From positions 90,843-154,842 of the forward strand of contig CAWAMW010000012.1 of assembly GCA_963783305.1 (NCBI GenBank): a stretch of DNA of 64,000 bases, written 5' to 3'. Shown piece by piece: positions 1-64,000 of this stretch. Made by a program: the position numbers and the translations under genes. Source of the DNA: an uncultured Gemmatimonadales bacterium (GTDB lineage: Bacteria > Gemmatimonadota > Gemmatimonadetes > Longimicrobiales > RSA9). Below the pieces are notes generated by a model, which saw only the letters and a list, made by a program, of their open reading frames with translations, ran no database searches and was not told the origin of the DNA. The number at the start of each line of letters is the position of its first letter. Position 1 is the stretch's first letter.

Positions 1-1
1 G

Positions 2-475
2 GGGAACGAGGAGTCGCCCACCGACGGCGGCCAGCCGGCGCCCGCGGCGGACTTCGGTGACGCGTCCCGGGTGCGTGTCGAAGTGCTGAACGGCGCCGGC
101 AAAATGGGACTCGCCCGTGACGCCACGCACGTGCTCCGCGGGCACGGCTTCGATGTCGTTTTCTTCGGCAACGCCGCTCGCTTCGACCACGCCCGTTCGC
201 GCGTGATCGACCGCACCGGGGAGCTGGAGCATGCGCGGGCCGTGGCCGCCGCGCTGAGAATCGACTCCATGGCCACGGCCATCGACTCATCTCTCATGCT
301 CGAGGTGACCGTGGTGCTGGGAGAGGACTGGCCGCCCGCCGCGGCCCCGGCCCCCGAGCGGCTCTGGCTCGATCGCCTGCGCGACATGGTGCCCGGCGAC
401 AGCGGAGCCGTCGACAGCGGAGCCATCGACAGTGCGGCCGGGAGCGTTCCCGCAGAGCCGACGGGAGGTGGCTGA
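2..475 (+). CDS. LytR C-terminal domain protein (5' partial)
   Basis: RVEVLNGAGKMGLA...LRGHGFDV..FGNA...V.VVLGED is the LytR_C pattern; the frame stays open to the window start. Confidence 0.8.
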   Translation, partial: GNEESPTDGGQPAPAADFGDASRVRVEVLNGAGKMGLARDATHVLRGHGFDVVFFGNAARFDHARSRVIDRTGELEHARAVAAALRIDSMATAIDSSLMLEVTVVLGEDWPPAAAPAPERLWLDRLRDMVPGDSGAVDSGAIDSAAGSVPAEPTGGG

Positions 476-479
476 GCTC

Positions 480-848
480 ATGGACGTCGTGGAGATGGAC
501 GGGTTCGAGATCCTGGTGGGTCGGAGCGCACGCGAGAACGACCGTCTTTCCACCCGCGAAGCGCGCCCGGACGATGTCTGGCTCCACGCGGCCGGGTACG
601 CGGGCAGCCATGTCGTGATCCGCGCCAGGGAGGGGAAGACGGGCGAGGTGCCCCGGAGCGTGGTGGAGGCCGCCGCCCAGCTCGGGATCTGGCATTCGAA
701 GGCGCGGGCTGCCGGCGGCAAGGTCCAGGTCCACATGTGTCGAGCCCGGAACGTGAGCAAACGACGCGGTGCGCCCGCCGGCCAGGTGGTCATCCGCGAC
801 CACGAGACGCTGAAGCTGTATGCCACGGCTCCCAGTAGGCTCACGTGA
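480..848 (+). CDS. NFACT RNA-binding domain (DUF814) protein
   Basis: ILVGRSARENDRLS...DDVWLHAAGYAGSHVVI...AAQLGIWHSKA; GGAGG at 464-468 precedes ATG 480. Confidence 0.85.
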   Translation: MDVVEMDGFEILVGRSARENDRLSTREARPDDVWLHAAGYAGSHVVIRAREGKTGEVPRSVVEAAAQLGIWHSKARAAGGKVQVHMCRARNVSKRRGAPAGQVVIRDHETLKLYATAPSRLT

Positions 849-1143
849 GCCGCTGGACCGAGCTGCTCGTCGATGGAGACGAGCTCGAGCTCCGGGTCCT
901 CGGGCTGCGTAAGCTGTTCGCCCTCAAGTCACGGATCCGAATCCCGCGCGGCGCCATTACCGATGTCCGGCGCGCTCCCCATGCCCTGGCGGCGAGAAAT
1001 CATTCTGGAACGTGGGCCGCGGCGGGAACGCAGTCGTGATCGAGCTGGAGAACCGGGAGTACGCTCGGCTGGTCGTGGACGTGGATCATCCCGACCAGGT
1101 CGTCGAGCGGCTGCGCGGCTGGCGGGGTACGGGAGCCGTCTAG
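845..1143 (+). pseudogene. Disrupted conserved hypothetical gene (internal deletion or frameshift near 990)
   Basis: N-part ...LRKLFALKSRIRIP...DVR in one frame; C-part GEKSFWNVGRGGNAVVIELENREYARLVVDVDHPDQVVERLR* (TAG 1141-1143) in another frame. Confidence 0.6.
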
Positions 1144-1409
1144 TCGAGCGGGGCTGCGGGAGAAAGCGGGGGGAGGCGGGTCGAGGGTCGATCGCCCGCG
1201 CTTCGCGCGAGGCGACCGCGCTACGCGCGGCGTCGACGGGACAGGGGCACGCTCCTATGCGCTTCCCGCTCCGCCTGTCGGCGGGGATTCCGGAGAACAC
1301 GGAGCGCAGCGGAGATCGACCAGCGAGGCCGCAGGCCGGCGCGATCGACAGGGAGCGCGAGCGACCGTTCGCTCCCCGCCCCCAGCCTCTCTTTCAGTGA
1401 CCCGCCCGT

Positions 1410-2507
1410 CTAGGTGCGGGCGGTCAGCTCCACGAACGGTCTGGGTGGCTTCATCTCGTGGTCGGCCCGCAGCTGACCGCACGCAGCGGCAATGTCCCGG
1501 CCGCGCGGGGTCCGGACGGTGGCGGTCACGCTCCGCAGATCGAGGCGGGCGGCGAACTGCCGGATGCGGTCCTCGGGAGAGGGGCGCCAGTCGTTGCCGG
1601 GGATCGGGTTGTATGGGATCAGATTCACGTGCGCGTGGAACTCACCCGCGATCCCCGCCAGCGTGTCGGCCAGCGCGGGATCGTCGTTGACCCCGTCGAT
1701 CATGATGTACTCGATGGTGATCCGGCGACCGCCGGCGGCATCGAAGCGGCGCAGGCTCTCCAGCAGGTCCGCCAGCGGGTACTTCTTCTCCACCGGCACG
1801 ATCTCCTGCCGGAGCGCGTGCGTAGGCGCGTGGAGGCTGAGCGCCAGGCGGAACTGTTCCGGCCGCTCGGCCAGCTCGTCCATCCCGGGCACGATCCCCA
1901 CCGTCGAAACGGTGATGCGACGCGCTCCCACGTCGTAGCCATGGTTCAGGATCGTCAGCGAGTCCATGACCGGGCCCCGGTTCATGAGCGGTTCGCCCAT
2001 CCCCATGTAGACGATGTTGCTGATCGCACCGTACCCGTTCTCCTCCGCCCACCGGCGCGCCCCCCGGTACTGCGCGACGATCTCGCCGGCGGTGAGGTTC
2101 CGGCGGTACCCGGACCACCCGGTCGCGCAGAAGGTGCACGCCATGGCGCAGCCGGCCTGGCTCGAGATGCAGAGGGTGAGGCGATCGCCACTGGGGATCA
2201 GCACGCTCTCCACCAGCTCGCCATCTTCGAGGCGCCAGAGGTGCTTCGCCGTCCCGTCGGTGGACACCTCGACCCGCTCGGTGGCGGGGGCGGTGAGCCG
2301 GAAGGACTCCGCGAGGGCCGCGCGCTCGTCCGTGGAGAGCTCCGTGATCTCGTCGAACGAGAGAGCGACCTTGTCGTAGATGCGGTCGAGCGTCTGCCCC
2401 GTGCGATAGCCGGCCACGCCTCGGGTCCGGAAATGCTCGGACAGGGCCGTCCGGGCCTGGTCGGGGACGAGGCCGATGAGGTCGGGGCGTTCAGTTGTCG
2501 CAGTCAT
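1410..2507 (-). CDS. rlmN: 23S rRNA/tRNA m2A radical-SAM methyltransferase RlmN
   Basis: CISSQAGCAMACTFCATG, MGMGEP, SLHA and DIAAACGQL motifs. Confidence 0.97.
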   Translation of the reverse strand: MTATTERPDLIGLVPDQARTALSEHFRTRGVAGYRTGQTLDRIYDKVALSFDEITELSTDERAALAESFRLTAPATERVEVSTDGTAKHLWRLEDGELVESVLIPSGDRLTLCISSQAGCAMACTFCATGWSGYRRNLTAGEIVAQYRGARRWAEENGYGAISNIVYMGMGEPLMNRGPVMDSLTILNHGYDVGARRITVSTVGIVPGMDELAERPEQFRLALSLHAPTHALRQEIVPVEKKYPLADLLESLRRFDAAGGRRITIEYIMIDGVNDDPALADTLAGIAGEFHAHVNLIPYNPIPGNDWRPSPEDRIRQFAARLDLRSVTATVRTPRGRDIAAACGQLRADHEMKPPRPFVELTART

Positions 2508-2553
2508 GGGGCGCCGTTAAGTTACCCGGATCATTGAACCAGTTGAACCCCCT

Positions 2554-3025
2554 GGTGCAAACGGTGGTCCTGCTGACCGATATACTGCAGTCGATCCGGG
2601 TGAAGGTGCCCCTCGAGGGCGGCACGAAGGACGAGGTCCTGCGCGAGCTCGTGGACGTGCTGGCGGCAGACGGGTGCGTGGCCGATCCGCAGGCGGCGCT
2701 CCGGGTCGTACAGCAGCGGGAGGAGGTGCTTTCCACGGGGATTGGCCACGGCGTGGCGCTCCCGCACGGGAAGACCGACACCTGCCAGGAGCTGGTGATC
2801 GCCGCGGGGGTCACGGCGGCGCCGGTGGACTTCGATGCGCTGGATGGCGAGCCGGTGCAGCTCGTCTTCCTGCTGATCGGACCGGAGAGCGCCGCAGGGA
2901 TGCACATCAAGGCGCTGAGCCGGATCTCGCGACTGGTACGGCAGCCGGAGTCGCGCGATCGCCTGAAGGCGGCCCCCGACTCCAGTTCGTTCCTGGAGGT
3001 ATTGCGCGAGGCCGAGCGCGCGTGA
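2554..3025 (+). CDS. ptsN: PTS IIA-like (fructose/nitrogen-type) protein
   Basis: REEVLSTGIGHGVALPHG phospho-His motif, DFDALDGEPV; start codon uncertain. Confidence 0.85.
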
Positions 3026-3372
3026 AGCGATCGCTCCTGGCGTTCTTCCCGCTCGGTCTCTGGGCCGCGGCGGTGCTCATGGTCGGTGCCCTGGAGATCA
3101 GATCCACGCCGCTTCCCTCCGGCTCGGACAAGGTGGCGCATTTCGCGATGTACGGGATCGGCGGCGCACTCGCCGCATGGGCGGGTCGCAAGCAGGGCAG
3201 TGCCCGTGCGGCGTGGATCGCGCTGGTGATGGTGATCCTCACGGGGGCCGCCGACGAACTGCACCAGGGCACCACCGTTACCCGGCATCCTGATATCATG
3301 GATTGGGTGGCCGATGCGACAGGGGCGATCCTCACATTCCTCCTCGCCGACCGCCTGCTCAAGAAGGACTAG
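3022..3372 (+). CDS. VanZ family membrane protein
   Basis: [10 protein letters not shown]...DELHQ....R...DWVAD; GTG overlaps the upstream TGA. Confidence 0.85.
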
Positions 3373-3379
3373 ACGACGC

Positions 3380-5317
3380 ATGCCCCAGGAACTCCCGACC
3401 GCGTACCGAACCACCGCCGCGGGCGCCTTGCGCGCCTCCGATACCGGCGAGACCGTCCGACTGGCGGGGTGGGTGCACCGCCGTCGCGACCTTGGCGGTG
3501 TTCTGTTCATCGATCTCCGCGACCGCTCCGGGCTGATCCAGCTGTCGCTGGGGCCGGACTGGACGCCCCCGGAGAGCCTGGAGCGCGGGCAGCGGCTGTC
3601 CGCCGAGTCGGTGATCGCCGTGGAGGGCGAGGTGGTGGCGCGCCCGGCGGGTCAGGCGAACGACGATCTGGCCACGGGCGCGGTGGAGGTCCACGTACGG
3701 TCGCTGAAGGTGCTGACCCACGCGGAGACCCCGCCGATCCCTGTCTACCAGGTCCCGGGCGAGGAGCAGCCGTCGGAAGAGCTGCGGCTCCGTTACCGCT
3801 ACCTGGACCTGCGGCGGGAGCAGCTGCAGCGGGCCATGGGCGTGCGCCATCACGCGGCCCAGGTGGTGCGCCAGCACCTCACGGGAGAGGGGTTCTGGGA
3901 GATGGAGACGCCCATGCTCACCCGTCGCACGCCGGAGGGAGCCCGGGACTACCTGGTGCCGAGCCGGGTGCATCCGGGCGAGTTCTACGCGCTGCCGCAG
4001 AGCCCCCAGATCTACAAGCAGCTGCTCATGGTGAGCGGCTTCGACCGGTACTTCCAGATCGCCCGCTGCCTGCGCGATGAGGACCTGCGGGCGGACCGGC
4101 AGCCGGAGTTCACGCAGATCGACGCCGAGATGTCGTTCGTCGAGGAGGAGGACGTGTTCAGGGCGGCCGAGGGAACGATGGGGGCGCTCTGGAACGAGAT
4201 CCTCGGTGTGGAGCTCGAGACGTGGCCCCGGCTCACGTACGCCGATGCCATGGAGCGATACGGGACCGACAAGCCGGACCTCCGCTTCGGCATGGAGTTC
4301 GTCGATGTGACCGACGTGCTCCGGGAGACGGAGTTCCGGCTCTTCACCGGGACCCGCGAGAGCGGCGACCGGATCCGAGGGATCGTGGCGAAGGGCGCCG
4401 CGGACCCGCTCTCGCGGAAGGACCTGGACGCGCTGAACGGCGTCGCGCAGGCGGCGGGCTCGCCCGGCTGCCTCTGGGTGAAACGGACGGACGACGGCTG
4501 GAGCGGACAGTTCGCCAAGTTCCTGGATGGCGACCTGGGCGACCGATTCCAGGAGGCGACGGGGATCGAGCCGGGCGACCTGTTCGTGGCGGTGATCGGG
4601 TCGTTCTGGACGCGGCCGCGCTCGCCCGGCTCCGCCGGGGGCGTGGCTTCCGCCGCGGAGACCCACGGCGCCGAGCGGGCTCTGGACGCGCTCCGCCGCC
4701 ACCTGGGCGACGCGCTGGGGCTCCGCGATCCATCGCGTCACGCGTGGGCGTGGGTGACGGAGTTCCCCATGTTCGACTGGGACGAGGAGGGCGACCGCCT
4801 CGTAGCCGCCCACCACCCGTTCACCATGCCGCACCCCGACGACGCCGCGCTCCTGCTGGAGGCGGCCGAATCGGCGGGCGGGCCGCTGGGAAACGCGGAG
4901 GCGCGAGCTCTCTACGGCGCCTTCATCCGATCCCGAGCGTACGATGCGGTGTATAACGGTCACGAGATGGCAAGCGGGTCCATCCGGATCCACGACCCGG
5001 CGCTCCAGAGGGCGGTCTTCCGCACGCTCGGGATGACCGAGGAGGAGACGCAGTCGAAGTTCGGCTTTCTCCTCGATGCGTTCCGCTACGGGGTTCCGCC
5101 CCATGGCGGCTTCGCCTTCGGCTTCGATCGGCTCGTGATGCTGCTTACGGGGGTCCCGAGTCTGCGTGATGTCATCGCGTTCCCGAAGACCACGGCGGCG
5201 CGGGCGCTGTTCGAAGGCGCGCCGGCGGAGGTCTCGGACTCGGAGCTGCGGGAGCTGCATCTGGGGCTCGCTGGCGCTCGTGGAGGCGCGACCCCCGGTC
5301 GCGGGGGGGCTCGCTGA
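3380..5317 (+). CDS. aspS: Aspartate--tRNA ligase
   Basis: [65 protein letters not shown]. Confidence 0.98.
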
Positions 5318-5420
5318 CGCTCGCGGGGGGCGCCTTCGGCGCGGGGCCTGGAGCGCGGGATTTCCCTGGTGCGGGGGCTCTTCGCCCGCGCCACTCAACA
5401 ACTCGTATGGGGTGGGATGA

Positions 5421-6476
5421 ATGACTGAGGAATCGACGATCATCCAGCATCGGCTTCCCTCGGAGGGGGCGGACTACCTCCTGCTGGCGGGGGTGAACGA
5501 CGCGCACCTGCAGGAGCTGGCGCACCAGACGGGGTGCCGGGTCATTCTCAGGGGCGACTACCTCATCCTGTCGGGGGAGATCGAGGACGTGGAACGGGCG
5601 ATCCCGGTGGCGCAGCGGCTGATCGACCTTGCGCGGCTGCAGTCGCCGTTCGGGGTGGAGGACGTGCGCCGACTGGCGGACGAGGCGGGGCTGGAGTCGC
5701 TGAAGGCGGAGAGTCTGGACGGCGAGCGAATGGAGGCCGGAGAGGACGGCGGGGCGCTCAAGCGTGATGACCTGCGGATCCTCCTTCCGGGCCTCAGGAA
5801 GGTGATCCAGCCGCGCTCGGAAGGGCAGGCGACCTACCTGGAGGCGATCGCGAAGAACGACATCGTGATCGGGATCGGCCCGGCGGGTACGGGGAAGACG
5901 TACCTGGCGGTGGCCATGGCGGTGGACGCGCTGCTCAAGAACCGGGTGAAGCGGATCATCCTGGCGCGGCCGGCGGTGGAGGCGGGGGAGTCGCTGGGGT
6001 TCCTCCCGGGAGACCTCCAGGAGAAGGTGGACCCGTACCTCAGACCGCTCTACGACGCGCTGGACGACATGCTCCCGAGCGATCGCGTGCGGCGGTATAT
6101 CGAGAGCCGAACGATCGAGATCGCTCCGCTGGCGTACATGCGGGGGCGGACGCTGTCGGACGCCTTCGTGATCCTGGACGAAGCGCAGAACGCCACCACG
6201 GCGCAGATGAAGATGTTCCTCACGCGTCTCGGGCTGAACAGCCGTACGGTGATCACGGGGGACAAGACGCAGATCGACCTGGTGCGGCGGAGCGACTCGG
6301 GCCTGCTCGAGGTGGAGGACATCCTGAAGGGGATCGAGGGGATCAACTTCACCTACCTGCAGGCGGCGGATGTGGTGCGGCACCGTCTGGTGAAGGACAT
6401 CATCGACGCGTACGCGGCGGCCGGTGAGGCGGTCGAGGGTGCGGCGGTCGGTGCGGAGGATCGGCCGCGGGCATGA
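5421..6476 (+). CDS. phoH: PhoH family ATPase
   Basis: GPAGTGKTYLA, RPAVEAGE.LGFLPGD, PLAYMRGRT, LDEAQN. Confidence 0.95.
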   Translation: MTEESTIIQHRLPSEGADYLLLAGVNDAHLQELAHQTGCRVILRGDYLILSGEIEDVERAIPVAQRLIDLARLQSPFGVEDVRRLADEAGLESLKAESLDGERMEAGEDGGALKRDDLRILLPGLRKVIQPRSEGQATYLEAIAKNDIVIGIGPAGTGKTYLAVAMAVDALLKNRVKRIILARPAVEAGESLGFLPGDLQEKVDPYLRPLYDALDDMLPSDRVRRYIESRTIEIAPLAYMRGRTLSDAFVILDEAQNATTAQMKMFLTRLGLNSRTVITGDKTQIDLVRRSDSGLLEVEDILKGIEGINFTYLQAADVVRHRLVKDIIDAYAAAGEAVEGAAVGAEDRPRA

Positions 6477-8755
6477 ACCGCCGGCAGCTGTTCGGGGCCC
6501 TGAACCGGGAGCCGGAGGGGCGCTGGCCCGAGGGCTTCATCCATCACGGTGCGAGGGTTCTCCTGCTCCTCGTGATGGCGGGCTCGGTGAGCTTCATGTT
6601 CCCGGTGAGCCCGCTCTCCGACGCGCCGCCGGTGGAGCGGGGCGGGGTGCTGGAGGAGGACGTGGTCGCGGACGTGCCGTTCCCGGTGTACAAGAGGCCG
6701 GCGGAGCTGGAGCGGGAGCAGCAGGACGCGGCGGCGAGCGTGAACCCCATCTTCGTCTACGACTCGACCGCCATCGACTCGATGCTGGCGGACGTCGACC
6801 GGTTCTTCGCGCGCGTGGACACGGCGGTGAGCGCGGCGGAGAGCGAGCGAGCGGCGGCGCTCCGGGTGCGGGACCTGCTGGGTGCGTACGCGCTCCCCTC
6901 ATCCACGGATGAGATCTCCATCATGCTGGCGCCGCGGAGCCGGGCCATGCTGCGGGGAACCGTGCGGGACGTGGTCCTGGACGAGCTGCCCCGGGGGATC
7001 GCCCGTCGGGGCGAGCTCGAGGAGGCCGGGCAGGGGCGGCTGCGGCTGGTGGGGATGAACGGGGATCGTGTGGTCCCGGCCGACTCGGTGCTCCAGCTCA
7101 CGAACCTGTACGATCGCTCGCGGCTCCATGTCCCCTCGAATGCCCCCGCGGGGTACGAGCAGCTTCAGCGACTGATCCTCGTCCGGTTCAACGTGCCGAG
7201 CATCCAGCCGGACCGACAGACGACGGAGGTGGCGCGAGAGCTGGCCCGGGCGGCGGTGGACCCTGTGAAGGCGCGGTTCATGCGCGGCCAGCGGATCGTC
7301 CCGGCGCGGGAGCCGGTGACGGAGCAGGACCTGGAGCGGTTCCGCGCGTACCAGCAGGAGCTGGAGCGGATCGGGCAGGCCGGGGGCGGTCGGAGCGGAA
7401 GCCGCGCCATCGGTGGGCTCCTGTTCAACATCATCATCTTCTCTCTGCTGGGCGTGCTGCTCTACTTCTATCGCCCCAATGTGTACCGGAACCTGCGCCA
7501 CATCACCGTCCTGGCGGTGCTGGTGCTGGCGCTCACGGGCGCCGCGGCGCTCATCGGAAACTACGACCTGCCCATCGCCCTGATCCCCATCGCCTTCCCG
7601 GCGCTCGTCGTGGCGATCCTCTGGGACGGCCGCCTGGCGCTCAATCTCTCTCTCATCATGGCGATCCTGCTCACCGGCCAGACGCCGTTCCTCGGGATCG
7701 CGGCGCTGCTCACGCTGGTAACGGCGGGCGCGGTGGCCTCGCTCACGGTTCGGGTGGTGCGGCGGCGGGCGCAGATCTGGGGCTTCATCGGCCTGATCAC
7801 GGGCGCCTACGTGATCGTCGCCATCGTACTGGGACTGCTCCGCGGGTGGTCTCCCATGGAGATGGCCGTGGCGAGCGGGTGGGGGGGCGTGGCCGCCGTG
7901 GCCAGCGCCTTCGCCGCCATGGGGTTCCTCCCACTCTTCGAGGGGTTCACCAAGATCACGACGGACCAGACGCTCCTGGAGCTCGCGGACGTCAACCGCC
8001 CGCTGCTGCGCCGGCTGTCCATGGAGGCGCCGGGGACGTATGCCCACTCCATCAGCGTGGCGAACCTGGCGGAGGCGGCGGCCGGCGCCATCGACGCCGA
8101 TGCGCTCCTGACCCGTGTGGGAGTGTACTACCACGATGTAGGGAAGATGGAGCGGCCGCACTACTTCATCGAGAACCAGCCCAGCGGCCGGAACCCCCAC
8201 GACAAGCTGAAGCCGGCCACGTCGGCGCAGGTGATCCGGAACCACGTGATCGAAGGCCTCCGGATGGCTGACGACGCCAAGCTCCCGGACTCCGTCAAGG
8301 CGTTCGTGGCCGAGCACCACGGCACGCAGTCCATCAGCTTCTTCTACGACCGCGCACGGGAGGCCGACCCGGACGCGGAACTGGACCCGAAGGACTTCTG
8401 CTATCCGGGTCCCCGCCCCCAGAGCCGCGAGACGGCCATCCTCATGCTCGCCGACTCCGTGGAGTCCGCCGCCCGCGTGTTGCCGGACCCCACGCCCGAG
8501 TCGATCCGCGAGCTGGTGGACCGGATCGTCCGCGGGAAGATGGACGCCGGTCAGCTGGACGAGACGCCGCTCACACTCGGCGAGCTGACGCGGATCAAGG
8601 AGCAGTTCGCCAGCGTGCTCACGGGCATGTACCACCAGCGGATCGACTATCCGCCCGCCCGCGGCGGCGCGCCGCCGGCCGGGCCCGCGACGCCGGGCAC
8701 CGACCAGAGCCCCGACACGGCGGAGGCGGTGGAGAAGACGGTGGGGGCTGGGTGA
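6473..8755 (+). CDS. 7TM-HD phosphohydrolase (PgpH-like cyclic dinucleotide phosphodiesterase family)
   Basis: Extracellular domain, hydrophobic TM block, then APGTYAHS, YYHDVGK, EHHGT, ADSVE; usual phoH-HD-ybeY context. Confidence 0.9.
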   Translation: MNRRQLFGALNREPEGRWPEGFIHHGARVLLLLVMAGSVSFMFPVSPLSDAPPVERGGVLEEDVVADVPFPVYKRPAELEREQQDAAASVNPIFVYDSTAIDSMLADVDRFFARVDTAVSAAESERAAALRVRDLLGAYALPSSTDEISIMLAPRSRAMLRGTVRDVVLDELPRGIARRGELEEAGQGRLRLVGMNGDRVVPADSVLQLTNLYDRSRLHVPSNAPAGYEQLQRLILVRFNVPSIQPDRQTTEVARELARAAVDPVKARFMRGQRIVPAREPVTEQDLERFRAYQQELERIGQAGGGRSGSRAIGGLLFNIIIFSLLGVLLYFYRPNVYRNLRHITVLAVLVLALTGAAALIGNYDLPIALIPIAFPALVVAILWDGRLALNLSLIMAILLTGQTPFLGIAALLTLVTAGAVASLTVRVVRRRAQIWGFIGLITGAYVIVAIVLGLLRGWSPMEMAVASGWGGVAAVASAFAAMGFLPLFEGFTKITTDQTLLELADVNRPLLRRLSMEAPGTYAHSISVANLAEAAAGAIDADALLTRVGVYYHDVGKMERPHYFIENQPSGRNPHDKLKPATSAQVIRNHVIEGLRMADDAKLPDSVKAFVAEHHGTQSISFFYDRAREADPDAELDPKDFCYPGPRPQSRETAILMLADSVESAARVLPDPTPESIRELVDRIVRGKMDAGQLDETPLTLGELTRIKEQFASVLTGMYHQRIDYPPARGGAPPAGPATPGTDQSPDTAEAVEKTVGAG

Positions 8756-9240
8756 TGGCGGTGGATATCCAGGTGACACGCCCGGCGGAAGGCTTCAGCC
8801 CGGCGCCGGCTGACGCTGGCGGGATGGAGGGGGTGGAGGGGGTGGAGGGGGTGGAGGTGGTAAAGCGGGCGGCCCGGGCCGCACTGGCCGACCGGGGTGT
8901 GGAGGAGGGGGAGCTGTCGATAACGCTCCTGGATGACGCGGCCATGGGGGCCATGAACCGCCAGTGGAAGGGGCGGGACGGGGCGACGGACGTGCTGGCG
9001 TTCGCGCTCCACGAGAAGGGGGCGGTCCTGATGGGCGACGTGTACGTAGGGGTGGAGCGGGCCGCGGCGCAGGCGGCCGAGCTGGGGGAGCCGGTATCGC
9101 GGGAGCTGGCCCGGCTGGCGATCCACGGGACGCTGCATGTCCTCGGCTGGGATCACCCGGAGGAGGCGCGGGAGGACAGCGAGATGTGGCGCCACCAGGA
9201 GCGGATCCTCGCGGCGCTGTCGCCGGTGGGGTCGGAATGA
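8752..9240 (+). CDS. ybeY: rRNA maturation endoribonuclease YbeY
   Basis: N..W.G.DGATDVLAF, GDVYV, HGTLHVLGWDH. Confidence 0.93.
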   Translation: MMAVDIQVTRPAEGFSPAPADAGGMEGVEGVEGVEVVKRAARAALADRGVEEGELSITLLDDAAMGAMNRQWKGRDGATDVLAFALHEKGAVLMGDVYVGVERAAAQAAELGEPVSRELARLAIHGTLHVLGWDHPEEAREDSEMWRHQERILAALSPVGSE

Positions 9241-9887
9241 CGCCCCTCGGTCGGCTGCTTCGACGTCGTCTGATTGCCGGTCTCATCGTCATCGCGCCCG
9301 TGGGCGTGACGCTCTACATCCTGTACTGGCTCTTCCGCACCGTCGATGGGATCCTCGGCAACTTCCTCTACAACGTCATCGGCTTCCCCATCCCCGGTCT
9401 GGGGCTGCTGCTCCTCGTGGCGCTGCTCCTTGGCGTCGGGTGGTTGGCCGAGGAGACGCTCGGAGGTCAGATCGCGGCCTTCTGGAACCGGTACCTCGAC
9501 CGGATCCCGCTGGTGAGCCGGCTCTACGGCGCCACCCGCCGGATCGTCGGGAGCGTGTTCGGCGGAGAGGAGAAGCGCTTCTTCAAGTCGGTGGTCCTGT
9601 TCCAGTACCCGGCGCGCGGTCAGTGGACGCTGGGCTTCGAGACCGGTCGGGCCCCCCGGGCCCTGGACGACCGGGTCGAGAACGGCATCACCATCTTCCT
9701 GCCCACCGCCCCGAACCCCGTGACCGGGTTCCTGATCATCGTGGCGGAGGCGGAGGTGATCCGTCTGCCGGTGACGGTGGAGGAGGGGTTCACCTACATC
9801 CTTTCCGCCGGCGCAGTGCCGCCCAGGGGTCGGTATCACAGGGAGCCCGCGGCCCCCGCGGGGTCCGGGTCCAGCGAGGGCGCATGA
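9237..9887 (+). CDS. DUF502 membrane protein
   Basis: AGLIVIAP..VT, RIPLVSRLY, FLPTAPNPVTGF, ILSAG; ATG overlaps the ybeY stop. Confidence 0.88.
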   Translation: MTPLGRLLRRRLIAGLIVIAPVGVTLYILYWLFRTVDGILGNFLYNVIGFPIPGLGLLLLVALLLGVGWLAEETLGGQIAAFWNRYLDRIPLVSRLYGATRRIVGSVFGGEEKRFFKSVVLFQYPARGQWTLGFETGRAPRALDDRVENGITIFLPTAPNPVTGFLIIVAEAEVIRLPVTVEEGFTYILSAGAVPPRGRYHREPAAPAGSGSSEGA

Positions 9888-11290
9888 ACAGTTCCGAGGT
9901 CCAGGAGCTCGACGATTTCCAGCGGCGGCTGGAGCGGGTGGAGGCGCTGCTGGCATCCGGCGACGACCGCGCGCTCCACCACATGCTGGAGGACCTGCAC
10001 CCCAGCGACATCGCCGACCTGATCGAGCAGTTCGAGGACGAGACCGACCAGGTCCGGATCCTCGACCTGCTGCCCGCCGAGCTGGCCTCCGAGACGCTGG
10101 CGGAGATGGAGGCGCACCAGCACCCCGAGGACATCCTCGTGGCGATGGACCCCGACCGCATCGGCGCGCTGCTCGACGAGCTCAGCAGCGATGACGCGGC
10201 GGACATCATCGGGGAAATGGACCCCGAGGACCAGGCGCGCGTGCTGGCTACGCTGACGCCCGTGGATGCCGGCGAGCTGCGCGAGCTGCTGGCCTATCCG
10301 GAAGAGTCGGCCGGCGGGATCATGACCACCGAGCTGGTGGCGCTCTCCATCCACCTCACCGCGGGCGAGGCCATCGAGGAAGTGCGCCGTCAGGCCCAGG
10401 AGCTTGGCGGCGACTTCTACAACATCTTCGTGGTGGACCTGAAGCGCCGGCTCCAGGGGCAGGTGGGGATCCAGGAGCTCGTGCTGGCGAACCCGGCGCA
10501 GAAGATCACGGACCTGGTGGAGCCGCCGGTGGTGACGATCCCGGTCAGCATGGACCAGGAGGAAGTCGGCCGGCTGATCAGCCGCTACAACGAGCCGTCG
10601 GTCCCGGTGGTAGGCCCCAACAACGTGCTCGTGGGCCGGATCACGTTCGATGACGTCATGGACGTGATCGAGGCGGAGCAGACGGAGGACCTCCTGCGCC
10701 TGGCGGGTATCGGCGGCGAGGAGGAGGTGCAGGGCGAGTGGACGGAGGCGGTGCGGAGCCGGCTCCCGTGGCTGGTTCTGAACACCGTCACCGCATCGCT
10801 CGGCGCGGCCGTGGTGCTCCTGTTCGAGGACACCATCGCCGCCATGGCCGTGCTGGCGGGGATCATGCCCGTGATCGCCGGGCTCGGAGGGAACGCGGGC
10901 ACGCAGTCGCTGGCGGTGACGGTGCGCCGGCTGGCGATCACCCGCGAGGACGCCGCGCGCCGGTGGCGAGTGGCGGCGAAGGAGCTGCTGGTGGGCCTGG
11001 TGAACGGGGTCGTGCTGGGGCTGATCGTGGGCATAGCCGCTCACGTGCTCTTCAACGTGGTCGGTGTGGGCAGCCAGACCACACAGCCCGGCTTCATGCT
11101 GGGCGTCGTGGTCATGATCGCCATGTGGGGCAACCTCATTGTCGCCTCGTTCGCCGGCGCGTTCGTCCCCGTCCTCCTCGAGCGGATCGGCGTCGACCCC
11201 GCGGTCGCGTCCTCCGTGTTCGTCACGGCCACCACGGACATCACCGGCTTCCTGCTCCTCCTCGGCCTGGCGACGTTGCTCCTGCTATGA
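9884..11290 (+). CDS. mgtE: Magnesium transporter MgtE
   Basis: HPSDIAD, YPEESAGGIMT, CBS pair, RLPWL, GGNAGTQS, DPAVAS..FVT..TD. Confidence 0.95.
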   Translation: MNSSEVQELDDFQRRLERVEALLASGDDRALHHMLEDLHPSDIADLIEQFEDETDQVRILDLLPAELASETLAEMEAHQHPEDILVAMDPDRIGALLDELSSDDAADIIGEMDPEDQARVLATLTPVDAGELRELLAYPEESAGGIMTTELVALSIHLTAGEAIEEVRRQAQELGGDFYNIFVVDLKRRLQGQVGIQELVLANPAQKITDLVEPPVVTIPVSMDQEEVGRLISRYNEPSVPVVGPNNVLVGRITFDDVMDVIEAEQTEDLLRLAGIGGEEEVQGEWTEAVRSRLPWLVLNTVTASLGAAVVLLFEDTIAAMAVLAGIMPVIAGLGGNAGTQSLAVTVRRLAITREDAARRWRVAAKELLVGLVNGVVLGLIVGIAAHVLFNVVGVGSQTTQPGFMLGVVVMIAMWGNLIVASFAGAFVPVLLERIGVDPAVASSVFVTATTDITGFLLLLGLATLLLL

Positions 11291-12966
11291 AGCGCTGGGG
11301 CCGCAGTCTGACGATCGCACTGCGGCTGGTGCCATTCCTCATCGCGTTCCTCCGTGACCGCCGCCGGTTCCTGTTCTTCGGCCGGCCGCGGCGGATCGGA
11401 CACGACCGCCACGTGCGGCGGGCGGAGCGACTGACGGCCACCATCGCGCAGCTCGGGCCCACGTTCATCAAGCTGGCGCAGGTGTTCGGCTCCCGGGCGG
11501 ACATCCTGCCCGAGCCGTATCTGAGTGCCATCTCCAGTCTCCAGGACCGGTGCCCGGCCGATCCCCCCGATGAGATCGAGGGAGTGATCGCCGACGAGAT
11601 GGGCCGGCCGGCCGGCGAGCTGTTCGAGTCGTTCGATCGCGAGCCCGTGGCCGCCGCGAGCCTCGGCCAGGTCCACCGGGCACGGCTGGCGGGGCGGGAC
11701 GTGGCGGTCAAGGTGCTTCGGCCCGGCGTGGAGCGCCTGATCGAGCTCGACCTGGAGATCTCGTTCCGGATCCTCTTCTTCCTGAACGTGCTCTTCCGCA
11801 ACCACCACGTGAAGGCGCTCACGAACGTGGTGCGGGAGTTCAGCGTTCGCGTGCGTGTGGAGATGGACTTCCGGGAGGAGGCGCGCCACATGGCGCTCTT
11901 CCAGACCCACTTCGGCGACGACCCGCGTGTGGTGGCGCCGGAGGCGGTGGAGGGGATGGTCCGACGCCGGGTCCTCGTCATGGAGTGGATCGATGGCGAC
12001 CGCGTGGACACGCTGGGTCCGCGGTTCGCCGCCAGCGAGCTCCGGTTCCGCGACCTCATGGAGACGCTGACGGAGATCTACGTCCGGATGCTGCTCGTCG
12101 AGGGCATCCTCCACGCCGATCCCCACCCCGGCAACATCCTCGTGGACCGGCAGGGCCGCGTCGTTTTCCTCGACTGGGGGATGGTGGTCCAGCTCCGACC
12201 CGCCACCCGCGAGCACATCATCCGCATCGGCCTCGCCGCCGCCCGCGAGGATGTGGACGGCATCATCAACGGCATGTACGAGCTCGGCATGATCGACCCG
12301 GACATCTCCCGGGCCGAGATCCGCGACGCCGCCGTGGAGATCCTGTCCATCATCGACCGCGCCCGGGAACTCGGACAGCAGCGTGTTCAGGACATGGTCG
12401 CCGAGATCATGGACACCTTCTACACCTGGCCGCTCATGCTCCCCCGCGAGCTCGTCTACTTCTTCCGCGCGGCGGCGCTCCTCGAGGGGATCGGGTTCCG
12501 CTACGACAGCGCGTTCAACGGCCTGGAGGTGGCCCGCACCGTGGTCGGCCGCATGCGCTCCGAGCTGCTTCGCGCCACCGCGCGCGAGGCCAGCAATGTG
12601 GCCCGCAGTATCTGGGACGACGCCCGGAGCGCCATCACCGGCGTTCGCGACCTCATCCGCCGCGCCGACCGCGAGGAGCTCCGCGTTCGCGTCCACCCCC
12701 GGGACGTCATCCACATCGAACGGTTCTTCTCGCTCCAGATCCGGCGCATCCAGCTGTCGCTCTTTGCCGCCACCATGGCGCTCATTACCGCCGTCGTCTA
12801 TCTGGCCTTTCCCGCGTGGTGGGTGCTGCTCGGCGGCTTCGTGGGCGCGCTCCTCCTCTTCGGCTTCGCCTTTATCATCCCCACCCACCTGCTCGAGAAC
12901 CCCATGCGACACGCGCGCGGCGCCGGCGGCAGCGGACCGCAATCGCTGAGAAGCGACGGGGAGTAG
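11287..12966 (+). CDS. ABC1/UbiB (AarF) family atypical kinase
   Basis: LGPTFIKLAQ, AAASLGQVH, VAVKV.RP, HADPHPGN, LDWGM. Confidence 0.92.
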   Translation: MKRWGRSLTIALRLVPFLIAFLRDRRRFLFFGRPRRIGHDRHVRRAERLTATIAQLGPTFIKLAQVFGSRADILPEPYLSAISSLQDRCPADPPDEIEGVIADEMGRPAGELFESFDREPVAAASLGQVHRARLAGRDVAVKVLRPGVERLIELDLEISFRILFFLNVLFRNHHVKALTNVVREFSVRVRVEMDFREEARHMALFQTHFGDDPRVVAPEAVEGMVRRRVLVMEWIDGDRVDTLGPRFAASELRFRDLMETLTEIYVRMLLVEGILHADPHPGNILVDRQGRVVFLDWGMVVQLRPATREHIIRIGLAAAREDVDGIINGMYELGMIDPDISRAEIRDAAVEILSIIDRARELGQQRVQDMVAEIMDTFYTWPLMLPRELVYFFRAAALLEGIGFRYDSAFNGLEVARTVVGRMRSELLRATAREASNVARSIWDDARSAITGVRDLIRRADREELRVRVHPRDVIHIERFFSLQIRRIQLSLFAATMALITAVVYLAFPAWWVLLGGFVGALLLFGFAFIIPTHLLENPMRHARGAGGSGPQSLRSDGE

Positions 12967-13108
12967 GAGTAGGAGTAGGAGTAGGTACTCCGGCCATCCG
13001 CATGACGCTCTCCTCCCAACCCCCGACTCTAACTCCTGCCTCTACTCCTGCCTCCTACTCCTGCCTCTTACTCCTGCCTCCTACTCCTGCCTCCTACTCC
13101 TGCCTCCT
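12960..13108. repeat. (GGAGTA)4 followed by a complementary TACTCC/CTCCTGC tract
   Basis: Read directly; left flank of the four-helix-bundle gene. Confidence 0.9.
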
Positions 13109-13477
13109 TCGGCTTCGAACGGATCGAGACAGGCCGATCAACATACGGGTGATCGATTCCAGCATGGCCCGGATCTCTGCTCGCAGTTCGGAATCTCCGA
13201 CTCCGAGGCGATCGGCGATGTCGAGGACGGCGGCGCATTCATTCGCGGATCCCGTGGCGATCACGAAAAATTGCGCCTTATCCAGGGGTCGAAAGCGGCC
13301 ATTGCCTTCGGCGATGTTCAGCACGATCAATGTCGCGGCCTTGTGGATCTGCCAGCCGAGGTGGCGCCGCACTCCGGTGAACGCGGGCGCCAGTCGGTCC
13401 ACCAGATCGACAACGTCCAGGGCGGACCGGTAGACCTCTAGCCGCTCGTGATCAAGAACCACCTTCCGTGTCACCAT
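13094..13477 (-). CDS. Four-helix bundle protein (23S rRNA-IVS / bAvd-like family)
   Basis: LDHERLEVY, QIHKAA..IVLNIAEG.GR, F..IA.GSA.EC...LD. Confidence 0.9.
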   Translation of the reverse strand: MVTRKVVLDHERLEVYRSALDVVDLVDRLAPAFTGVRRHLGWQIHKAATLIVLNIAEGNGRFRPLDKAQFFVIATGSANECAAVLDIADRLGVGDSELRAEIRAMLESITRMLIGLSRSVRSRRRQE

Positions 13478-13525
13478 ATCGCAGGGTTGGACGCGCTGTG
13501 GGGCAGGGCGATAGTGGGATCGGAC

Positions 13526-13630
13526 GGAGTAGGAGTAGGAGTAGGAGTAGGAGTAGGAGTAGGAGTCCTACTCCTGCCTCCTGCCTCCTGCCTCCTGCCT
13601 CCTGCCTCCTGCCTCCTGCCTCCTACTCTT
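13526..13630. repeat. (GGAGTA)6 plus (CCTGCCT)7 tandem repeats
   Basis: Counted directly at 13526-13561 and 13573-13621. Confidence 0.92.
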
Positions 13631-13668
13631 ACTTGCGGCCACCTCCCGGCTTTCCGACTTTCCCGCGC

Positions 13669-14811
13669 ATGACCGACGCACCGACACAGCTCACCGAACC
13701 GCACGCGGACCTCCTCGGCCGCTTCCGCGCAGGCCAGCGCGCGGCTCTGGCGCGGGTCATCTCCATCGTGGAAAGCCAGCGGGAGGGCTTCCAGGCGCTG
13801 CTCCACGAGCTGCACCCGGAGATGGTGGGTGCGCGGCGTATCGGCGTGACAGGGCCGCCGGGGGCGGGGAAGTCCACGATAACCGCGTCGCTGATCCAGC
13901 GGTTCAGGGATCGGGGCGAGACGGTGGGCGTCATCGCGGTCGACCCCACCTCGCCGTACACGGGCGGGGCGCTTCTGGGCGACCGGATCCGGATGAACGA
14001 GGTGGCGCAGGGGGAGGGTGTGTTCATCCGGAGCATGGCTACACGCGGCGCCCTGGGCGGGATCGCGGCGGCGACGCGGGAGGTGATCAATGTCATGGCG
14101 GCGTTCGGATTCGATGTCGTCATCGTGGAGACCGTGGGCGTGGGCCAGAGCGAGCTCGACATCGCCGCGGCCGCGGACACCACCGCCGTCGTGCTCGTGC
14201 CCGAGTCGGGCGACGCGATCCAGACCATGAAGGCGGGCCTGATGGAGGCCGCCGACCTGTTCGTGATCAACAAGGCCGATCGCCCCGGCGCGCCGCGGCT
14301 CGCCAAGGAGGTGGAGATGATGCTCCACCTGCGTCTGGGCGACGGGCTCCGCAACATCCCGGCGCACCACGGGGTCCAGCTCCGGCGCGCCGATACGGCC
14401 CGGTCGAAGCGGTCGGCGCGGAAGCGGCGGGAAGGCAGTGCGGAGGACGCCGGCGAGTCCGCGGGTCCGGAATCGTGGAGCATCCCGGTCCTCCTCACGT
14501 CGGCGGAGAAGGGAGAGGGGATCGAGGAGCTGGTCGAGCGCCTCGACGCCCACTCGACGTGGCTGGCGGAGAGCGGCGAGCTGGAGCGTCGTCGTCGGAG
14601 TCGGCTGGAGGAGCGGGTCCGGGACGCGGTGCAGCAGCGGCTCCTGGCGGCGGCCTGGCAGGACTCGGACGGCCGCGGCATCCTGGAGACGTCCATGGAC
14701 GCGCTCAGCGCGGGCGACACGACGCCGTACGAAGTCGCCGAGCGGATCGCCGCGGCGGCCTCCATCCCGACACCGCCGGCGGCTGCCGACGCGGACGGTG
14801 GACGGTCGTAG
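13669..14811 (+). CDS. meaB: Methylmalonyl-CoA mutase-associated GTPase MeaB/ArgK
   Basis: GVTGPPGAGKST, AVDPTSP.TGGALLGDRIRM, ETVGVGQSE, NKAD. Confidence 0.95.
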   Translation: MTDAPTQLTEPHADLLGRFRAGQRAALARVISIVESQREGFQALLHELHPEMVGARRIGVTGPPGAGKSTITASLIQRFRDRGETVGVIAVDPTSPYTGGALLGDRIRMNEVAQGEGVFIRSMATRGALGGIAAATREVINVMAAFGFDVVIVETVGVGQSELDIAAAADTTAVVLVPESGDAIQTMKAGLMEAADLFVINKADRPGAPRLAKEVEMMLHLRLGDGLRNIPAHHGVQLRRADTARSKRSARKRREGSAEDAGESAGPESWSIPVLLTSAEKGEGIEELVERLDAHSTWLAESGELERRRRSRLEERVRDAVQQRLLAAAWQDSDGRGILETSMDALSAGDTTPYEVAERIAAAASIPTPPAAADADGGRS

Positions 14812-15021
14812 CACTCCGGTGTGATGGCGATCCGGGACATCGGCGCGGGTGAGCTCGGGGAGTCCGAGCAGACTACGTGGCTGCGGCAGCGGTCCTGGCT
14901 TCCGAATGGTGAAGTGGCGCCGGCCCGGATCGTGAATCACCCTGAGGGGTAGCCGCAACAGGGTCGTAGAACCAACACAGGGTCGTAGATCCGAACTGTA
15001 ACCCGAATCCCGAAACCCGAT

Positions 15022-16751
<1,730 letters not shown>

Positions 16752-16755
<4 letters not shown>

Positions 16756-17471
16756 GCGCGCCCGACACGACGGAGGGCCGGCCCCTCCGTGCCGTCCTCT
16801 TCGACGCCGGCGGCACCCTGATCCACCCGGACCATGGCTTCCTCCTCGAGCTTCTCGCCGAGGAGGGCGTACGGTCCGACGAGGCGGCGTACCACGATGC
16901 TCGCCGCCGGGCGGACGCCGCCGTGGCCCAGCTCCTCCGGTCCGACTCGCCGGGCACCGACGAGACCCGGGTGCGCGCGTGGTTCGTGACCCTGCTCACC
17001 GCCCTCGGCCTCCCCGAGTCCCGGCTCGAAGACGCCGGCCGCAAGATCCGGCAGCGGCACGCCGATGCCGCGCTCTGGGTTCGTGCCGAGCCCTGCGCCC
17101 GGGCCATGCTCCAGGGCCTCGAGGACGCCGGCCTCCGGCTGGCGGTCATCTCGAACGCCGACGGCCGGGTGGCCCGCTATCTGGACGCCGCTGGCCTCGC
17201 CGACGCGTTCGAGTTCATCCTGGACTCGGGCGCCGTGGGGATCGAGAAGCCGGATCGCCGCATTTTCGACATGGCGCTGGAGCGGCTGGGTCTCGAGGCC
17301 GGCGAGGTCGTGTACGTGGGCGACAGCTGGGAGATCGACGTGGTGGGCGCCCGGGGCGCCGGGATCCGCCCGGTCTACCTCTCCGCGTCCCCTCGCGCTG
17401 GCGCCACCTGCATATCGGGGATCTGCGACCTGCCGGCCGCACTCGCGCTGGGAACGCTCACTCCCGAGTGA
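16752..17471 (+). CDS. HAD superfamily hydrolase
   Basis: AVLFDAGGTL, VISN, EKPD.RIF, VGDS...DV.GA; start uncertain (CTG overlapping the upstream TGA). Confidence 0.88.
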
Positions 17472-17481
17472 GGGCCGCGCC

Positions 17482-18216
17482 GTGACAGCGACCTCGGCCG
17501 ACCGCCACTTCTTCGACGAGGCCTATCACCGCATCCTGGCACCGTTCCACCCGGAGTCCGAGGCGCGGATCGAGACCGCCGCGCTCCGGGAGCTCCTGGG
17601 CCTGGCGCAGGAGGACCGGATCCTGGACCTGGCGTGCGGCTGGGGCCGCCACCTGCGGCTGCTGCGCGGCGCGGGCCACGATGTTGTTGGAGTCGATCTG
17701 TCGGTGGCGCTGCTCCGTCGGGCTCGCGTCGCCGGCGATCCACGTCTCGTCGCCGCCGACATGCTCCAGCTCCCGTTCGCAGCCGGCGTCTTCGATGTGG
17801 TGCTCAACCTGGCCACGAGCCTCGGCCTGTTCCTCGAGGACGACCTGATGCTGAGCGCGCTCCGGGAGGCCCGTCGTGTGCTCCGGCCGGGGGGGCGGCT
17901 CCTCATCGAGGGCATGAACGGTGAGGACGCGATCGCGGGGTACGCGGAACGCGACGCCTGGTCGCTGGAGGATGGAACGGACGTGCGGGTGCGGCGCCGC
18001 CTGGACGAGGCCCGGCGGGTGAGCCACGAAGTGCTGCGCTGGCGGGGTCCCGTGGGCGCCGGGACGAAGCGGCACTCGCTGCGTCTGCGGACCGGCGGCG
18101 AGGTGGCGCGGCTGGTGGGGGAGGCGGGGCTCGAGCTGGAAGCGACCTACGGCGACTGGGACCTCGAGGAGCTTCGGCCGCGCTCGGAGCGCGTGATCGT
18201 CATCGCCCGCCGCTGA
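17482..18216 (+). CDS. Class I SAM-dependent methyltransferase
   Basis: ILDLACGWGRH, GVDLS, ADM..LPF...FD, LRPGG. Confidence 0.9.
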   Translation: MTATSADRHFFDEAYHRILAPFHPESEARIETAALRELLGLAQEDRILDLACGWGRHLRLLRGAGHDVVGVDLSVALLRRARVAGDPRLVAADMLQLPFAAGVFDVVLNLATSLGLFLEDDLMLSALREARRVLRPGGRLLIEGMNGEDAIAGYAERDAWSLEDGTDVRVRRRLDEARRVSHEVLRWRGPVGAGTKRHSLRLRTGGEVARLVGEAGLELEATYGDWDLEELRPRSERVIVIARR

Positions 18217-18318
18217 TGGGCGTCGCCGGGGCGGCGGCCGGGGCGTCGCCGGGGTGGCGGTCGGGCCCTTCGGCTCCTTACTTTCCTGACCCGAGGCGTA
18301 CTGAACGGAGTGACCGCA

Positions 18319-18738
18319 ATGGCAGAGCGAAAGATACGGGTGCTGGTGGCCAAGCCGGGGCTGGATGGCCACGATCGGGGCGCGAAGGTGATGGCCAGCG
18401 CGCTCCGGGATGCCGGGTTCGAGGTGATCTACACGGGTCTCCATCAGACCCCGGAGATGGTGGTGAACGCGGCCGTCCAGGAGGACGTGGACGTGGTCGC
18501 GCTGTCGATCCTGTCGGGCGCGCACATGACGCTCTTCCCCAAGGTGCTGGAGCAGCTCCGGTCGGAAGGGCTGGATGACGTGCTCCTGACGGGTGGTGGG
18601 ATCATCCCGGACGAGGACATGGAGACGCTGAAGGAGATGGGGGTCGGGAAGCTGTTCGGTCCCGGCACGCCCACGAGCGAGCCCATCGAGTACATCCGCG
18701 AATGGTTCGCGGAGCAGCGGACGGCGGGCCAGGTCTGA
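18319..18738 (+). CDS. Cobalamin-binding small subunit of acyl-CoA mutase
   Basis: [31 protein letters not shown]. Confidence 0.95.
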
Positions 18739-20369
18739 GCGGCGCGGCGGCGGGGACGGAACGGAAGGAGAAGCGGCTGGAGCGGCTGGTCGCGGAGCTG
18801 GACGAGCTGGAGGCGCGGCTCCGGCAGGGTGGGGGCGAGGCGCGCATCAAGCGGCAGCACGATGCCGGCAAGCTGACCGCCCGGGAGCGGATCTCGCTCC
18901 TGCTGGACCCCCGTACTCCGTTCCACGAGATCGGCATGCTGGTGGCGTGGGACCGCTACGAGGGCCAGGCGCCGGCGGCAGGCGTGGTGACGGGGCTCGG
19001 CGCGGTGCACGGCCGGCCGGTGGTCGTCATTGCCAACGACGCCACGGTCAAGGCGGGGTCCTGGTGGCCCGAGACCATCACCAAGATGCTCCGGGCGCAG
19101 GAGATCGCCATGCGCTGCCGCGTCCCCATCATCTACCTGGTGGATTCCGCGGGCGTGAACCTGCCGTACCAGGGCGGGGTCTTCCCCGGGCAGTATGGCG
19201 CGGCGCGCCTCTTCTACTACAACTCCATCATGCGGCGCTACCTGCGGGTCCCGCAGATCGCGGCGGTGATGGGGCCGTGCATCGCGGGGGGTGCCTACCT
19301 GCCCGCTCTCTCCGATGTGATCCTCATGGTGGAGGGGACGAGCTTCATGGGGCTGGGCGGGCCGAACCTGGTGAAGGGCGCCACCGGGGCCACCGTGGAG
19401 GCGGAGGAGCTGGGCGGTGCGTGGACCCACAACGCCATCTCCGGTGTCGCGCACTACCGCTCGGCGGATGATCGTGCCTGCATCGGTCGGATCCGGCAGC
19501 TCATCGAGGAGCTGCCCTACACGCCGCCCGCCGCGGCCATCGCGGAGGCGGAGGACCCGGCGATCCCCGCCGCGCGCCTCTACGACCTCATACCGGACGA
19601 CCATCGACAGCCGTACGAGATGGAGAAGCTCCTGGGCGCGCTCCTCGATGGCGGCAGCTACGACGAGTTCCAGGCGGACCGCGCCCCCGAGCTGCTGTGC
19701 GCCACCGCCCGGATCGACGGTGTGGCGGTGGGCGTTCTCGCGAACCGGCGCGGCATGATCGCCGATCCCAGAGGCGGCCAGCCGAAGTTCGGCGGGATCC
19801 TCTACACCGACAGCGCGGAGAAAGCCGCCTATTTCATCGACACCATGAATCGGCATGGCACGCCGGTCCTGTTCGTGCAGGACGTGAGCGGCTTCATGGT
19901 GGGGACGGACGCCGAGCATTCGGGGATCATCCGGGCGGGCGCGCGGTTTGTCGAGGCCATGGCCACGGCTCGCGTGCCGAAGATCGTCCTCACCCTGAAC
20001 CACGCCTCCGGCGCGGGCTATTACGCCATGGCCGGGCAGGGGTTCGATCCCGATTTCATCTTCACACTGCCGACAGGGAGGATGGGTGTCATGGAGGGGG
20101 AGAGCGCGGTGGTGGCTCTGTTCGGGCCACAGCTCGACGAGCTGAAGAAGAAGGGCGCAAAGCCCGACTCGGAGCTGCAGCGGAAGATGGATGCGGTTCG
20201 GACGGACTACGAGCACGAGCTCGATGCCCGCCAAGCGGCGGCCCGGGGCTTCGTGGACGCAGTGCTCCGCCCGCAGCAGGTGCGGCCGGCCCTCGGCTTC
20301 GCACTGCGCACGGCGCTCCACAACCCCGGGGCTCACATCGGTCCATTCGGCGAGTTGGAGGCGGTATGA
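18735..20369 (+). CDS. Acyl-CoA carboxylase, carboxyltransferase subunit
   Basis: [40 protein letters not shown]; start is either ATG 18702 or CTG 18735. Confidence 0.93.
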
Positions 20370-21793
20370 CGACGGATCAGGACGATCCCACCGGCGGCCC
20401 CGGCCCCCAGTATGGCGGCGGGCTGCCCGGGCGGCCCGGACCCGGGCGCACGCGACATACGCTCGTGCGGCGGCTCATGCTGCCGTTCCAGGAGTTCTTC
20501 CAGGCGGAGGCGGCCAGCGGGATCGTGCTGCTGGCGTGCGCGGCCGTCGCGCTGCTGTGGGCGAACTCCCCCTGGGCCGAGAGCTATTTCCACCTGTGGG
20601 AGACGCACGTGGTGGTGGGCGGCGGCGCCCTCGTTCTCGATTACTCCCTTCACTACTGGATCAACGACGGCCTCATGGCCGTGTTCTTCTTCATGGTGGG
20701 GCTGGAGATCAAGCGGGAGGTCCTCGTGGGTGAGCTCGCCTCACCCAAGCAGGCGGCGTTCCCGATCGCGGCCGCAGTCGGCGGGATGCTGGTGCCGGCC
20801 CTCATCTACGTCGCCTTCAACGCCGGCACCCCGGAGCTGCGCGGCTGGGGGACGCCGATGGCCACGGACATCGCCTTCGCCCTCGGCGTCCTGGCGCTCC
20901 TGGGCACCCGCGCGCCCACCGGCCTCAAGATCTTCCTGGCGGCCCTCGCCATCGTGGACGACCTGGGGGCCGTGCTGGTGATCGCGCTCTTCTACTCCGC
21001 CGGCATCGACTGGAGCATGCTGATGTACGGCGGGATCACGTTCATCGTGCTCCTGGGCGCGAACCGGGGCGGCGTGCGGCGCCCGGCCGTGTACGCGGTG
21101 CTCGGTCTCCTGCTCTGGTTCTTCTTCCTGAAGTCGGGCGTGCACGCGACCATCGCCGGTGTGCTGCTGGCGGTGACCATTCCCGCCAAGACGCGGATCA
21201 ACGTGAACGACTTCGTGTCGGACGCGAGGACGTACCTCCAGCGGTTCGAGGCGGACGGGCTGCGTCCGGACCCGGCCGCGCCGCTGACGCCGCAGCAGGA
21301 GTCGGCGCTGGAGCGGCTCGAGGAGGCGGCAGAGGGCGTTCAGTCCCCGCTGCTGAGCATTGAGCACGCCATCGTGCCGTGGGTGGCGTTCGGCATCATG
21401 CCGCTGTTTGCGCTGGCCAACGCGGGTGTGGCGCTGGCACCGGAGGTGGTGAGCGGCCTGGGGAGCCCGGTGGTGCTGGGCATCGCGCTGGGCCTCCTCA
21501 TCGGGAAGCCGGTGGGCGTCGGCCTCTTCGCGTGGGCCGCCGTAAAGCTGGGGATCGCCGGCTATCCGGCCGGGGTCCGGGGGCTCCACCTGGTGGGGGT
21601 CGGGCTGCTGGCGGGGATCGGCTTCACGATGTCGCTCTTCATCGCGGGGCTGGCCTTCGACGGCGTCACGCTGGAGCTGGCCAAGGTCGGCGTGCTGGCG
21701 GCCTCTACGGTCGCCGGTCTCGGGGGTTACCTGGTGCTCCGGGCCAAGGGGAATCCGGGCGAGGTGACGCGTGCACAGCCAAGGGGGCACTGA
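20366..21793 (+). CDS. nhaA: Na+/H+ antiporter NhaA
   Basis: WINDGLMAVFFF..GLEIKRE, PMATDIAFALG, LAIVDDLGA, GIGFTMSLFI. Confidence 0.95.
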   Translation: MTTDQDDPTGGPGPQYGGGLPGRPGPGRTRHTLVRRLMLPFQEFFQAEAASGIVLLACAAVALLWANSPWAESYFHLWETHVVVGGGALVLDYSLHYWINDGLMAVFFFMVGLEIKREVLVGELASPKQAAFPIAAAVGGMLVPALIYVAFNAGTPELRGWGTPMATDIAFALGVLALLGTRAPTGLKIFLAALAIVDDLGAVLVIALFYSAGIDWSMLMYGGITFIVLLGANRGGVRRPAVYAVLGLLLWFFFLKSGVHATIAGVLLAVTIPAKTRINVNDFVSDARTYLQRFEADGLRPDPAAPLTPQQESALERLEEAAEGVQSPLLSIEHAIVPWVAFGIMPLFALANAGVALAPEVVSGLGSPVVLGIALGLLIGKPVGVGLFAWAAVKLGIAGYPAGVRGLHLVGVGLLAGIGFTMSLFIAGLAFDGVTLELAKVGVLAASTVAGLGGYLVLRAKGNPGEVTRAQPRGH

Positions 21794-21794
21794 C

Positions 21795-23177
21795 ATGACG
21801 GATCGCGTGATCCGGATCGGCAGCGGACAGGGATTCTGGGGCGACCGGCTGGACGCCCCCCTCGAGCAGGTCCGCAATGGACCGCTGGACTACCTCATGC
21901 TCGACTACCTGGCGGAGGTCACCATGTCCATCCTCCAGAAGCAGAAGTCACGCGACCCGGAGCAGGGGTACGCGCGCGACTTCGTGCCGTTGATGGAGGA
22001 GCTCTTCCCCGACCTGATCGAAAAGAACGTCCGGGTGGTCACCAACGCCGGCGGGGTCAACCTCGAGGGCTGCAGGGACGCGCTGCTCCAGGCGGCCCGC
22101 AAATCCGCGACGAAGCACGGGCGCCGACCCCGCGTCGGTGTGGTCATGGGCGACGACCTGCTGGGTCGGCTCGAATCGTTGGTGGAGGAGGGGCATGAGC
22201 TGCGGCACATGGAGACGGGCGCGCCGCTCAGCGATGTGCTCGACCGCGTCGCCGCCGCCAACGCCTACATCGGCGCGGAGCCCATCGTACGGGCGCTGGA
22301 GAAGGGTGCCACGGTCGTGGTCACGGGCCGCTCCACCGACACCGCCCTGACGTACGGCCCCATGGTCCACGAGTTCGGCTGGGCGCCCGACCAGTGGGAC
22401 CGTCTGGCGGCGGGCGTCGTGGCCGGGCACATCAACGAGTGTGGCGCTCAGGCCAGTGGTGGGAACTGCCTCATCGACTGGGACACCATGCCCGACCTGG
22501 CCGGGATCGGGTACCCCGTGATCGAGGCCCATCCGGACGGCAGCTTCGTCGTGACGAAGCACGAGGGTACGGGCGGCCGGATCAACCCGGCCGTGGTGAA
22601 GGAGCAGCTGCTCTACGAGATGGGTGATCCGGCAGAGTACATCACGCCCGACGTGGTGGCGGATTTCACCACCATCCGGCTCGAGCCGGATGGCGAAAAC
22701 CGTGTGCGCGTGACCGGCGTGAGGGGCCGGCCGCGCACCGACATGCTCAAGGTCTCCATCGCCTACCGCGCCGGCTGGAAGGCCGTGGGCACTCTGGTCT
22801 ATTCCTGGCCCGACGCCGTCAGGAAGGCCCGGGCGGCCGACCGCGTGCTCCGCGAGCGCCTGGACCGGCTGGGGCTCGAGTACGACGAGATCCTCACCGA
22901 GCTCGTGGGCTGGAACTCCACCCACGGTCACCTGGCGGGGCCGCCGCCCGACGACCTCCCCGAGATCCAGCTCCGCGTGGCCGTGCGCTCCCACGATCGC
23001 AACGCCGTCGAGCGCTTCAGCCGCGAAATCGCGCCCCTGATCCTCTCCGGCCCGCCTTCCGTCACCGGGTTCGCCGGCGGCCGGCCCCGGGTCCAGGAGA
23101 TCATGGCGTTCTGGCCAGCGCTCATCGACCGCTCCGCCATCGAGGCGGATCTGCGGGTGGAGGTGACCGAAGCGTGA
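21795..23177 (+). CDS. Acyclic terpene utilization AtuA family protein (N-terminal part)
   Basis: IRIGSGQGFWGD, DYLAEVTM, NAGGVN, GHINECGAQASGGN, EQLLYE. Confidence 0.9.
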   Translation: MTDRVIRIGSGQGFWGDRLDAPLEQVRNGPLDYLMLDYLAEVTMSILQKQKSRDPEQGYARDFVPLMEELFPDLIEKNVRVVTNAGGVNLEGCRDALLQAARKSATKHGRRPRVGVVMGDDLLGRLESLVEEGHELRHMETGAPLSDVLDRVAAANAYIGAEPIVRALEKGATVVVTGRSTDTALTYGPMVHEFGWAPDQWDRLAAGVVAGHINECGAQASGGNCLIDWDTMPDLAGIGYPVIEAHPDGSFVVTKHEGTGGRINPAVVKEQLLYEMGDPAEYITPDVVADFTTIRLEPDGENRVRVTGVRGRPRTDMLKVSIAYRAGWKAVGTLVYSWPDAVRKARAADRVLRERLDRLGLEYDEILTELVGWNSTHGHLAGPPPDDLPEIQLRVAVRSHDRNAVERFSREIAPLILSGPPSVTGFAGGRPRVQEIMAFWPALIDRSAIEADLRVEVTEA

Positions 23178-23226
23178 CCGCCCTCTACCGCAGCCGGTCC
23201 GAGACCCCCCAAACCGGCAGGACCCC

Positions 23227-23559
23227 ATGGCTCTGATCCGCCTGAACGAGATCGCCCACGCCCGGTCGGGTGACAAGGGCGACACGGTGAACGTCGGCGT
23301 CATCGCATACGACCCGGCGCACTACGACCTCCTCGTGGAGCACCTGACGACCGAACGTGTGAAAGAGCACTTCGGCGACATGGTCAAGGGGGAGGTGGAA
23401 CGGTTCGAGCTGCCCAACCTGGGGGCGCTCAACTTCCTGCTCCACAACGCACTGGGCGGTGGTGGGACGGTGTCGCTCATGACGGACGCGCAGGGGAAGA
23501 CGTTCTCCACCGCCATGCTGCGGCTGGAGCTCGAAATCCCTTCCGAAACGGGCGTTTGA
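23227..23559 (+). CDS. AtuA C-terminal-like small protein
   Basis: AHARSGDKGD..NVGV, RFELPNL.ALNF, LGGGG..SL..DAQGK. Confidence 0.88.
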   Translation: MALIRLNEIAHARSGDKGDTVNVGVIAYDPAHYDLLVEHLTTERVKEHFGDMVKGEVERFELPNLGALNFLLHNALGGGGTVSLMTDAQGKTFSTAMLRLELEIPSETGV

Positions 23560-24356
23560 CCGTGGCGACGGGGGGCGGAACTTCCCAGCGGGACTTGCCG
23601 GTCCTGACAGGGCTGGAAGGCGGGGTCCTCACCCTGACGCTCAACCGGCCGGGGAAACGCAACGCGCTGAATCAGGGCACCATCTCCGATCTGAAGGCGC
23701 ACCTCGCGGACGCCGCGGAGAACGGCGAGGTTCGGGTCATCCTGCTGCGGGCGAACGGCCCCGACTTCTGTGCGGGCGCGGACCTGCAGGCGATGCAGCG
23801 GATGGCGGGGGACGCCGACCCCATGGCGAACCTGGCGGACGCGCAGGGACTGGGTGAGCTGCTGGTCCTCATGCGGCGGCATTCCCGGACCATCATCGGC
23901 GCTGTGCATGGGAGTGCGCTCGCGGGAGGAGCCGGTCTGGCCACGGCGTGCGACCTCGTCCTGGCCCGCGAGGACGCGGTGTTCGGCTACCCGGAGGTAA
24001 AGCTCGGCTTCGTCCCCGCCATGGTCATGGCGCTGCTCCGCCGCACCGTGGGCGAGAAGGTGGCGTTCGAGCTCGTGGCCCGCGGCGAGCGGCTCGATGC
24101 CCGTGAGGCGGCAGCGCTCGGACTGGTGAACCGCGTGATCCCGGAAACCGAATGGGACGCGAGCGTGACCGCCTACGCGTCTGAGCTGGCCGCGCACTCT
24201 ACGTCCGCGCTGGCGCTCATCAAGCGGCTCCTATACGGCATGGACGGCCTGTCCTTCGAGGAGGCCATCGCCCGCGGTGCCGAGGTGAACGCCCTCGCCC
24301 GTCTCACGCCCGACACCCTCGAGGGCGTCCGCAAGTTCCTGGACCGCACCCGGTAG
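23556..24356 (+). CDS. Enoyl-CoA hydratase/isomerase (methylglutaconyl-CoA hydratase-like)
   Basis: TLNRP.KRNAL, FCAGADL, ALAGGAGL...CD, PEVKLG. Confidence 0.9.
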   Translation: MTVATGGGTSQRDLPVLTGLEGGVLTLTLNRPGKRNALNQGTISDLKAHLADAAENGEVRVILLRANGPDFCAGADLQAMQRMAGDADPMANLADAQGLGELLVLMRRHSRTIIGAVHGSALAGGAGLATACDLVLAREDAVFGYPEVKLGFVPAMVMALLRRTVGEKVAFELVARGERLDAREAAALGLVNRVIPETEWDASVTAYASELAAHSTSALALIKRLLYGMDGLSFEEAIARGAEVNALARLTPDTLEGVRKFLDRTR

Positions 24357-24357
24357 C

Positions 24358-24588
24358 ATGTTCGTTCGACGCGGCGAAACCACCGGCCGGTGGCTCGGCG
24401 CTCGCATGAGCGCGTTCAGCCTCGGTGCCGTCCTCGCCCTCCTGGGTATGGCGCTCGGGAGAGACTGGCTCGTGGTCGTGGCCGGTGTCGTGCTGCTCGC
24501 TGGGGTCCTCCTCGGGCTGGCGGCGCGCCGTCTAGACCAGCGCGCCGCCCCGACCCCGAGCGACGACGACATCGCCGAGGACGGCTGA
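24358..24588 (+). CDS. Small two-helix membrane protein
   Basis: Hydrophobic ORF immediately after the crotonase stop. Confidence 0.55.
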   Translation: MFVRRGETTGRWLGARMSAFSLGAVLALLGMALGRDWLVVVAGVVLLAGVLLGLAARRLDQRAAPTPSDDDIAEDG

Positions 24589-24717
24589 GCTCGCGGCGAT
24601 GGCGCGGCCCCTCAAGTACGCGCCAGCCCGGGCCGATACTGACTCTGTCGAGCTCTCCCCGAGGCGCGGCCGTCCTGCTGCAGGGCCGTTGGGTCACTAC
24701 ATACACGGGATGATCAG

Positions 24718-27700
24718 GTGCCGCCCCTGAACAGGCAGACGATCCAGGTGTTGCTGGTCGAGGATGACCGGGACGGTGCCGAGATCATCCGAGAATACGT
24801 AGCCTCTGCGCCGGGGCTGGATGTGCGGCTCCACCGCGCCGAGACCCTCGCGAGCGCCGAAGCCCGGCTGCGCGAGGAGCCCGAGTTCGACCTGGTGGTG
24901 CTCGACCTCACCCTGCCGGACGCGGCGGGGACCGAGACGCTGGACCGGGTGGCGGCCCTCGCGCCGCGTCTGCCGATCGTCGTGCTGGCCGGGCTCGAGG
25001 ACGCGGAGCTCGCCTGGGAAGCGGTCCGCAGGGGAGCCGCCGACTACCTGCTCAAGGACGACCTGACCCCCGACCTGCTACTCAGCTCGCTCCGCTACGC
25101 CCTCGACCGGGCCGAGGGCGTCCGCCGACAGCGGGAGAGCGAGGAGTGGTTCCGGGCGCTGGTGGAGAACGTGTCCGACGTCGTGGCGGTCCTGGACCCG
25201 GAGGGCTTCCTGCGCTATGCCAGCCCATCGCAGCGCGCGGTGCTCGGCTACGATCCGGGATCGCGCGTCGGAAAGAGCGTCCTGGAGCTGGTCGCGCCCG
25301 AGCATCAGGACGAGGCGCGCGCCCTGCTGAAGGAGCTGCTGGAGGGCGGGGAACGGGTCAGCTTCCAGCTGCCGGTACGTGCGGCGGCGGGTGACTGGCG
25401 GATCCTCGTGGGCGACGCGAGGAACCTGCTCGACGTGCCCGCCGTCCGGGGCGTGATCGTCACCGCGCGAGACGTCACCACCGGCGTGGAGCGTGAGCGG
25501 CTGCTGCAGCGGCACACGGACGAGCTTACGGAGCGGGTGAAGGAACAGCAGTGCCTCTACCGCGTCCTGCACGTCCTCCACGCCGCCGCGCCGACCCCTG
25601 TCGCGGTCTTCGATGAGGTCGTCGCGGCGATTCCGCACGGCTTCCAGTTCCCCGCCTCCACGGCGGCGCGCCTCCGCATCCGCGAGCGCACCTGGTCCTC
25701 GCCCGGGTTCGAGGAGACACCCTGGTGTCTCGAGGCCCTCGTGCGGGTGGGCGCCGCGGCGGATGCGGGGGTCATCCAGGTGGTGCGGACCGGGCTGGAG
25801 GAAGGGGAGGGCGCGCCGTTCATCCCGGAGGAGCAGGCGCTGATCCAGGCGATCGCCGACGCCGTGGCCCACGCGCTCGGGCTGGCCCGCGTGGAGGAGG
25901 AGCTGCGGGACCGGGAGGCGTATTTCCGCGGCATTACGGAGCACTCCACGGACACGATCTTCATCCTCGACGGCGACCTCGTCCCGCAGTACATGAGCCT
26001 TGCCGGCGTGCGGGCGCTCGAGCCCGAGGCATTCGAGGAGGGCAGGACCCAGGGCCCCTGGCCGGACCTGTACAAGCGTGTCCACCCCGATCACCTCGAG
26101 CCCCTCCGGGCCCTGCTGTTGGACACGGGCGCCGCCGAGGGCGAGGCGCGCCGCATGGAGATCCGGGCGCGGGTAGGCGACGAGTGGCGGACGCTGGAGC
26201 TGGCCGTTCGCAATCTCCTGGACGACCCGGCCGTGGGCGGGATCGTGGTCAACGCCCGGGACATCACGGAGCGGCGTCGCACGGAAGAGCGCTACCGGAC
26301 CCTCTTCGAGACGACGGGGCAGGGAGTGATGTACCAGAACGCCGACGGCACGATCGTCTCGGCGAACCCGGCGTCGGAGCGGATCCTCGGCCTCACCGTG
26401 GACCAGATGGTGGGTCGCAAGAGCGTGGACCCGCGCTGGCGGGCCGTACGTCGGGACGGCAGCCCATTCCCCGGGGACGAGCAGCCCGCCATGAGTGCGC
26501 TGCGGACAGGCCAGCCCGCCGAAGATGTCATCATGGGCGTGTACAACCCCCACGAGGAGCGGACCCGCTGGATCAGCGTTGATGCCCGTCCGCAGTTCCG
26601 TCCGGGTGAGGCGGAGCCGTACCAGGTGTACAGCACCTTCACCGACATCACCGATCGGGTGGACAACGAGGAGTCGCTGCGTCGGAAGGATGCGATCCTG
26701 GAGGCCATGAGCGTAGCTGCCGAGCGGTTCCTCGCCGGGGGCCCGGAGGCGGAAGCCATGGACGATGTGCTGGGCGCCCTCGGCACCGCCACCGGCGTCT
26801 CGTCCGTGGACGTCTGGAAGCTGCGGGATCCGGCCCAGGGATTGGCCGACACCCTGCAGTACCGGTGGATCGCCCAGGGGAGCCGCTCCGATGTGGGTGG
26901 CCCTCCGCTCCAGCCGCTGCCGGCGGATCTGAAATGGAGGGAGCCGCTTCAGCGAGGGGCCGTGGTGCACGGTCGACGGGACACGCTGCCGCTCCCCGCG
27001 GGTGCGGCTCTGGAGCGCATTGGGGTCCGCACGGTCGCGCTCCTCCCGGTCCTCGTTGGCGCCGATCTGTGGGGCTGCCTCCGTCTCGTGGACCGTACCG
27101 CGGACCGCACCTGGTCCACCGCGGAGATCGATGCGCTCAAGGCCGCCGCCGCCATTTTCGCCGCGGCGCTCCAGCGCCGGCGGGACGAGGACGCGCTCCG
27201 CCAGCGGGATCAGCAGCTTCTGCAGGTGCAGAAGATGGAGGCGGTCGGGCGGCTGGCCGGTGGGATCGCCCACGACTTCAACAACCTGCTCACCGCTGTG
27301 AGCGGCTATGCGGACCTGGCGAGCGAGGAGTCGGGCGACCCGCGTGTGGCGGAGCAGATGGCGGAGATCCGAAAGGCCGCGGACCGTGGCGCGGGTCTCA
27401 CCCGGCAGCTCCTGGCGTTCGGTCGTCAGACACTGGTGGAGGAGCGGATCATGGACCTGGCCGGGGTCGTCCGGGCGATCGAGCCCATGCTCGATCGGCT
27501 TCTGGGGGAGCGAATCCAGCTGGAGTCGGTCATCGACCATGAGCGTCACGCCGTGCGGATGGACCCGTCGCAGGTGGAACAGGTGATCATGAACCTGGTC
27601 CTGAACGCCCGCGATGCCGTGGAGGCGGGCGGCCGCATCCGGGTGTCCGTGGAGGCGCTCGAAGTGAAGGATGAGCAGACCCCGGCCATGCTGCCCGATC

Positions 27701-28386
27701 GGCCGCCGCCGGGTCGGTACGCGTCGCTCACCGTCGAAGACGACGGGGTCGGCATGGACGAGTCCGTCGTGGAGCACGTCTTCGAGCCCTTCTTCACCAC
27801 GAAGGGGCCCGGCCGCGGCACCGGCCTGGGCCTCAGCACCGTCTATGGCATTGTCCGGGACGCCGGTGGGTTCATCGACGTGCGGTCGGAGCTCGGTGGC
27901 GGCAGCCGGTTCACCATCCTGATCCCGGCGGCGGAAGGCGATATCCAGGAGATCGGGACAGCCGCGAACGCGGACGGGGAGCAGGAGTCGGGTACCGGCG
28001 TCATTCTGGTGGTCGAGGACGAGGCCGCCGTCCGGGCCGTGGCCGTGCGGGCTCTGCGCCGGTCGGGGTATACGGTGCTGGAGGCCGGGAGCGGTGCCGA
28101 TGCGCTCGCGCTCATGGAGTCCTACGACGGCCCCTTCGACCTGCTCCTGAGCGATGTCGTCATGCCCGGCGTGAGCGGCGTCACGCTCTCAATGCGCCTT
28201 CGCGAGATCTTCCCGGACCTGCGGGTGATCCTCACATCCGGATATGCGCAGGATGAGTTCGGCGACATCGATCTCGAGGCGTCCGCCATCGCGTTCCTCC
28301 CGAAGCCGTATACGCCTGCCAGCCTGGTGGCGAAAGTCGCCATGGCCATGCGATCCCCCGAGGCAGCCGACCCGGACCAGGCCTGA
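24718..28386 (+). CDS. Hybrid sensor histidine kinase (REC-PAS x3-GAF-HisKA-HATPase-REC)
   Basis: VLLVEDD, repeated PAS/PAC ends (RDVT, RDIT, TDIT), [27 protein letters not shown]-terminal DVVMP. Confidence 0.93.
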
Positions 28387-28459
28387 GACCCGGCCGCCGG
28401 CACGACTGTCGCATTCACGGAGCGCGGAACCCCGAATGGATTGGATGTCACGCCTCTAG

Positions 28460-29494
28460 ATGTCGCGTCTCACTCTCTGGATTGGCTTCAACGTGCTGGT
28501 CCTGCTGCTCCTGGCACTGGACCTCTTCGTCTTTCACCGCGAGGCCCACGAGGTCCGGACCCGGGAGGCCGCCGGCTGGACCATCTTCTGGATCGCACTG
28601 GCCCTGATCTTCAACGCCGGGATCTACTGGTTCATGGGCCCCGAGCAGGGGCTGGCGTTCCTGACCGGCTACCTCATCGAGAAGGCCCTCAGTGTAGACA
28701 ACATCTTCGTCTTCGTGATGGTCTTCGCCTTCTTCAACGTGCCGGCGAAGTACCAGCACCGCGTCCTCTTCTGGGGGATCCTGGGCGCGCTGGTCATGCG
28801 CGGCGCCATGATCGGGGCGGGTGCCTACCTGATCCACCAGTTCTACTGGGTCATCTACATCTTCGGCGGCTTCCTGATCATCACCGGGATCCGCATGGCG
28901 TTCCACCGGGCACAGGACATCGAGCCGGAAGCCAATCCCGTGATCCGGCTGGTGCGGCGGCTGCTTCCGATTACCAGCACCTATCACGGCCAGCGGTTCC
29001 TGGTGCGGGAGACGGTAGAGGAGCGGGCGCAGGACGGTTCGGGGATCGTCCGGAACACCAGGCTGATGGCCACACCGCTGTTCGTCGTGCTCGTCTTCAT
29101 CGAGACGACGGACCTCATCTTCGCCCTCGATTCCATCCCCGCCATCTTCGCCATCACCACCGACGCGTTCATCGTCTACACCTCCAACGTCTTCGCCATC
29201 CTCGGACTCCGGGCCCTCTATTTTCTGCTCGCCAGCGTCATCCACAAGTTCCAGTACCTCCAACTGGGCCTGAGCGTGGTCCTCGTGTTCGTCGGCGCCA
29301 AGATGCTCATGGAAAAGGTCTACCCCATCCCCGTGGGCATTTCCCTCGGGGTGGTCGCCGTCGTCCTGGCCGCCTCCATCGTCGCGTCGCTCGTCTGGCC
29401 GGCGGAGACCGGCGAAGCCACGCCCGCCAACGCCACGACCGACGCGGAGCAGGACCGGCATCTGGAGGAGCAGGATCCGCCCGAAGCGGCCTGA
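28460..29494 (+). CDS. TerC/Alx family membrane protein
   Basis: GYLIEKALSVDNIFVF, DLIFALDSIPA, TSNVFAILGLRALYF. Confidence 0.93.
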   Translation: MSRLTLWIGFNVLVLLLLALDLFVFHREAHEVRTREAAGWTIFWIALALIFNAGIYWFMGPEQGLAFLTGYLIEKALSVDNIFVFVMVFAFFNVPAKYQHRVLFWGILGALVMRGAMIGAGAYLIHQFYWVIYIFGGFLIITGIRMAFHRAQDIEPEANPVIRLVRRLLPITSTYHGQRFLVRETVEERAQDGSGIVRNTRLMATPLFVVLVFIETTDLIFALDSIPAIFAITTDAFIVYTSNVFAILGLRALYFLLASVIHKFQYLQLGLSVVLVFVGAKMLMEKVYPIPVGISLGVVAVVLAASIVASLVWPAETGEATPANATTDAEQDRHLEEQDPPEAA

Positions 29495-29607
29495 CCTCCC
29501 CGGCTCGCCCCCGCCTCGCCCCCGCCTCGCCACCGCTTCCAGGGCGCGGATCCTGCACGCCGCGACCCCTTCGACGACGCGCAGCCACACGTTCCCGAGG
29601 AGCCGCC

Positions 29608-31138
29608 ATGCACCACCCGCTCTGGACCGAGACCGCAGACCTCCCCGAGTACCCACCCCTCCACGAGGACCTGACCTGCAATGTCTGCGTGGTCGGCGCC
29701 GGCATCGCCGGGATCAGCATCGCGTACCGGCTGGCCGGGGAGGGGAAGAGCGTCGTCGTAATCGACCAGAGCCACCTCGCCGGTGGCGAGACGCACCACA
29801 CGTCCGCCCACCTGGCCAGTGCGCAGGACGACCGCCTTTTCACCATTGAGGACGAGCACGGCGAGACCGGCGCCCGACTCGCCGCGGCCAGCCACGCGGC
29901 CGCCATCGACTGGATCGAGCGGGTGGGCCGCGAGGAGTCCATCGACTGCGATTTCCGCCGCGTCCCCGGCTATCTCTTCCTCGGACCGGAGGACGACCCG
30001 GAAACGCTCGACCGCGAGCTCCACGCAGCGCACCGCGCCGGCCTCGCCTGTGAGCGCCTGGAGGGGGCGCCGATCGCGGGCTTCGACACGGGCCCCTGCC
30101 TCCGTTTTCCCGATCAGGCACGCTTCCACCCCCTGCGCTTCGTTGCGGGCCTCGCCCGGGCGCTGGAGCAACGCGGCGGCCGCATTTTCTCGCATACGCG
30201 GGCCGTGGGGATCGACGACAGCCGTTCCAGTGGACCGCGACGGGTCCGAACCGCCGGCCACGGCGCCGCGGCGGAGCCGGGCGACGCGGAAGGCCCCACC
30301 ATCACCGCCGACCACGTGGTGCTCGCGACCAACTCGCCGGCCGGGCACTACCTGACCACGATGAAGATGGTGCCCTACCGCACCTTCATCGTGACGCTCC
30401 GCCTCACGGGCGAGCTCTCCGATGGCCTCTACTGGGACACGGCCGACCCGTACCATTACGTCCGCCTGTCACAGGACGCCGAGGGCCCGCTGCTGATCGT
30501 GGGCGGAGGCGACTATCAGACCGGCACGAGGGACGAGGGCGACCAGAGGCACGCGTCGCTCGAGGCGTGGGCGCGGGCGCGGTTCCCGGTGGGCGACGGT
30601 CGCCTACCGCTGGTCCGGACAGGTGCTGGAGCCCGCGGACTCCATGGGCTTCATCGGTGAGGCGGAGACGGAGTCACGCGTCTGGGTCGTCACCGGAGAC
30701 AGCGGCCAGGGGCTGACCCACGGCGTCATTGGCGCTCTGGTCATCGGAGACGGCATCCTTGGACGGGAGAATCCCTGGAGCGAGCTCTACGACCCGCGCC
30801 GGGTCACGCCCGCGGCCGCGCGCGACTATGTCGTGGACGCCGTGAAGATCGGCTCCCGGTTCGTCGACTGGCTGAAGCCCGGCGAGGTGAGCAGCGAGGA
30901 CGAGGTCCCCCGGGGGCACGGCGCCATACTCCGCACCGGTCCCCGCCCCGTGGCCGTCCATCGGGACGAGCAGGGCACCGTCCATCGGCGCTCGGCCGTA
31001 TGCACGCACCTCGGCTGTATCGTCCACTGGAACTCCACCATGCAGAGCTGGGACTGCCCGTGCCATGGCTCCCGGTTCTCGGGGGAGGGGGAAGTGCTGA
31101 CCGGCCCGGCCGTGGACCCGCTCCACCCGGTGGACTGA
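29608..31138 (+). CDS. FAD-dependent oxidoreductase with C-terminal Rieske [2Fe-2S] domain (YhfW-like), one frameshift near 30598
   Basis: VVGAGIAG; continuation VAYRWSGQVLEP.D..GFIG in another frame; CTHLGC...WDCPCHGSRF. Confidence 0.88.
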
Positions 31139-31167
31139 GGCGGGGCGGGCCCGGGCCGGAGGCGTCC

Positions 31168-31512
31168 TCAGGTGGCGGGGAAGACCCGATCCTCGCCGGT
31201 CTCCAGGTCGATGAAGCCGTCGCGGATCAGAAGGTCCTCGATGGCCGCGAGCGCCATCCCGCGCCGCGCCGGCGACCGCTCACCCGGACGATCCGACGCC
31301 TTGCCCATCCGGTCGCCCGCCGCGCCCCGTGAGTCGCTCGGGTCCTCCGCCGCCGACCCCACCGTCTCGTTCAGGTCCAGCACGTTCTCCATCACATACG
31401 CCCGCGCCTCTTCACGGCGCTCCTCCGGCCAGTCGCCGCCGCCGGTGGGCTCGTACGCGTCCAGCACCTCGTCCACGTCGTCTTTCTTGATCTCGTAAGG
31501 GACCGGGTCCAT
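31168..31512 (-). CDS. Hypothetical acidic protein
   Basis: GGAG RBS upstream, host-like codon usage; no family recognised. Confidence 0.7.
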   Translation of the reverse strand: MDPVPYEIKKDDVDEVLDAYEPTGGGDWPEERREEARAYVMENVLDLNETVGSAAEDPSDSRGAAGDRMGKASDRPGERSPARRGMALAAIEDLLIRDGFIDLETGEDRVFPAT

Positions 31513-31600
31513 TTCGCTCCTCCTGGTTGTTCACGTTTGGCTCCATGACGTGCCATTACCGTGCCGCCGGGACGAAGCCACAACGAGATCCGGCCCCTCG

Positions 31601-32158
31601 TCAGGGACGCCGGCGCGCCACCTCACGCACGTCCACGAAGCGCACACCCTCCGAGTCCAGCGCCCGCTCCAGCGTCCGCCCCTCCCGGCCCGGCTCCACC
31701 CGGACCAGCAGGTACTCCACCGGCTCTCCCAGCTTCGTCGTCCATGCCGGGATGGCGCCCCGCTCCACCACCTCCACGTCCAGCGCCGCTGTCAGACGCT
31801 CCACTCTCGCGCTGTCCACTCCCGCATCCAGGCCGAGGAAGATCAGGCCACAGGCGGCGTCCAGCGTGCGCGCCTCCGTTCCGCTCTCACCCTCTACCGT
31901 CACCCGACACCGGTCCACGATCCGGGCTTCGCTTCCGCCCTGCTCGGGCGGCAGGGTATCCTGGCCGTACAACCACTCGCCCGCCGCAATGGCCCGACTC
32001 CGCTCGACCGCCTCCCCCACGGGGTCGCCTCCATCCGCGGTCCCGCCGCAGGCCACCACCAGCGCCAGCACCCCCGTCAGAACCGGCAGCAGCGAGCCGC
32101 TGCTTGCCGCCCTCGACGACCCCGAGCCTTTCCACGTTCCCGTCCCTCGTCGCATCAT
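31601..32158 (-). CDS. Hypothetical lipoprotein
   Basis: Basic N-terminus, hydrophobic stretch, LVVAC lipobox; start uncertain. Confidence 0.6.
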   Translation of the reverse strand: MMRRGTGTWKGSGSSRAASSGSLLPVLTGVLALVVACGGTADGGDPVGEAVERSRAIAAGEWLYGQDTLPPEQGGSEARIVDRCRVTVEGESGTEARTLDAACGLIFLGLDAGVDSARVERLTAALDVEVVERGAIPAWTTKLGEPVEYLLVRVEPGREGRTLERALDSEGVRFVDVREVARRRP

Positions 32159-32298
32159 GACCCCATCCGCCGGATTTCCAATGACATCGTGCACCGCGCG
32201 GTCCAAGATGTCCGGCGCCTCTCGCCCTCACAACCGGGCGCATACAAATTGCACTCGGACCGTACACGACCTCAACACCTCCAGACGGAGCCGAACCG

Positions 32299-32664
32299 AT
32301 GCCCCTAGACCGCGTCCTCAGCGCTGATGTCCTCCGCTTCGATCTCGATGATGAGGAAGACAAGGCCACCCACCCCGATACCCTCGAGCGCGACGGCCGC
32401 AGCAGCCGGACCCTCCTCAAGGAAGGTCCGCTCCGCGTCACCCTCATCGTGCTCGGGCCCGGCGGCGGCATCCCCGCCCACGAGGCGCAGGGTCCCATCA
32501 CCATCCAGTCGCTCCGCGGCACCGTGGAGCTCCGGGCGGGCGACGAGACGTACCGCGTTGGACCGGGATCGCTGCTCGCCATTGACAGCGCCGTCCCCCA
32601 CGCCGTCTCCAGCACCGAGGGCGCCGCGTTCCTGCTCACGGTCACACACCCGATGAGCGTCTGA
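32299..32664 (+). CDS. Cupin domain protein
   Basis: RTLLKEGPLRVTL, IPAH.A.GPITIQ.L.G, VPHAV. Confidence 0.85.
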   Translation: MPLDRVLSADVLRFDLDDEEDKATHPDTLERDGRSSRTLLKEGPLRVTLIVLGPGGGIPAHEAQGPITIQSLRGTVELRAGDETYRVGPGSLLAIDSAVPHAVSSTEGAAFLLTVTHPMSV

Positions 32665-32716
32665 GGCCGGTCCGCCCGCGGCAGGCCGGATGAAGGATGG
32701 CAGCACCGGATAGGCC

Positions 32717-32750
32717 GAAGGCCACGAAGAGAAGTCTCTTCGTGGCCTTC
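32717..32750. terminator. Perfect 15-bp hairpin between convergent genes
   Basis: GAAGGCCACGAAGAG-AAGT-CTCTTCGTGGCCTTC. Confidence 0.7.
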
Positions 32751-32778
32751 TTGCGTCCAGCCAGGCGGGACTCGCTCG

Positions 32779-34131
32779 TTATGAGCGCCCGCGTCCGCCG
32801 CTCCGCTGGCTCCGGCCGCGGCGACTCCCGCCGCCGTTCCCATTCCCATTGCCGTTGCCGGCGCCATTCCCACCGCCGTTCTGCGCCTTGCGCTGAGCCT
32901 TGGCCTCGGCGCGCTTGCGCCCCTCCGCCCGCTCCGCGCGCATCTTCGCCAGCCGCTCCTGGAGCGGGACCTCCAGCGGGCCGTCGGCTTTGGCGGCCGG
33001 ATCGAACCCGTCGAGCGTCCGTCGCTCGATGGATCGTCCCACCTTCCGCTCGATGGCCTGGACCAGGCTGCGGTCCTCGGGGGTGACGAACGTGTATGCG
33101 TCGCCCGTTTCCTCCGCGCGGCCGGTGCGGCCCACGCGGTGGATGTAGTCCTCGGGCGTCGCCGGAACGTCGAAGTTGATCACGTGGTCGAGCGCCTCCA
33201 CATCAATGCCACGCGCCAGGATGTCGGTGGCGACCAGGACCCGGAACCGACCGGCCTTGAAGCCATCGAGGGCCTTCGTCCGCTGGCTCTGGCTCCGGTT
33301 GCCGTGGATCCGCTCCACGGCCACACCCTCGCGCTCCAGCTTCTGCGCCACCCGGTTCGCCCGGTGCTTGGTGCGGGTGAAGACGATGGCGTTGCCCACA
33401 TCACCGCGCCGGAGCAGCTCCACCAGCAGCGGGACCTTGCCCGTCTGCACCACCGGGTAGAACGCCTGGAGCACGCCCGCCGCCGGTGCCTGCTTCCGCT
33501 CCACGTCGATCCGCGCGGGGTCCTTCAGCATTTCCGCGGCCAGCTTGACAATGGCGTTCGGCATGGTGGCGGAGAAGAAGAAGGTCTGCCGCGCGCGGCG
33601 TGGCAGCTGCGCGATGATCTTCCGGATCTCCGGCAGGAACCCCATGTCCAGCATGCGGTCCGCCTCGTCCAGGACCAGCGTATCGATCCCCTCGAGCCCG
33701 CCGTGGGCACGGCCCATGTGGTCCATCAGCCGGCCCGGCGTGGCCACCATCACGTCCACACCGCGCTTGAACGCGCTCACCTGCGGGCCCATGGCTACGC
33801 CGCCGTAGATGGCGGCCACCGAGATGTCGGTGCGCGCCGCCAGCTCCCGCGTGTGCTCCTCCACCTGTGCCGCCAGCTCCCGCGTTGGCACGATCACCAG
33901 TGCACGGGTGTGGCCCCGCTCCTGCCCCAGTAGATGCTGGAGGATCGGCAGCATGAACGCCGCCGTCTTCCCGCTGCCCGTCGCCGCGCAGCCCAGCACG
34001 TCCCGACCCGCGACGCCCGCCGGGATCGCTGTCTGCTGCACCGGCGTCGGCGAGGTGAACCCCAGGTCCGACACGGCCGCCAGCAGCCGTGGGTCCAGCA
34101 TCATTCCAGCAAACTCTTCCTGCTTCGTCAT
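32779..34131 (-). CDS. DEAD-box RNA helicase (RhlE-like)
   Basis: PTPVQ, ATGSGKT, PTRELA, DEADRMLDMGF, SAT, ARGID, HRVGRTGRA. Confidence 0.96.
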   Translation of the reverse strand: MTKQEEFAGMMLDPRLLAAVSDLGFTSPTPVQQTAIPAGVAGRDVLGCAATGSGKTAAFMLPILQHLLGQERGHTRALVIVPTRELAAQVEEHTRELAARTDISVAAIYGGVAMGPQVSAFKRGVDVMVATPGRLMDHMGRAHGGLEGIDTLVLDEADRMLDMGFLPEIRKIIAQLPRRARQTFFFSATMPNAIVKLAAEMLKDPARIDVERKQAPAAGVLQAFYPVVQTGKVPLLVELLRRGDVGNAIVFTRTKHRANRVAQKLEREGVAVERIHGNRSQSQRTKALDGFKAGRFRVLVATDILARGIDVEALDHVINFDVPATPEDYIHRVGRTGRAEETGDAYTFVTPEDRSLVQAIERKVGRSIERRTLDGFDPAAKADGPLEVPLQERLAKMRAERAEGRKRAEAKAQRKAQNGGGNGAGNGNGNGNGGGSRRGRSQRSGGRGRS

Positions 34132-34182
34132 TCGTTTCCTTCGATTCGGATGTGCCCACCCGGCTCCGGATGGGTACGCACG

Positions 34183-34214
34183 AAAAAAGAGCCCCGGCGT
34201 CGGCCGAGGCTCTC
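34183..34214 (-). terminator. Rho-independent terminator
   Basis: Minus strand AGAGCCTCGGC-CGAC-GCCGGGGCTCT then a T-tract, just downstream of the kinase stop at 34261. Confidence 0.75.
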
Positions 34215-34260
34215 TCGATCGTACGAACGCGCCCCCCGATATGGGGACGCGTGCCCGAAG

Positions 34261-36456
34261 CTAACGGCGATCCCCGTGCGCGTCCAGCACCGCGCGCACG
34301 CTCCGGGCGAGGTCGTGGGGCGAGAAGGGCTTCGCGAGGAAGGCGCTGGCGCCGCTCGCGACGGTGCGTTTGAGCACCTCGTCCTCCGTGTATCCGCTCA
34401 CGAAGAGCGTGGGGATCTCCGGGAAATGCTCCGCGACTCGCCGGGCCAGCTCCTGTCCACCCATGTCCGGCAGCACCACGTCGGTGACAAGCACGTCCAG
34501 GGCGGGGAGGTCGCCGGCCTCGATGCGCGCCAGCGCCTCGGCCGGGCTGGCCGCCGCGGTCACCGCGTAGCCGTGACCGTCCAGGACGCGGGCGGCGAGG
34601 GCGCGGACGGCATCATCGTCTTCGACCAGGAGGAGAGTCTCTCCCCCCGCGGCCACGCTGCGGGGCGGGGGCGCGGCGGCCGCGTTCGGCGAGGGGGGGC
34701 TGCCATCCTCCGCCTCCACACGCGGGAGCAGGATCTCGAACTCCGTGCCCGCCCCGCGGCCCGAGTGCACCCAGACGTAGCCGCCGCTCTGCTTCACGAT
34801 CCCGTACACCGTGGACAGGCCGAGACCCGTGCCCTGTCCCGACGGCTTGGTCGTGAAGAAGGGCTCGAACACCTGCTGTCGCGTCGACTCGTCCATCCCG
34901 CTCCCGCTGTCCGAGACGCGGAGGCGCACGTACGGCCCGGGCAACACCTCGTACTCGAAGGACGCCGCGTCGTCCGCCGTCATTGTGGCGCCCTCCACGG
35001 CGATCCGGAGCAGACCGCCGCCGGGCATGGCGTCCCGGGCATTCACCGCCAGGTTTACGACGACCTGCTCGAGCTGGGTCGGGTCCGCTTTCACCAGCCC
35101 GCTGGCGGCGTCCCCGGCGGTCTCCAGCCGGATCCGCTCCCCCAGCAGCCGCTTCAGCATGGGCTCCAGACCGCGCACCACGGCGCCCAGCTCCAGCACG
35201 CGCGGCTGGAGCACCTGTCGCCGGCTGAACGCCAGCAACTGCCGCGTGAGCTCCGTCGCCCGACCGGCGCTCCGACGGATCTCGCGAATGTCGTGCGCCA
35301 TGGGATCGCCCTCCGAGACCGCCTCCAGCAGCAGGTCCGCGTGGCCCTGTACGGCCGTCATCACGTTGTTGAAGTCGTGGGCGATGCCCCCGGCAAGCTG
35401 ACCGATCGCCTCCAGCTTCGCCGCCTGCCGCAGCCGCCGCTCCAGCCCACGCTGCTCCGTCACATCCGCGAACACGCCCACCAGGCCCTGGATCTGGCCA
35501 TCCGCGCCGCGCACGGCCGCGTTCCACATCCGGACGTCCACCACCCGCCCGTCCTTCCGCTCGCGCCGAAGGTCGATCCCCTGCAGCAGCTCCCCGCCGA
35601 AGCCACGCTCGAACAGCTTTCCAGGCGTGCGCTCCCCCGACGCCGCCTCCAGCGGGTACGGCCGACCCAGCACCTCGTCCGCCGACCAGCCGAAAATCTG
35701 CTCAGCGGCCCGGTTCCAGTACTCCACGGCCCGGTCCCTGTCGACGCGGATGATCGCCACCGGCGCGACGTCCACGATCGCCCGCAGCCGCTCCTCCGCC
35801 GCCCGCAGCTCGCGCTCCGCCTGCTCGCGCGTGCGGATATGCCGGCGCACCAGGTACGCCAGGAGGCTCCACGTGAGCAGCAGCAGCAGGAACGCCGCCG
35901 AAACCAGGCCGAAGATCACCTCCATCTGCGCCTCTGTCCGCTCTTCCTCCGCCCGCATCCAGCGGGAGAGGTCGGCCAGCAGCAGCGTGCGCTCGTTCTG
36001 GTACCGCTGCTTCGCCGCCGCGTAGTCGCGACCCCGGAGCAGCGACCACGCCCGCGCCCGTTCCCCATCCCGCGCCATCGCCATCGCCCGGTGCTCCATG
36101 GCCCCCAGCGTGTCCGCCACGCCCACGATGGAATCGGCGAGCCCCGGCCGATCCAGCCACAGGGTCACCGTCCGCAGCGAGGCCAGGATGTCCACGAGCA
36201 GCGGGTCCAGCGCGTCGTAGCGCGCTTCCCACGCGGGATCCCCGGTGCTCACCGCCAGCAGCGCCGACCCCGTCAGCGCCTCGTCCACGTAGTCCAGCCG
36301 CCGCGTCAGCTCCAGGACCTGCGTCGAGCGCTCCCAGACCTCCGGTACCCGCCGATGGACGTCCCGCACCGCCCAGGCGATGAGCAGGAACGGAGCCAGG
36401 CTGAAGGTCGCCGCGAGAGCGATCACGCGACCTGCGATACGGTCTCTGATGATCAA
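34261..36456 (-). CDS. Membrane hybrid histidine kinase (2TM sensor-PAS-HisKA-HATPase-REC)
   Basis: Two hydrophobic segments, PAS (WNRAAEQIFGW), [23 protein letters not shown]. Confidence 0.92.
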   Translation of the reverse strand: MIIRDRIAGRVIALAATFSLAPFLLIAWAVRDVHRRVPEVWERSTQVLELTRRLDYVDEALTGSALLAVSTGDPAWEARYDALDPLLVDILASLRTVTLWLDRPGLADSIVGVADTLGAMEHRAMAMARDGERARAWSLLRGRDYAAAKQRYQNERTLLLADLSRWMRAEEERTEAQMEVIFGLVSAAFLLLLLTWSLLAYLVRRHIRTREQAERELRAAEERLRAIVDVAPVAIIRVDRDRAVEYWNRAAEQIFGWSADEVLGRPYPLEAASGERTPGKLFERGFGGELLQGIDLRRERKDGRVVDVRMWNAAVRGADGQIQGLVGVFADVTEQRGLERRLRQAAKLEAIGQLAGGIAHDFNNVMTAVQGHADLLLEAVSEGDPMAHDIREIRRSAGRATELTRQLLAFSRRQVLQPRVLELGAVVRGLEPMLKRLLGERIRLETAGDAASGLVKADPTQLEQVVVNLAVNARDAMPGGGLLRIAVEGATMTADDAASFEYEVLPGPYVRLRVSDSGSGMDESTRQQVFEPFFTTKPSGQGTGLGLSTVYGIVKQSGGYVWVHSGRGAGTEFEILLPRVEAEDGSPPSPNAAAAPPPRSVAAGGETLLLVEDDDAVRALAARVLDGHGYAVTAAASPAEALARIEAGDLPALDVLVTDVVLPDMGGQELARRVAEHFPEIPTLFVSGYTEDEVLKRTVASGASAFLAKPFSPHDLARSVRAVLDAHGDRR

Positions 36457-36600
36457 TCCGGCTCCAGGTCAGTTGCGCTCGGAGAGGACCGCTGCGAGGA
36501 GGGGGGTGCACTGGAGGTCAGCGCCCCGCCGCCCCGCGCATCGGGCCCCGCAGAGATGCCTCTGGCCCCGCCCACGGTCAACGACCCGCGATCCTCCATG

Positions 36601-39456
36601 TCACCCCGTGCTCTGCATGGCCGCCGCGACGCCATTGATGCTCAGAAACAGGAGCTCGCGCACGGCCTCCCCGTCCGCTCCCGCCGCCCGATAGCGCCGC
36701 AGCAGCTCGAGCTGTAGCAGGTTCAGCACGTCCGTATACGGGTTACGGAGCGCAATCGACTTCCGGATCACAGGGCTCTCCTCCAGCAGCACTTCCTGAC
36801 CCGTGATCTCCAGGATCGCCGAACGCCCCGCCTCGAAATCCGCGACGATCCGGCCGAAGAACCCGCCCTCCGCCCCCGCGTCCGTATCCGACGCCAGCCC
36901 CGCATACCGCTCCGCGATCTCCAGCCGCGCCCGCGCCATCTCCCGCTGCGCGTTGTCCACCACCGCCCTGAAGAACGGCCACTCCCGGTACAGCGACCCC
37001 ATATCGGCCGCCCCGGCACCCTCCGCCGCTCCGGCGCCGCCAGGCGCCCCCCCGGTGCCGCCGCCAGGCGGCGCCCCGCGAGCCGAAGGCGAGCCCCCCG
37101 GGGCGGCGCCCAGCGCCGCCCCCACCCCGTACCACCCCGGCACGATCGCCCGCGCCTGCGTCCACGCGAACACCCACGGGATCGCCCGCAGCCCCTCGAA
37201 GTCCACCTCCGACGCGGAGCCCCGGGAGACGGGACGCGACGCGATGGGCAGTCGGCTGATCAGCTCGATGGGCGTTGCGGCCACGTACCAGCTCCAGAAG
37301 TCCGGGTGGTCGATGAGCGCGCGGTACGCCTCCATCGACGCAGCCGCGATGGCGTCCATGAGCCCCGCGGTGGCCTCGGTGGGGAAGGGGTCCTCCGGTA
37401 CGGCGCCGCGCCCCGGGTCGTCCGCCGCCGCGAGCAGCACGGCGCTCACCAGCTGCTCCGCGTGACGGTGCGCGATCCCCGGCAGTGCGTACCGGAACGA
37501 GATCACCTCGCCCTGCTCGGTAAGCCGGATCCGGCCGTTGTTCGCCGCCCTCGGCATGGCCAGGATCGCCTGGTTCGCCCGCCCGCCGCCCCGACCCACG
37601 GTCCCGCCGCGACCGTGGAAGAGCCGGAAGTCCACGTCGTGCTCACGGCACACCGCGCCCAGCGAGCGCTGCGCCCGGTGCAGCGCCCAGTTGGCCATCC
37701 AGTAGCCGCCATCCTTGTTGCTGTCGGAGTAGCCCAGCATGATCTCCTGGAAGCCCCCGCGTGCCTCCAGCTGGAGGCGGTAGACCGGGTCGGCGAAGAG
37801 CGCGGCCATGCGGTCGGCGGCGTCGTCCAGGTCGTCGATGGTCTCGAACAGCGGGACGAAGTCCAGTGGGGTCTCCACGCGCCCGTCCCGCACTCGCCAG
37901 AGCCCCGCTTCCTTGGCCAGCAGCATGGGCTCCAGCAGGTCACTCACGCTGTGGGTCATGCTGACGATGTAGGAGCCCACGGCCTCCGGCGACGCGTCCG
38001 CGATCTCACGGATCGCCGCGAACGTCTCCAGCGCGTCCGTGGCCGCCGCACCCGCCTCCGCCCCGCGGGCCAGCAGCGGGCGCGGGTTCTCCAGCTCCCG
38101 CCGCAGCAGCGCCACGCGCGCGTTCTCGTCCAGCCCGCCGTAGTCCGCCTCCACGTCCGCGGCGGCCAGCAGCGCGGCCACCGCCGCCTCGTGCACCGCG
38201 CTGTGCTGCCGCACGTCCAGCGCGGCCAGGTGGAGTCCGAACGTTCGGGCCAGCACCCGGCACCGCTGCAGCTGTCCGCCTCGCGCCACGGACCCGAATC
38301 CCGACTCCTCCAGTGATCGGTGGATCAGCTCCAGGTCGCTCAGCAGTGACTCGGCGCCCCGGTCGCGGTCCAGACCGTGGATCATCCGCACCACCAGCCG
38401 ACGGTACGGCTCCCCCGCGAACCGCTCCTCGCCCGGCACCGGCTCGCCCTCCTCCAGCCGCGCCCGCAGCGCCTCCGGCACCGGCGCCAGCCGCTCCGAG
38501 ATGCTGAGCTCGGACCGCAGCCGCTCCAGCTCCCGGCGATGCCCCGCCACGGCCGCGCTCCGCTGCCGCTCGAACGTCCACCGCGTCACCTCCGGCGTCA
38601 CGTTCGGGTTCCCGTCCCGATCGCTCCCGATCCACGATCGCCAGCGGAGGAACACCGGGACGTCCACCCCATCCGCCGCTTCGCCGTACTCCCGCACGAG
38701 CGCGCGTTCGAGGTCGCGGTGGATGCGCGGGGCCGTCTCCCAGATCGTGGACTCCAGGAAATAGAGACCCTGCTCGACCTCGTCGCGCACCGTCGGTCGC
38801 TCCGCCCGGATCTCCGACGTGGCCAGCAGCAGCGTCACCTGGTCGTCCAGCCGCCGCGCGGCATCCGCCGCCTCCCCCGGCGTGGCGTCCGGCCGCCGCA
38901 GCTCCGCCAGACCCTCCGCGATCCGCCGCTGCACCTGCAGCAGCGTGCGCCGGCGCGCCTCGGTGGGGTGGGCCGTGAGCGTGGGCTGGATGTCCAGCCG
39001 GGCCACCGCCGCCAGCACCTCCTCCAGGCTGCGCCCATCGGCCTCGAGCCGCCCCACGGCATCCGCGATGGACTCGGGGCGGGGAGGACCGCCCGCGCCC
39101 GACGCTATCGACCGCTCCCGGTTCACCCGCAGGATCTCCCGCTTCTCCGCCTGGTTCACCAGGTGGAAGAACGCGCTGTACGACCGCAGCAGCCACGCGA
39201 TCTCGTCGTTGTCGAGCTCCGCGATCCGCGCCGCCGCCGTGTCCCGCAGCGACGAGTCCTCCTCCTCCGCCGCGCGCTTGCACAGCAGTCGGAGCTCCTC
39301 CACCCGCTCGAACACGCCATCGCCCGCCCGCTGCCGGATCGCCGCACCGAGCAGCGCGCCCAGCAGGTTCACGTTCTCCGACAGCGGCCGGGAGATGCCG
39401 GTGCCCTCGGTCTCGATGTCCAGACCCCGCCGGGGCGCCCCGTCCCGCTGGGTCAT
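36601..39456 (-). CDS. ppc: Phosphoenolpyruvate carboxylase
   Basis: TAHPTE, GSDRDGNP, MLGYSDSNKDGG, FHGRGGTVGRGGG, LRAIPWVFAWTQ, AMQSTG; true start about 39456, not 41445. Confidence 0.96.
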   Translation of the reverse strand: MTQRDGAPRRGLDIETEGTGISRPLSENVNLLGALLGAAIRQRAGDGVFERVEELRLLCKRAAEEEDSSLRDTAAARIAELDNDEIAWLLRSYSAFFHLVNQAEKREILRVNRERSIASGAGGPPRPESIADAVGRLEADGRSLEEVLAAVARLDIQPTLTAHPTEARRRTLLQVQRRIAEGLAELRRPDATPGEAADAARRLDDQVTLLLATSEIRAERPTVRDEVEQGLYFLESTIWETAPRIHRDLERALVREYGEAADGVDVPVFLRWRSWIGSDRDGNPNVTPEVTRWTFERQRSAAVAGHRRELERLRSELSISERLAPVPEALRARLEEGEPVPGEERFAGEPYRRLVVRMIHGLDRDRGAESLLSDLELIHRSLEESGFGSVARGGQLQRCRVLARTFGLHLAALDVRQHSAVHEAAVAALLAAADVEADYGGLDENARVALLRRELENPRPLLARGAEAGAAATDALETFAAIREIADASPEAVGSYIVSMTHSVSDLLEPMLLAKEAGLWRVRDGRVETPLDFVPLFETIDDLDDAADRMAALFADPVYRLQLEARGGFQEIMLGYSDSNKDGGYWMANWALHRAQRSLGAVCREHDVDFRLFHGRGGTVGRGGGRANQAILAMPRAANNGRIRLTEQGEVISFRYALPGIAHRHAEQLVSAVLLAAADDPGRGAVPEDPFPTEATAGLMDAIAAASMEAYRALIDHPDFWSWYVAATPIELISRLPIASRPVSRGSASEVDFEGLRAIPWVFAWTQARAIVPGWYGVGAALGAAPGGSPSARGAPPGGGTGGAPGGAGAAEGAGAADMGSLYREWPFFRAVVDNAQREMARARLEIAERYAGLASDTDAGAEGGFFGRIVADFEAGRSAILEITGQEVLLEESPVIRKSIALRNPYTDVLNLLQLELLRRYRAAGADGEAVRELLFLSINGVAAAMQSTG

Positions 39457-39577
39457 GTACCGCCGCGGTCCTTCTCCACCGGCTCCGTCGTCTCCGTTCC
39501 TCTTCCCATTTCTCCTCCTGGTCCCGTTCGCGTTCCTCCTCGCCCCACAAGCAGGCAGAGCCCATGCCGCAGTCCCC

Positions 39578-39614
39578 GTGACCTGTGATCTGTGACCTGT
39601 GATCTGTGATCTGT
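39578..39614. repeat. Heptamer tandem repeat GTGA(C/T)CT x5
   Basis: Read directly in the divergent ppc / deacetylase intergenic region. Confidence 0.85.
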
Positions 39615-39663
39615 CGCCCTGTCCCCCTGTTCCCCCCGACCCCCCAACCGTGTACCCTTCTTC

Positions 39664-41415
39664 ATGCTCCGCATCCACCGCGTCTACGACACCGTAAGCG
39701 ACCACGACCGCGAGGCCGTCGAGGCCACCCAGGGCGTACTCCGGAGCCGGTTTCCGGACCTCTCGCCCCGGCTCATCGACGCGCTGCCGGAAGAGCTCCG
39801 GCACCCCGACCCGCTCTTCCGCCCCATCCTCTTCGTCGCCGAGACCTCCGCCGGCCGGGTGCGCGGGTTCGCGCTGCTCCGGCACGCCACCGACGTCCGC
39901 ATCGCGTTCCTCGACTTCGTCGCCGCCGCCCGCGGCGAGACGGGTGGCGTGGGCAGCGCGCTCTACACCCGGGTCCGCGAGGAGGCCCTGGCACTCGGCT
40001 GCGATGGGCTCTTCCTCGAGACGTTCTCCGACGACCCCGCGCTCGAGCCCGACCCCGAGAAACGCCGGGAGAACCGCGCCCGGCTGCGGTTCTACGCCGC
40101 CTGGGGCGCGCTGCCCATCGAGGGCACCGACTACGCCACGCCCGTGGTCGAGGGCGACCCCGCGCCCATCCTGGTGTTCGATGGGCTCGGCGGCGCCCCA
40201 CCATCCCGCGACCTGGTCCAGCGCGCCATCCGCGCGATCCTCGAGCGCCGCTACCCCGACTACTGCCCGCCCGCCTACATCGACGCCGTGGTCGCGTCCG
40301 TGGAAGCGGACCCGCTCCCGCTCCGGCCCGTCCCGCCCGCGGACGCCGCCGCGTCGGCCGCGGCGAACGGCGAGCCGGGGCCCGGCTCGTCGTCCCGGAT
40401 CCCGCTGGTCGTCAACGAGGGGCACGAGATCCACCACGTCCGCGAGCGCGGCTACGTGGAGGCGCCCGCCCGCGTGGGCGCCATCCTGCGCGAGCTCGAG
40501 CCCACCGGCTGGTTCCGACGGGTCCAGCCCCGCACGTTCCCCGACCGGCACGTCCTCGCCGTCCACGACCCGGAGTACGTCCGATACCTCCGGAAGGTCT
40601 GCGAGGCCACGCCGCCCGACCGCTCCGTCTACCCCTACGTCTTCCCGATCCGTAACGCGGCGCGCCCGCCCGAGGACCTGGCGACCCGCGCCGGCTACTA
40701 CTGCATCGACACCTTCACACCCCTCAACCGGAACGCCTGGCTCGCCGCGCGTGCCGCCGTCGACTGCGCCCTCACCGCCGCCGATGAGGTGCTCGCCGGC
40801 GCCTGGCTCGCCTACGCCCTCGTTCGACCGCCCGGCCACCACGCCGAGCACCGCTCGTTCGGCGGCTTCTGCTACCTGAACACCGCCGCCATCGCCACGG
40901 AGCTCCTGGCGGGGCACGGCACCGTCGCCATCCTCGATATCGATTACCACCACGGCAACGGACAGCAGGACATCTTCTGGCGACGCGGCGATGTCCTCAC
41001 CCTCTCGCTCCACGGCCACCCCCGCTTCGCCTACCCCTACTTCAGCGGGTTCGAGGACGAGAAGGGGGAGGGGGAGGGCGCCGGGGCCAATATCAACATC
41101 GCCCTGCCGGAGCGACTGGATGGCCCCGGCTACCTCCGGGCGCTGGAGCGCGCGCTGCGCGAGGTCGAGCGCTTCGACCCTCGCTTCCTCGTCGTACCCC
41201 TCGGCCTCGACCCCGCCCGGAACGACCCCACCGGCACCTGGACCCTCGGCGCCGCCGACTTCCGCGCCAACGGCGAGGCCATCGGCGCCCTCGGCCTGCC
41301 GACCCTCGTCGTCCAGGAGGGCGGCTACCGCACCCGCACCCTCGGTGTGAACGCCCGCCATTTCATCGAGGGCCTGCGCCACGGCGCCCGCCTCGCCCGG
41401 GGCGCGCCGGACTGA
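39664..41415 (+). CDS. GNAT-like N-terminal domain fused to a histone-deacetylase-family (acetylpolyamine amidohydrolase-like) domain
   Basis: N: FLDFVAA...GGVGSALY...RLRFYAAWG; C: RPPGHHA, GGFCYLN, DIDYHHGNG, SLH, GLD, QEGGY. Confidence 0.88.
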   Translation: MLRIHRVYDTVSDHDREAVEATQGVLRSRFPDLSPRLIDALPEELRHPDPLFRPILFVAETSAGRVRGFALLRHATDVRIAFLDFVAAARGETGGVGSALYTRVREEALALGCDGLFLETFSDDPALEPDPEKRRENRARLRFYAAWGALPIEGTDYATPVVEGDPAPILVFDGLGGAPPSRDLVQRAIRAILERRYPDYCPPAYIDAVVASVEADPLPLRPVPPADAAASAAANGEPGPGSSSRIPLVVNEGHEIHHVRERGYVEAPARVGAILRELEPTGWFRRVQPRTFPDRHVLAVHDPEYVRYLRKVCEATPPDRSVYPYVFPIRNAARPPEDLATRAGYYCIDTFTPLNRNAWLAARAAVDCALTAADEVLAGAWLAYALVRPPGHHAEHRSFGGFCYLNTAAIATELLAGHGTVAILDIDYHHGNGQQDIFWRRGDVLTLSLHGHPRFAYPYFSGFEDEKGEGEGAGANINIALPERLDGPGYLRALERALREVERFDPRFLVVPLGLDPARNDPTGTWTLGAADFRANGEAIGALGLPTLVVQEGGYRTRTLGVNARHFIEGLRHGARLARGAPD

Positions 41416-41510
41416 GCCTTGTCTCCACACTCCGGAACTCCCCACATTGGGCGGAGCTTTCGCAAATCGACAGTGAATCGATAGTGAACACCCCGCAAAG
41501 GAGCTTCACC

Positions 41511-44279
41511 ATGATCCGCCACGCGACCTGGGCCCTTCTCCTCGCGACCGCAGCCGCGTGCTCCGGGCCCGCGCCGGCTCCCACTCCAGCCCCCGCACCC
41601 ATGCCCCGGACCGCCCCAACCGCCGATGACGACCGCGCCTACCTGAGCCAGCTCCCGCCGCTCATCGACCGCGAGACCTTCTTCGGCGACCCCCAGATCG
41701 CTGGCGCCCAGATCTCGCCCGATGGCCGCTGGATCACGTTCCGGAAGCCGTACGGCGACGTCATGAATATCTGGGTGAAGGGGATCGACCAGCCCTTCGA
41801 CGCGGCGCGCCCCATCACCGCCGACACCACCCGCCCCGTGAGCGGCTACTTCTGGACCGAGGACAGCCGCTACGTCCTCTACGTCCAGGACAAGGGTGGC
41901 GACGAGAACTTCCACCTCTACGCCGTGGACCCCGCCGCCGCGCCTGAGACGGCCACCGGCGTGCCGCCCGCCCGCGACCTCACGCCGTACGAGGGCGTTC
42001 GGGCCATGATCATCGCCGTCCCCGAGTCCACCCCCGGCGAGATCGTGGTGGGGCTGAACGACCGCGACCCCGCCTTCCACGACGTCTACCGCGTGGACAT
42101 CGACTCGGGTGAGCGCGAGCTGATGGTGGAGAACGACGCCCGCATCGCCGGGTGGCAGACGGACCTCGAGGGCCACGTCCGTCTGGGCGTCCGCATCGAC
42201 CAGCAGGGCGCCTCTCAGATCTTCCGCGTCGACGACGATGGCACACTCACCCAGGTCTACGAGTGCGGCTTCGAGGAGAGCTGCGGGCCCGTTCGCTTCC
42301 ACCCGGACGGGCGGCGCGTCTACATGATCACCAACAAGGGCGAGGACGTGGACCTCACCCGCCTCGTCCTGTTCGACCCGGCCACCGGCGAGCTCGAGGT
42401 CGTCGAGAGCGACCCCGAGGGCGTGGCCGACTTCGGCGGCGCCGAGTTCAGCGATGTCACAGACGAGCTGGTCGCCACCTATTACGTGGGTGACCGGCTC
42501 CGTATCTATCCCAAGGACGACGCGTTCGCCCGCGACTACGAGCGGCTCCGCCAGCAGCTCCCGCGCGGCGACATCTACCTGGGCTCGTCCACCGAGGACG
42601 AGTCGCGCGTCATCGTCACCGTCACCTCCGACGTGGACCCCGGCGCCACGTACCTCTACGACCGCCGCACCGGCGACGTAGAGCTGCTCTACCGCCCGCG
42701 CCCCGACCTGCCCAGCGAGGACCTGGCCGAGATGCAGGCCGTGCGCTACCCCGCCCGTGACGGTGAGGAGGTCCCGGCCTACCTCACGGTGCCGAAGGGC
42801 GTCACCCCCACGAACCTCCCGGCCATCATCCTGCCCCACGGCGGACCCTGGGCCCGCGACACCTGGGGCTACAACAGCATGGCCCAGTGGCTCGCCAACC
42901 GCGGCTACGTCGTGCTCCAGCCCAACTTCCGCGCCTCCACCGGCTACGGGAAGCGCTGGCTCAACCTGGGCAACAAGGAGTGGGGCACGGGCAGCATGCA
43001 GCACGACCTGAGCGATGGCGTGCAGTGGCTCATCGATGAGGGCATCGCCGATCCCGACCAGGTCTGCATCATGGGCGGGTCCTACGGCGGGTACGCCACC
43101 CTCGCCGGCCTCGCCTTCACCCCCGAGATCTACCACTGCGGCGTATCCATCGTCGGGCCGTCCAACCTCCTCACCCTCATCCGCTCCGTTCCCGCATACT
43201 GGGAGCCCGCCCTCGCCCTCTTCCGCAACCGCATGGGCGACTGGGAGGACCCGGAGGGGAAGGCCATGCTCGAGGCGCAGTCGCCCCTGTTCTCCGCCAC
43301 CGAGATCGAGGACCCGCTCCTGGTCATCCAGGGCGCCAACGACCCGCGGGTGAACAAGGCCGAGTCCGACCAGATCGTCGTCGCCATGCGCGACCTCGGC
43401 CGCGAGGTCGAGTACATGGTCGCCCCCGACGAGGGGCACGGCTTCGCCGGCGAGATGAACCGCCTGGCCATGAACGCCGAGATCGAGGCGTTCCTGGCCG
43501 AGCACCTGCGCGGCCGGTACCAGGAAGAGATGTCGCCCGAGCTCCGGCGCCACCTCCAGGGCCTCATGGTCGACCCCGCCACGGTCACCCTGGCCGAGCC
43601 CGGCGATGACGACGCCGGTGTTGCCATGTCCGTGGACGCCGACCTCCTCACACCCGGCACCCTCACGTACTCCGTGGCCATGTCCATGCGCGGCCAGACC
43701 ATAGAGATGACCTCCGAGCGGAGCGTCGAGAGCGGCGCCCACGAGGGGACCGACGCGTGGGTCGTCGTGGAGAGCACACAGATGCCCATGGGAAGCGCCG
43801 TGGACTCCACCTGGATCGACGCGGCCACCCTCCAGCCCATCGCCCGCCACGTCCACCAGGGGCCCGCCGTCATCATGCTCGACTTCGACGATGAGGGCGT
43901 CACCGGCTCCATCGAGGCCGGACCCCAGCAGATGCAGGTCGACGTGGACAGCGAGGAGCCCGTCTTCGACGGGCCGTCGCTCAATCTCGCCATTGGCGCC
44001 ATGCCGCTCGCGGAGGGCTACCGCACCACGCTCCACACGCTGAACCTGATGCAGGGCAGCACCAGCCCCACCCGCGTGGCGGTCACCGGCCGCGAGAGCG
44101 TGACCGTGCCCGGTGGCACCTTCGACGCCTGGGTCGTCGAGTTCGGCGCCGCCGACTCCGCCGACCGCTCCACCCTCTGGATCGACGCCGACACCCGGCG
44201 CGTGGTTCGCGCCGTCATGCAGCTCCCCGCCCAGATGGGCGGCGGCAGCGCCACCATGGAGCTGACCGGCGGGCTGTAG
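41511..44279 (+). CDS. S9 family (dipeptidyl/acylaminoacyl) peptidase lipoprotein with C-terminal extension
   Basis: AAAC lipobox, [35 protein letters not shown] before ATG 41511. Confidence 0.93.
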
Positions 44280-44340
44280 CAGGGGAGAGGCCGCCGGGGG
44301 ACGGAGACCGACCCGCCCTCGGCGGCCTCGGCGGCCCCGT

Positions 44341-44844
44341 TTCCCGAGCCCCGCTCACGCCACGAAGCCGGCGGGGACAGCCAAGAACGACAACGGCGTG
44401 ACACGAAGGGCTCGAAACGACGAAGAACACGAATGGACCACCGGAGCGCCTCGTCCCACCGGAAGAAATCAAACCCTGATCCTTGGTGTCTACGGGGCGG
44501 CCCGAGCCCCCCGCCGCGAACGCTGCTATACCACTTCGTGCCCTTCGTTCCCCTTCGTTCCCCTTCGTGTCAAAGCTGTTCCCGAGCCCCGCTCACGCCA
44601 CGAAGCCGGCGGGGACAGCCACGAACGACAACGACGTGACACGAAGGGCTCGAAACGACGAAGAACACGAAGGGACCACCGGAGCGCCTCGTCCCACCGG
44701 AAGAAATCAAACCCCGATCCTTGGTTCCTACGGGGCGGCCCGAGCCCCCCCGCGAACGCTGCTATACCGGCTTCGTGACCTTCGTTCCCCTTCGTTCCCC
44801 TTCGTGTCAAAGCTGTTCCCGAGCCCCGCTCACGCCACGAAGCC
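44341..44844. repeat. Tandem ~238-bp units (2 full plus a partial), each containing a GTGACACGAAG...CTTCGTGTCA inverted-repeat element
   Basis: Unit starts at 44341, 44579 and 44816; elements at 44398-44573 and 44636-44810. Confidence 0.92.
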
Positions 44845-44870
44845 CGCGCTACCGAGCCAGGAAGCCCGCG

Positions 44871-47288
44871 CTACTCCCCCCGGAGCGCCTCGAGCGCACT
44901 GACCCGCGTGGCCCGGCGCGCCGGGATCAGCGATGCCAGCGCCCCGGTCGCCGCCAGCACCAGGATCGTCGCGGCGAACGCCATGGGATCCCGCGGGTCG
45001 ACATCGAAGAGCAGGTCGCTCAGGAGCTGCACCAGCCCCAGCGCCATGAGGAGCCCCAGCGCCAGCCCGAGGCCGATCTGGACGAGACCCTGACGGAGCA
45101 CCATCCGGAGGATGTTCGACGCGCGGGCGCCCAGCGCCATTCGCACCCCGATCTCACGCGTCCGCTGGCCCACCGCGAACGCCATCACCGCGTACAGCCC
45201 GATGGCCGCCAGGAACAGCGCCACGAGCCCGAGCGCGCCGAAGATCGAGCCGAAGAGACCAATGTGCCAGTTGCTGCTGCCGATCCGGCCGGCCAGCGTG
45301 TCCACCCAGTAGAGCGGTATATCCGCGTCCACCGACTGCACCGCTTCCCGCATGGCCGCAGCGATCGCCGTCGCGTCCCCGCCGCGCACCCGCGCGCCAA
45401 TGGACATGAACCGGTTCTCCGCCTGCGCCGCCGGGATGTAGATCGCTTCCGGACTGTCCCCCCGGATCCCGCCCGCGTGCAGGTCGGGCACCACGCCCAC
45501 CACCACCCGCCAGGGCTCCTCGGTCTCGGAGGCGCCCAGCCGGATCCGACGGCCCACCGGGTCGCCCTCCAGGTAGCGTCGGCCGAAACTCTCGTTCACC
45601 ACCGCCACGGCCAGCGCCGATGCCTGGTCGCCCGCCTCGATCACCCGACCGGCCACCGGCGTGACCTCGTACGTGTCGAAGAACCGGGGGCCCACGGGGA
45701 TCCGGTGCGCCATGGGGTAGTCCCGGTCCTCCGCGTAGGACGCGCCCTCCGGCGAGAACGCCGACCACCCGCCCCAGAACCCCGGCAGCTGACCCGAGAG
45801 CGTTGCGGACGCCACCGCCGGGATCGCGTTCAGCCGGCCCTCCAGCTCCTCGTAGAACTGGTGCAGCGATGCGGCATCCGGGTAGTCGCCCTCCATCAGC
45901 CCGATCCGCGCGGTGAGCACGTCCGTCGCCGCGTACGGGTACTCAATGCTGTTCAGCCGCACCACGCTCCGCACCATCACGCCGGCGCCCACCAGCAGCG
46001 CGCACGACAGCGCCACCTCGAACACCACCAGCCCCCGGCTCAGCCGGCCGATCCTGAACCCCGACGACCCCCGGCTCTGGTCCTTCAGGATCTCCGCCAC
46101 GTCCGCACGCGCCGCCTGCCACGCCGGGAGCCCGCCCGCCGCCAGTGTGGCCACGATCACCGCCAGCAGCGCGAACAGCAGCGACGCGCCATCGATCCGG
46201 ATGTCGATCCAGAACGGCGCGCCCGTGTCCGCGATCGCCCGGTTGAACCACTCCACGCCCGCCCACGCGATCCCGAGCCCCACGATCGCCCCCATGAACG
46301 CCACCGCGAACGCCTCCAGCAGGAACTGCCACACGATCTCGCGACGCCGCGCTCCCAGCGCCGTCCGCACCCCGATCTCTCGCGTCCGCTGGAGCGCCCG
46401 CGCCAGCAGCAGGCTCGCCACGTTCGCCGACGCGATCAGCAGCACGAACAACGCGGCGCCCAGCATCGTGTTCACCGCGTTCTCCTCCTCGCCGCCCATG
46501 TACTCCTCGATGTACGGCTTCACCACCGCGCTCACACCCTCGTTCGTCGCCGGGTGCTCCAGCGCGATCCGCCGCGCCACGCCCACCATGTCCGCCGCCG
46601 CGTGGTCCACCGTCACCCCCGGCTTCAGACGACCCATCACCTCCAGCGTCTGACCCTCACCGCGCGGCGTCGATACCGCGTCCAGCGGCATAGGCACCCA
46701 CACGTCCTGCGTGACCGGGAACCGGAACCCGTCCGGCATCACTCCCACCACCGTCGCCTCGCGGCCGTTCACCCGCAGCGATCGCCCCACGATCTCCGGG
46801 TCGCCGTCATACCGCTCCTGCCACACGTGGTGCCCCAGCACGATCACCGGCTCCGACGACGGACCCCGCTCGCTCTCCAGGAAGGTTCGCCCCAGCTCCG
46901 GCCGCACCCGCAGCATCCCGAACGCCTCCGGCGTGATGAACGCCCCATCGTACCGCTCCGCACGGTCCTCCCCGCTCACGTTCACCGTCCCCGTGTAGAA
47001 CGCCGCCAGGTCCTCGAACGACCCCTGCTCCGCACGCCACACCTCGAAGTCGTGGATCCCCACCTCCATGCTCGGCACGTCCGCCGGCAGGTTGCTCTCC
47101 TCCAGGTGCATCAGCCGCTCCGACTCCTCGAACGGCAGGCCCCGCCAGAACGCGCCATACACGATGCTGAACATCATCGTCGTCAGCCCCAGCCCCAGCG
47201 CCAGCGCCAGGACCGTCACCGCCGTCAGGGCGGGCGAGAGCACGAGCTTGCGGAACGCCAGCCGGAGATCGCGAAAGAGGAGCTCCAT
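44871..47288 (-). CDS. Duplicated MacB/FtsX-type ABC permease (ADOP-like)
   Basis: LALGLG.TT.MFS, ANVASLLLAR...R.REIGVR.ALGA, repeated C-terminal RTREIGVRMALGA, PARRA. Confidence 0.92.
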   Translation of the reverse strand: MELLFRDLRLAFRKLVLSPALTAVTVLALALGLGLTTMMFSIVYGAFWRGLPFEESERLMHLEESNLPADVPSMEVGIHDFEVWRAEQGSFEDLAAFYTGTVNVSGEDRAERYDGAFITPEAFGMLRVRPELGRTFLESERGPSSEPVIVLGHHVWQERYDGDPEIVGRSLRVNGREATVVGVMPDGFRFPVTQDVWVPMPLDAVSTPRGEGQTLEVMGRLKPGVTVDHAAADMVGVARRIALEHPATNEGVSAVVKPYIEEYMGGEEENAVNTMLGAALFVLLIASANVASLLLARALQRTREIGVRTALGARRREIVWQFLLEAFAVAFMGAIVGLGIAWAGVEWFNRAIADTGAPFWIDIRIDGASLLFALLAVIVATLAAGGLPAWQAARADVAEILKDQSRGSSGFRIGRLSRGLVVFEVALSCALLVGAGVMVRSVVRLNSIEYPYAATDVLTARIGLMEGDYPDAASLHQFYEELEGRLNAIPAVASATLSGQLPGFWGGWSAFSPEGASYAEDRDYPMAHRIPVGPRFFDTYEVTPVAGRVIEAGDQASALAVAVVNESFGRRYLEGDPVGRRIRLGASETEEPWRVVVGVVPDLHAGGIRGDSPEAIYIPAAQAENRFMSIGARVRGGDATAIAAAMREAVQSVDADIPLYWVDTLAGRIGSSNWHIGLFGSIFGALGLVALFLAAIGLYAVMAFAVGQRTREIGVRMALGARASNILRMVLRQGLVQIGLGLALGLLMALGLVQLLSDLLFDVDPRDPMAFAATILVLAATGALASLIPARRATRVSALEALRGE

Positions 47289-47390
47289 GGGGACCTCGGA
47301 GGGTGGGGGAGGACGTGAGCGGTCTGTCCCTCGGCCCTACGGCGCACGAGCCGCGCGGTTTCATGGGCGAACAACAACAGCGCCACAAGC

Positions 47391-47573
47391 TTGACACGAA
47401 GGGATCGAAGGGACGAAGGACACGAAGAATTCACCAGCGCGCGTCCGCCCACCGGGAAAAATCGAATCCGGATCATGTTTTAAACCGGCGGGATCAGGAC
47501 CCGCCGCGAATCCGGCCCCTTCCGGCTCCGTCCGGCTCCGTGCTCTTCGACTCCTTCGTGGTCTTCGTGTCAA
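47391..47573. repeat. Gene-less CGAAG-unit inverted-repeat element
   Basis: TTGACACGAAGGGATCGAAGGGACGAAGGACACGAAG ... CTTCGACTCCTTCGTGGTCTTCGTGTCAA. Confidence 0.88.
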
Positions 47574-47717
47574 AGCGGTTCCGGACCCTGCTCACGCCGC
47601 GAGCCCCACGCTGCTCCACTGCGGCCGATTCCACGCGCGTTCGAGCCCCGCCCACGGACCGGATTTTGCCCTGCAGGAACCGTTGTCACACACACACTAC
47701 AGACTCTCGGAGGCCCC

Positions 47718-48158
47718 ATGCAGGTCCGAAGCATCATGACGGGCGAGTCCGCCGTCATAAGCATTGCCCCCAGCGACACCGTCGCCACCGCCACTGCCGC
47801 CCTCATTGACCACGGGATCGGCGCACTCCCCGTCGTTGGCCGCGACCGCGTGCCCGTCGGCCTCATCGCCGAGCGCGATATCGCCCGCGCCCTCCACGAC
47901 CAGCCCCGCGGCACCACCGACATCGCCGTCCAGCTCGTCATGCAGAAGCCCGCCCCCACCTGCGACCTCGACGACGACATCCAGGCGGTCATGGCTCGCA
48001 TGACTCGCAACCGACTCCGCCACCTCGTCGTCTGCGACCAGGGCCGCCTGACCGGCATGCTCTCCGTGGGCGACCTCCTCAAGCATCGCCTCGAACAGCT
48101 CGAGACAGAGGCCGGTGTGCTCCGCGATTACGTGGCCGGACAGCGCAGCCGCCGCTGA
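47718..48158 (+). CDS. CBS domain pair protein
   Basis: IGALPVV, G.IAERDI, MT..RLRHL.V, GMLSVGDL; GGAGG RBS. Confidence 0.9.
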   Translation: MQVRSIMTGESAVISIAPSDTVATATAALIDHGIGALPVVGRDRVPVGLIAERDIARALHDQPRGTTDIAVQLVMQKPAPTCDLDDDIQAVMARMTRNRLRHLVVCDQGRLTGMLSVGDLLKHRLEQLETEAGVLRDYVAGQRSRR

Positions 48159-48706
48159 CAGCACCGCGGCACGCTCGACAGGGAGGGTAGCGGAGGGGAG
48201 GGGCGGGTCGTGCGCGATCAGGATCGATGATCGTGCTCAATGCTCGTTGTTTCGATTCTTTTTCCCGCATTGCCTTTCCCCGCCTGCCGCCCCATCTTTC
48301 CCTGGTATCCCGGAACCCCACCAACCCCCAACGCGGCGGGTCCCGGCCATACGTGCGAGTCGCGCGCACCAGGATGCTGTAGACGCCGCCAGATCGCGGC
48401 GCCGCCATGCGTCCGTGTGTACCCACGCGCCGACACAGCGGTATGGCACCGACCACCAACGACACAGCGCGCGCTCGACCCCGTCACCGCCAGGGTGATT
48501 GGGGGCGCAGAGCCGTGCTCCTGGTTTTCTCACCCGGGTCGCAACGCTCCCGAATTCACCGTTCTGGGACGCGTCCCTCAGTACCCACCGGTACCTCGCG
48601 TCCGGCGTAATCGCCGGCGCGCTCGCCCCCGCCCCGGTCCTCTTCGGCGGTACTCCCGTCGAAGAGGATCACCGGGCGCGGCTGAAAGACAGGCGCGCGT
48701 CAGAGA

Positions 48707-49148
48707 GGCGTGACACGAAGAGCTCGAACGAGGCGAAGTGAGCGAAGAACAGCACAGCGGGATCGAAGGAACGAAGGAACGAAGGAACGAAGGAACGAAG
48801 GAACGTAATTCTCGCCGCGATCCTGCTCCCACCGGATCGACCGACATTTTCTTTTTGTCTTCGTTTGTCTTCGTTGTCTTCGTTCCTTCGATTCCCTGCT
48901 GTTTCCCCTGTTTCTGCCGTTCTGCCCGTTGTTGCGCTTCCGCTATCCCCACCCCATCCCGGCGATCGGCGTCGCCTCGGCCTCATCGAAGGCGTGACAC
49001 GAAGGGCTCGAACCGAGCGAAGCGAACGAAGAACAGCACGGCGGGATCGAAGCAACGAAGGAGCGAAGGAACGTATGATCGAAATGCTCGCCGGGGTCCC
49101 GCCCCACCGGATCGAACCACGTTTCATTTCGTTGTCTTCGTTCCTCCA
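48707..49148. repeat. Two degenerate CGAAG-unit elements (period 284 bp), including an expanded CGAAGGAA tract
   Basis: GGCGTGACACGAAG at 48707 and 48991; right arms are (G)TCTTCG runs at about 48855-48895 and 49127-49148. Confidence 0.85.
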
Positions 49149-49149
49149 C

Positions 49150-49171
49150 TGTCGGACCCCCTCCGTACCAT
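49150..49171 (+). promoter_or_regulatory. PafBC-type promoter motif TGTCGG-N10-TA-N3-T
   Basis: TGTCGG ACCCCCTCCG TA CCA T, ending 50 nt before the VWA ATG; a pafBC-like pair lies about 2 kb away. Confidence 0.7.
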
Positions 49172-49220
49172 GCACCTCGTCCGCCCATGCAGGGCCGACC
49201 GCACACCGTGGAGGCTGCCC

Positions 49221-50513
49221 ATGAACACACGCATCAGACTCGACCACGAACCCGTCGCCGATGGCGGCTACGTCGTACGCGCACTCCTCCGGATCAACGG
49301 CGAGGCCCCCGACGCCGGCGACCGCCCGCCTCTGAACCTGGCCGTGGTCCTCGATCGCTCCGGCTCCATGGCGGGGCTCGGCAAGCTCGAGCGCGCCAAG
49401 GAGGCCGCGAGCCTGCTGGTCCGACGCCTCGCGGATGACGATCTCGTCAGCATCATCGCCTACGATGACGAGGTCCGCACCCACGCCGCCCGCGTACCCG
49501 GCGCACGCCGCCAGGAGCTCCTCGCCCGCGTCGCCGACCTCGACACCGGCGGCTCCACCAACCTCTCCGGGGGCTGGCTCCGCGGCCGCGAGCTGGTCGC
49601 GGCCGACCTCACCGATGGCGGCGTGAACCGCGTCCTCCTCCTTACCGATGGCCTCGCCAATGTCGGCATCACCGACCCCGGCCAGCTCCGCGACCTGGTG
49701 GCCTCCGCCGCCGCGAAGGGCGTGAGCACCACCACCATCGGGTTCGGCGTCGATTACGACGAGCGACTCCTCCGCTCCCTCGCCGAGGCCGGCGGCGGCA
49801 GCACCTACTACATCGAGCTCCCCGACCAGGCGCCCGCCGTGTTCGAGGCCGAGATCGAAGGGCTCATGGCCCTGGCCGCCCAGAACGTCACCGTCACCCT
49901 CGTGGCCGGCGCCGCGGTCGAGCACGCCACCGCCCTCCACGGCTACCCCCGCCAGCAGACCGACGATGGCGCGCTCGTCCTCGAGCTCGGCGACCTCTAC
50001 GCCCACGAGCCCCGCTCGCTCCTCGTCGAGTTCCTCATCAACGACGACGGCGCCGGCGAGATCGATGTCGCCACGTTCACCATCGAGGGATATGTCCTCC
50101 TCCCCGGCGGGCGGATCGAGAAGCGGACCATCACGCTGCCCGTGGTTGTGACCCGCGGCAAGGCCGCTGTCGTGGACCCCGAGGTCCGCCGCGAGGCCCT
50201 CCTCCTCGAGGCCGCACGCGCCCGCGAGGACGCCCTCGAAGACCGCGCCCGCGGCGCCTTCGACCAGGGCGCCCGCACGCTCCGCCACATCGCCGAAAAG
50301 CTCGCCCCCTCCGCCCCCGACGACCCCCAGATCCAGGACGAGATCGACGACCTCCACGACCTCGCCCGCAAGTTCGACGACGAGCAGGTCACCCTCGCCG
50401 ACGCCAAGTGGATGTACCAGCGCGCCTACGGCAGCGCCCAGAGCAAGCGCGCCACCATGGAGCGGGTCAGGGAAGACCGCGCGGCGGAGCGGGAGCGGAG
50501 GCGCGAGTCGTGA
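49221..50513 (+). CDS. VWA domain protein (YfbK-like)
   Basis: PLNLAVVLDRSGSM MIDAS, GGSTNL, LLLTDGLAN, TIGFG.DYDE; GGAGG RBS at 49210. Confidence 0.92.
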   Translation: MNTRIRLDHEPVADGGYVVRALLRINGEAPDAGDRPPLNLAVVLDRSGSMAGLGKLERAKEAASLLVRRLADDDLVSIIAYDDEVRTHAARVPGARRQELLARVADLDTGGSTNLSGGWLRGRELVAADLTDGGVNRVLLLTDGLANVGITDPGQLRDLVASAAAKGVSTTTIGFGVDYDERLLRSLAEAGGGSTYYIELPDQAPAVFEAEIEGLMALAAQNVTVTLVAGAAVEHATALHGYPRQQTDDGALVLELGDLYAHEPRSLLVEFLINDDGAGEIDVATFTIEGYVLLPGGRIEKRTITLPVVVTRGKAAVVDPEVRREALLLEAARAREDALEDRARGAFDQGARTLRHIAEKLAPSAPDDPQIQDEIDDLHDLARKFDDEQVTLADAKWMYQRAYGSAQSKRATMERVREDRAAERERRRES

Positions 50514-50530
50514 TCGCCGTCCAGGGTTTT

Positions 50531-51028
50531 AGAGACGTGACACGAAGGGCTCGAATGGGCGAAGGGCACGAAAGAGCTCCACCGGCTCACCCGTCGCGGA
50601 GGACCCGTCGCCAGCCGCCATTTACCAGGGCATCCACGTTGAAATTGAAGAGCAGACCTACCCGCAGATCGGACATGCGCAGGTACGAGAGCAGCTGGGA
50701 AACGTGCACGGGAGCGATCTTCTGCACGACCTTCAGCTCTACCACCACCTTCTTTTCGACCAGAAGATCCACTCGGTACCCGCAGTCGAGGTCCACGTCC
50801 AGATACCGGACGCGGACCGGCACCTGCCGGCTCACCCTGTGGCCGCGCCGGCGCAGCTCGGCATCGAAACACGCTTCATACGTGCTCTCGAGCATGCCCG
50901 GCCCGAGATACCGATGCACTTCGATGGCCCCACCGATGATGCTTCGGGTGAGCCCGCCCGTCCCGTCGTTCACGAAATCAGTCACTTCGCGCCCCTTCGT
51001 CCCTTCGTGCTCTTCGTGTCACGCCTCT
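50531..51028. mobile_element. Putative inverted-repeat-bounded GxxExxY element 1
   Basis: AGAGACGTGACACGAAG... left arm and ...CTTCGTGTCACGCCTCT right arm enclose a single gene; mobility is inferred. Confidence 0.6.
50587..50985 (-). CDS. GxxExxY protein (PD-(D/E)XK nuclease-like)
   Basis: LGPGMLESTY, YRVDLLVE..VVVELK, QLLSYL, GLLFNF. Confidence 0.93.
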   Translation of the reverse strand: MTDFVNDGTGGLTRSIIGGAIEVHRYLGPGMLESTYEACFDAELRRRGHRVSRQVPVRVRYLDVDLDCGYRVDLLVEKKVVVELKVVQKIAPVHVSQLLSYLRMSDLRVGLLFNFNVDALVNGGWRRVLRDG

Positions 51029-51183
51029 GGGAACGTGAACCGGGGCGTGGGGCGCTGGAATGGCAGAATGGGACGTTTCCCGATTGCGAACCGCGTCGCC
51101 GTACATCATTATCCCTCCGGCCGGTCGCTCTCCCAACCTCCTTGGACACCCGCGCGACCCGCCGTTGGGCCAACGTGCGCCCC

Positions 51184-52287
51184 ATGACCACATCCGAAGG
51201 CCGCCCTGTGCGCATCTCGAAAAGCCAACGCTGGCTCGACCTCATCGCCTTCCTGGTGCGACACCGCTTCCCGGTGGACGTGGACCAGGTGATGAACGGC
51301 GTGCCGGCCTACCGCGAGAAGTGGAACAGCGGCTCCGCGAAGGACAAGGCCACCGTCCAGAAGATGTTCGAGCGCGACAAGTCGGAGCTTCGCGACGCCG
51401 GCATCCCGCTGGAGACCCGCGAGTACACCATCGACCACGGCGCCGAGCTGGCCATCGGCTACGAGCTCTCCGGCCGCGACTTCTACCTCCCGTACCTGCG
51501 GATCGTGCGCGGAGAATCGTCGGGCGTTCCCGGCCTTTCCCAGCCGATGGACCTCGACACCGACGACTTCCAGACCGCCGTCGATGGCTTGCGCCGCGTA
51601 CGTGATCTCCCCGGCAGCCCCCTGGCGCAGGAAGCCCGGACCGCCCTGTCCAAGCTGACCTTCGACGCCGACCCCGCCGCGATCCGCGACGACCCCGTGG
51701 TCTACGCCGACTCCCCGGAGGCCGGCGAGGTCCGGGAGCTCACCCGCGTCCTCCGGGACGCCCTGTCCGCCCGCCGCCGAGTGCGCTTCACCTACCACGG
51801 CATCCACCGCGACACCGCCACCGACCGCGATGTCGCGCCGTACGGCCTCCTCTTCCAGCGCGCCCACTGGTACCTGATCGGCAGCGACGCCACCCGCGAG
51901 GGCGACCTCCGCGTGTTCCGCGTCAGTCGCATCGAGACCGGCACGCTGAAGCCCGGCGACCCCGACAGCTACCGGATCCCCGACACCTTCGACGCGTCGG
52001 AGTACGCCGCGCGGGAGGCGTGGGAGCTGGGCGAGGACGACCCCGTCGTCACCGATGTGCGGTTCGCGTTCCCGCTGTCGCTCTGGGCCGACCGGAACGG
52101 GCAGGGGACCGCCGTGGAGGAGGCGCACGGTGGCGCCGTCGTGCGCCGGTTCGACGTGCGCCAGACCGACCCGTTCCTCCGCTGGCTCCAGTCGTTCGCC
52201 GGCGACGCCGTCGTGGTCGCGCCGCCGGAGCTCCGAGAGGCGCAAAAGGAGCTGGCGAGGCGGACTCTGGAGGTGTATGGAGCCTGA
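51184..52287 (+). CDS. HTH-WYL-WCX regulator, PafB-like
   Basis: QRWLDL, KMFERDK.ELR..GIP, V.PYGL....HWYLIG, RVFRVSRI. Confidence 0.88.
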   Translation: MTTSEGRPVRISKSQRWLDLIAFLVRHRFPVDVDQVMNGVPAYREKWNSGSAKDKATVQKMFERDKSELRDAGIPLETREYTIDHGAELAIGYELSGRDFYLPYLRIVRGESSGVPGLSQPMDLDTDDFQTAVDGLRRVRDLPGSPLAQEARTALSKLTFDADPAAIRDDPVVYADSPEAGEVRELTRVLRDALSARRRVRFTYHGIHRDTATDRDVAPYGLLFQRAHWYLIGSDATREGDLRVFRVSRIETGTLKPGDPDSYRIPDTFDASEYAAREAWELGEDDPVVTDVRFAFPLSLWADRNGQGTAVEEAHGGAVVRRFDVRQTDPFLRWLQSFAGDAVVVAPPELREAQKELARRTLEVYGA

Positions 52288-52288
52288 G

Positions 52289-52520
52289 CTAGGTCGTGCG
52301 GATGTGCTGATCCACGAACTGACGGGGGGACAGGATTCGTATTCCCTCCCGGCTCTCGAGGGTAAGGAGGTCGTCATCCCCCGTGATAACGACATCCGCC
52401 CCGCCGGTCAGCGCGCAGGCGAGAACCTTGTCGTCGTCCGGATCCCGGGACACCGGTTCCGGCAGAGCCGGCGCGTCGATCAGCTCGGCTGCCGCGGCGA
52501 TGAAGGCGAGCAGACCGTTC
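52289..52520 (-). pseudogene. C-terminal remnant of a PIN-domain toxin
   Basis: SRDPDDDKVLACA..GGAD..ITGD.DLL.L....GIRILSP..F; the N-terminal DTNV motif is absent. Confidence 0.75.
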
Positions 52521-52613
52521 CCCTCGCCGGTTCGCGCTGCGCATTCGAGGTCGCTGCGGGCTGCTCCGCGTCCGCCTTCGGCCCAACACTGGCCGCCGAA
52601 GCGGGGTCGTGCT

Positions 52614-53633
52614 ATGCCTGACACCGCCCTGGACCAGGTCGAGCGACTCCTCCAGCTCATCCCCCTGGCCGCCCGCGATGGCGGGATCCGCTACGTCGAG
52701 CTTGCCGACGCCCTCGCCATCGACCGCGCGCAGCTCGACCGCGACCTCGAGACGCTGACGACCCGGGACTTCTACCTCCCCGGCGGCGCCATCAACGACC
52801 TCCAGGTCACGCTCGAGGAGGACCGCGTACGCGTGTGGACGACGGGTCAGCTCAAGCGCCCACCCCGGCTCACGGCCGGCGAGGCGGCGGCGCTGGACCT
52901 GGGGCTGAGGCTGCTGAAGGCGGATCACGGTTCACAGTGCACAGATCACGGTTCACAGTGCACAGATCACGGGGCGTCCGCGGCGGACGACGGTTCAGCG
53001 ATCTCCGACCTGCTTCGTCGCGTGAGTCGGTCCATTCCTGCGTGTACGGGACAGGTCATCGCGGATGGGGACCCGGACGCGGGGGACGCGGTGCGGGCGC
53101 TGGTGGAGGACGCGGCGCGGCGGGGGCGGAAGGTCGCGCTGTCGTACCTCAAGGCGGGCGCCCGGGAGCCAGGGGCGCGCACGGTGGCGCCGTACGTGGT
53201 GGCGCGGGCGGAGGGGCGGAGCTACGTGCTGGGGCTCGATGACGCGTCGGGGGAGGTCCGGGCGTTCCGGCTGGACCGGGTCCTGGAGGCACGCATCACC
53301 GACGACGACTTCACCGTCCCCGACAATTTCGACCCCGCCGACTGGCTCGATGGCGGCCGCGTATACCGCGCCGATGACGCGCTGGAGGTCACCGTCCGCT
53401 ACAGCCCGCGCGTCGCCCGCTGGATCATGGAGAGCGGGGAAGGCGAGGTGGCGGAGGACGGGAGCGTGGTGGTGACGCACACGGTGGCGGACCCGGGGTG
53501 GATCGTGCGACACGTGCTGCGTTACGGGGCGGACGCGGAGGTGGTGGCGCCGACGGAGGTGCGGGGGTGGGTGATGGCGGCGCTGGAAGCTGCAGCGGAG
53601 AGCGGGTCCACTTTCACTGCGGAGAGCCGCTGA
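52614..53633 (+). CDS. HTH-WYL-WCX regulator, PafC-like
   Basis: RLLQLIP, QLDRDLE, RPPRLT.GEA.AL, RTVAPY, RAFRLDRV, LRYGADAEV..P. Confidence 0.88.
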   Translation: MPDTALDQVERLLQLIPLAARDGGIRYVELADALAIDRAQLDRDLETLTTRDFYLPGGAINDLQVTLEEDRVRVWTTGQLKRPPRLTAGEAAALDLGLRLLKADHGSQCTDHGSQCTDHGASAADDGSAISDLLRRVSRSIPACTGQVIADGDPDAGDAVRALVEDAARRGRKVALSYLKAGAREPGARTVAPYVVARAEGRSYVLGLDDASGEVRAFRLDRVLEARITDDDFTVPDNFDPADWLDGGRVYRADDALEVTVRYSPRVARWIMESGEGEVAEDGSVVVTHTVADPGWIVRHVLRYGADAEVVAPTEVRGWVMAALEAAAESGSTFTAESR

Positions 53634-53640
53634 TCGTGCG

Positions 53641-54198
53641 TTACGCCACCAGCCGCCGCTCGATGCCGCCCACGCGCTCATTCAGGACGCGGAACCGCTG
53701 GCGCATGTCACTGGAGAGCTCGTCCAGCCGCCCGTGGACACCGGCGAGATTCTCTTCCACGGCCTGGAGCCGCTGGTCCATTCCCTTCAGCCGAGCGTTC
53801 AAACCGTCGATTCGACCGTCGACCTCGCCGATCCGACCGTCCATGGCATCCAGCCGGTTCATGACCCGCGTCTCGAACTGCTCCATCCGCAGCTCCATCG
53901 TTCGGAACCGGGCATCGACGGACTGGAAACCCTCTGCGGACCGGATTTCGAGCGCGTCCATGCGCTGCTCGAGTGCGTCCATGCGCTGCTCGAGTGCGTC
54001 CATGCGCTGCTCGAGTGCGTCCATTCGCTGCTCGATGGCGTCCAGCCGCTGCTCGATGGCGCCCAGCCGTTGCTCGACAGCACCCAACCGTTCCTCAACG
54101 CCGTCGAACCGCTTCTCCATGCGGCTGAACCCGGCGTGCATGGCGGTCAGCACTTCGGCGAGAACGCCGTCCATGTATTCCTTCGTCTCCGCATCCAT
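53641..54198 (-). CDS. Coiled-coil heptad-repeat protein
   Basis: LEQRMDA-type heptads encoded by 21-bp tandem repeats (about 53950-54080). Confidence 0.75.
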   Translation of the reverse strand: MDAETKEYMDGVLAEVLTAMHAGFSRMEKRFDGVEERLGAVEQRLGAIEQRLDAIEQRMDALEQRMDALEQRMDALEQRMDALEIRSAEGFQSVDARFRTMELRMEQFETRVMNRLDAMDGRIGEVDGRIDGLNARLKGMDQRLQAVEENLAGVHGRLDELSSDMRQRFRVLNERVGGIERRLVA

Positions 54199-54313
54199 GC
54201 CCCAAGATAGCCTCGCCTCGCGTGGCGTTGCCATAGCGGAATGGGACCTCTGGATTCCGGGGTCGACTGGCTTCGCGGTGCGCGTCTGCGTTCCGGGCGG
54301 GAGCAACCGCCAC

Positions 54314-54840
54314 AAAGGCTTGTCACGAAGGGCTCGAAGGGGCGAAGGTCTCGAAGAACAGCACTCAGCTTGCCAGCAGGATTCGTTTGAAGCCGCCGGC
54401 TACGAGGGCTTCTACGTTGAAATTGAAGAGCAGGCCGACCCGCAGATCCGAGAGGCGCAGGTAGGTCATGAGCTGGGAAACGTGCACGGGAGCCAGCCTG
54501 TCTACGGCCTTCAGCTCCACCACCACCGACTCTTCAACGAGCATGTCCAGCCGGTAGCCGCAATCGAGCCGCACGTCCCGATGGATCACCGGCAGCGGCA
54601 CCTGGCACCGGACGCTCAGCCCCCGGTGCCGCAGCTCAGCCTCGAGACAAACCTCATAGGTCTTTTCAAGGAGCCCCGGCCCAAACTTCCGATGGATGTC
54701 GATGGCCGCGCCAATGATGGTTCTGGTAATTCCTCCAGTCCCGTCATCCCGCAGGTCACCGCGCATGCCCCCTCACGCTGTTACTCCAATTGTGGTTCTT
54801 CGAGACCTTCGCCCCTTCGAGCCCTTCGTGTCACGCCTTT
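54314..54840. mobile_element. Putative inverted-repeat-bounded GxxExxY element 2
   Basis: 46-bp terminal inverted repeats at 54314-54359 and 54795-54840 with 2 mismatches; mobility is inferred. Confidence 0.65.
54365..54766 (-). CDS. GxxExxY protein (PD-(D/E)XK nuclease-like)
   Basis: FGPGLLEKTY, YRLDMLVE..VVVELK, QLMTYL, GLLFNF. Confidence 0.93.
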   Translation of the reverse strand: MRGDLRDDGTGGITRTIIGAAIDIHRKFGPGLLEKTYEVCLEAELRHRGLSVRCQVPLPVIHRDVRLDCGYRLDMLVEESVVVELKAVDRLAPVHVSQLMTYLRLSDLRVGLLFNFNVEALVAGGFKRILLAS

Positions 54841-54900
54841 AGAAGTTTGCTGCAAAGACGAAGGCCGAAAATGCCCCGATGAGCCCGAGGCATGCGCGTA

Positions 54901-57900
54901 ATGGCCTCCTTCCCGCACGGCCTCTACGAATCCCTCGTCACCGAGGCCCTCGCCACCCGTCTCGAGGCGCTCCCGCGGAACCGCCAGGCAAGCACCGACG
55001 CCCTCCGCACCGCCGAGGCCGCCGACCGCATCGCCTGGCACATCGCGTCCGTGGTCGAGCGCGCCATCGAGATGCTCCCGGAATCCCAGCGGACCGAAGC
55101 CGGGATAGCCCTGGCGAGGTCGCTCGTGGACAGGGTCGTGGAGGGATCGAGCGTCGCCGAGCTGAGCGACCAGCGGCCGAGCGACCCCGCCGAGGTACTC
55201 CGCGGCGTGCACCGCCTCCGCCCGGACGGCACGCCCGCGCAGGTCGAAGGCCCGCTCATCCCGCTCCTGGACTCCGCGCTCCTCACCAACGCCCCCGGCG
55301 AGCCCGCCGTGGGCCACCAGGTCGCCGCGGAGATCGCGTCGGCCGACCGGATCGACCTGATCATGGCGTTCATCCGCCGCTCCGGGATCCGGCCGCTGCG
55401 GGAGAAGCTGCGGAAGCACGTGGACGACGGCGGCACGCTCCGGGTCCTGACTACTACGTACACCGGCTCCACCGAGCGCGCCGCGCTGGACTGGCTCCGG
55501 GAGCTCGGCGCCGACGTCCGGGTCTCCTACGACACCACCAGCACGCGCCTCCACGCCAAGGCCTGGCTCTTCCACCGCGACTCCGGCTTCTCCACCGCCT
55601 ACGTCGGCTCGTCCAACCTCACCCACTGGGCCCAGGCGACGGGCCTCGAGTGGAACGTCCGGATCTCCGGCGCCCGCAACCGGTCCATCGTCGAGAAGGT
55701 GGCCGCGGTCTTCGAGAGCTACTGGGAGGAGGCCGACTTCGAGCCATACGACCCCGCGCGCTTCGCCGACGCCGTCGACCTCGACCGGCCGCCCGGCGAC
55801 CGCGTCATCCTCCCGCCCACCGAGATCCGACCGTACCCGTTCCAGGAGCGGCTGCTGGAGCAGATCGCGCTGGCCCGGGAGCGCGGGCACCACCGGAACC
55901 TGCTGGTGGCCGCCACCGGGACGGGGAAGACCGTCATGGCCGCGCTGGACTACCAGCGGCTGCGGAAGGAGCTGCGGGACAAGGGCGAGCGGGCGCGGCT
56001 GCTCTTCGTCGCCCACCGGGAGGAGATCCTGACCCAGAGCCGGGCCACGTTCGCCCACGCGCTCCGGGACGCGAATTTCGGCGAGGAGTGGGTCGGGGGC
56101 CGGAAGCCGGCGGAGTTCGACCACGTGTTCGCGTCCATCCAGTCGCTCGACCGGAACGGCGTGGACCTCATTGCGCCAGACCACTTCGACGTCGTGATCG
56201 TCGATGAATTCCACCATGCCGCCGCGAAGTCGTACGACCGGCTGCTGAAGCACCTCGAGCCCCGCCAGCTGCTCGGCCTGACCGCCACACCGGAACGGAG
56301 CGATGGCGCGCCGATCCTCCACTGGTTCGACGACCGGATCGCCGCCGAGCTCCGGCTCTGGGACGCCATCGACCAGCACCGCCTCACCCCCTTCGCCTAC
56401 TACGGCATCGCCGACGACCTGGACCTCCGGGAGGTGCCGTTCACGCGGGGCAGGGGATACGACGTCGACGGCGTCACCAACATCATCACCGCGAACGACG
56501 TCTGGGCGAACCGGGTCCTCAAGCAGTTCCTCGAGCACTTCGGCAACCCGCCCGACGTCAGAGCCCTCGGCTTCTGCGTGGGCGTCGACCACGCCCGCTA
56601 CATGGCCCGCGTCTTCAACCAGCACGGCGTCCCCGCCGTCGCCATCACCGGCGAGACGAACGACGACGAGCGGAAGCGCGCGCTCCGGGACCTGGAGCGG
56701 GGCGGCGTCAACGTCGTCTTCAGCGTGGACCTCTTCAACGAGGGCGTGGACGTCCCCACCGCCGACGCGCTCCTCATGCTCCGCCCCACCGAGAGCCCGC
56801 TCCTCTTCCTCCAGCAGCTCGGCCGCGGGCTCCGGAAGGCGCCGGGCAAGGCCGTCTGCACCGTCCTCGACTTCGTCGGCCACCACCGCAAGGAGTTCCG
56901 CTACGACCGCCGCTTCCGCGCCCTCCTCGGCGGCACCCGCACCGACGTCATCCGACAGGTCGAGCAGGGCTTCCCGTTCCTCCCCGCCGGCTGCCACATG
57001 GAGCTGGACCGGGTGTCGTCCCAGCGGGTCCTGGACAGCATCCGGAACGCGCTCCCGGACAACGTCACGCAGCGGGCGGACGAGCTGAGGGAGCTGGTCG
57101 CGAGACAGGGCGACGTCACGCTCGCCCAGTACCTGGACGCCACCGGCCTCGACGTCGACGAGGTCTACCGCGGCAACACAACGGCTGGTCGGATCTCCGG
57201 GAGCGGGCCGGCCTGGACACCGCCCCCGCCGGCGACCACGAGACGATCCTACGCCGCGCCATCGGCCGCCTGCTCCACGTAGACGACCCCGAGCGGCTCG
57301 CGACCTGGCGTCGCTGGCTCCAGGGCGACACACCGCCCGACGTGGGCGTCTCCGAGCGCGACGACCGTCTCCTCCGCATGCTCCTCGGCCAGCTCCTGGA
57401 CCAGGTCGCCGGCAAGGACATGAGCCTGGCCGACGGCGCGGCCGTGCTCTGGGCCCACCCCCAGGTCCGTCGCGAGCTGGACGAGCTGTTCGAGGTCCTG
57501 GAAGCCGGGTGAGCCACCTCACGCCCGACCTCGGGATCCTGCCCGACGTCCCGCTCCACGTCCACGCCCGCTACACCCGCATCGAGATCCTCGCCGCGTG
57601 CGGCAAAGGCGAGGGGGCGAGGGTGATGCCGTGGCAGACCGGCGTCCTCTACGTCGAGGAGCTCCCCGCCGACCTCCTCGCCTTCACCCTGGACAAGACC
57701 GGCGGCGCGTTCTCCCCCACGACCCGGTACCGCGACTACGCCATCAGCCGCGACCTCATCCACTGGGAGAGCCAGTCGGTCACCCGGGCGGACAGCGAGA
57801 CGGGGCGACGGTACCAGGAGCACGCCAGGCGAGGCAGCCACGTCCTGCTGTTCGCGCGGCTGAACACCGACGAGCGGGCGTTCCACTTCCTCGGCCCGGC

Positions 57901-58006
57901 GACGTACGTCCGGCACGAGTCGGAGCAGCCGATGGCGATTACGTGGAAGCTGGAGTATCGGCTGCCGGGGGATCTGTATCAGGCGTTTGCGGCGGCGGTG
58001 GCGTGA
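54901..58006 (+). CDS. PLD nuclease-SF2 helicase-DUF3427 protein (SauUSI-like type IV restriction enzyme), frameshifts near 57176 and 57505
   Basis: LHAKAW...VGSSNLT (PLD), ATGTGKT, DEFHH, TATPER.D, QQLGRGLR, and FSPTTRYRDYAIS..LIHWESQS (DUF3427); the middle segment reads ...GWSDLRERAG...HPQVRREL in another frame. Confidence 0.88.
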
Positions 58007-58153
58007 TGGGCAAGAGTGTGATAGATGCCACGCCCTCCAAGTACCGTGAGGCCTCTTCACTGCGTTGCACAGGCTCTTGCCGAGAGTCTAGGTGGAAGGG
58101 ACACAAAGTACGGATGGCTTTAATCCTATTCACCACAGCCATTTCACAATAGC

Positions 58154-59086
58154 GTGATCACTTCGAAACAGCTTGAGACATACGTCCAGGGGGCTATTGC
58201 GCAGTTCGCAGTCGAGCCCTCCCGAACTGTCGTCGGAGTGTCAGGCGGCAAGGACAGCACCGCTTTGCTGTGGGCGCTGAGGTCCCTTCGTTTGCCCGTG
58301 ATTCCGGCAATTGTTGATTTGGGGTATCCGCATTTCGACGCCGACGGAATAGCAGCTCAACTGAAAGAGGCTGGATTTGACCCCGTAGTCCTCACGGCAG
58401 AGCCATACCCGGATTCCTTAGTGAAGTTGACGCGCCATGAAGCGAGCACAGTCATCGATAACCTGAATGCGTTGAACAAGCTCGCTGAGAAGGAAGTTCC
58501 CTGCGGGCGCTGTACTCGTGTGAAGAGGTCGCTGTTGCTAGGACTGGCACGTGCTGAGAAGGCTAGGTTCGTCGCGCTTGGGCATCATCTCACTGATTTT
58601 GTAACCACGATTCTTAAGGACTATTTCGTTGATACCTACGCTTCTAGCATTGGACGGTATGACCCTGCCACATTCCGATTGCACGTTGACAATCACCCAA
58701 TTGATGTTGACCGGCTCAAGGGGTTGGTGGTAGGGGAACGGGCGGCGACGATGGCGTTTCGTCTGCCTCTGGATAGGGAAGTCGAGTTGGTGCGGCCGCT
58801 CTTTCAGGTGCCCGAGAACGAAATTGAAGCTTGGATTGAGGGAAGTGGGCTGCTAACATTCGGGGCTGGCTGCAGCCATTCAGTCTTCAGTGCTGGATCT
58901 GGGCTGATGACCAAGCGGGAGTTAGTCCACGTGCGGGTAAGAGCAGAGGCTTCCAAAGATCCGGATTTCTACAGCAGCATAATGCCGGTACTTCTCAGGA
59001 CGTTGACCGACGAGGGATTGCCACGGTTCTCATCACCTCGTGGACGCCGCGCTGAAATCTATCCCCGCTTCGACGGGGCGGACTAG
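58154..59086 (+). CDS. PP-loop ATPase, TtcA/TtuA-like
   Basis: VGVSGGKDS, PCGRC...KR, ALGHH.TD, VRPL..V.E.EI. Confidence 0.82.
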   Translation: MITSKQLETYVQGAIAQFAVEPSRTVVGVSGGKDSTALLWALRSLRLPVIPAIVDLGYPHFDADGIAAQLKEAGFDPVVLTAEPYPDSLVKLTRHEASTVIDNLNALNKLAEKEVPCGRCTRVKRSLLLGLARAEKARFVALGHHLTDFVTTILKDYFVDTYASSIGRYDPATFRLHVDNHPIDVDRLKGLVVGERAATMAFRLPLDREVELVRPLFQVPENEIEAWIEGSGLLTFGAGCSHSVFSAGSGLMTKRELVHVRVRAEASKDPDFYSSIMPVLLRTLTDEGLPRFSSPRGRRAEIYPRFDGAD

Positions 59087-60354
59087 TGCAGACGCCGCCG
59101 CTCGTGGTCATCGCCGGTCCGATGGGTGTTGGGAAGACCACCCTCGCTCGGAACTTGGCGGCACACCTTGGTTGGCGATACTTACCAGAGAGCGTTATCG
59201 CTGCACCGCTCATTGAGCAGCTGTTTAGGGATCCCGATCGGTGGGCGTTTGCTGTTCAAGTTACCTTTCTTGTTGACAAGGCGCTGCAGCTAAAAGCTGC
59301 AATGGAAATCGGAGATCCGATTATCCTCGACCGTGGCCTAGTCGAGGATGCAAGAATATTTGCCCGCTATTGGGCAGATGAGGGATATATTGAAGAGAGC
59401 TTGTTCGAGGTATACGAAGCTTTGGCCAAGCACTTCATCGAAGATCTGCCTCCACCGGACCTGACTATCTACTGCGCGTGTTCATTCGAAGAATCCCTGC
59501 GCCGGGACCAGAGGAGAAACAAGCCCTACGGCCGGTCCCACGCGCAGGCGATTTTCGATCGCTACCGCGACTGGGTGGAAAGATATTCTGGACCGACATT
59601 GGCGATGCTTGATACCGAGGATGTCAATGTGCGGAAGTCGACGCAAATCAGGGAAGTTGCCTCGGAAATACTGAGTAGCTTTCTATCACCTTCGGAAGGT
59701 GTGGTTCAGTCAGATCTGTTCTCCCAGCCGCAGCCTTCAAAATCGTCTCCCCCTTTGCTAAGCCCGATTACAACGGGGCGGCTGAGTCACAGAGCAGTCA
59801 GAGTGAAGTATGGAGGGCGCGTGATACCGTTCCCTTCGGCGTATATCGCCGCCCCGTTCACGGCCCAAGCGACAATATCACCGCCGAGCGAAGACGCGTA
59901 TCGGCTAATGCTCGATACGACCCCTCACGGGATTCTCCCACCGGGCCGGTATCGCAGCTTCGTTGAGAGCATTGAACAGGCTGCACGCTCATATGGCCTG
60001 AATACCTTCTTACCCCATCGGGACGTGAACGCCTGGGGGGGAAAAGTGTTGCCTCCAGCCGAGATCGCTTCCCTCTGCTCTCAATATGTGAAAGAAGCGG
60101 ATCTGTTTATCGGCGTGCTGGGAATGAGCCAAGGGTCGCATTATGAATTTGGCCTGGCTAGAGCATTTGGAAAGCCTGCACTTCTGATTGAAGTGGCTGA
60201 ACTGCCGACGTCGTATATAGCACAAGGTCTATCGACACTGTCTAAGTCTTTGTTGAGGGTTCACGTGGAAAGCTTCGAGGAGGTGCGAGGAGCACTCACC
60301 CAGCCCCGGGTGGAGAATTTTCTGAGAAGGTACTTCCCGATCAGGAGGAAATAG
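59086..60354 (+). CDS. Deoxynucleoside kinase fused to a nucleoside 2-deoxyribosyltransferase / MilB-BlsM-like N-glycosidase domain
   Basis: N: GPMGVGKTT, PE, RWAF..Q..FL, LDR, PDL.IY; C: YIAAPF, FLPHRD..AWG, EADLFI, SQGSHYEFGLA...GKP. Confidence 0.82.
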   Translation: MQTPPLVVIAGPMGVGKTTLARNLAAHLGWRYLPESVIAAPLIEQLFRDPDRWAFAVQVTFLVDKALQLKAAMEIGDPIILDRGLVEDARIFARYWADEGYIEESLFEVYEALAKHFIEDLPPPDLTIYCACSFEESLRRDQRRNKPYGRSHAQAIFDRYRDWVERYSGPTLAMLDTEDVNVRKSTQIREVASEILSSFLSPSEGVVQSDLFSQPQPSKSSPPLLSPITTGRLSHRAVRVKYGGRVIPFPSAYIAAPFTAQATISPPSEDAYRLMLDTTPHGILPPGRYRSFVESIEQAARSYGLNTFLPHRDVNAWGGKVLPPAEIASLCSQYVKEADLFIGVLGMSQGSHYEFGLARAFGKPALLIEVAELPTSYIAQGLSTLSKSLLRVHVESFEEVRGALTQPRVENFLRRYFPIRRK

Positions 60355-60356
60355 TG

Positions 60357-61277
60357 ATGACTCGTCTGGTCGCCTGGTACGATAGCCGCAGCTTAGGAGT
60401 CCGGACCTTTTTGGCTTCCCTGGCCGCGGGAGTCGCGTTCTACGGGTCCGCTCTGTTAACGGTGGGCATTTCGGAAACGGTCGGCGAACAGGCGCCCGGC
60501 GGCAGTACGGCTGTACATGCGACGGTCTTCATAATTCTTATGACCACTGGCATTTTTGCCGCCCGCTATTTCCTTACAGTTCAGCATAGACTCAGGGAGG
60601 AAAGAGACGCGAAGACTGCCTTCCAGCTACACGCCTATGCCCATGTGGACCGGCTCGTGGCGAAGCAGGTTGATTGGGCCGGTAGTAGGGAGGATGTGCT
60701 AAAGGCATGGGGACTTGGCCCTCGCGTCTTTCAAGAGATAGTCCAAAGAGCCTACGAGACGTTTGAAGCAGGATACGGAAAGGCCTCCGAAGCTGCTGAA
60801 AGGGTCGACTTCGAAGTCACGTTTATGACCAAGTCCTACCGCGATGGCAGGATAACTATTCCCGCCTACGCAAACAGGGATGGCAGGGCACCGAGGAGTA
60901 TGGTCTTGCGAGCGGAGCAGCCCGACATCTACGACAACACAGTGACGGCTCGCATTTACCGAGAGCAGAGGCCTAGTCCCCACATCGTTGAAGATACTGA
61001 CGCGAAAGCTGCCGATTATCAGGAACTGTATCCACAACAGAAGAAGCGGATCCGGTCGTCGATTGTCTATCCAGTGCTCTCACATTAGAATACGCTGCTC
61101 GGAACCCTCGTTGTTCATTGTGATAGGAGTGGCTTTTTCAAAGAGAGTGATCAGAAGTACTGGTTTGAGGTGTTTGAGGTTTTCGCAAAGCGACTCGCAC
61201 TCGCGAAGCAGAGGCTTGACCTGGCGGTTGAACATGAGGGCGGTGGTCTGCCGGCTCACGTCGAGGAGCCGTTCTAG
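60357..61277 (+). CDS. 2TM plus GAF-like domain protein, interrupted by an in-frame TAG at 61086-61088
   Basis: Two N-terminal hydrophobic helices; IRSSIVYPVLSH*NTLLGTLVVHCDRSGFF continues in frame to TAG 61277. Confidence 0.7.
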
Positions 61278-61279
61278 TC

Positions 61280-63317
61280 ATGAACCACTCACAAATTACC
61301 GCCTTCATCTGGTCGGTCGCCGACCTGATCCGCGACACCTTCAAGCGCGGCAAGTACCAGGACGTCATCCTCCCGCTGACCGTCCTCCGGCGCATCGACC
61401 AGGTCCTGGCGCCCACGAAGGAGAAGGTCCTCGGGACCTACAGCGAGTTCAAAGGCAAGCTCGACAACCCGGACGACCTCCTCCGGAAGGCCTCCGGCTA
61501 CGCCTTCTACAACACGTCGCTCTACACCTTCGAGCGGCTGGTGGACGACCCGCAGAACATCGCCCACAACCTCCGCACCTACATCCAGTCGTTCAGCCCG
61601 AACATGCGGGAGGTGATCGAGAAGTTCGACTTCGACAACACGATCACAAAGCTCGACGACGCCGGGCTCCTCTTCCTGGTCATGGAGCAGTTCGACCAGG
61701 TCGACCTGCACCCGGACCGGGTCTCGAACCCCATGATGGGGACGATCTTCGAGGAGCTGATCCGTAAGTTCAACGAGGCGCTGAACGAGAACCCCGGCGA
61801 GCACTTCACGCCCCGCGACGTCGTCCACCTCATGGTCCGGCTGCTGGTGGCAGGCGAGGACGAGAAGCTGGGCGGGAGCGGCCCATCGTCACTGTCTACG
61901 ATCCGTGCTGCGGCACGGGCGGCATGCTGACCATCACGAAGGACGTGATCCAGGGGTCGCCGAAACGGAGGGGCTCAACCCCAACGCCGACGTCCACCTC
62001 TTCGGCCAGGAGGTGAACCCCGAGACGTTCGCCATCTGCAAGGCCGACCTCTACATGAAGGGCGACGGCTCCGACGCCGACAACATCGCCTTCGGCAGCA
62101 CCCTCGCCGTCGACCGCCACGCCGGCCGCGGTTCGACTACATGATCGCCAACCCGCCTTACGGCAAGGACTGGAAGCGGGACGAGGACGCCGTGGAGGCC
62201 GAGGCCGAGCGCGGCACCGCCGGCCGGTTCGGAGCCGGCACGCCCCGGATCAGCGACGGGCAGCTCCTCTTCCTCCAGCACATGGTCCCCCACATGAAGC
62301 CGCCGGAGGACGGCGGCTCCCGCATCGCCATCATCATGAACGGCTCGCCCCTCTTCACCGGCGACGCCGGCAGCGGCGAGAGCGAGATCCGCCGCTGGAT
62401 CCTCGAGAACGACTGGCTCGAAGCCATCATCGCGCTCCCCGAGCAGCTCTTCTACAACACCGGCATCGCCACCTACGTCTGGGTCCTGACCAACCGGAAG
62501 CCGGCCGAGCGACGCGGCAAGGTCCAGCTCATCGACGCGACCGCCTTCTGGGCGCCATGCGGAAGAGCCTCGGCGACAAGCGCCGCGAGATCACCGAGAG
62601 CACCGGGAGGGGATCCTCGACCTGTACCGCGCTTACGAGGAGGAGGCGAGCGGAGCAAGGTCTTTCCGACCGAGCACTTCGGCTACCGGAAGATCCGCGT
62701 CGAGCGGCCGCTCCGGCTCAACTTCCAGGCGTCCGCGAGCGGATCGCTCGTCTCGACGACGAGCGCGCGTTCCAGAACCTCGCCAAGAGCCGGAAGAGGG
62801 ACCCGGAGAAGAAGCGGGAGGAGGCCGAGGAGGGGCGGAAGAGCAGGAGGAGATCCGCGACTGCTCCGCGCCTGCCCGACACGCTCTTCACGGACCGGGA
62901 GGAGTTCCTGAAGGCGCTGAAGACGGCCGCGAAGGAGGCGGACGTGAAGCTCACGGCGCCGCTCCGGAAGGCGATCGTCGGCGCTCTCCGAGCGCGACGA
63001 GAACGCCGAGATCTGCCGGGACAAGAAGGGCAACCCCGAGCCCGACCCCGAACTCCGCGACTACGAGAACGTGCCGCTGGACGAGGACGTCGAGCGCCTA
63101 CTTCGCGCGCGAGGTGATGCCCTACGTCCCCGACGCCTGGATCGACGAGTCGTACACCGACGCCAAAGACGGCGAGGTCGGCCGCGTCGGCTACGAGATC
63201 AACTTCAACCGGTACTTCTACGTCTACGAGCCGCCCCGGCCGCTCGAGGAGATCGAAGCGGACATCCGGGAGATCGAAAAGGAGATCGTCGGGATGCTTG
63301 GGGAGGTGGGGGTGTGA
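61280..63317 (+). CDS. hsdM: Type I restriction-modification methyltransferase subunit (multiple frameshifts)
   Basis: FIWSVADL.R, ILP.TVLRR.D, GEHFTPRDV, DPCCGTGGML, ANPPYG, GYEINFNRYFY, spread across several frames. Confidence 0.92.
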
Positions 63318-64000
63318 AGTCTGCTGATAATGGCTGGCGCGAGCTAAGGCTCAAACATTCCGTTCGGAGCAACCCGACGAAGGCGGAAGTCAAAGGCCTT
63401 CCGAAAGACCTGGCCGTGTCTTTTGTCCCCATGGAGGCAGTGGGCGAGTACGGTGGGCTCGATCTGACGCAGGAGAGGCCGTTAGGCGAGATATCCAGCG
63501 GGTACACGTACTTTCGAGATGGCGATGTCGTGGTCGCGAAGATCACGCCGTGCTTCGAGAACGGAAAAGGGGCACTCGCCAAGGGCCTGCGATCGGGCAT
63601 CGGCTTCGGCACAACCGAGCTCCACGTGCTGAGGCCCCAAGAGGTGGACGCGCGATTTCTGTTCTATCTGACTATCAGCGACAGGTTTCGGAAGCTGGGA
63701 GAGGCCTCCATGTACGGCGCCGGAGGACAGAAACGCGTTTCCGAAGAATTTGTGGAGGAGTACCGAGCCGCTTTCCCGCCGCTCGATGTCCAAAAGTCCA
63801 TCGCCTCCTTCCTCGACCGCGAAACCACCCGGATCGACACCCTCATCGAGAACAAGCGGCGCCTCCTCGATCTGCTGGAGGAGAAGCGCGAGAGTAGGAC
63901 CGCAGCGATCGTGGAGGGACGGAGTGATTACCCGCTCGTCAAGCTGGGCCACTTAATCGGGGTGTTGTCGGGATTCGCCTTTCCTAGTTCTGGGTTCACA
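63314..64000 (+). CDS. hsdS: Type I restriction-modification specificity subunit (3' partial; absent from the ORF track)
   Basis: GTG overlaps the hsdM stop; YTYFRDGDVVVAKITPCFENGKG, GAGGQKRV, PPLDVQKSIASFLDRETTRIDTLI; open to the window end. Confidence 0.92.
   Translation, partial: MKSADNGWRELRLKHSVRSNPTKAEVKGLPKDLAVSFVPMEAVGEYGGLDLTQERPLGEISSGYTYFRDGDVVVAKITPCFENGKGALAKGLRSGIGFGTTELHVLRPQEVDARFLFYLTISDRFRKLGEASMYGAGGQKRVSEEFVEEYRAAFPPLDVQKSIASFLDRETTRIDTLIENKRRLLDLLEEKRESRTAAIVEGRSDYPLVKLGHLIGVLSGFAFPSSGFT

Follow-up and report, generated by a model that had tools for sequence, protein, structure and literature searches.

A candidate anti-phage nucleotide-signalling cassette, apparently undescribed, built on a kinase-like/N-glycosidase fusion and a membrane GAF protein

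Between two restriction genes of an uncultured Gemmatimonadales bacterium lies a block of three genes that is poorer in G+C than its surroundings, which raises the question of whether these genes form a defence system of their own and how such a system might work. For the window analysed here (the whole stretch of 64,000 nucleotides), an initial annotation had described an AT-rich insert with three genes joined by overlapping stop and start codons and followed 2 nt later by the ATG of hsdM, and each of these elements was reproduced. Three plus-strand frames were verified (58154-59086, 310 aa; 59086-60354, 422 aa; 60354/60357-61277), the first two overlapping through TAGTG at 59084-59088 and the last two through TAGTGATG at 60352-60359, and hsdM begins at 61280, past the TAG that ends at 61277. 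The locus is laid out as follows:

54892..58006, + strand: flanking type IV (SauUSI-like) restriction gene, frameshifted in the assembly (PADLOC mREase_IV, E = 2.8e-194)
58030..61279, no strand: low-G+C insert (~55%) with the cassette, from base composition
58154..59086, + strand: TtcA/TtuA-like PP-loop protein, 310 aa, optional accessory (PF01171, E = 6.6e-8)
59086..60354, + strand: dNK-like domain fused to a MilB/BlsM-type N-glycosidase, 422 aa, core gene
60357..61277, + strand: 2TM, coiled helix and GAF protein, 306 codons, core gene (PF01590, 27.1 bits, cut-off 22.4)
61280..64000, + strand: flanking type I hsdM, then the beginning of hsdS, where the contig ends (PADLOC)

G+C amounts to 28/60 at 58621-58680 versus 40/60 at 56701-56760, and to 55.1% in the insert as a whole, 71.3% in the upstream restriction gene and 66.5% in hsdM. 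Both restriction flanks are frameshifted, with indels seen in the type IV gene by comparison with the same-genus genome G005 and many 1-nt deletions in hsdM. A promoter and terminator scan gave matches at chance level only. Profile and structure matches supported the domains originally assigned (PP-loop, dNK, N-glycosidase and GAF) as well as the restriction flanks.

The pairing of the fusion gene with the GAF gene proved to be conserved. The GAF gene is present in 70 of the 76 non-redundant dNK-glycosidase loci, which come from many phyla (61 tandem and 9 convergent; loci L103/L104, L106 and L109 match the glycosidase part only, and L103 and L106 are counted as misses within the 76). Conversely, the fusion gene is adjacent in 28/30 GTDB loci retrieved with the GAF profile, and the remaining two begin at a contig end. 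The TtcA-like gene was found in only 25 of 52 loci and is missing in the other 27. The conserved unit is two genes, fusion and GAF, with the TtcA-like gene as an option, so that the three-gene system of the initial annotation stands in its core pair but not in its third member. Divergence of the fusion protein is correlated with that of the GAF protein (Mantel r = 0.59, n = 58) and of the TtcA-like protein (r = 0.69, n = 21), kin being non-independent in both comparisons. The cassette is rare, mobile and horizontally spread: it is scattered across many phyla, its G+C lies below that of the flanks in 41/43 loci (median -8 points), and it occurs in none of the 72 other genomes of the same family. 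No GAF-family relatives were found in the viral contigs or plasmids searched and no glycosidase relatives in the phage genomes searched; two weak viral glycosidase matches were set aside, and the plasmid matches proved to be plain dNKs.

In the fusion protein, three parts stand out:

59098..59685, + strand: dNK-like domain, aa 5-200 (Giardia deoxyadenosine kinase, Z = 22.2, rmsd 4.2, 212 aligned)
59707..59721, + strand: QSDLF, aa 208-212, a flexible-linker motif of the beta-clamp-binding type (QLxLF is the consensus of the family)
59833..60330, + strand: N-glycosidase domain, aa 250-415 (MilB, Z = 16.9, rmsd 3.2, 151 aligned)

The first domain (PF01712, E = 8.5e-30) shares with active dNKs the P-loop, the Gln, the DR..D motif and the lid arginines, and its P-loop, Gln58, Lys65 and DRxxxED are near-invariant across homologues. 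This copy keeps the catalytic Glu after strand 2 (Glu35), but because the residue survives in only 28/66 homologues, the domain is probably a sensor.

The second domain matches MilB-type N-glycosidases (E = 3.6e-17) and shares with MilB, BcmB and BlsM, which are CMP N-glycosidases, the NDT fold, the catalytic Glu and the phosphate-binding Ser/Gly, with Phe258, Ser348, Gly350 and Glu354 corresponding to MilB Phe22, Ser97, Gly99 and Glu103. It differs from them in carrying Tyr253 for Phe17 (ribo preference), Asn315 for Glu62 and Cys331 for Asp78 (base contacts), and Thr259 (Thr/Ser in the family) for Arg23, so that it is predicted not to be hydroxymethyl-specific; it is also fused to a dNK and has no antibiotic cluster around it. 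Tyr253 and Glu354 occur in 71/71 homologues, Asn315 in 70/71 and Cys331 in 62/71. Since the F17Y mutation switches MilB from CMP to dCMP (PMC4081090), the Tyr predicts a deoxy substrate of the dCMP type, most likely dCMP or a modified dCMP, with the caveat that the changes of Glu62 to Asn and Asp78 to Cys in the base-binding set mean that the substrate may not be cytosine-based.

Between the two domains, in a linker block predicted with pLDDT 60-73, Qxx[LM]F occurs in 56/66 homologues (shuffles: mean 1.3, max 5) and the canonical Q-phi-x-[L/M]-[F/L] motif in 46/66 (shuffles: mean 2.4, max 9), following the motif definition of PMC11139829. With Ser as its second residue, the QSDLF of this copy conforms to the looser pattern but not to the canonical one. 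Judging from the motif, the fusion enzyme may dock on the host beta sliding clamp via QLxLF.

The partner gene encodes a protein with a structurally supported GAF domain (Z = 15.0, rmsd 2.6, 157 aligned) and two further features:

60408..60581, + strand: two hydrophobic helices, aa 18-36 and 57-75 (Kyte-Doolittle scan)
61086..61088, + strand: in-frame TAG at codon 244 of 306 (Gln in an 87%-identical homologue)

Two hydrophobic segments are present in 98/108 homologues. The protein ends in a Pro-Phe conserved in the family, with Phe, Tyr or Trp as the last residue in 101/108 sequences. Through the TAG, which is either a real mutation or a read error, the protein loses its final GAF strand along with the C-terminal helix and the Phe at its end, and we count this interruption of the effector copy against a defence reading. 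In one protein, P0400, a TIR_2 domain (31.9 bits, cut-off 28) replaces the membrane helices and is joined to the same GAF (hhalign 99.9%). Such a TIR-for-2TM swap on one GAF fits a signal receptor; that P0400 is a single sequence without genomic context counts on the other side. A TPR-TIR protein in locus L036 was rejected as a relative because it has no GAF. No signalling output other than 2TM or TIR was found in the GAF-protein family. The TIR-GAF fusion, the clamp motif, the degenerate kinase Glu and the Tyr at MilB Phe17 are features that the initial annotation had not described.

The optional third protein, whose best PDB sequence matches are TtuA (E = 7.7e-24), carries the following motifs:

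58241..58258, + strand: PP-loop SGGKDS, aa 30-35 (invariant in 13/13 aligned sequences)
58502..58873, + strand: Cys117, Cys120 and Cys240 (invariant; align with the TtuA CxxC and distal Cys)

These cysteines, which we take to be 4Fe-4S ligands as in TtuA, are shared with the TtcA/TtuA tRNA thiolases together with the PP-loop and a GHH..D motif. Unlike those enzymes, the cassette proteins form their own clade apart from housekeeping TtcA (30 rows, support 100/99), have an insertion of ~35 aa in the alignment and are tied to the cassette. The NCBIfam TtcA equivalog model gives 66.3 bits against a 272-bit cut-off, and by this score and the separate clade the protein does not classify as TtcA, the tRNA s2C32 synthetase. 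An obligatory thiolated-pyrimidine signal is ruled out because only 25/52 loci have this gene; of the proposal that the GAF domain senses a modified, possibly thiolated-pyrimidine, nucleotide or base, the sensing part agrees with the TIR-for-2TM swap, but the thiolated pyrimidine is not obligatory.

Does the genomic setting support defence? By our own classification, restriction, Abi, TIR or named-system genes lie no more than 3 genes away in 16/64 loci, and adding TA and candidate genes raises defence-type neighbours to 26/64. The other 38, many amid housekeeping genes, have no such neighbour and were counted against defence. Under an any-PADLOC-hit rule the contrast is modest (28/64 loci versus 5/20 control regions of genome G000), so that enrichment of defence genes near the cassette is moderate, not overwhelming. 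In G005, what comes after the orthologous type IV restriction gene is another gene of low G+C, encoding a SIR2-kinase fusion, and the hsdM contig of that genome stops 69 nt upstream of hsdM. That the cassette fills a swappable slot within a defence island is supported, although the family at large does not share this slot, since G314 and G453 have housekeeping genes upstream of hsdM. The defence-island setting first claimed is borne out by this slot and qualified by the neighbour counts.

No named system in PADLOC or NCBIfam matches the cassette proteins, as the initial annotation had expected. The outcomes that it had named as fatal to its proposal (homologues that do not co-occur, that sit in tRNA-modification or antibiotic clusters, or that match a described system) are not what we found. 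Full-text searches, whose coverage stops short of subscription papers and large bioRxiv candidate supplements, returned no description of the gene combination, and it goes unmentioned in the main text and one supplement of PMC13069673 and in the accessible parts of PMC13329287 and PMC13434031. The likeliest reading is an apparently undescribed anti-phage nucleotide-signalling system that would act at the replication clamp.

Pycsar, CBASS and Thoeris are built from a signal enzyme and an effector with a sensor. With Pycsar, CBASS, type II Thoeris and Panoptes/Panoptoo the cassette shares a signal-making enzyme beside a transmembrane effector and the TIR-for-TM swap on one sensor, its effector carrying a small-ligand sensor domain as 2TM-GAF or, once, TIR-GAF. 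It differs from them in its receptor fold, GAF, and its enzyme, an N-glycosidase. No CD-NTase or pyrimidine cyclase was found in the three proteins with PADLOC, NCBIfam and Pfam, each having another confident fold, and no TIR signal generator, cNMP-binding, SAVED, STING, macro or S2TM-beta domain with PADLOC and Pfam. QueC is itself a member of the PP-loop superfamily. Type IV CBASS, in the accessible part of PMC13434031, uses the tRNA-modification enzymes Cap9 QueC and Cap10 TGT as accessories; to that extent it shares with the cassette the reuse of a PP-loop-superfamily tRNA-modification enzyme in defence, whereas the cassette enzyme is of another family and comes without a CD-NTase. Kongming, in the available portion of PMC13454610, comprises the deaminase KomA, the HAM1-like sensor KomB and the SIR2 protein KomC and signals with dITP. 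On that account, both show base-modified deoxynucleotide chemistry (for which, as the signal of the cassette, the TtcA-like accessory and the changed active-site residues are no more than hints), both combine a conserved core of two parts with a base-modifying enzyme that varies, and in both a housekeeping nucleotide enzyme has become a sensor, non-catalytic in Kongming and probably so here. In contrast to Kongming, the cassette has a dNK, a MilB-type glycosidase, GAF, 2TM, a TtcA-like protein and a clamp motif and no deaminase, HAM1 or SIR2; HAM1-like KomB and SIR2 KomC are absent from it and do not recur among its neighbours.

We favour, at a probability of about 0.5, a two-gene anti-phage system of signal enzyme and membrane effector, to which a base-modifying accessory can be added. 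Seated on the clamp, the fusion enzyme would use its dNK-like domain mainly to bind a deoxynucleoside or dNTP and to gate activity, while some members may still phosphorylate. The MilB-type domain, whose fold and catalytic residues are observed, would cleave a dNMP, and the freed base or deoxyribose phosphate would bind the GAF domain of the partner, switching the two-helix effector so that the infected cell is arrested or killed. Either the product itself might activate the effector, or the effector might be released in the manner of Panoptes once a constitutive product vanishes, much as Panoptoo is held back by a constitutive signal in the available part of 10.64898/2026.08.10.743927. Where present, the TtcA-like enzyme would alter the signal chemistry, probably by 2-thiolation of the cytosine ring.

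The same components could also work with their roles reversed, a minority possibility in our estimation, so that toxicity would come from the clamp-tethered enzyme, which as the effector would break down dCMP or some other nucleotide at forks, while the 2TM-GAF protein would serve as a membrane sensor or antitoxin until a phage trigger. The latter would perhaps restrain the enzyme by docking its conserved C-terminal Phe on it, in a scheme akin to retron NDT effectors or dCTP depletion. An NDT-like domain is indeed the effector in retron Ec86 (10.1101/2023.08.16.553469, as far as accessible), the aromatic end resembles a possible docking peptide, the pair is kept together even tail-to-tail in 9 loci, and an enzyme with a degenerate kinase attached looks like sensor and effector in one protein; however, a GAF fused to TIR is easier to square with a carrier of effectors than with an antitoxin, and should the TAG be real, the toxin would be intact in this genome but its antitoxin lost.

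Defence may also be the wrong frame. It is unlikely, in our view, that the cassette is a mobile sanitising or stress module that clears damaged or analogue deoxycytidine nucleotides (e.g. nucleoside antibiotics) at the fork, with the GAF protein reporting or exporting the product. The nearest solved relatives do come from nucleoside-antibiotic pathways (MilB, BcmB and BlsM, and the kinase AbmG), DNPH1/Rcl being a more distant match, and accessory neighbours include the pool-cleaning enzymes NUDIX (4 loci), a second dNK (4) and MazG (1), besides the 38 loci without defence neighbours. Against this stand the 2TM or TIR outputs of the GAF protein and the extreme patchiness and low G+C of a cassette that shares its slot with a SIR2-kinase gene. 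Most improbable is a small biosynthetic cluster for a modified (thio)cytosine product or for tRNA or DNA modification, with the TtcA-like protein as a stand-in tRNA thiolase. Such a role would agree with the release of cytosine bases for antibiotic synthesis by MilB, BlsM and BcmB and with G000, which lacks a canonical TtcA and has, besides the cassette gene, one weak PP-loop match (E = 1.3e-5), but it sits poorly with an optional gene of separate clade and with its insertion. Moreover, thymidylate-synthase and radical-SAM families are absent from the listed Pfam matches of 269 neighbouring ORFs, and none of the other neighbouring genes is a constant companion of the cassette.

The signals of CBASS, Pycsar, Thoeris, Kongming and Panoptes are cyclic nucleotides, ADP-ribose derivatives or intact triphosphates, and we know of no GAF receptor among these systems. 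Our literature searches found no GAF-based immune receptor, N-glycosidase-made signal or clamp-tethered defence enzyme described. Within the favoured anti-phage reading, we tentatively suggest, as an idea that is doubtful in its full form, that a free nucleobase (cytosine or 2-thiocytosine) or deoxyribose phosphate, released from a dNMP by a clamp-riding N-glycosidase, serves as the immune second messenger, with a pseudokinase reading the dNTP pool, GAF as receptor and a repurposed Fe-S tRNA thiolase rewriting the signal. Its task would be to watch over the replisome, the alarm being set off once a phage captures or obstructs the clamp or alters the dCTP pool. The ideas of a GAF-based receptor, a glycosidase-made signal and a clamp-tethered enzyme are each testable on two or three small genes whose key residues are named, and the cassette would also provide a natural N-glycosidase of the dCMP type and, possibly, a pyrimidine thiolase that acts on small molecules.

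We found that the cassette is real, rare and undescribed, and that it consists of two genes with an optional third. In the window these are:

58154-59086, + strand: TtcA-like PP-loop protein (protein 1, the optional accessory)
59086-60354, + strand: dNK-glycosidase fusion (protein 2)
60357-61277, + strand: 2TM-GAF protein (protein 3)

Re-reading the window sequence confirmed all frames, overlaps and G+C counts of the initial annotation, whose suggested check for conserved co-occurrence came out in favour of the fusion/GAF pair (70 of 76 fusion-gene loci clustered at 85% identity) but not of the TtcA-like gene, found in 25 of 52 loci. This denominator takes in only loci where 1.3 kb of upstream sequence is available or a TtcA-like gene is seen, and is biased towards presence. 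Fusion-gene loci found independently of GAF carried the GAF gene in 45 of 51 cases, and the fusion gene adjoined it in 28 of 30 GTDB loci found by the GAF profile, the other two starting at a contig end. Among the six loci lacking the GAF gene, four end within 131 nt; L065 lacks it and its near-copy L038 has it, and L103, counted as a miss, matches the glycosidase part only. A NUDIX gene (L022, L026, L079 and L093; Pfam search of neighbours), a second dNK and MazG also occur nearby, and no further gene recurred as a fixed partner among the neighbouring ORFs.

The GAF gene lies tail-to-tail with the enzyme gene at L016, L020, L058, L064, L067, L076, L090, L092 and L095, of which L016 and L092 adjoin conjugation (TrbI) genes. 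At L036 (322-6746) the order is TtcA-like, fusion, TPR-TIR, fusion, 2TM-GAF, the 534-aa protein between the two dNK-glycosidase copies having a weak TPR match and a CAP12-type TIR domain. At two related loci (L009:6972-7604, L048:1098-1850) a DUF2513-TIR (SpbK-like) gene lies immediately 5' of the TtcA-like gene.

Hosts include Acidobacteriota, Nitrospirota, Verrucomicrobiota, Planctomycetota, Pseudomonadota, Bacillota, Myxococcota and others, and cassette G+C lies below that of the flanks in 41 of 43 loci. A search of 72 further genomes from the same family (many incomplete, three unpublished included) did not turn up the cassette, and 400 genomes of the phylum gave only two weak partial GAF matches. 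In the window, G+C is 55.1% for the insert (58154-61277), 71.3% for the upstream type IV restriction gene and 66.5% for the downstream hsdM. The latter (61280-63200) shows about nine small deletions relative to its relatives, of 1-2 nt against the same-genus genome G005 and several shared with other relatives, and two indels put the REase out of frame; by contrast, 0 of 16 housekeeping genes elsewhere are broken. This damage looks like read error close to the contig end, which is the window end. The contig's final 10 kb appear poorly polished, a caution for whatever else is reported from that stretch. Codon 244 of the third gene, whose relatives are ~310 aa long, is an in-frame TAG, with Gln in an 87%-identical metagenomic homologue; the cassette genes themselves carry no frameshift, so the TAG may be either a read error or a real mutation.

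The closest solved relatives of the glycosidase domain are MilB (E 3.6e-17), BcmB and BlsM, with Rcl/DNPH1 and NDTs at E 0.004 or worse. The MilB motif F-L-[GA]-[GA]-P-F-[RK] reads Y-I-A-A-P-F-T in protein 2, with Tyr at the position of Phe17 in 71 of 71 homologues and Thr or Ser at that of Arg23. According to PMC4081090, F17Y switches MilB from CMP to dCMP, and Arg23 is the residue selecting hydroxymethyl-CMP. Given that effect, the Tyr makes a deoxynucleoside monophosphate a well-supported predicted substrate. Ser348, Gly350 and Glu354 are invariant, and since MilB Glu62 and Asp78 are replaced by Asn315 (70/71 homologues) and Cys331 (62/71), the base may be an unusual one; the nine homologues without the Cys form a single Bacillota clade, none with the TtcA-like gene.

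The kinase part has a deoxyadenosine/deoxyguanosine kinase fold (Z 22.2), and its P-loop, Gln58, Lys65 and DRxxxED are near-invariant among 66 non-redundant homologues. The catalytic Glu, which aligns with a Glu in solved dAKs, is kept in only 28 of the 66; a second stand-alone dNK at most three genes away retains it at 4 of 4 loci whose fused domain lacks it (three from related Bacillota). In many members the domain probably serves as a nucleotide-binding sensor. The linker, otherwise variable and modelled with low confidence, holds a fixed QLxLF motif. Its canonical clamp-binding form is present in 46 of the 66 sequences, against a mean of 2.4 and a maximum of 9 across 500 shuffles; for the looser Qxx[LM]F the count is 56 of the 66 (shuffle mean 1.3, maximum 5). 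The beta-clamp consensus is QL[S/D]LF (PMC11139829), and phage Mu uses a motif of this type (10.1101/2025.01.04.631326). The linker motif is a putative beta-clamp-binding site.

Protein 1 has an SGGKDS PP-loop and Cys117, Cys120 and Cys240, aligning with TtuA; the cysteines are presumably cluster ligands, as in TtuA. It scored 66 bits against a TtcA model cut-off of 272, and a 47-row tree placed it in a 30-row clade (support 100/99) separate from housekeeping TtcA, with a second, separate TtcA-like lineage (100/100) in four other loci and a TtcA of ordinary appearance at L092. Because two separate lineages stand next to the same core, we argue that these enzymes are probably functionally linked to it. 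The second lineage (L057, L060, L069, L077) lies upstream of the core, with SGGADS where visible and two CxxC. Ten loci have a ~90-aa N-terminal extension (HTH in P0129) and the TtcA-like gene in 0 of 10.

The model of an intact protein 3 homologue, P0002 (pLDDT 93.8), has two helices, a long helix and a GAF domain. Two hydrophobic segments were present in 98 of 108 homologues, and the C-terminal residue was aromatic in 101. Searching with a profile of the GAF domain alone gave 241 cluster representatives; among the best 150, full-length matches were nearly all 280-365 aa, the exception being P0400 (398 aa), in which a TIR_2 domain replaces the membrane helices. ESM Atlas look-alikes include TIR-GAF clusters, as leads only.

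We surveyed 269 neighbouring ORFs (up to three per side, 64 loci), all searched against Pfam and a hand-picked 111 against PADLOC. On our own reading, restriction, Abi, TIR or named-system genes neighboured 16 of 64 loci, or 26 counting TA and candidate genes. Any PADLOC match occurred at 28 of 64 loci (40 proteins) versus 5 of 20 control regions (6/101 proteins, mostly generic domains), all from the single genome of the window. The neighbourhood gives moderate support to a defence role. Behind the orthologous REase of G005 come a remnant and then a low-G+C gene (L123:3059-5410, contig C308; 783 aa) fusing a SIR2-like domain to a Ser/Thr kinase, which by itself is a candidate defence system. 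In the window, the restriction island is preceded by:

50704-53633: PafB/PafC-like pair of WYL-WCX regulators, with a PIN-domain gene between them on the opposite strand; G005 seems to retain what is left of a gene of this kind behind its REase
50587-50985 and 54365-54766, - strand: a pair of short genes, alike and with a GxxExxY-type motif, on either side of the WYL region
53641-54315, - strand: heptad-repeat coiled-coil protein resembling DUF7310

Pycsar and CBASS pair an enzyme with a TM receptor; the cassette does likewise but is a member of neither. It resembles Kongming in combining a variable modifying enzyme with a dead-enzyme sensor, and Panoptes in its enzyme and TM receptor, but belongs to neither. 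The initial view that this is no recognised named system stood: PADLOC and NCBIfam matched no defence system to its proteins, and the literature searched does not describe the combination, which supplements or subscription papers may include.

Folds, conserved residues, pairing, mobility, a clamp-type motif and one TIR swap are established here. We put the probability that the cassette serves defence in one form or another at about 0.75. The fusion enzyme would dock on the beta clamp and, gated by its dNK domain, cleave a dCMP-like nucleotide; the product would bind the GAF domain and membrane arrest would follow through the 2TM-GAF protein, with the accessory TtcA-like enzyme possibly thiolating. 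That order, from enzyme to GAF, we consider an even bet, the main rival being that the fusion enzyme is itself a toxin and the 2TM-GAF protein its sensor, which would parallel retron NDT effectors. If signalling from enzyme to GAF holds, the cassette would be a previously undescribed variant of nucleotide-signalling defence.
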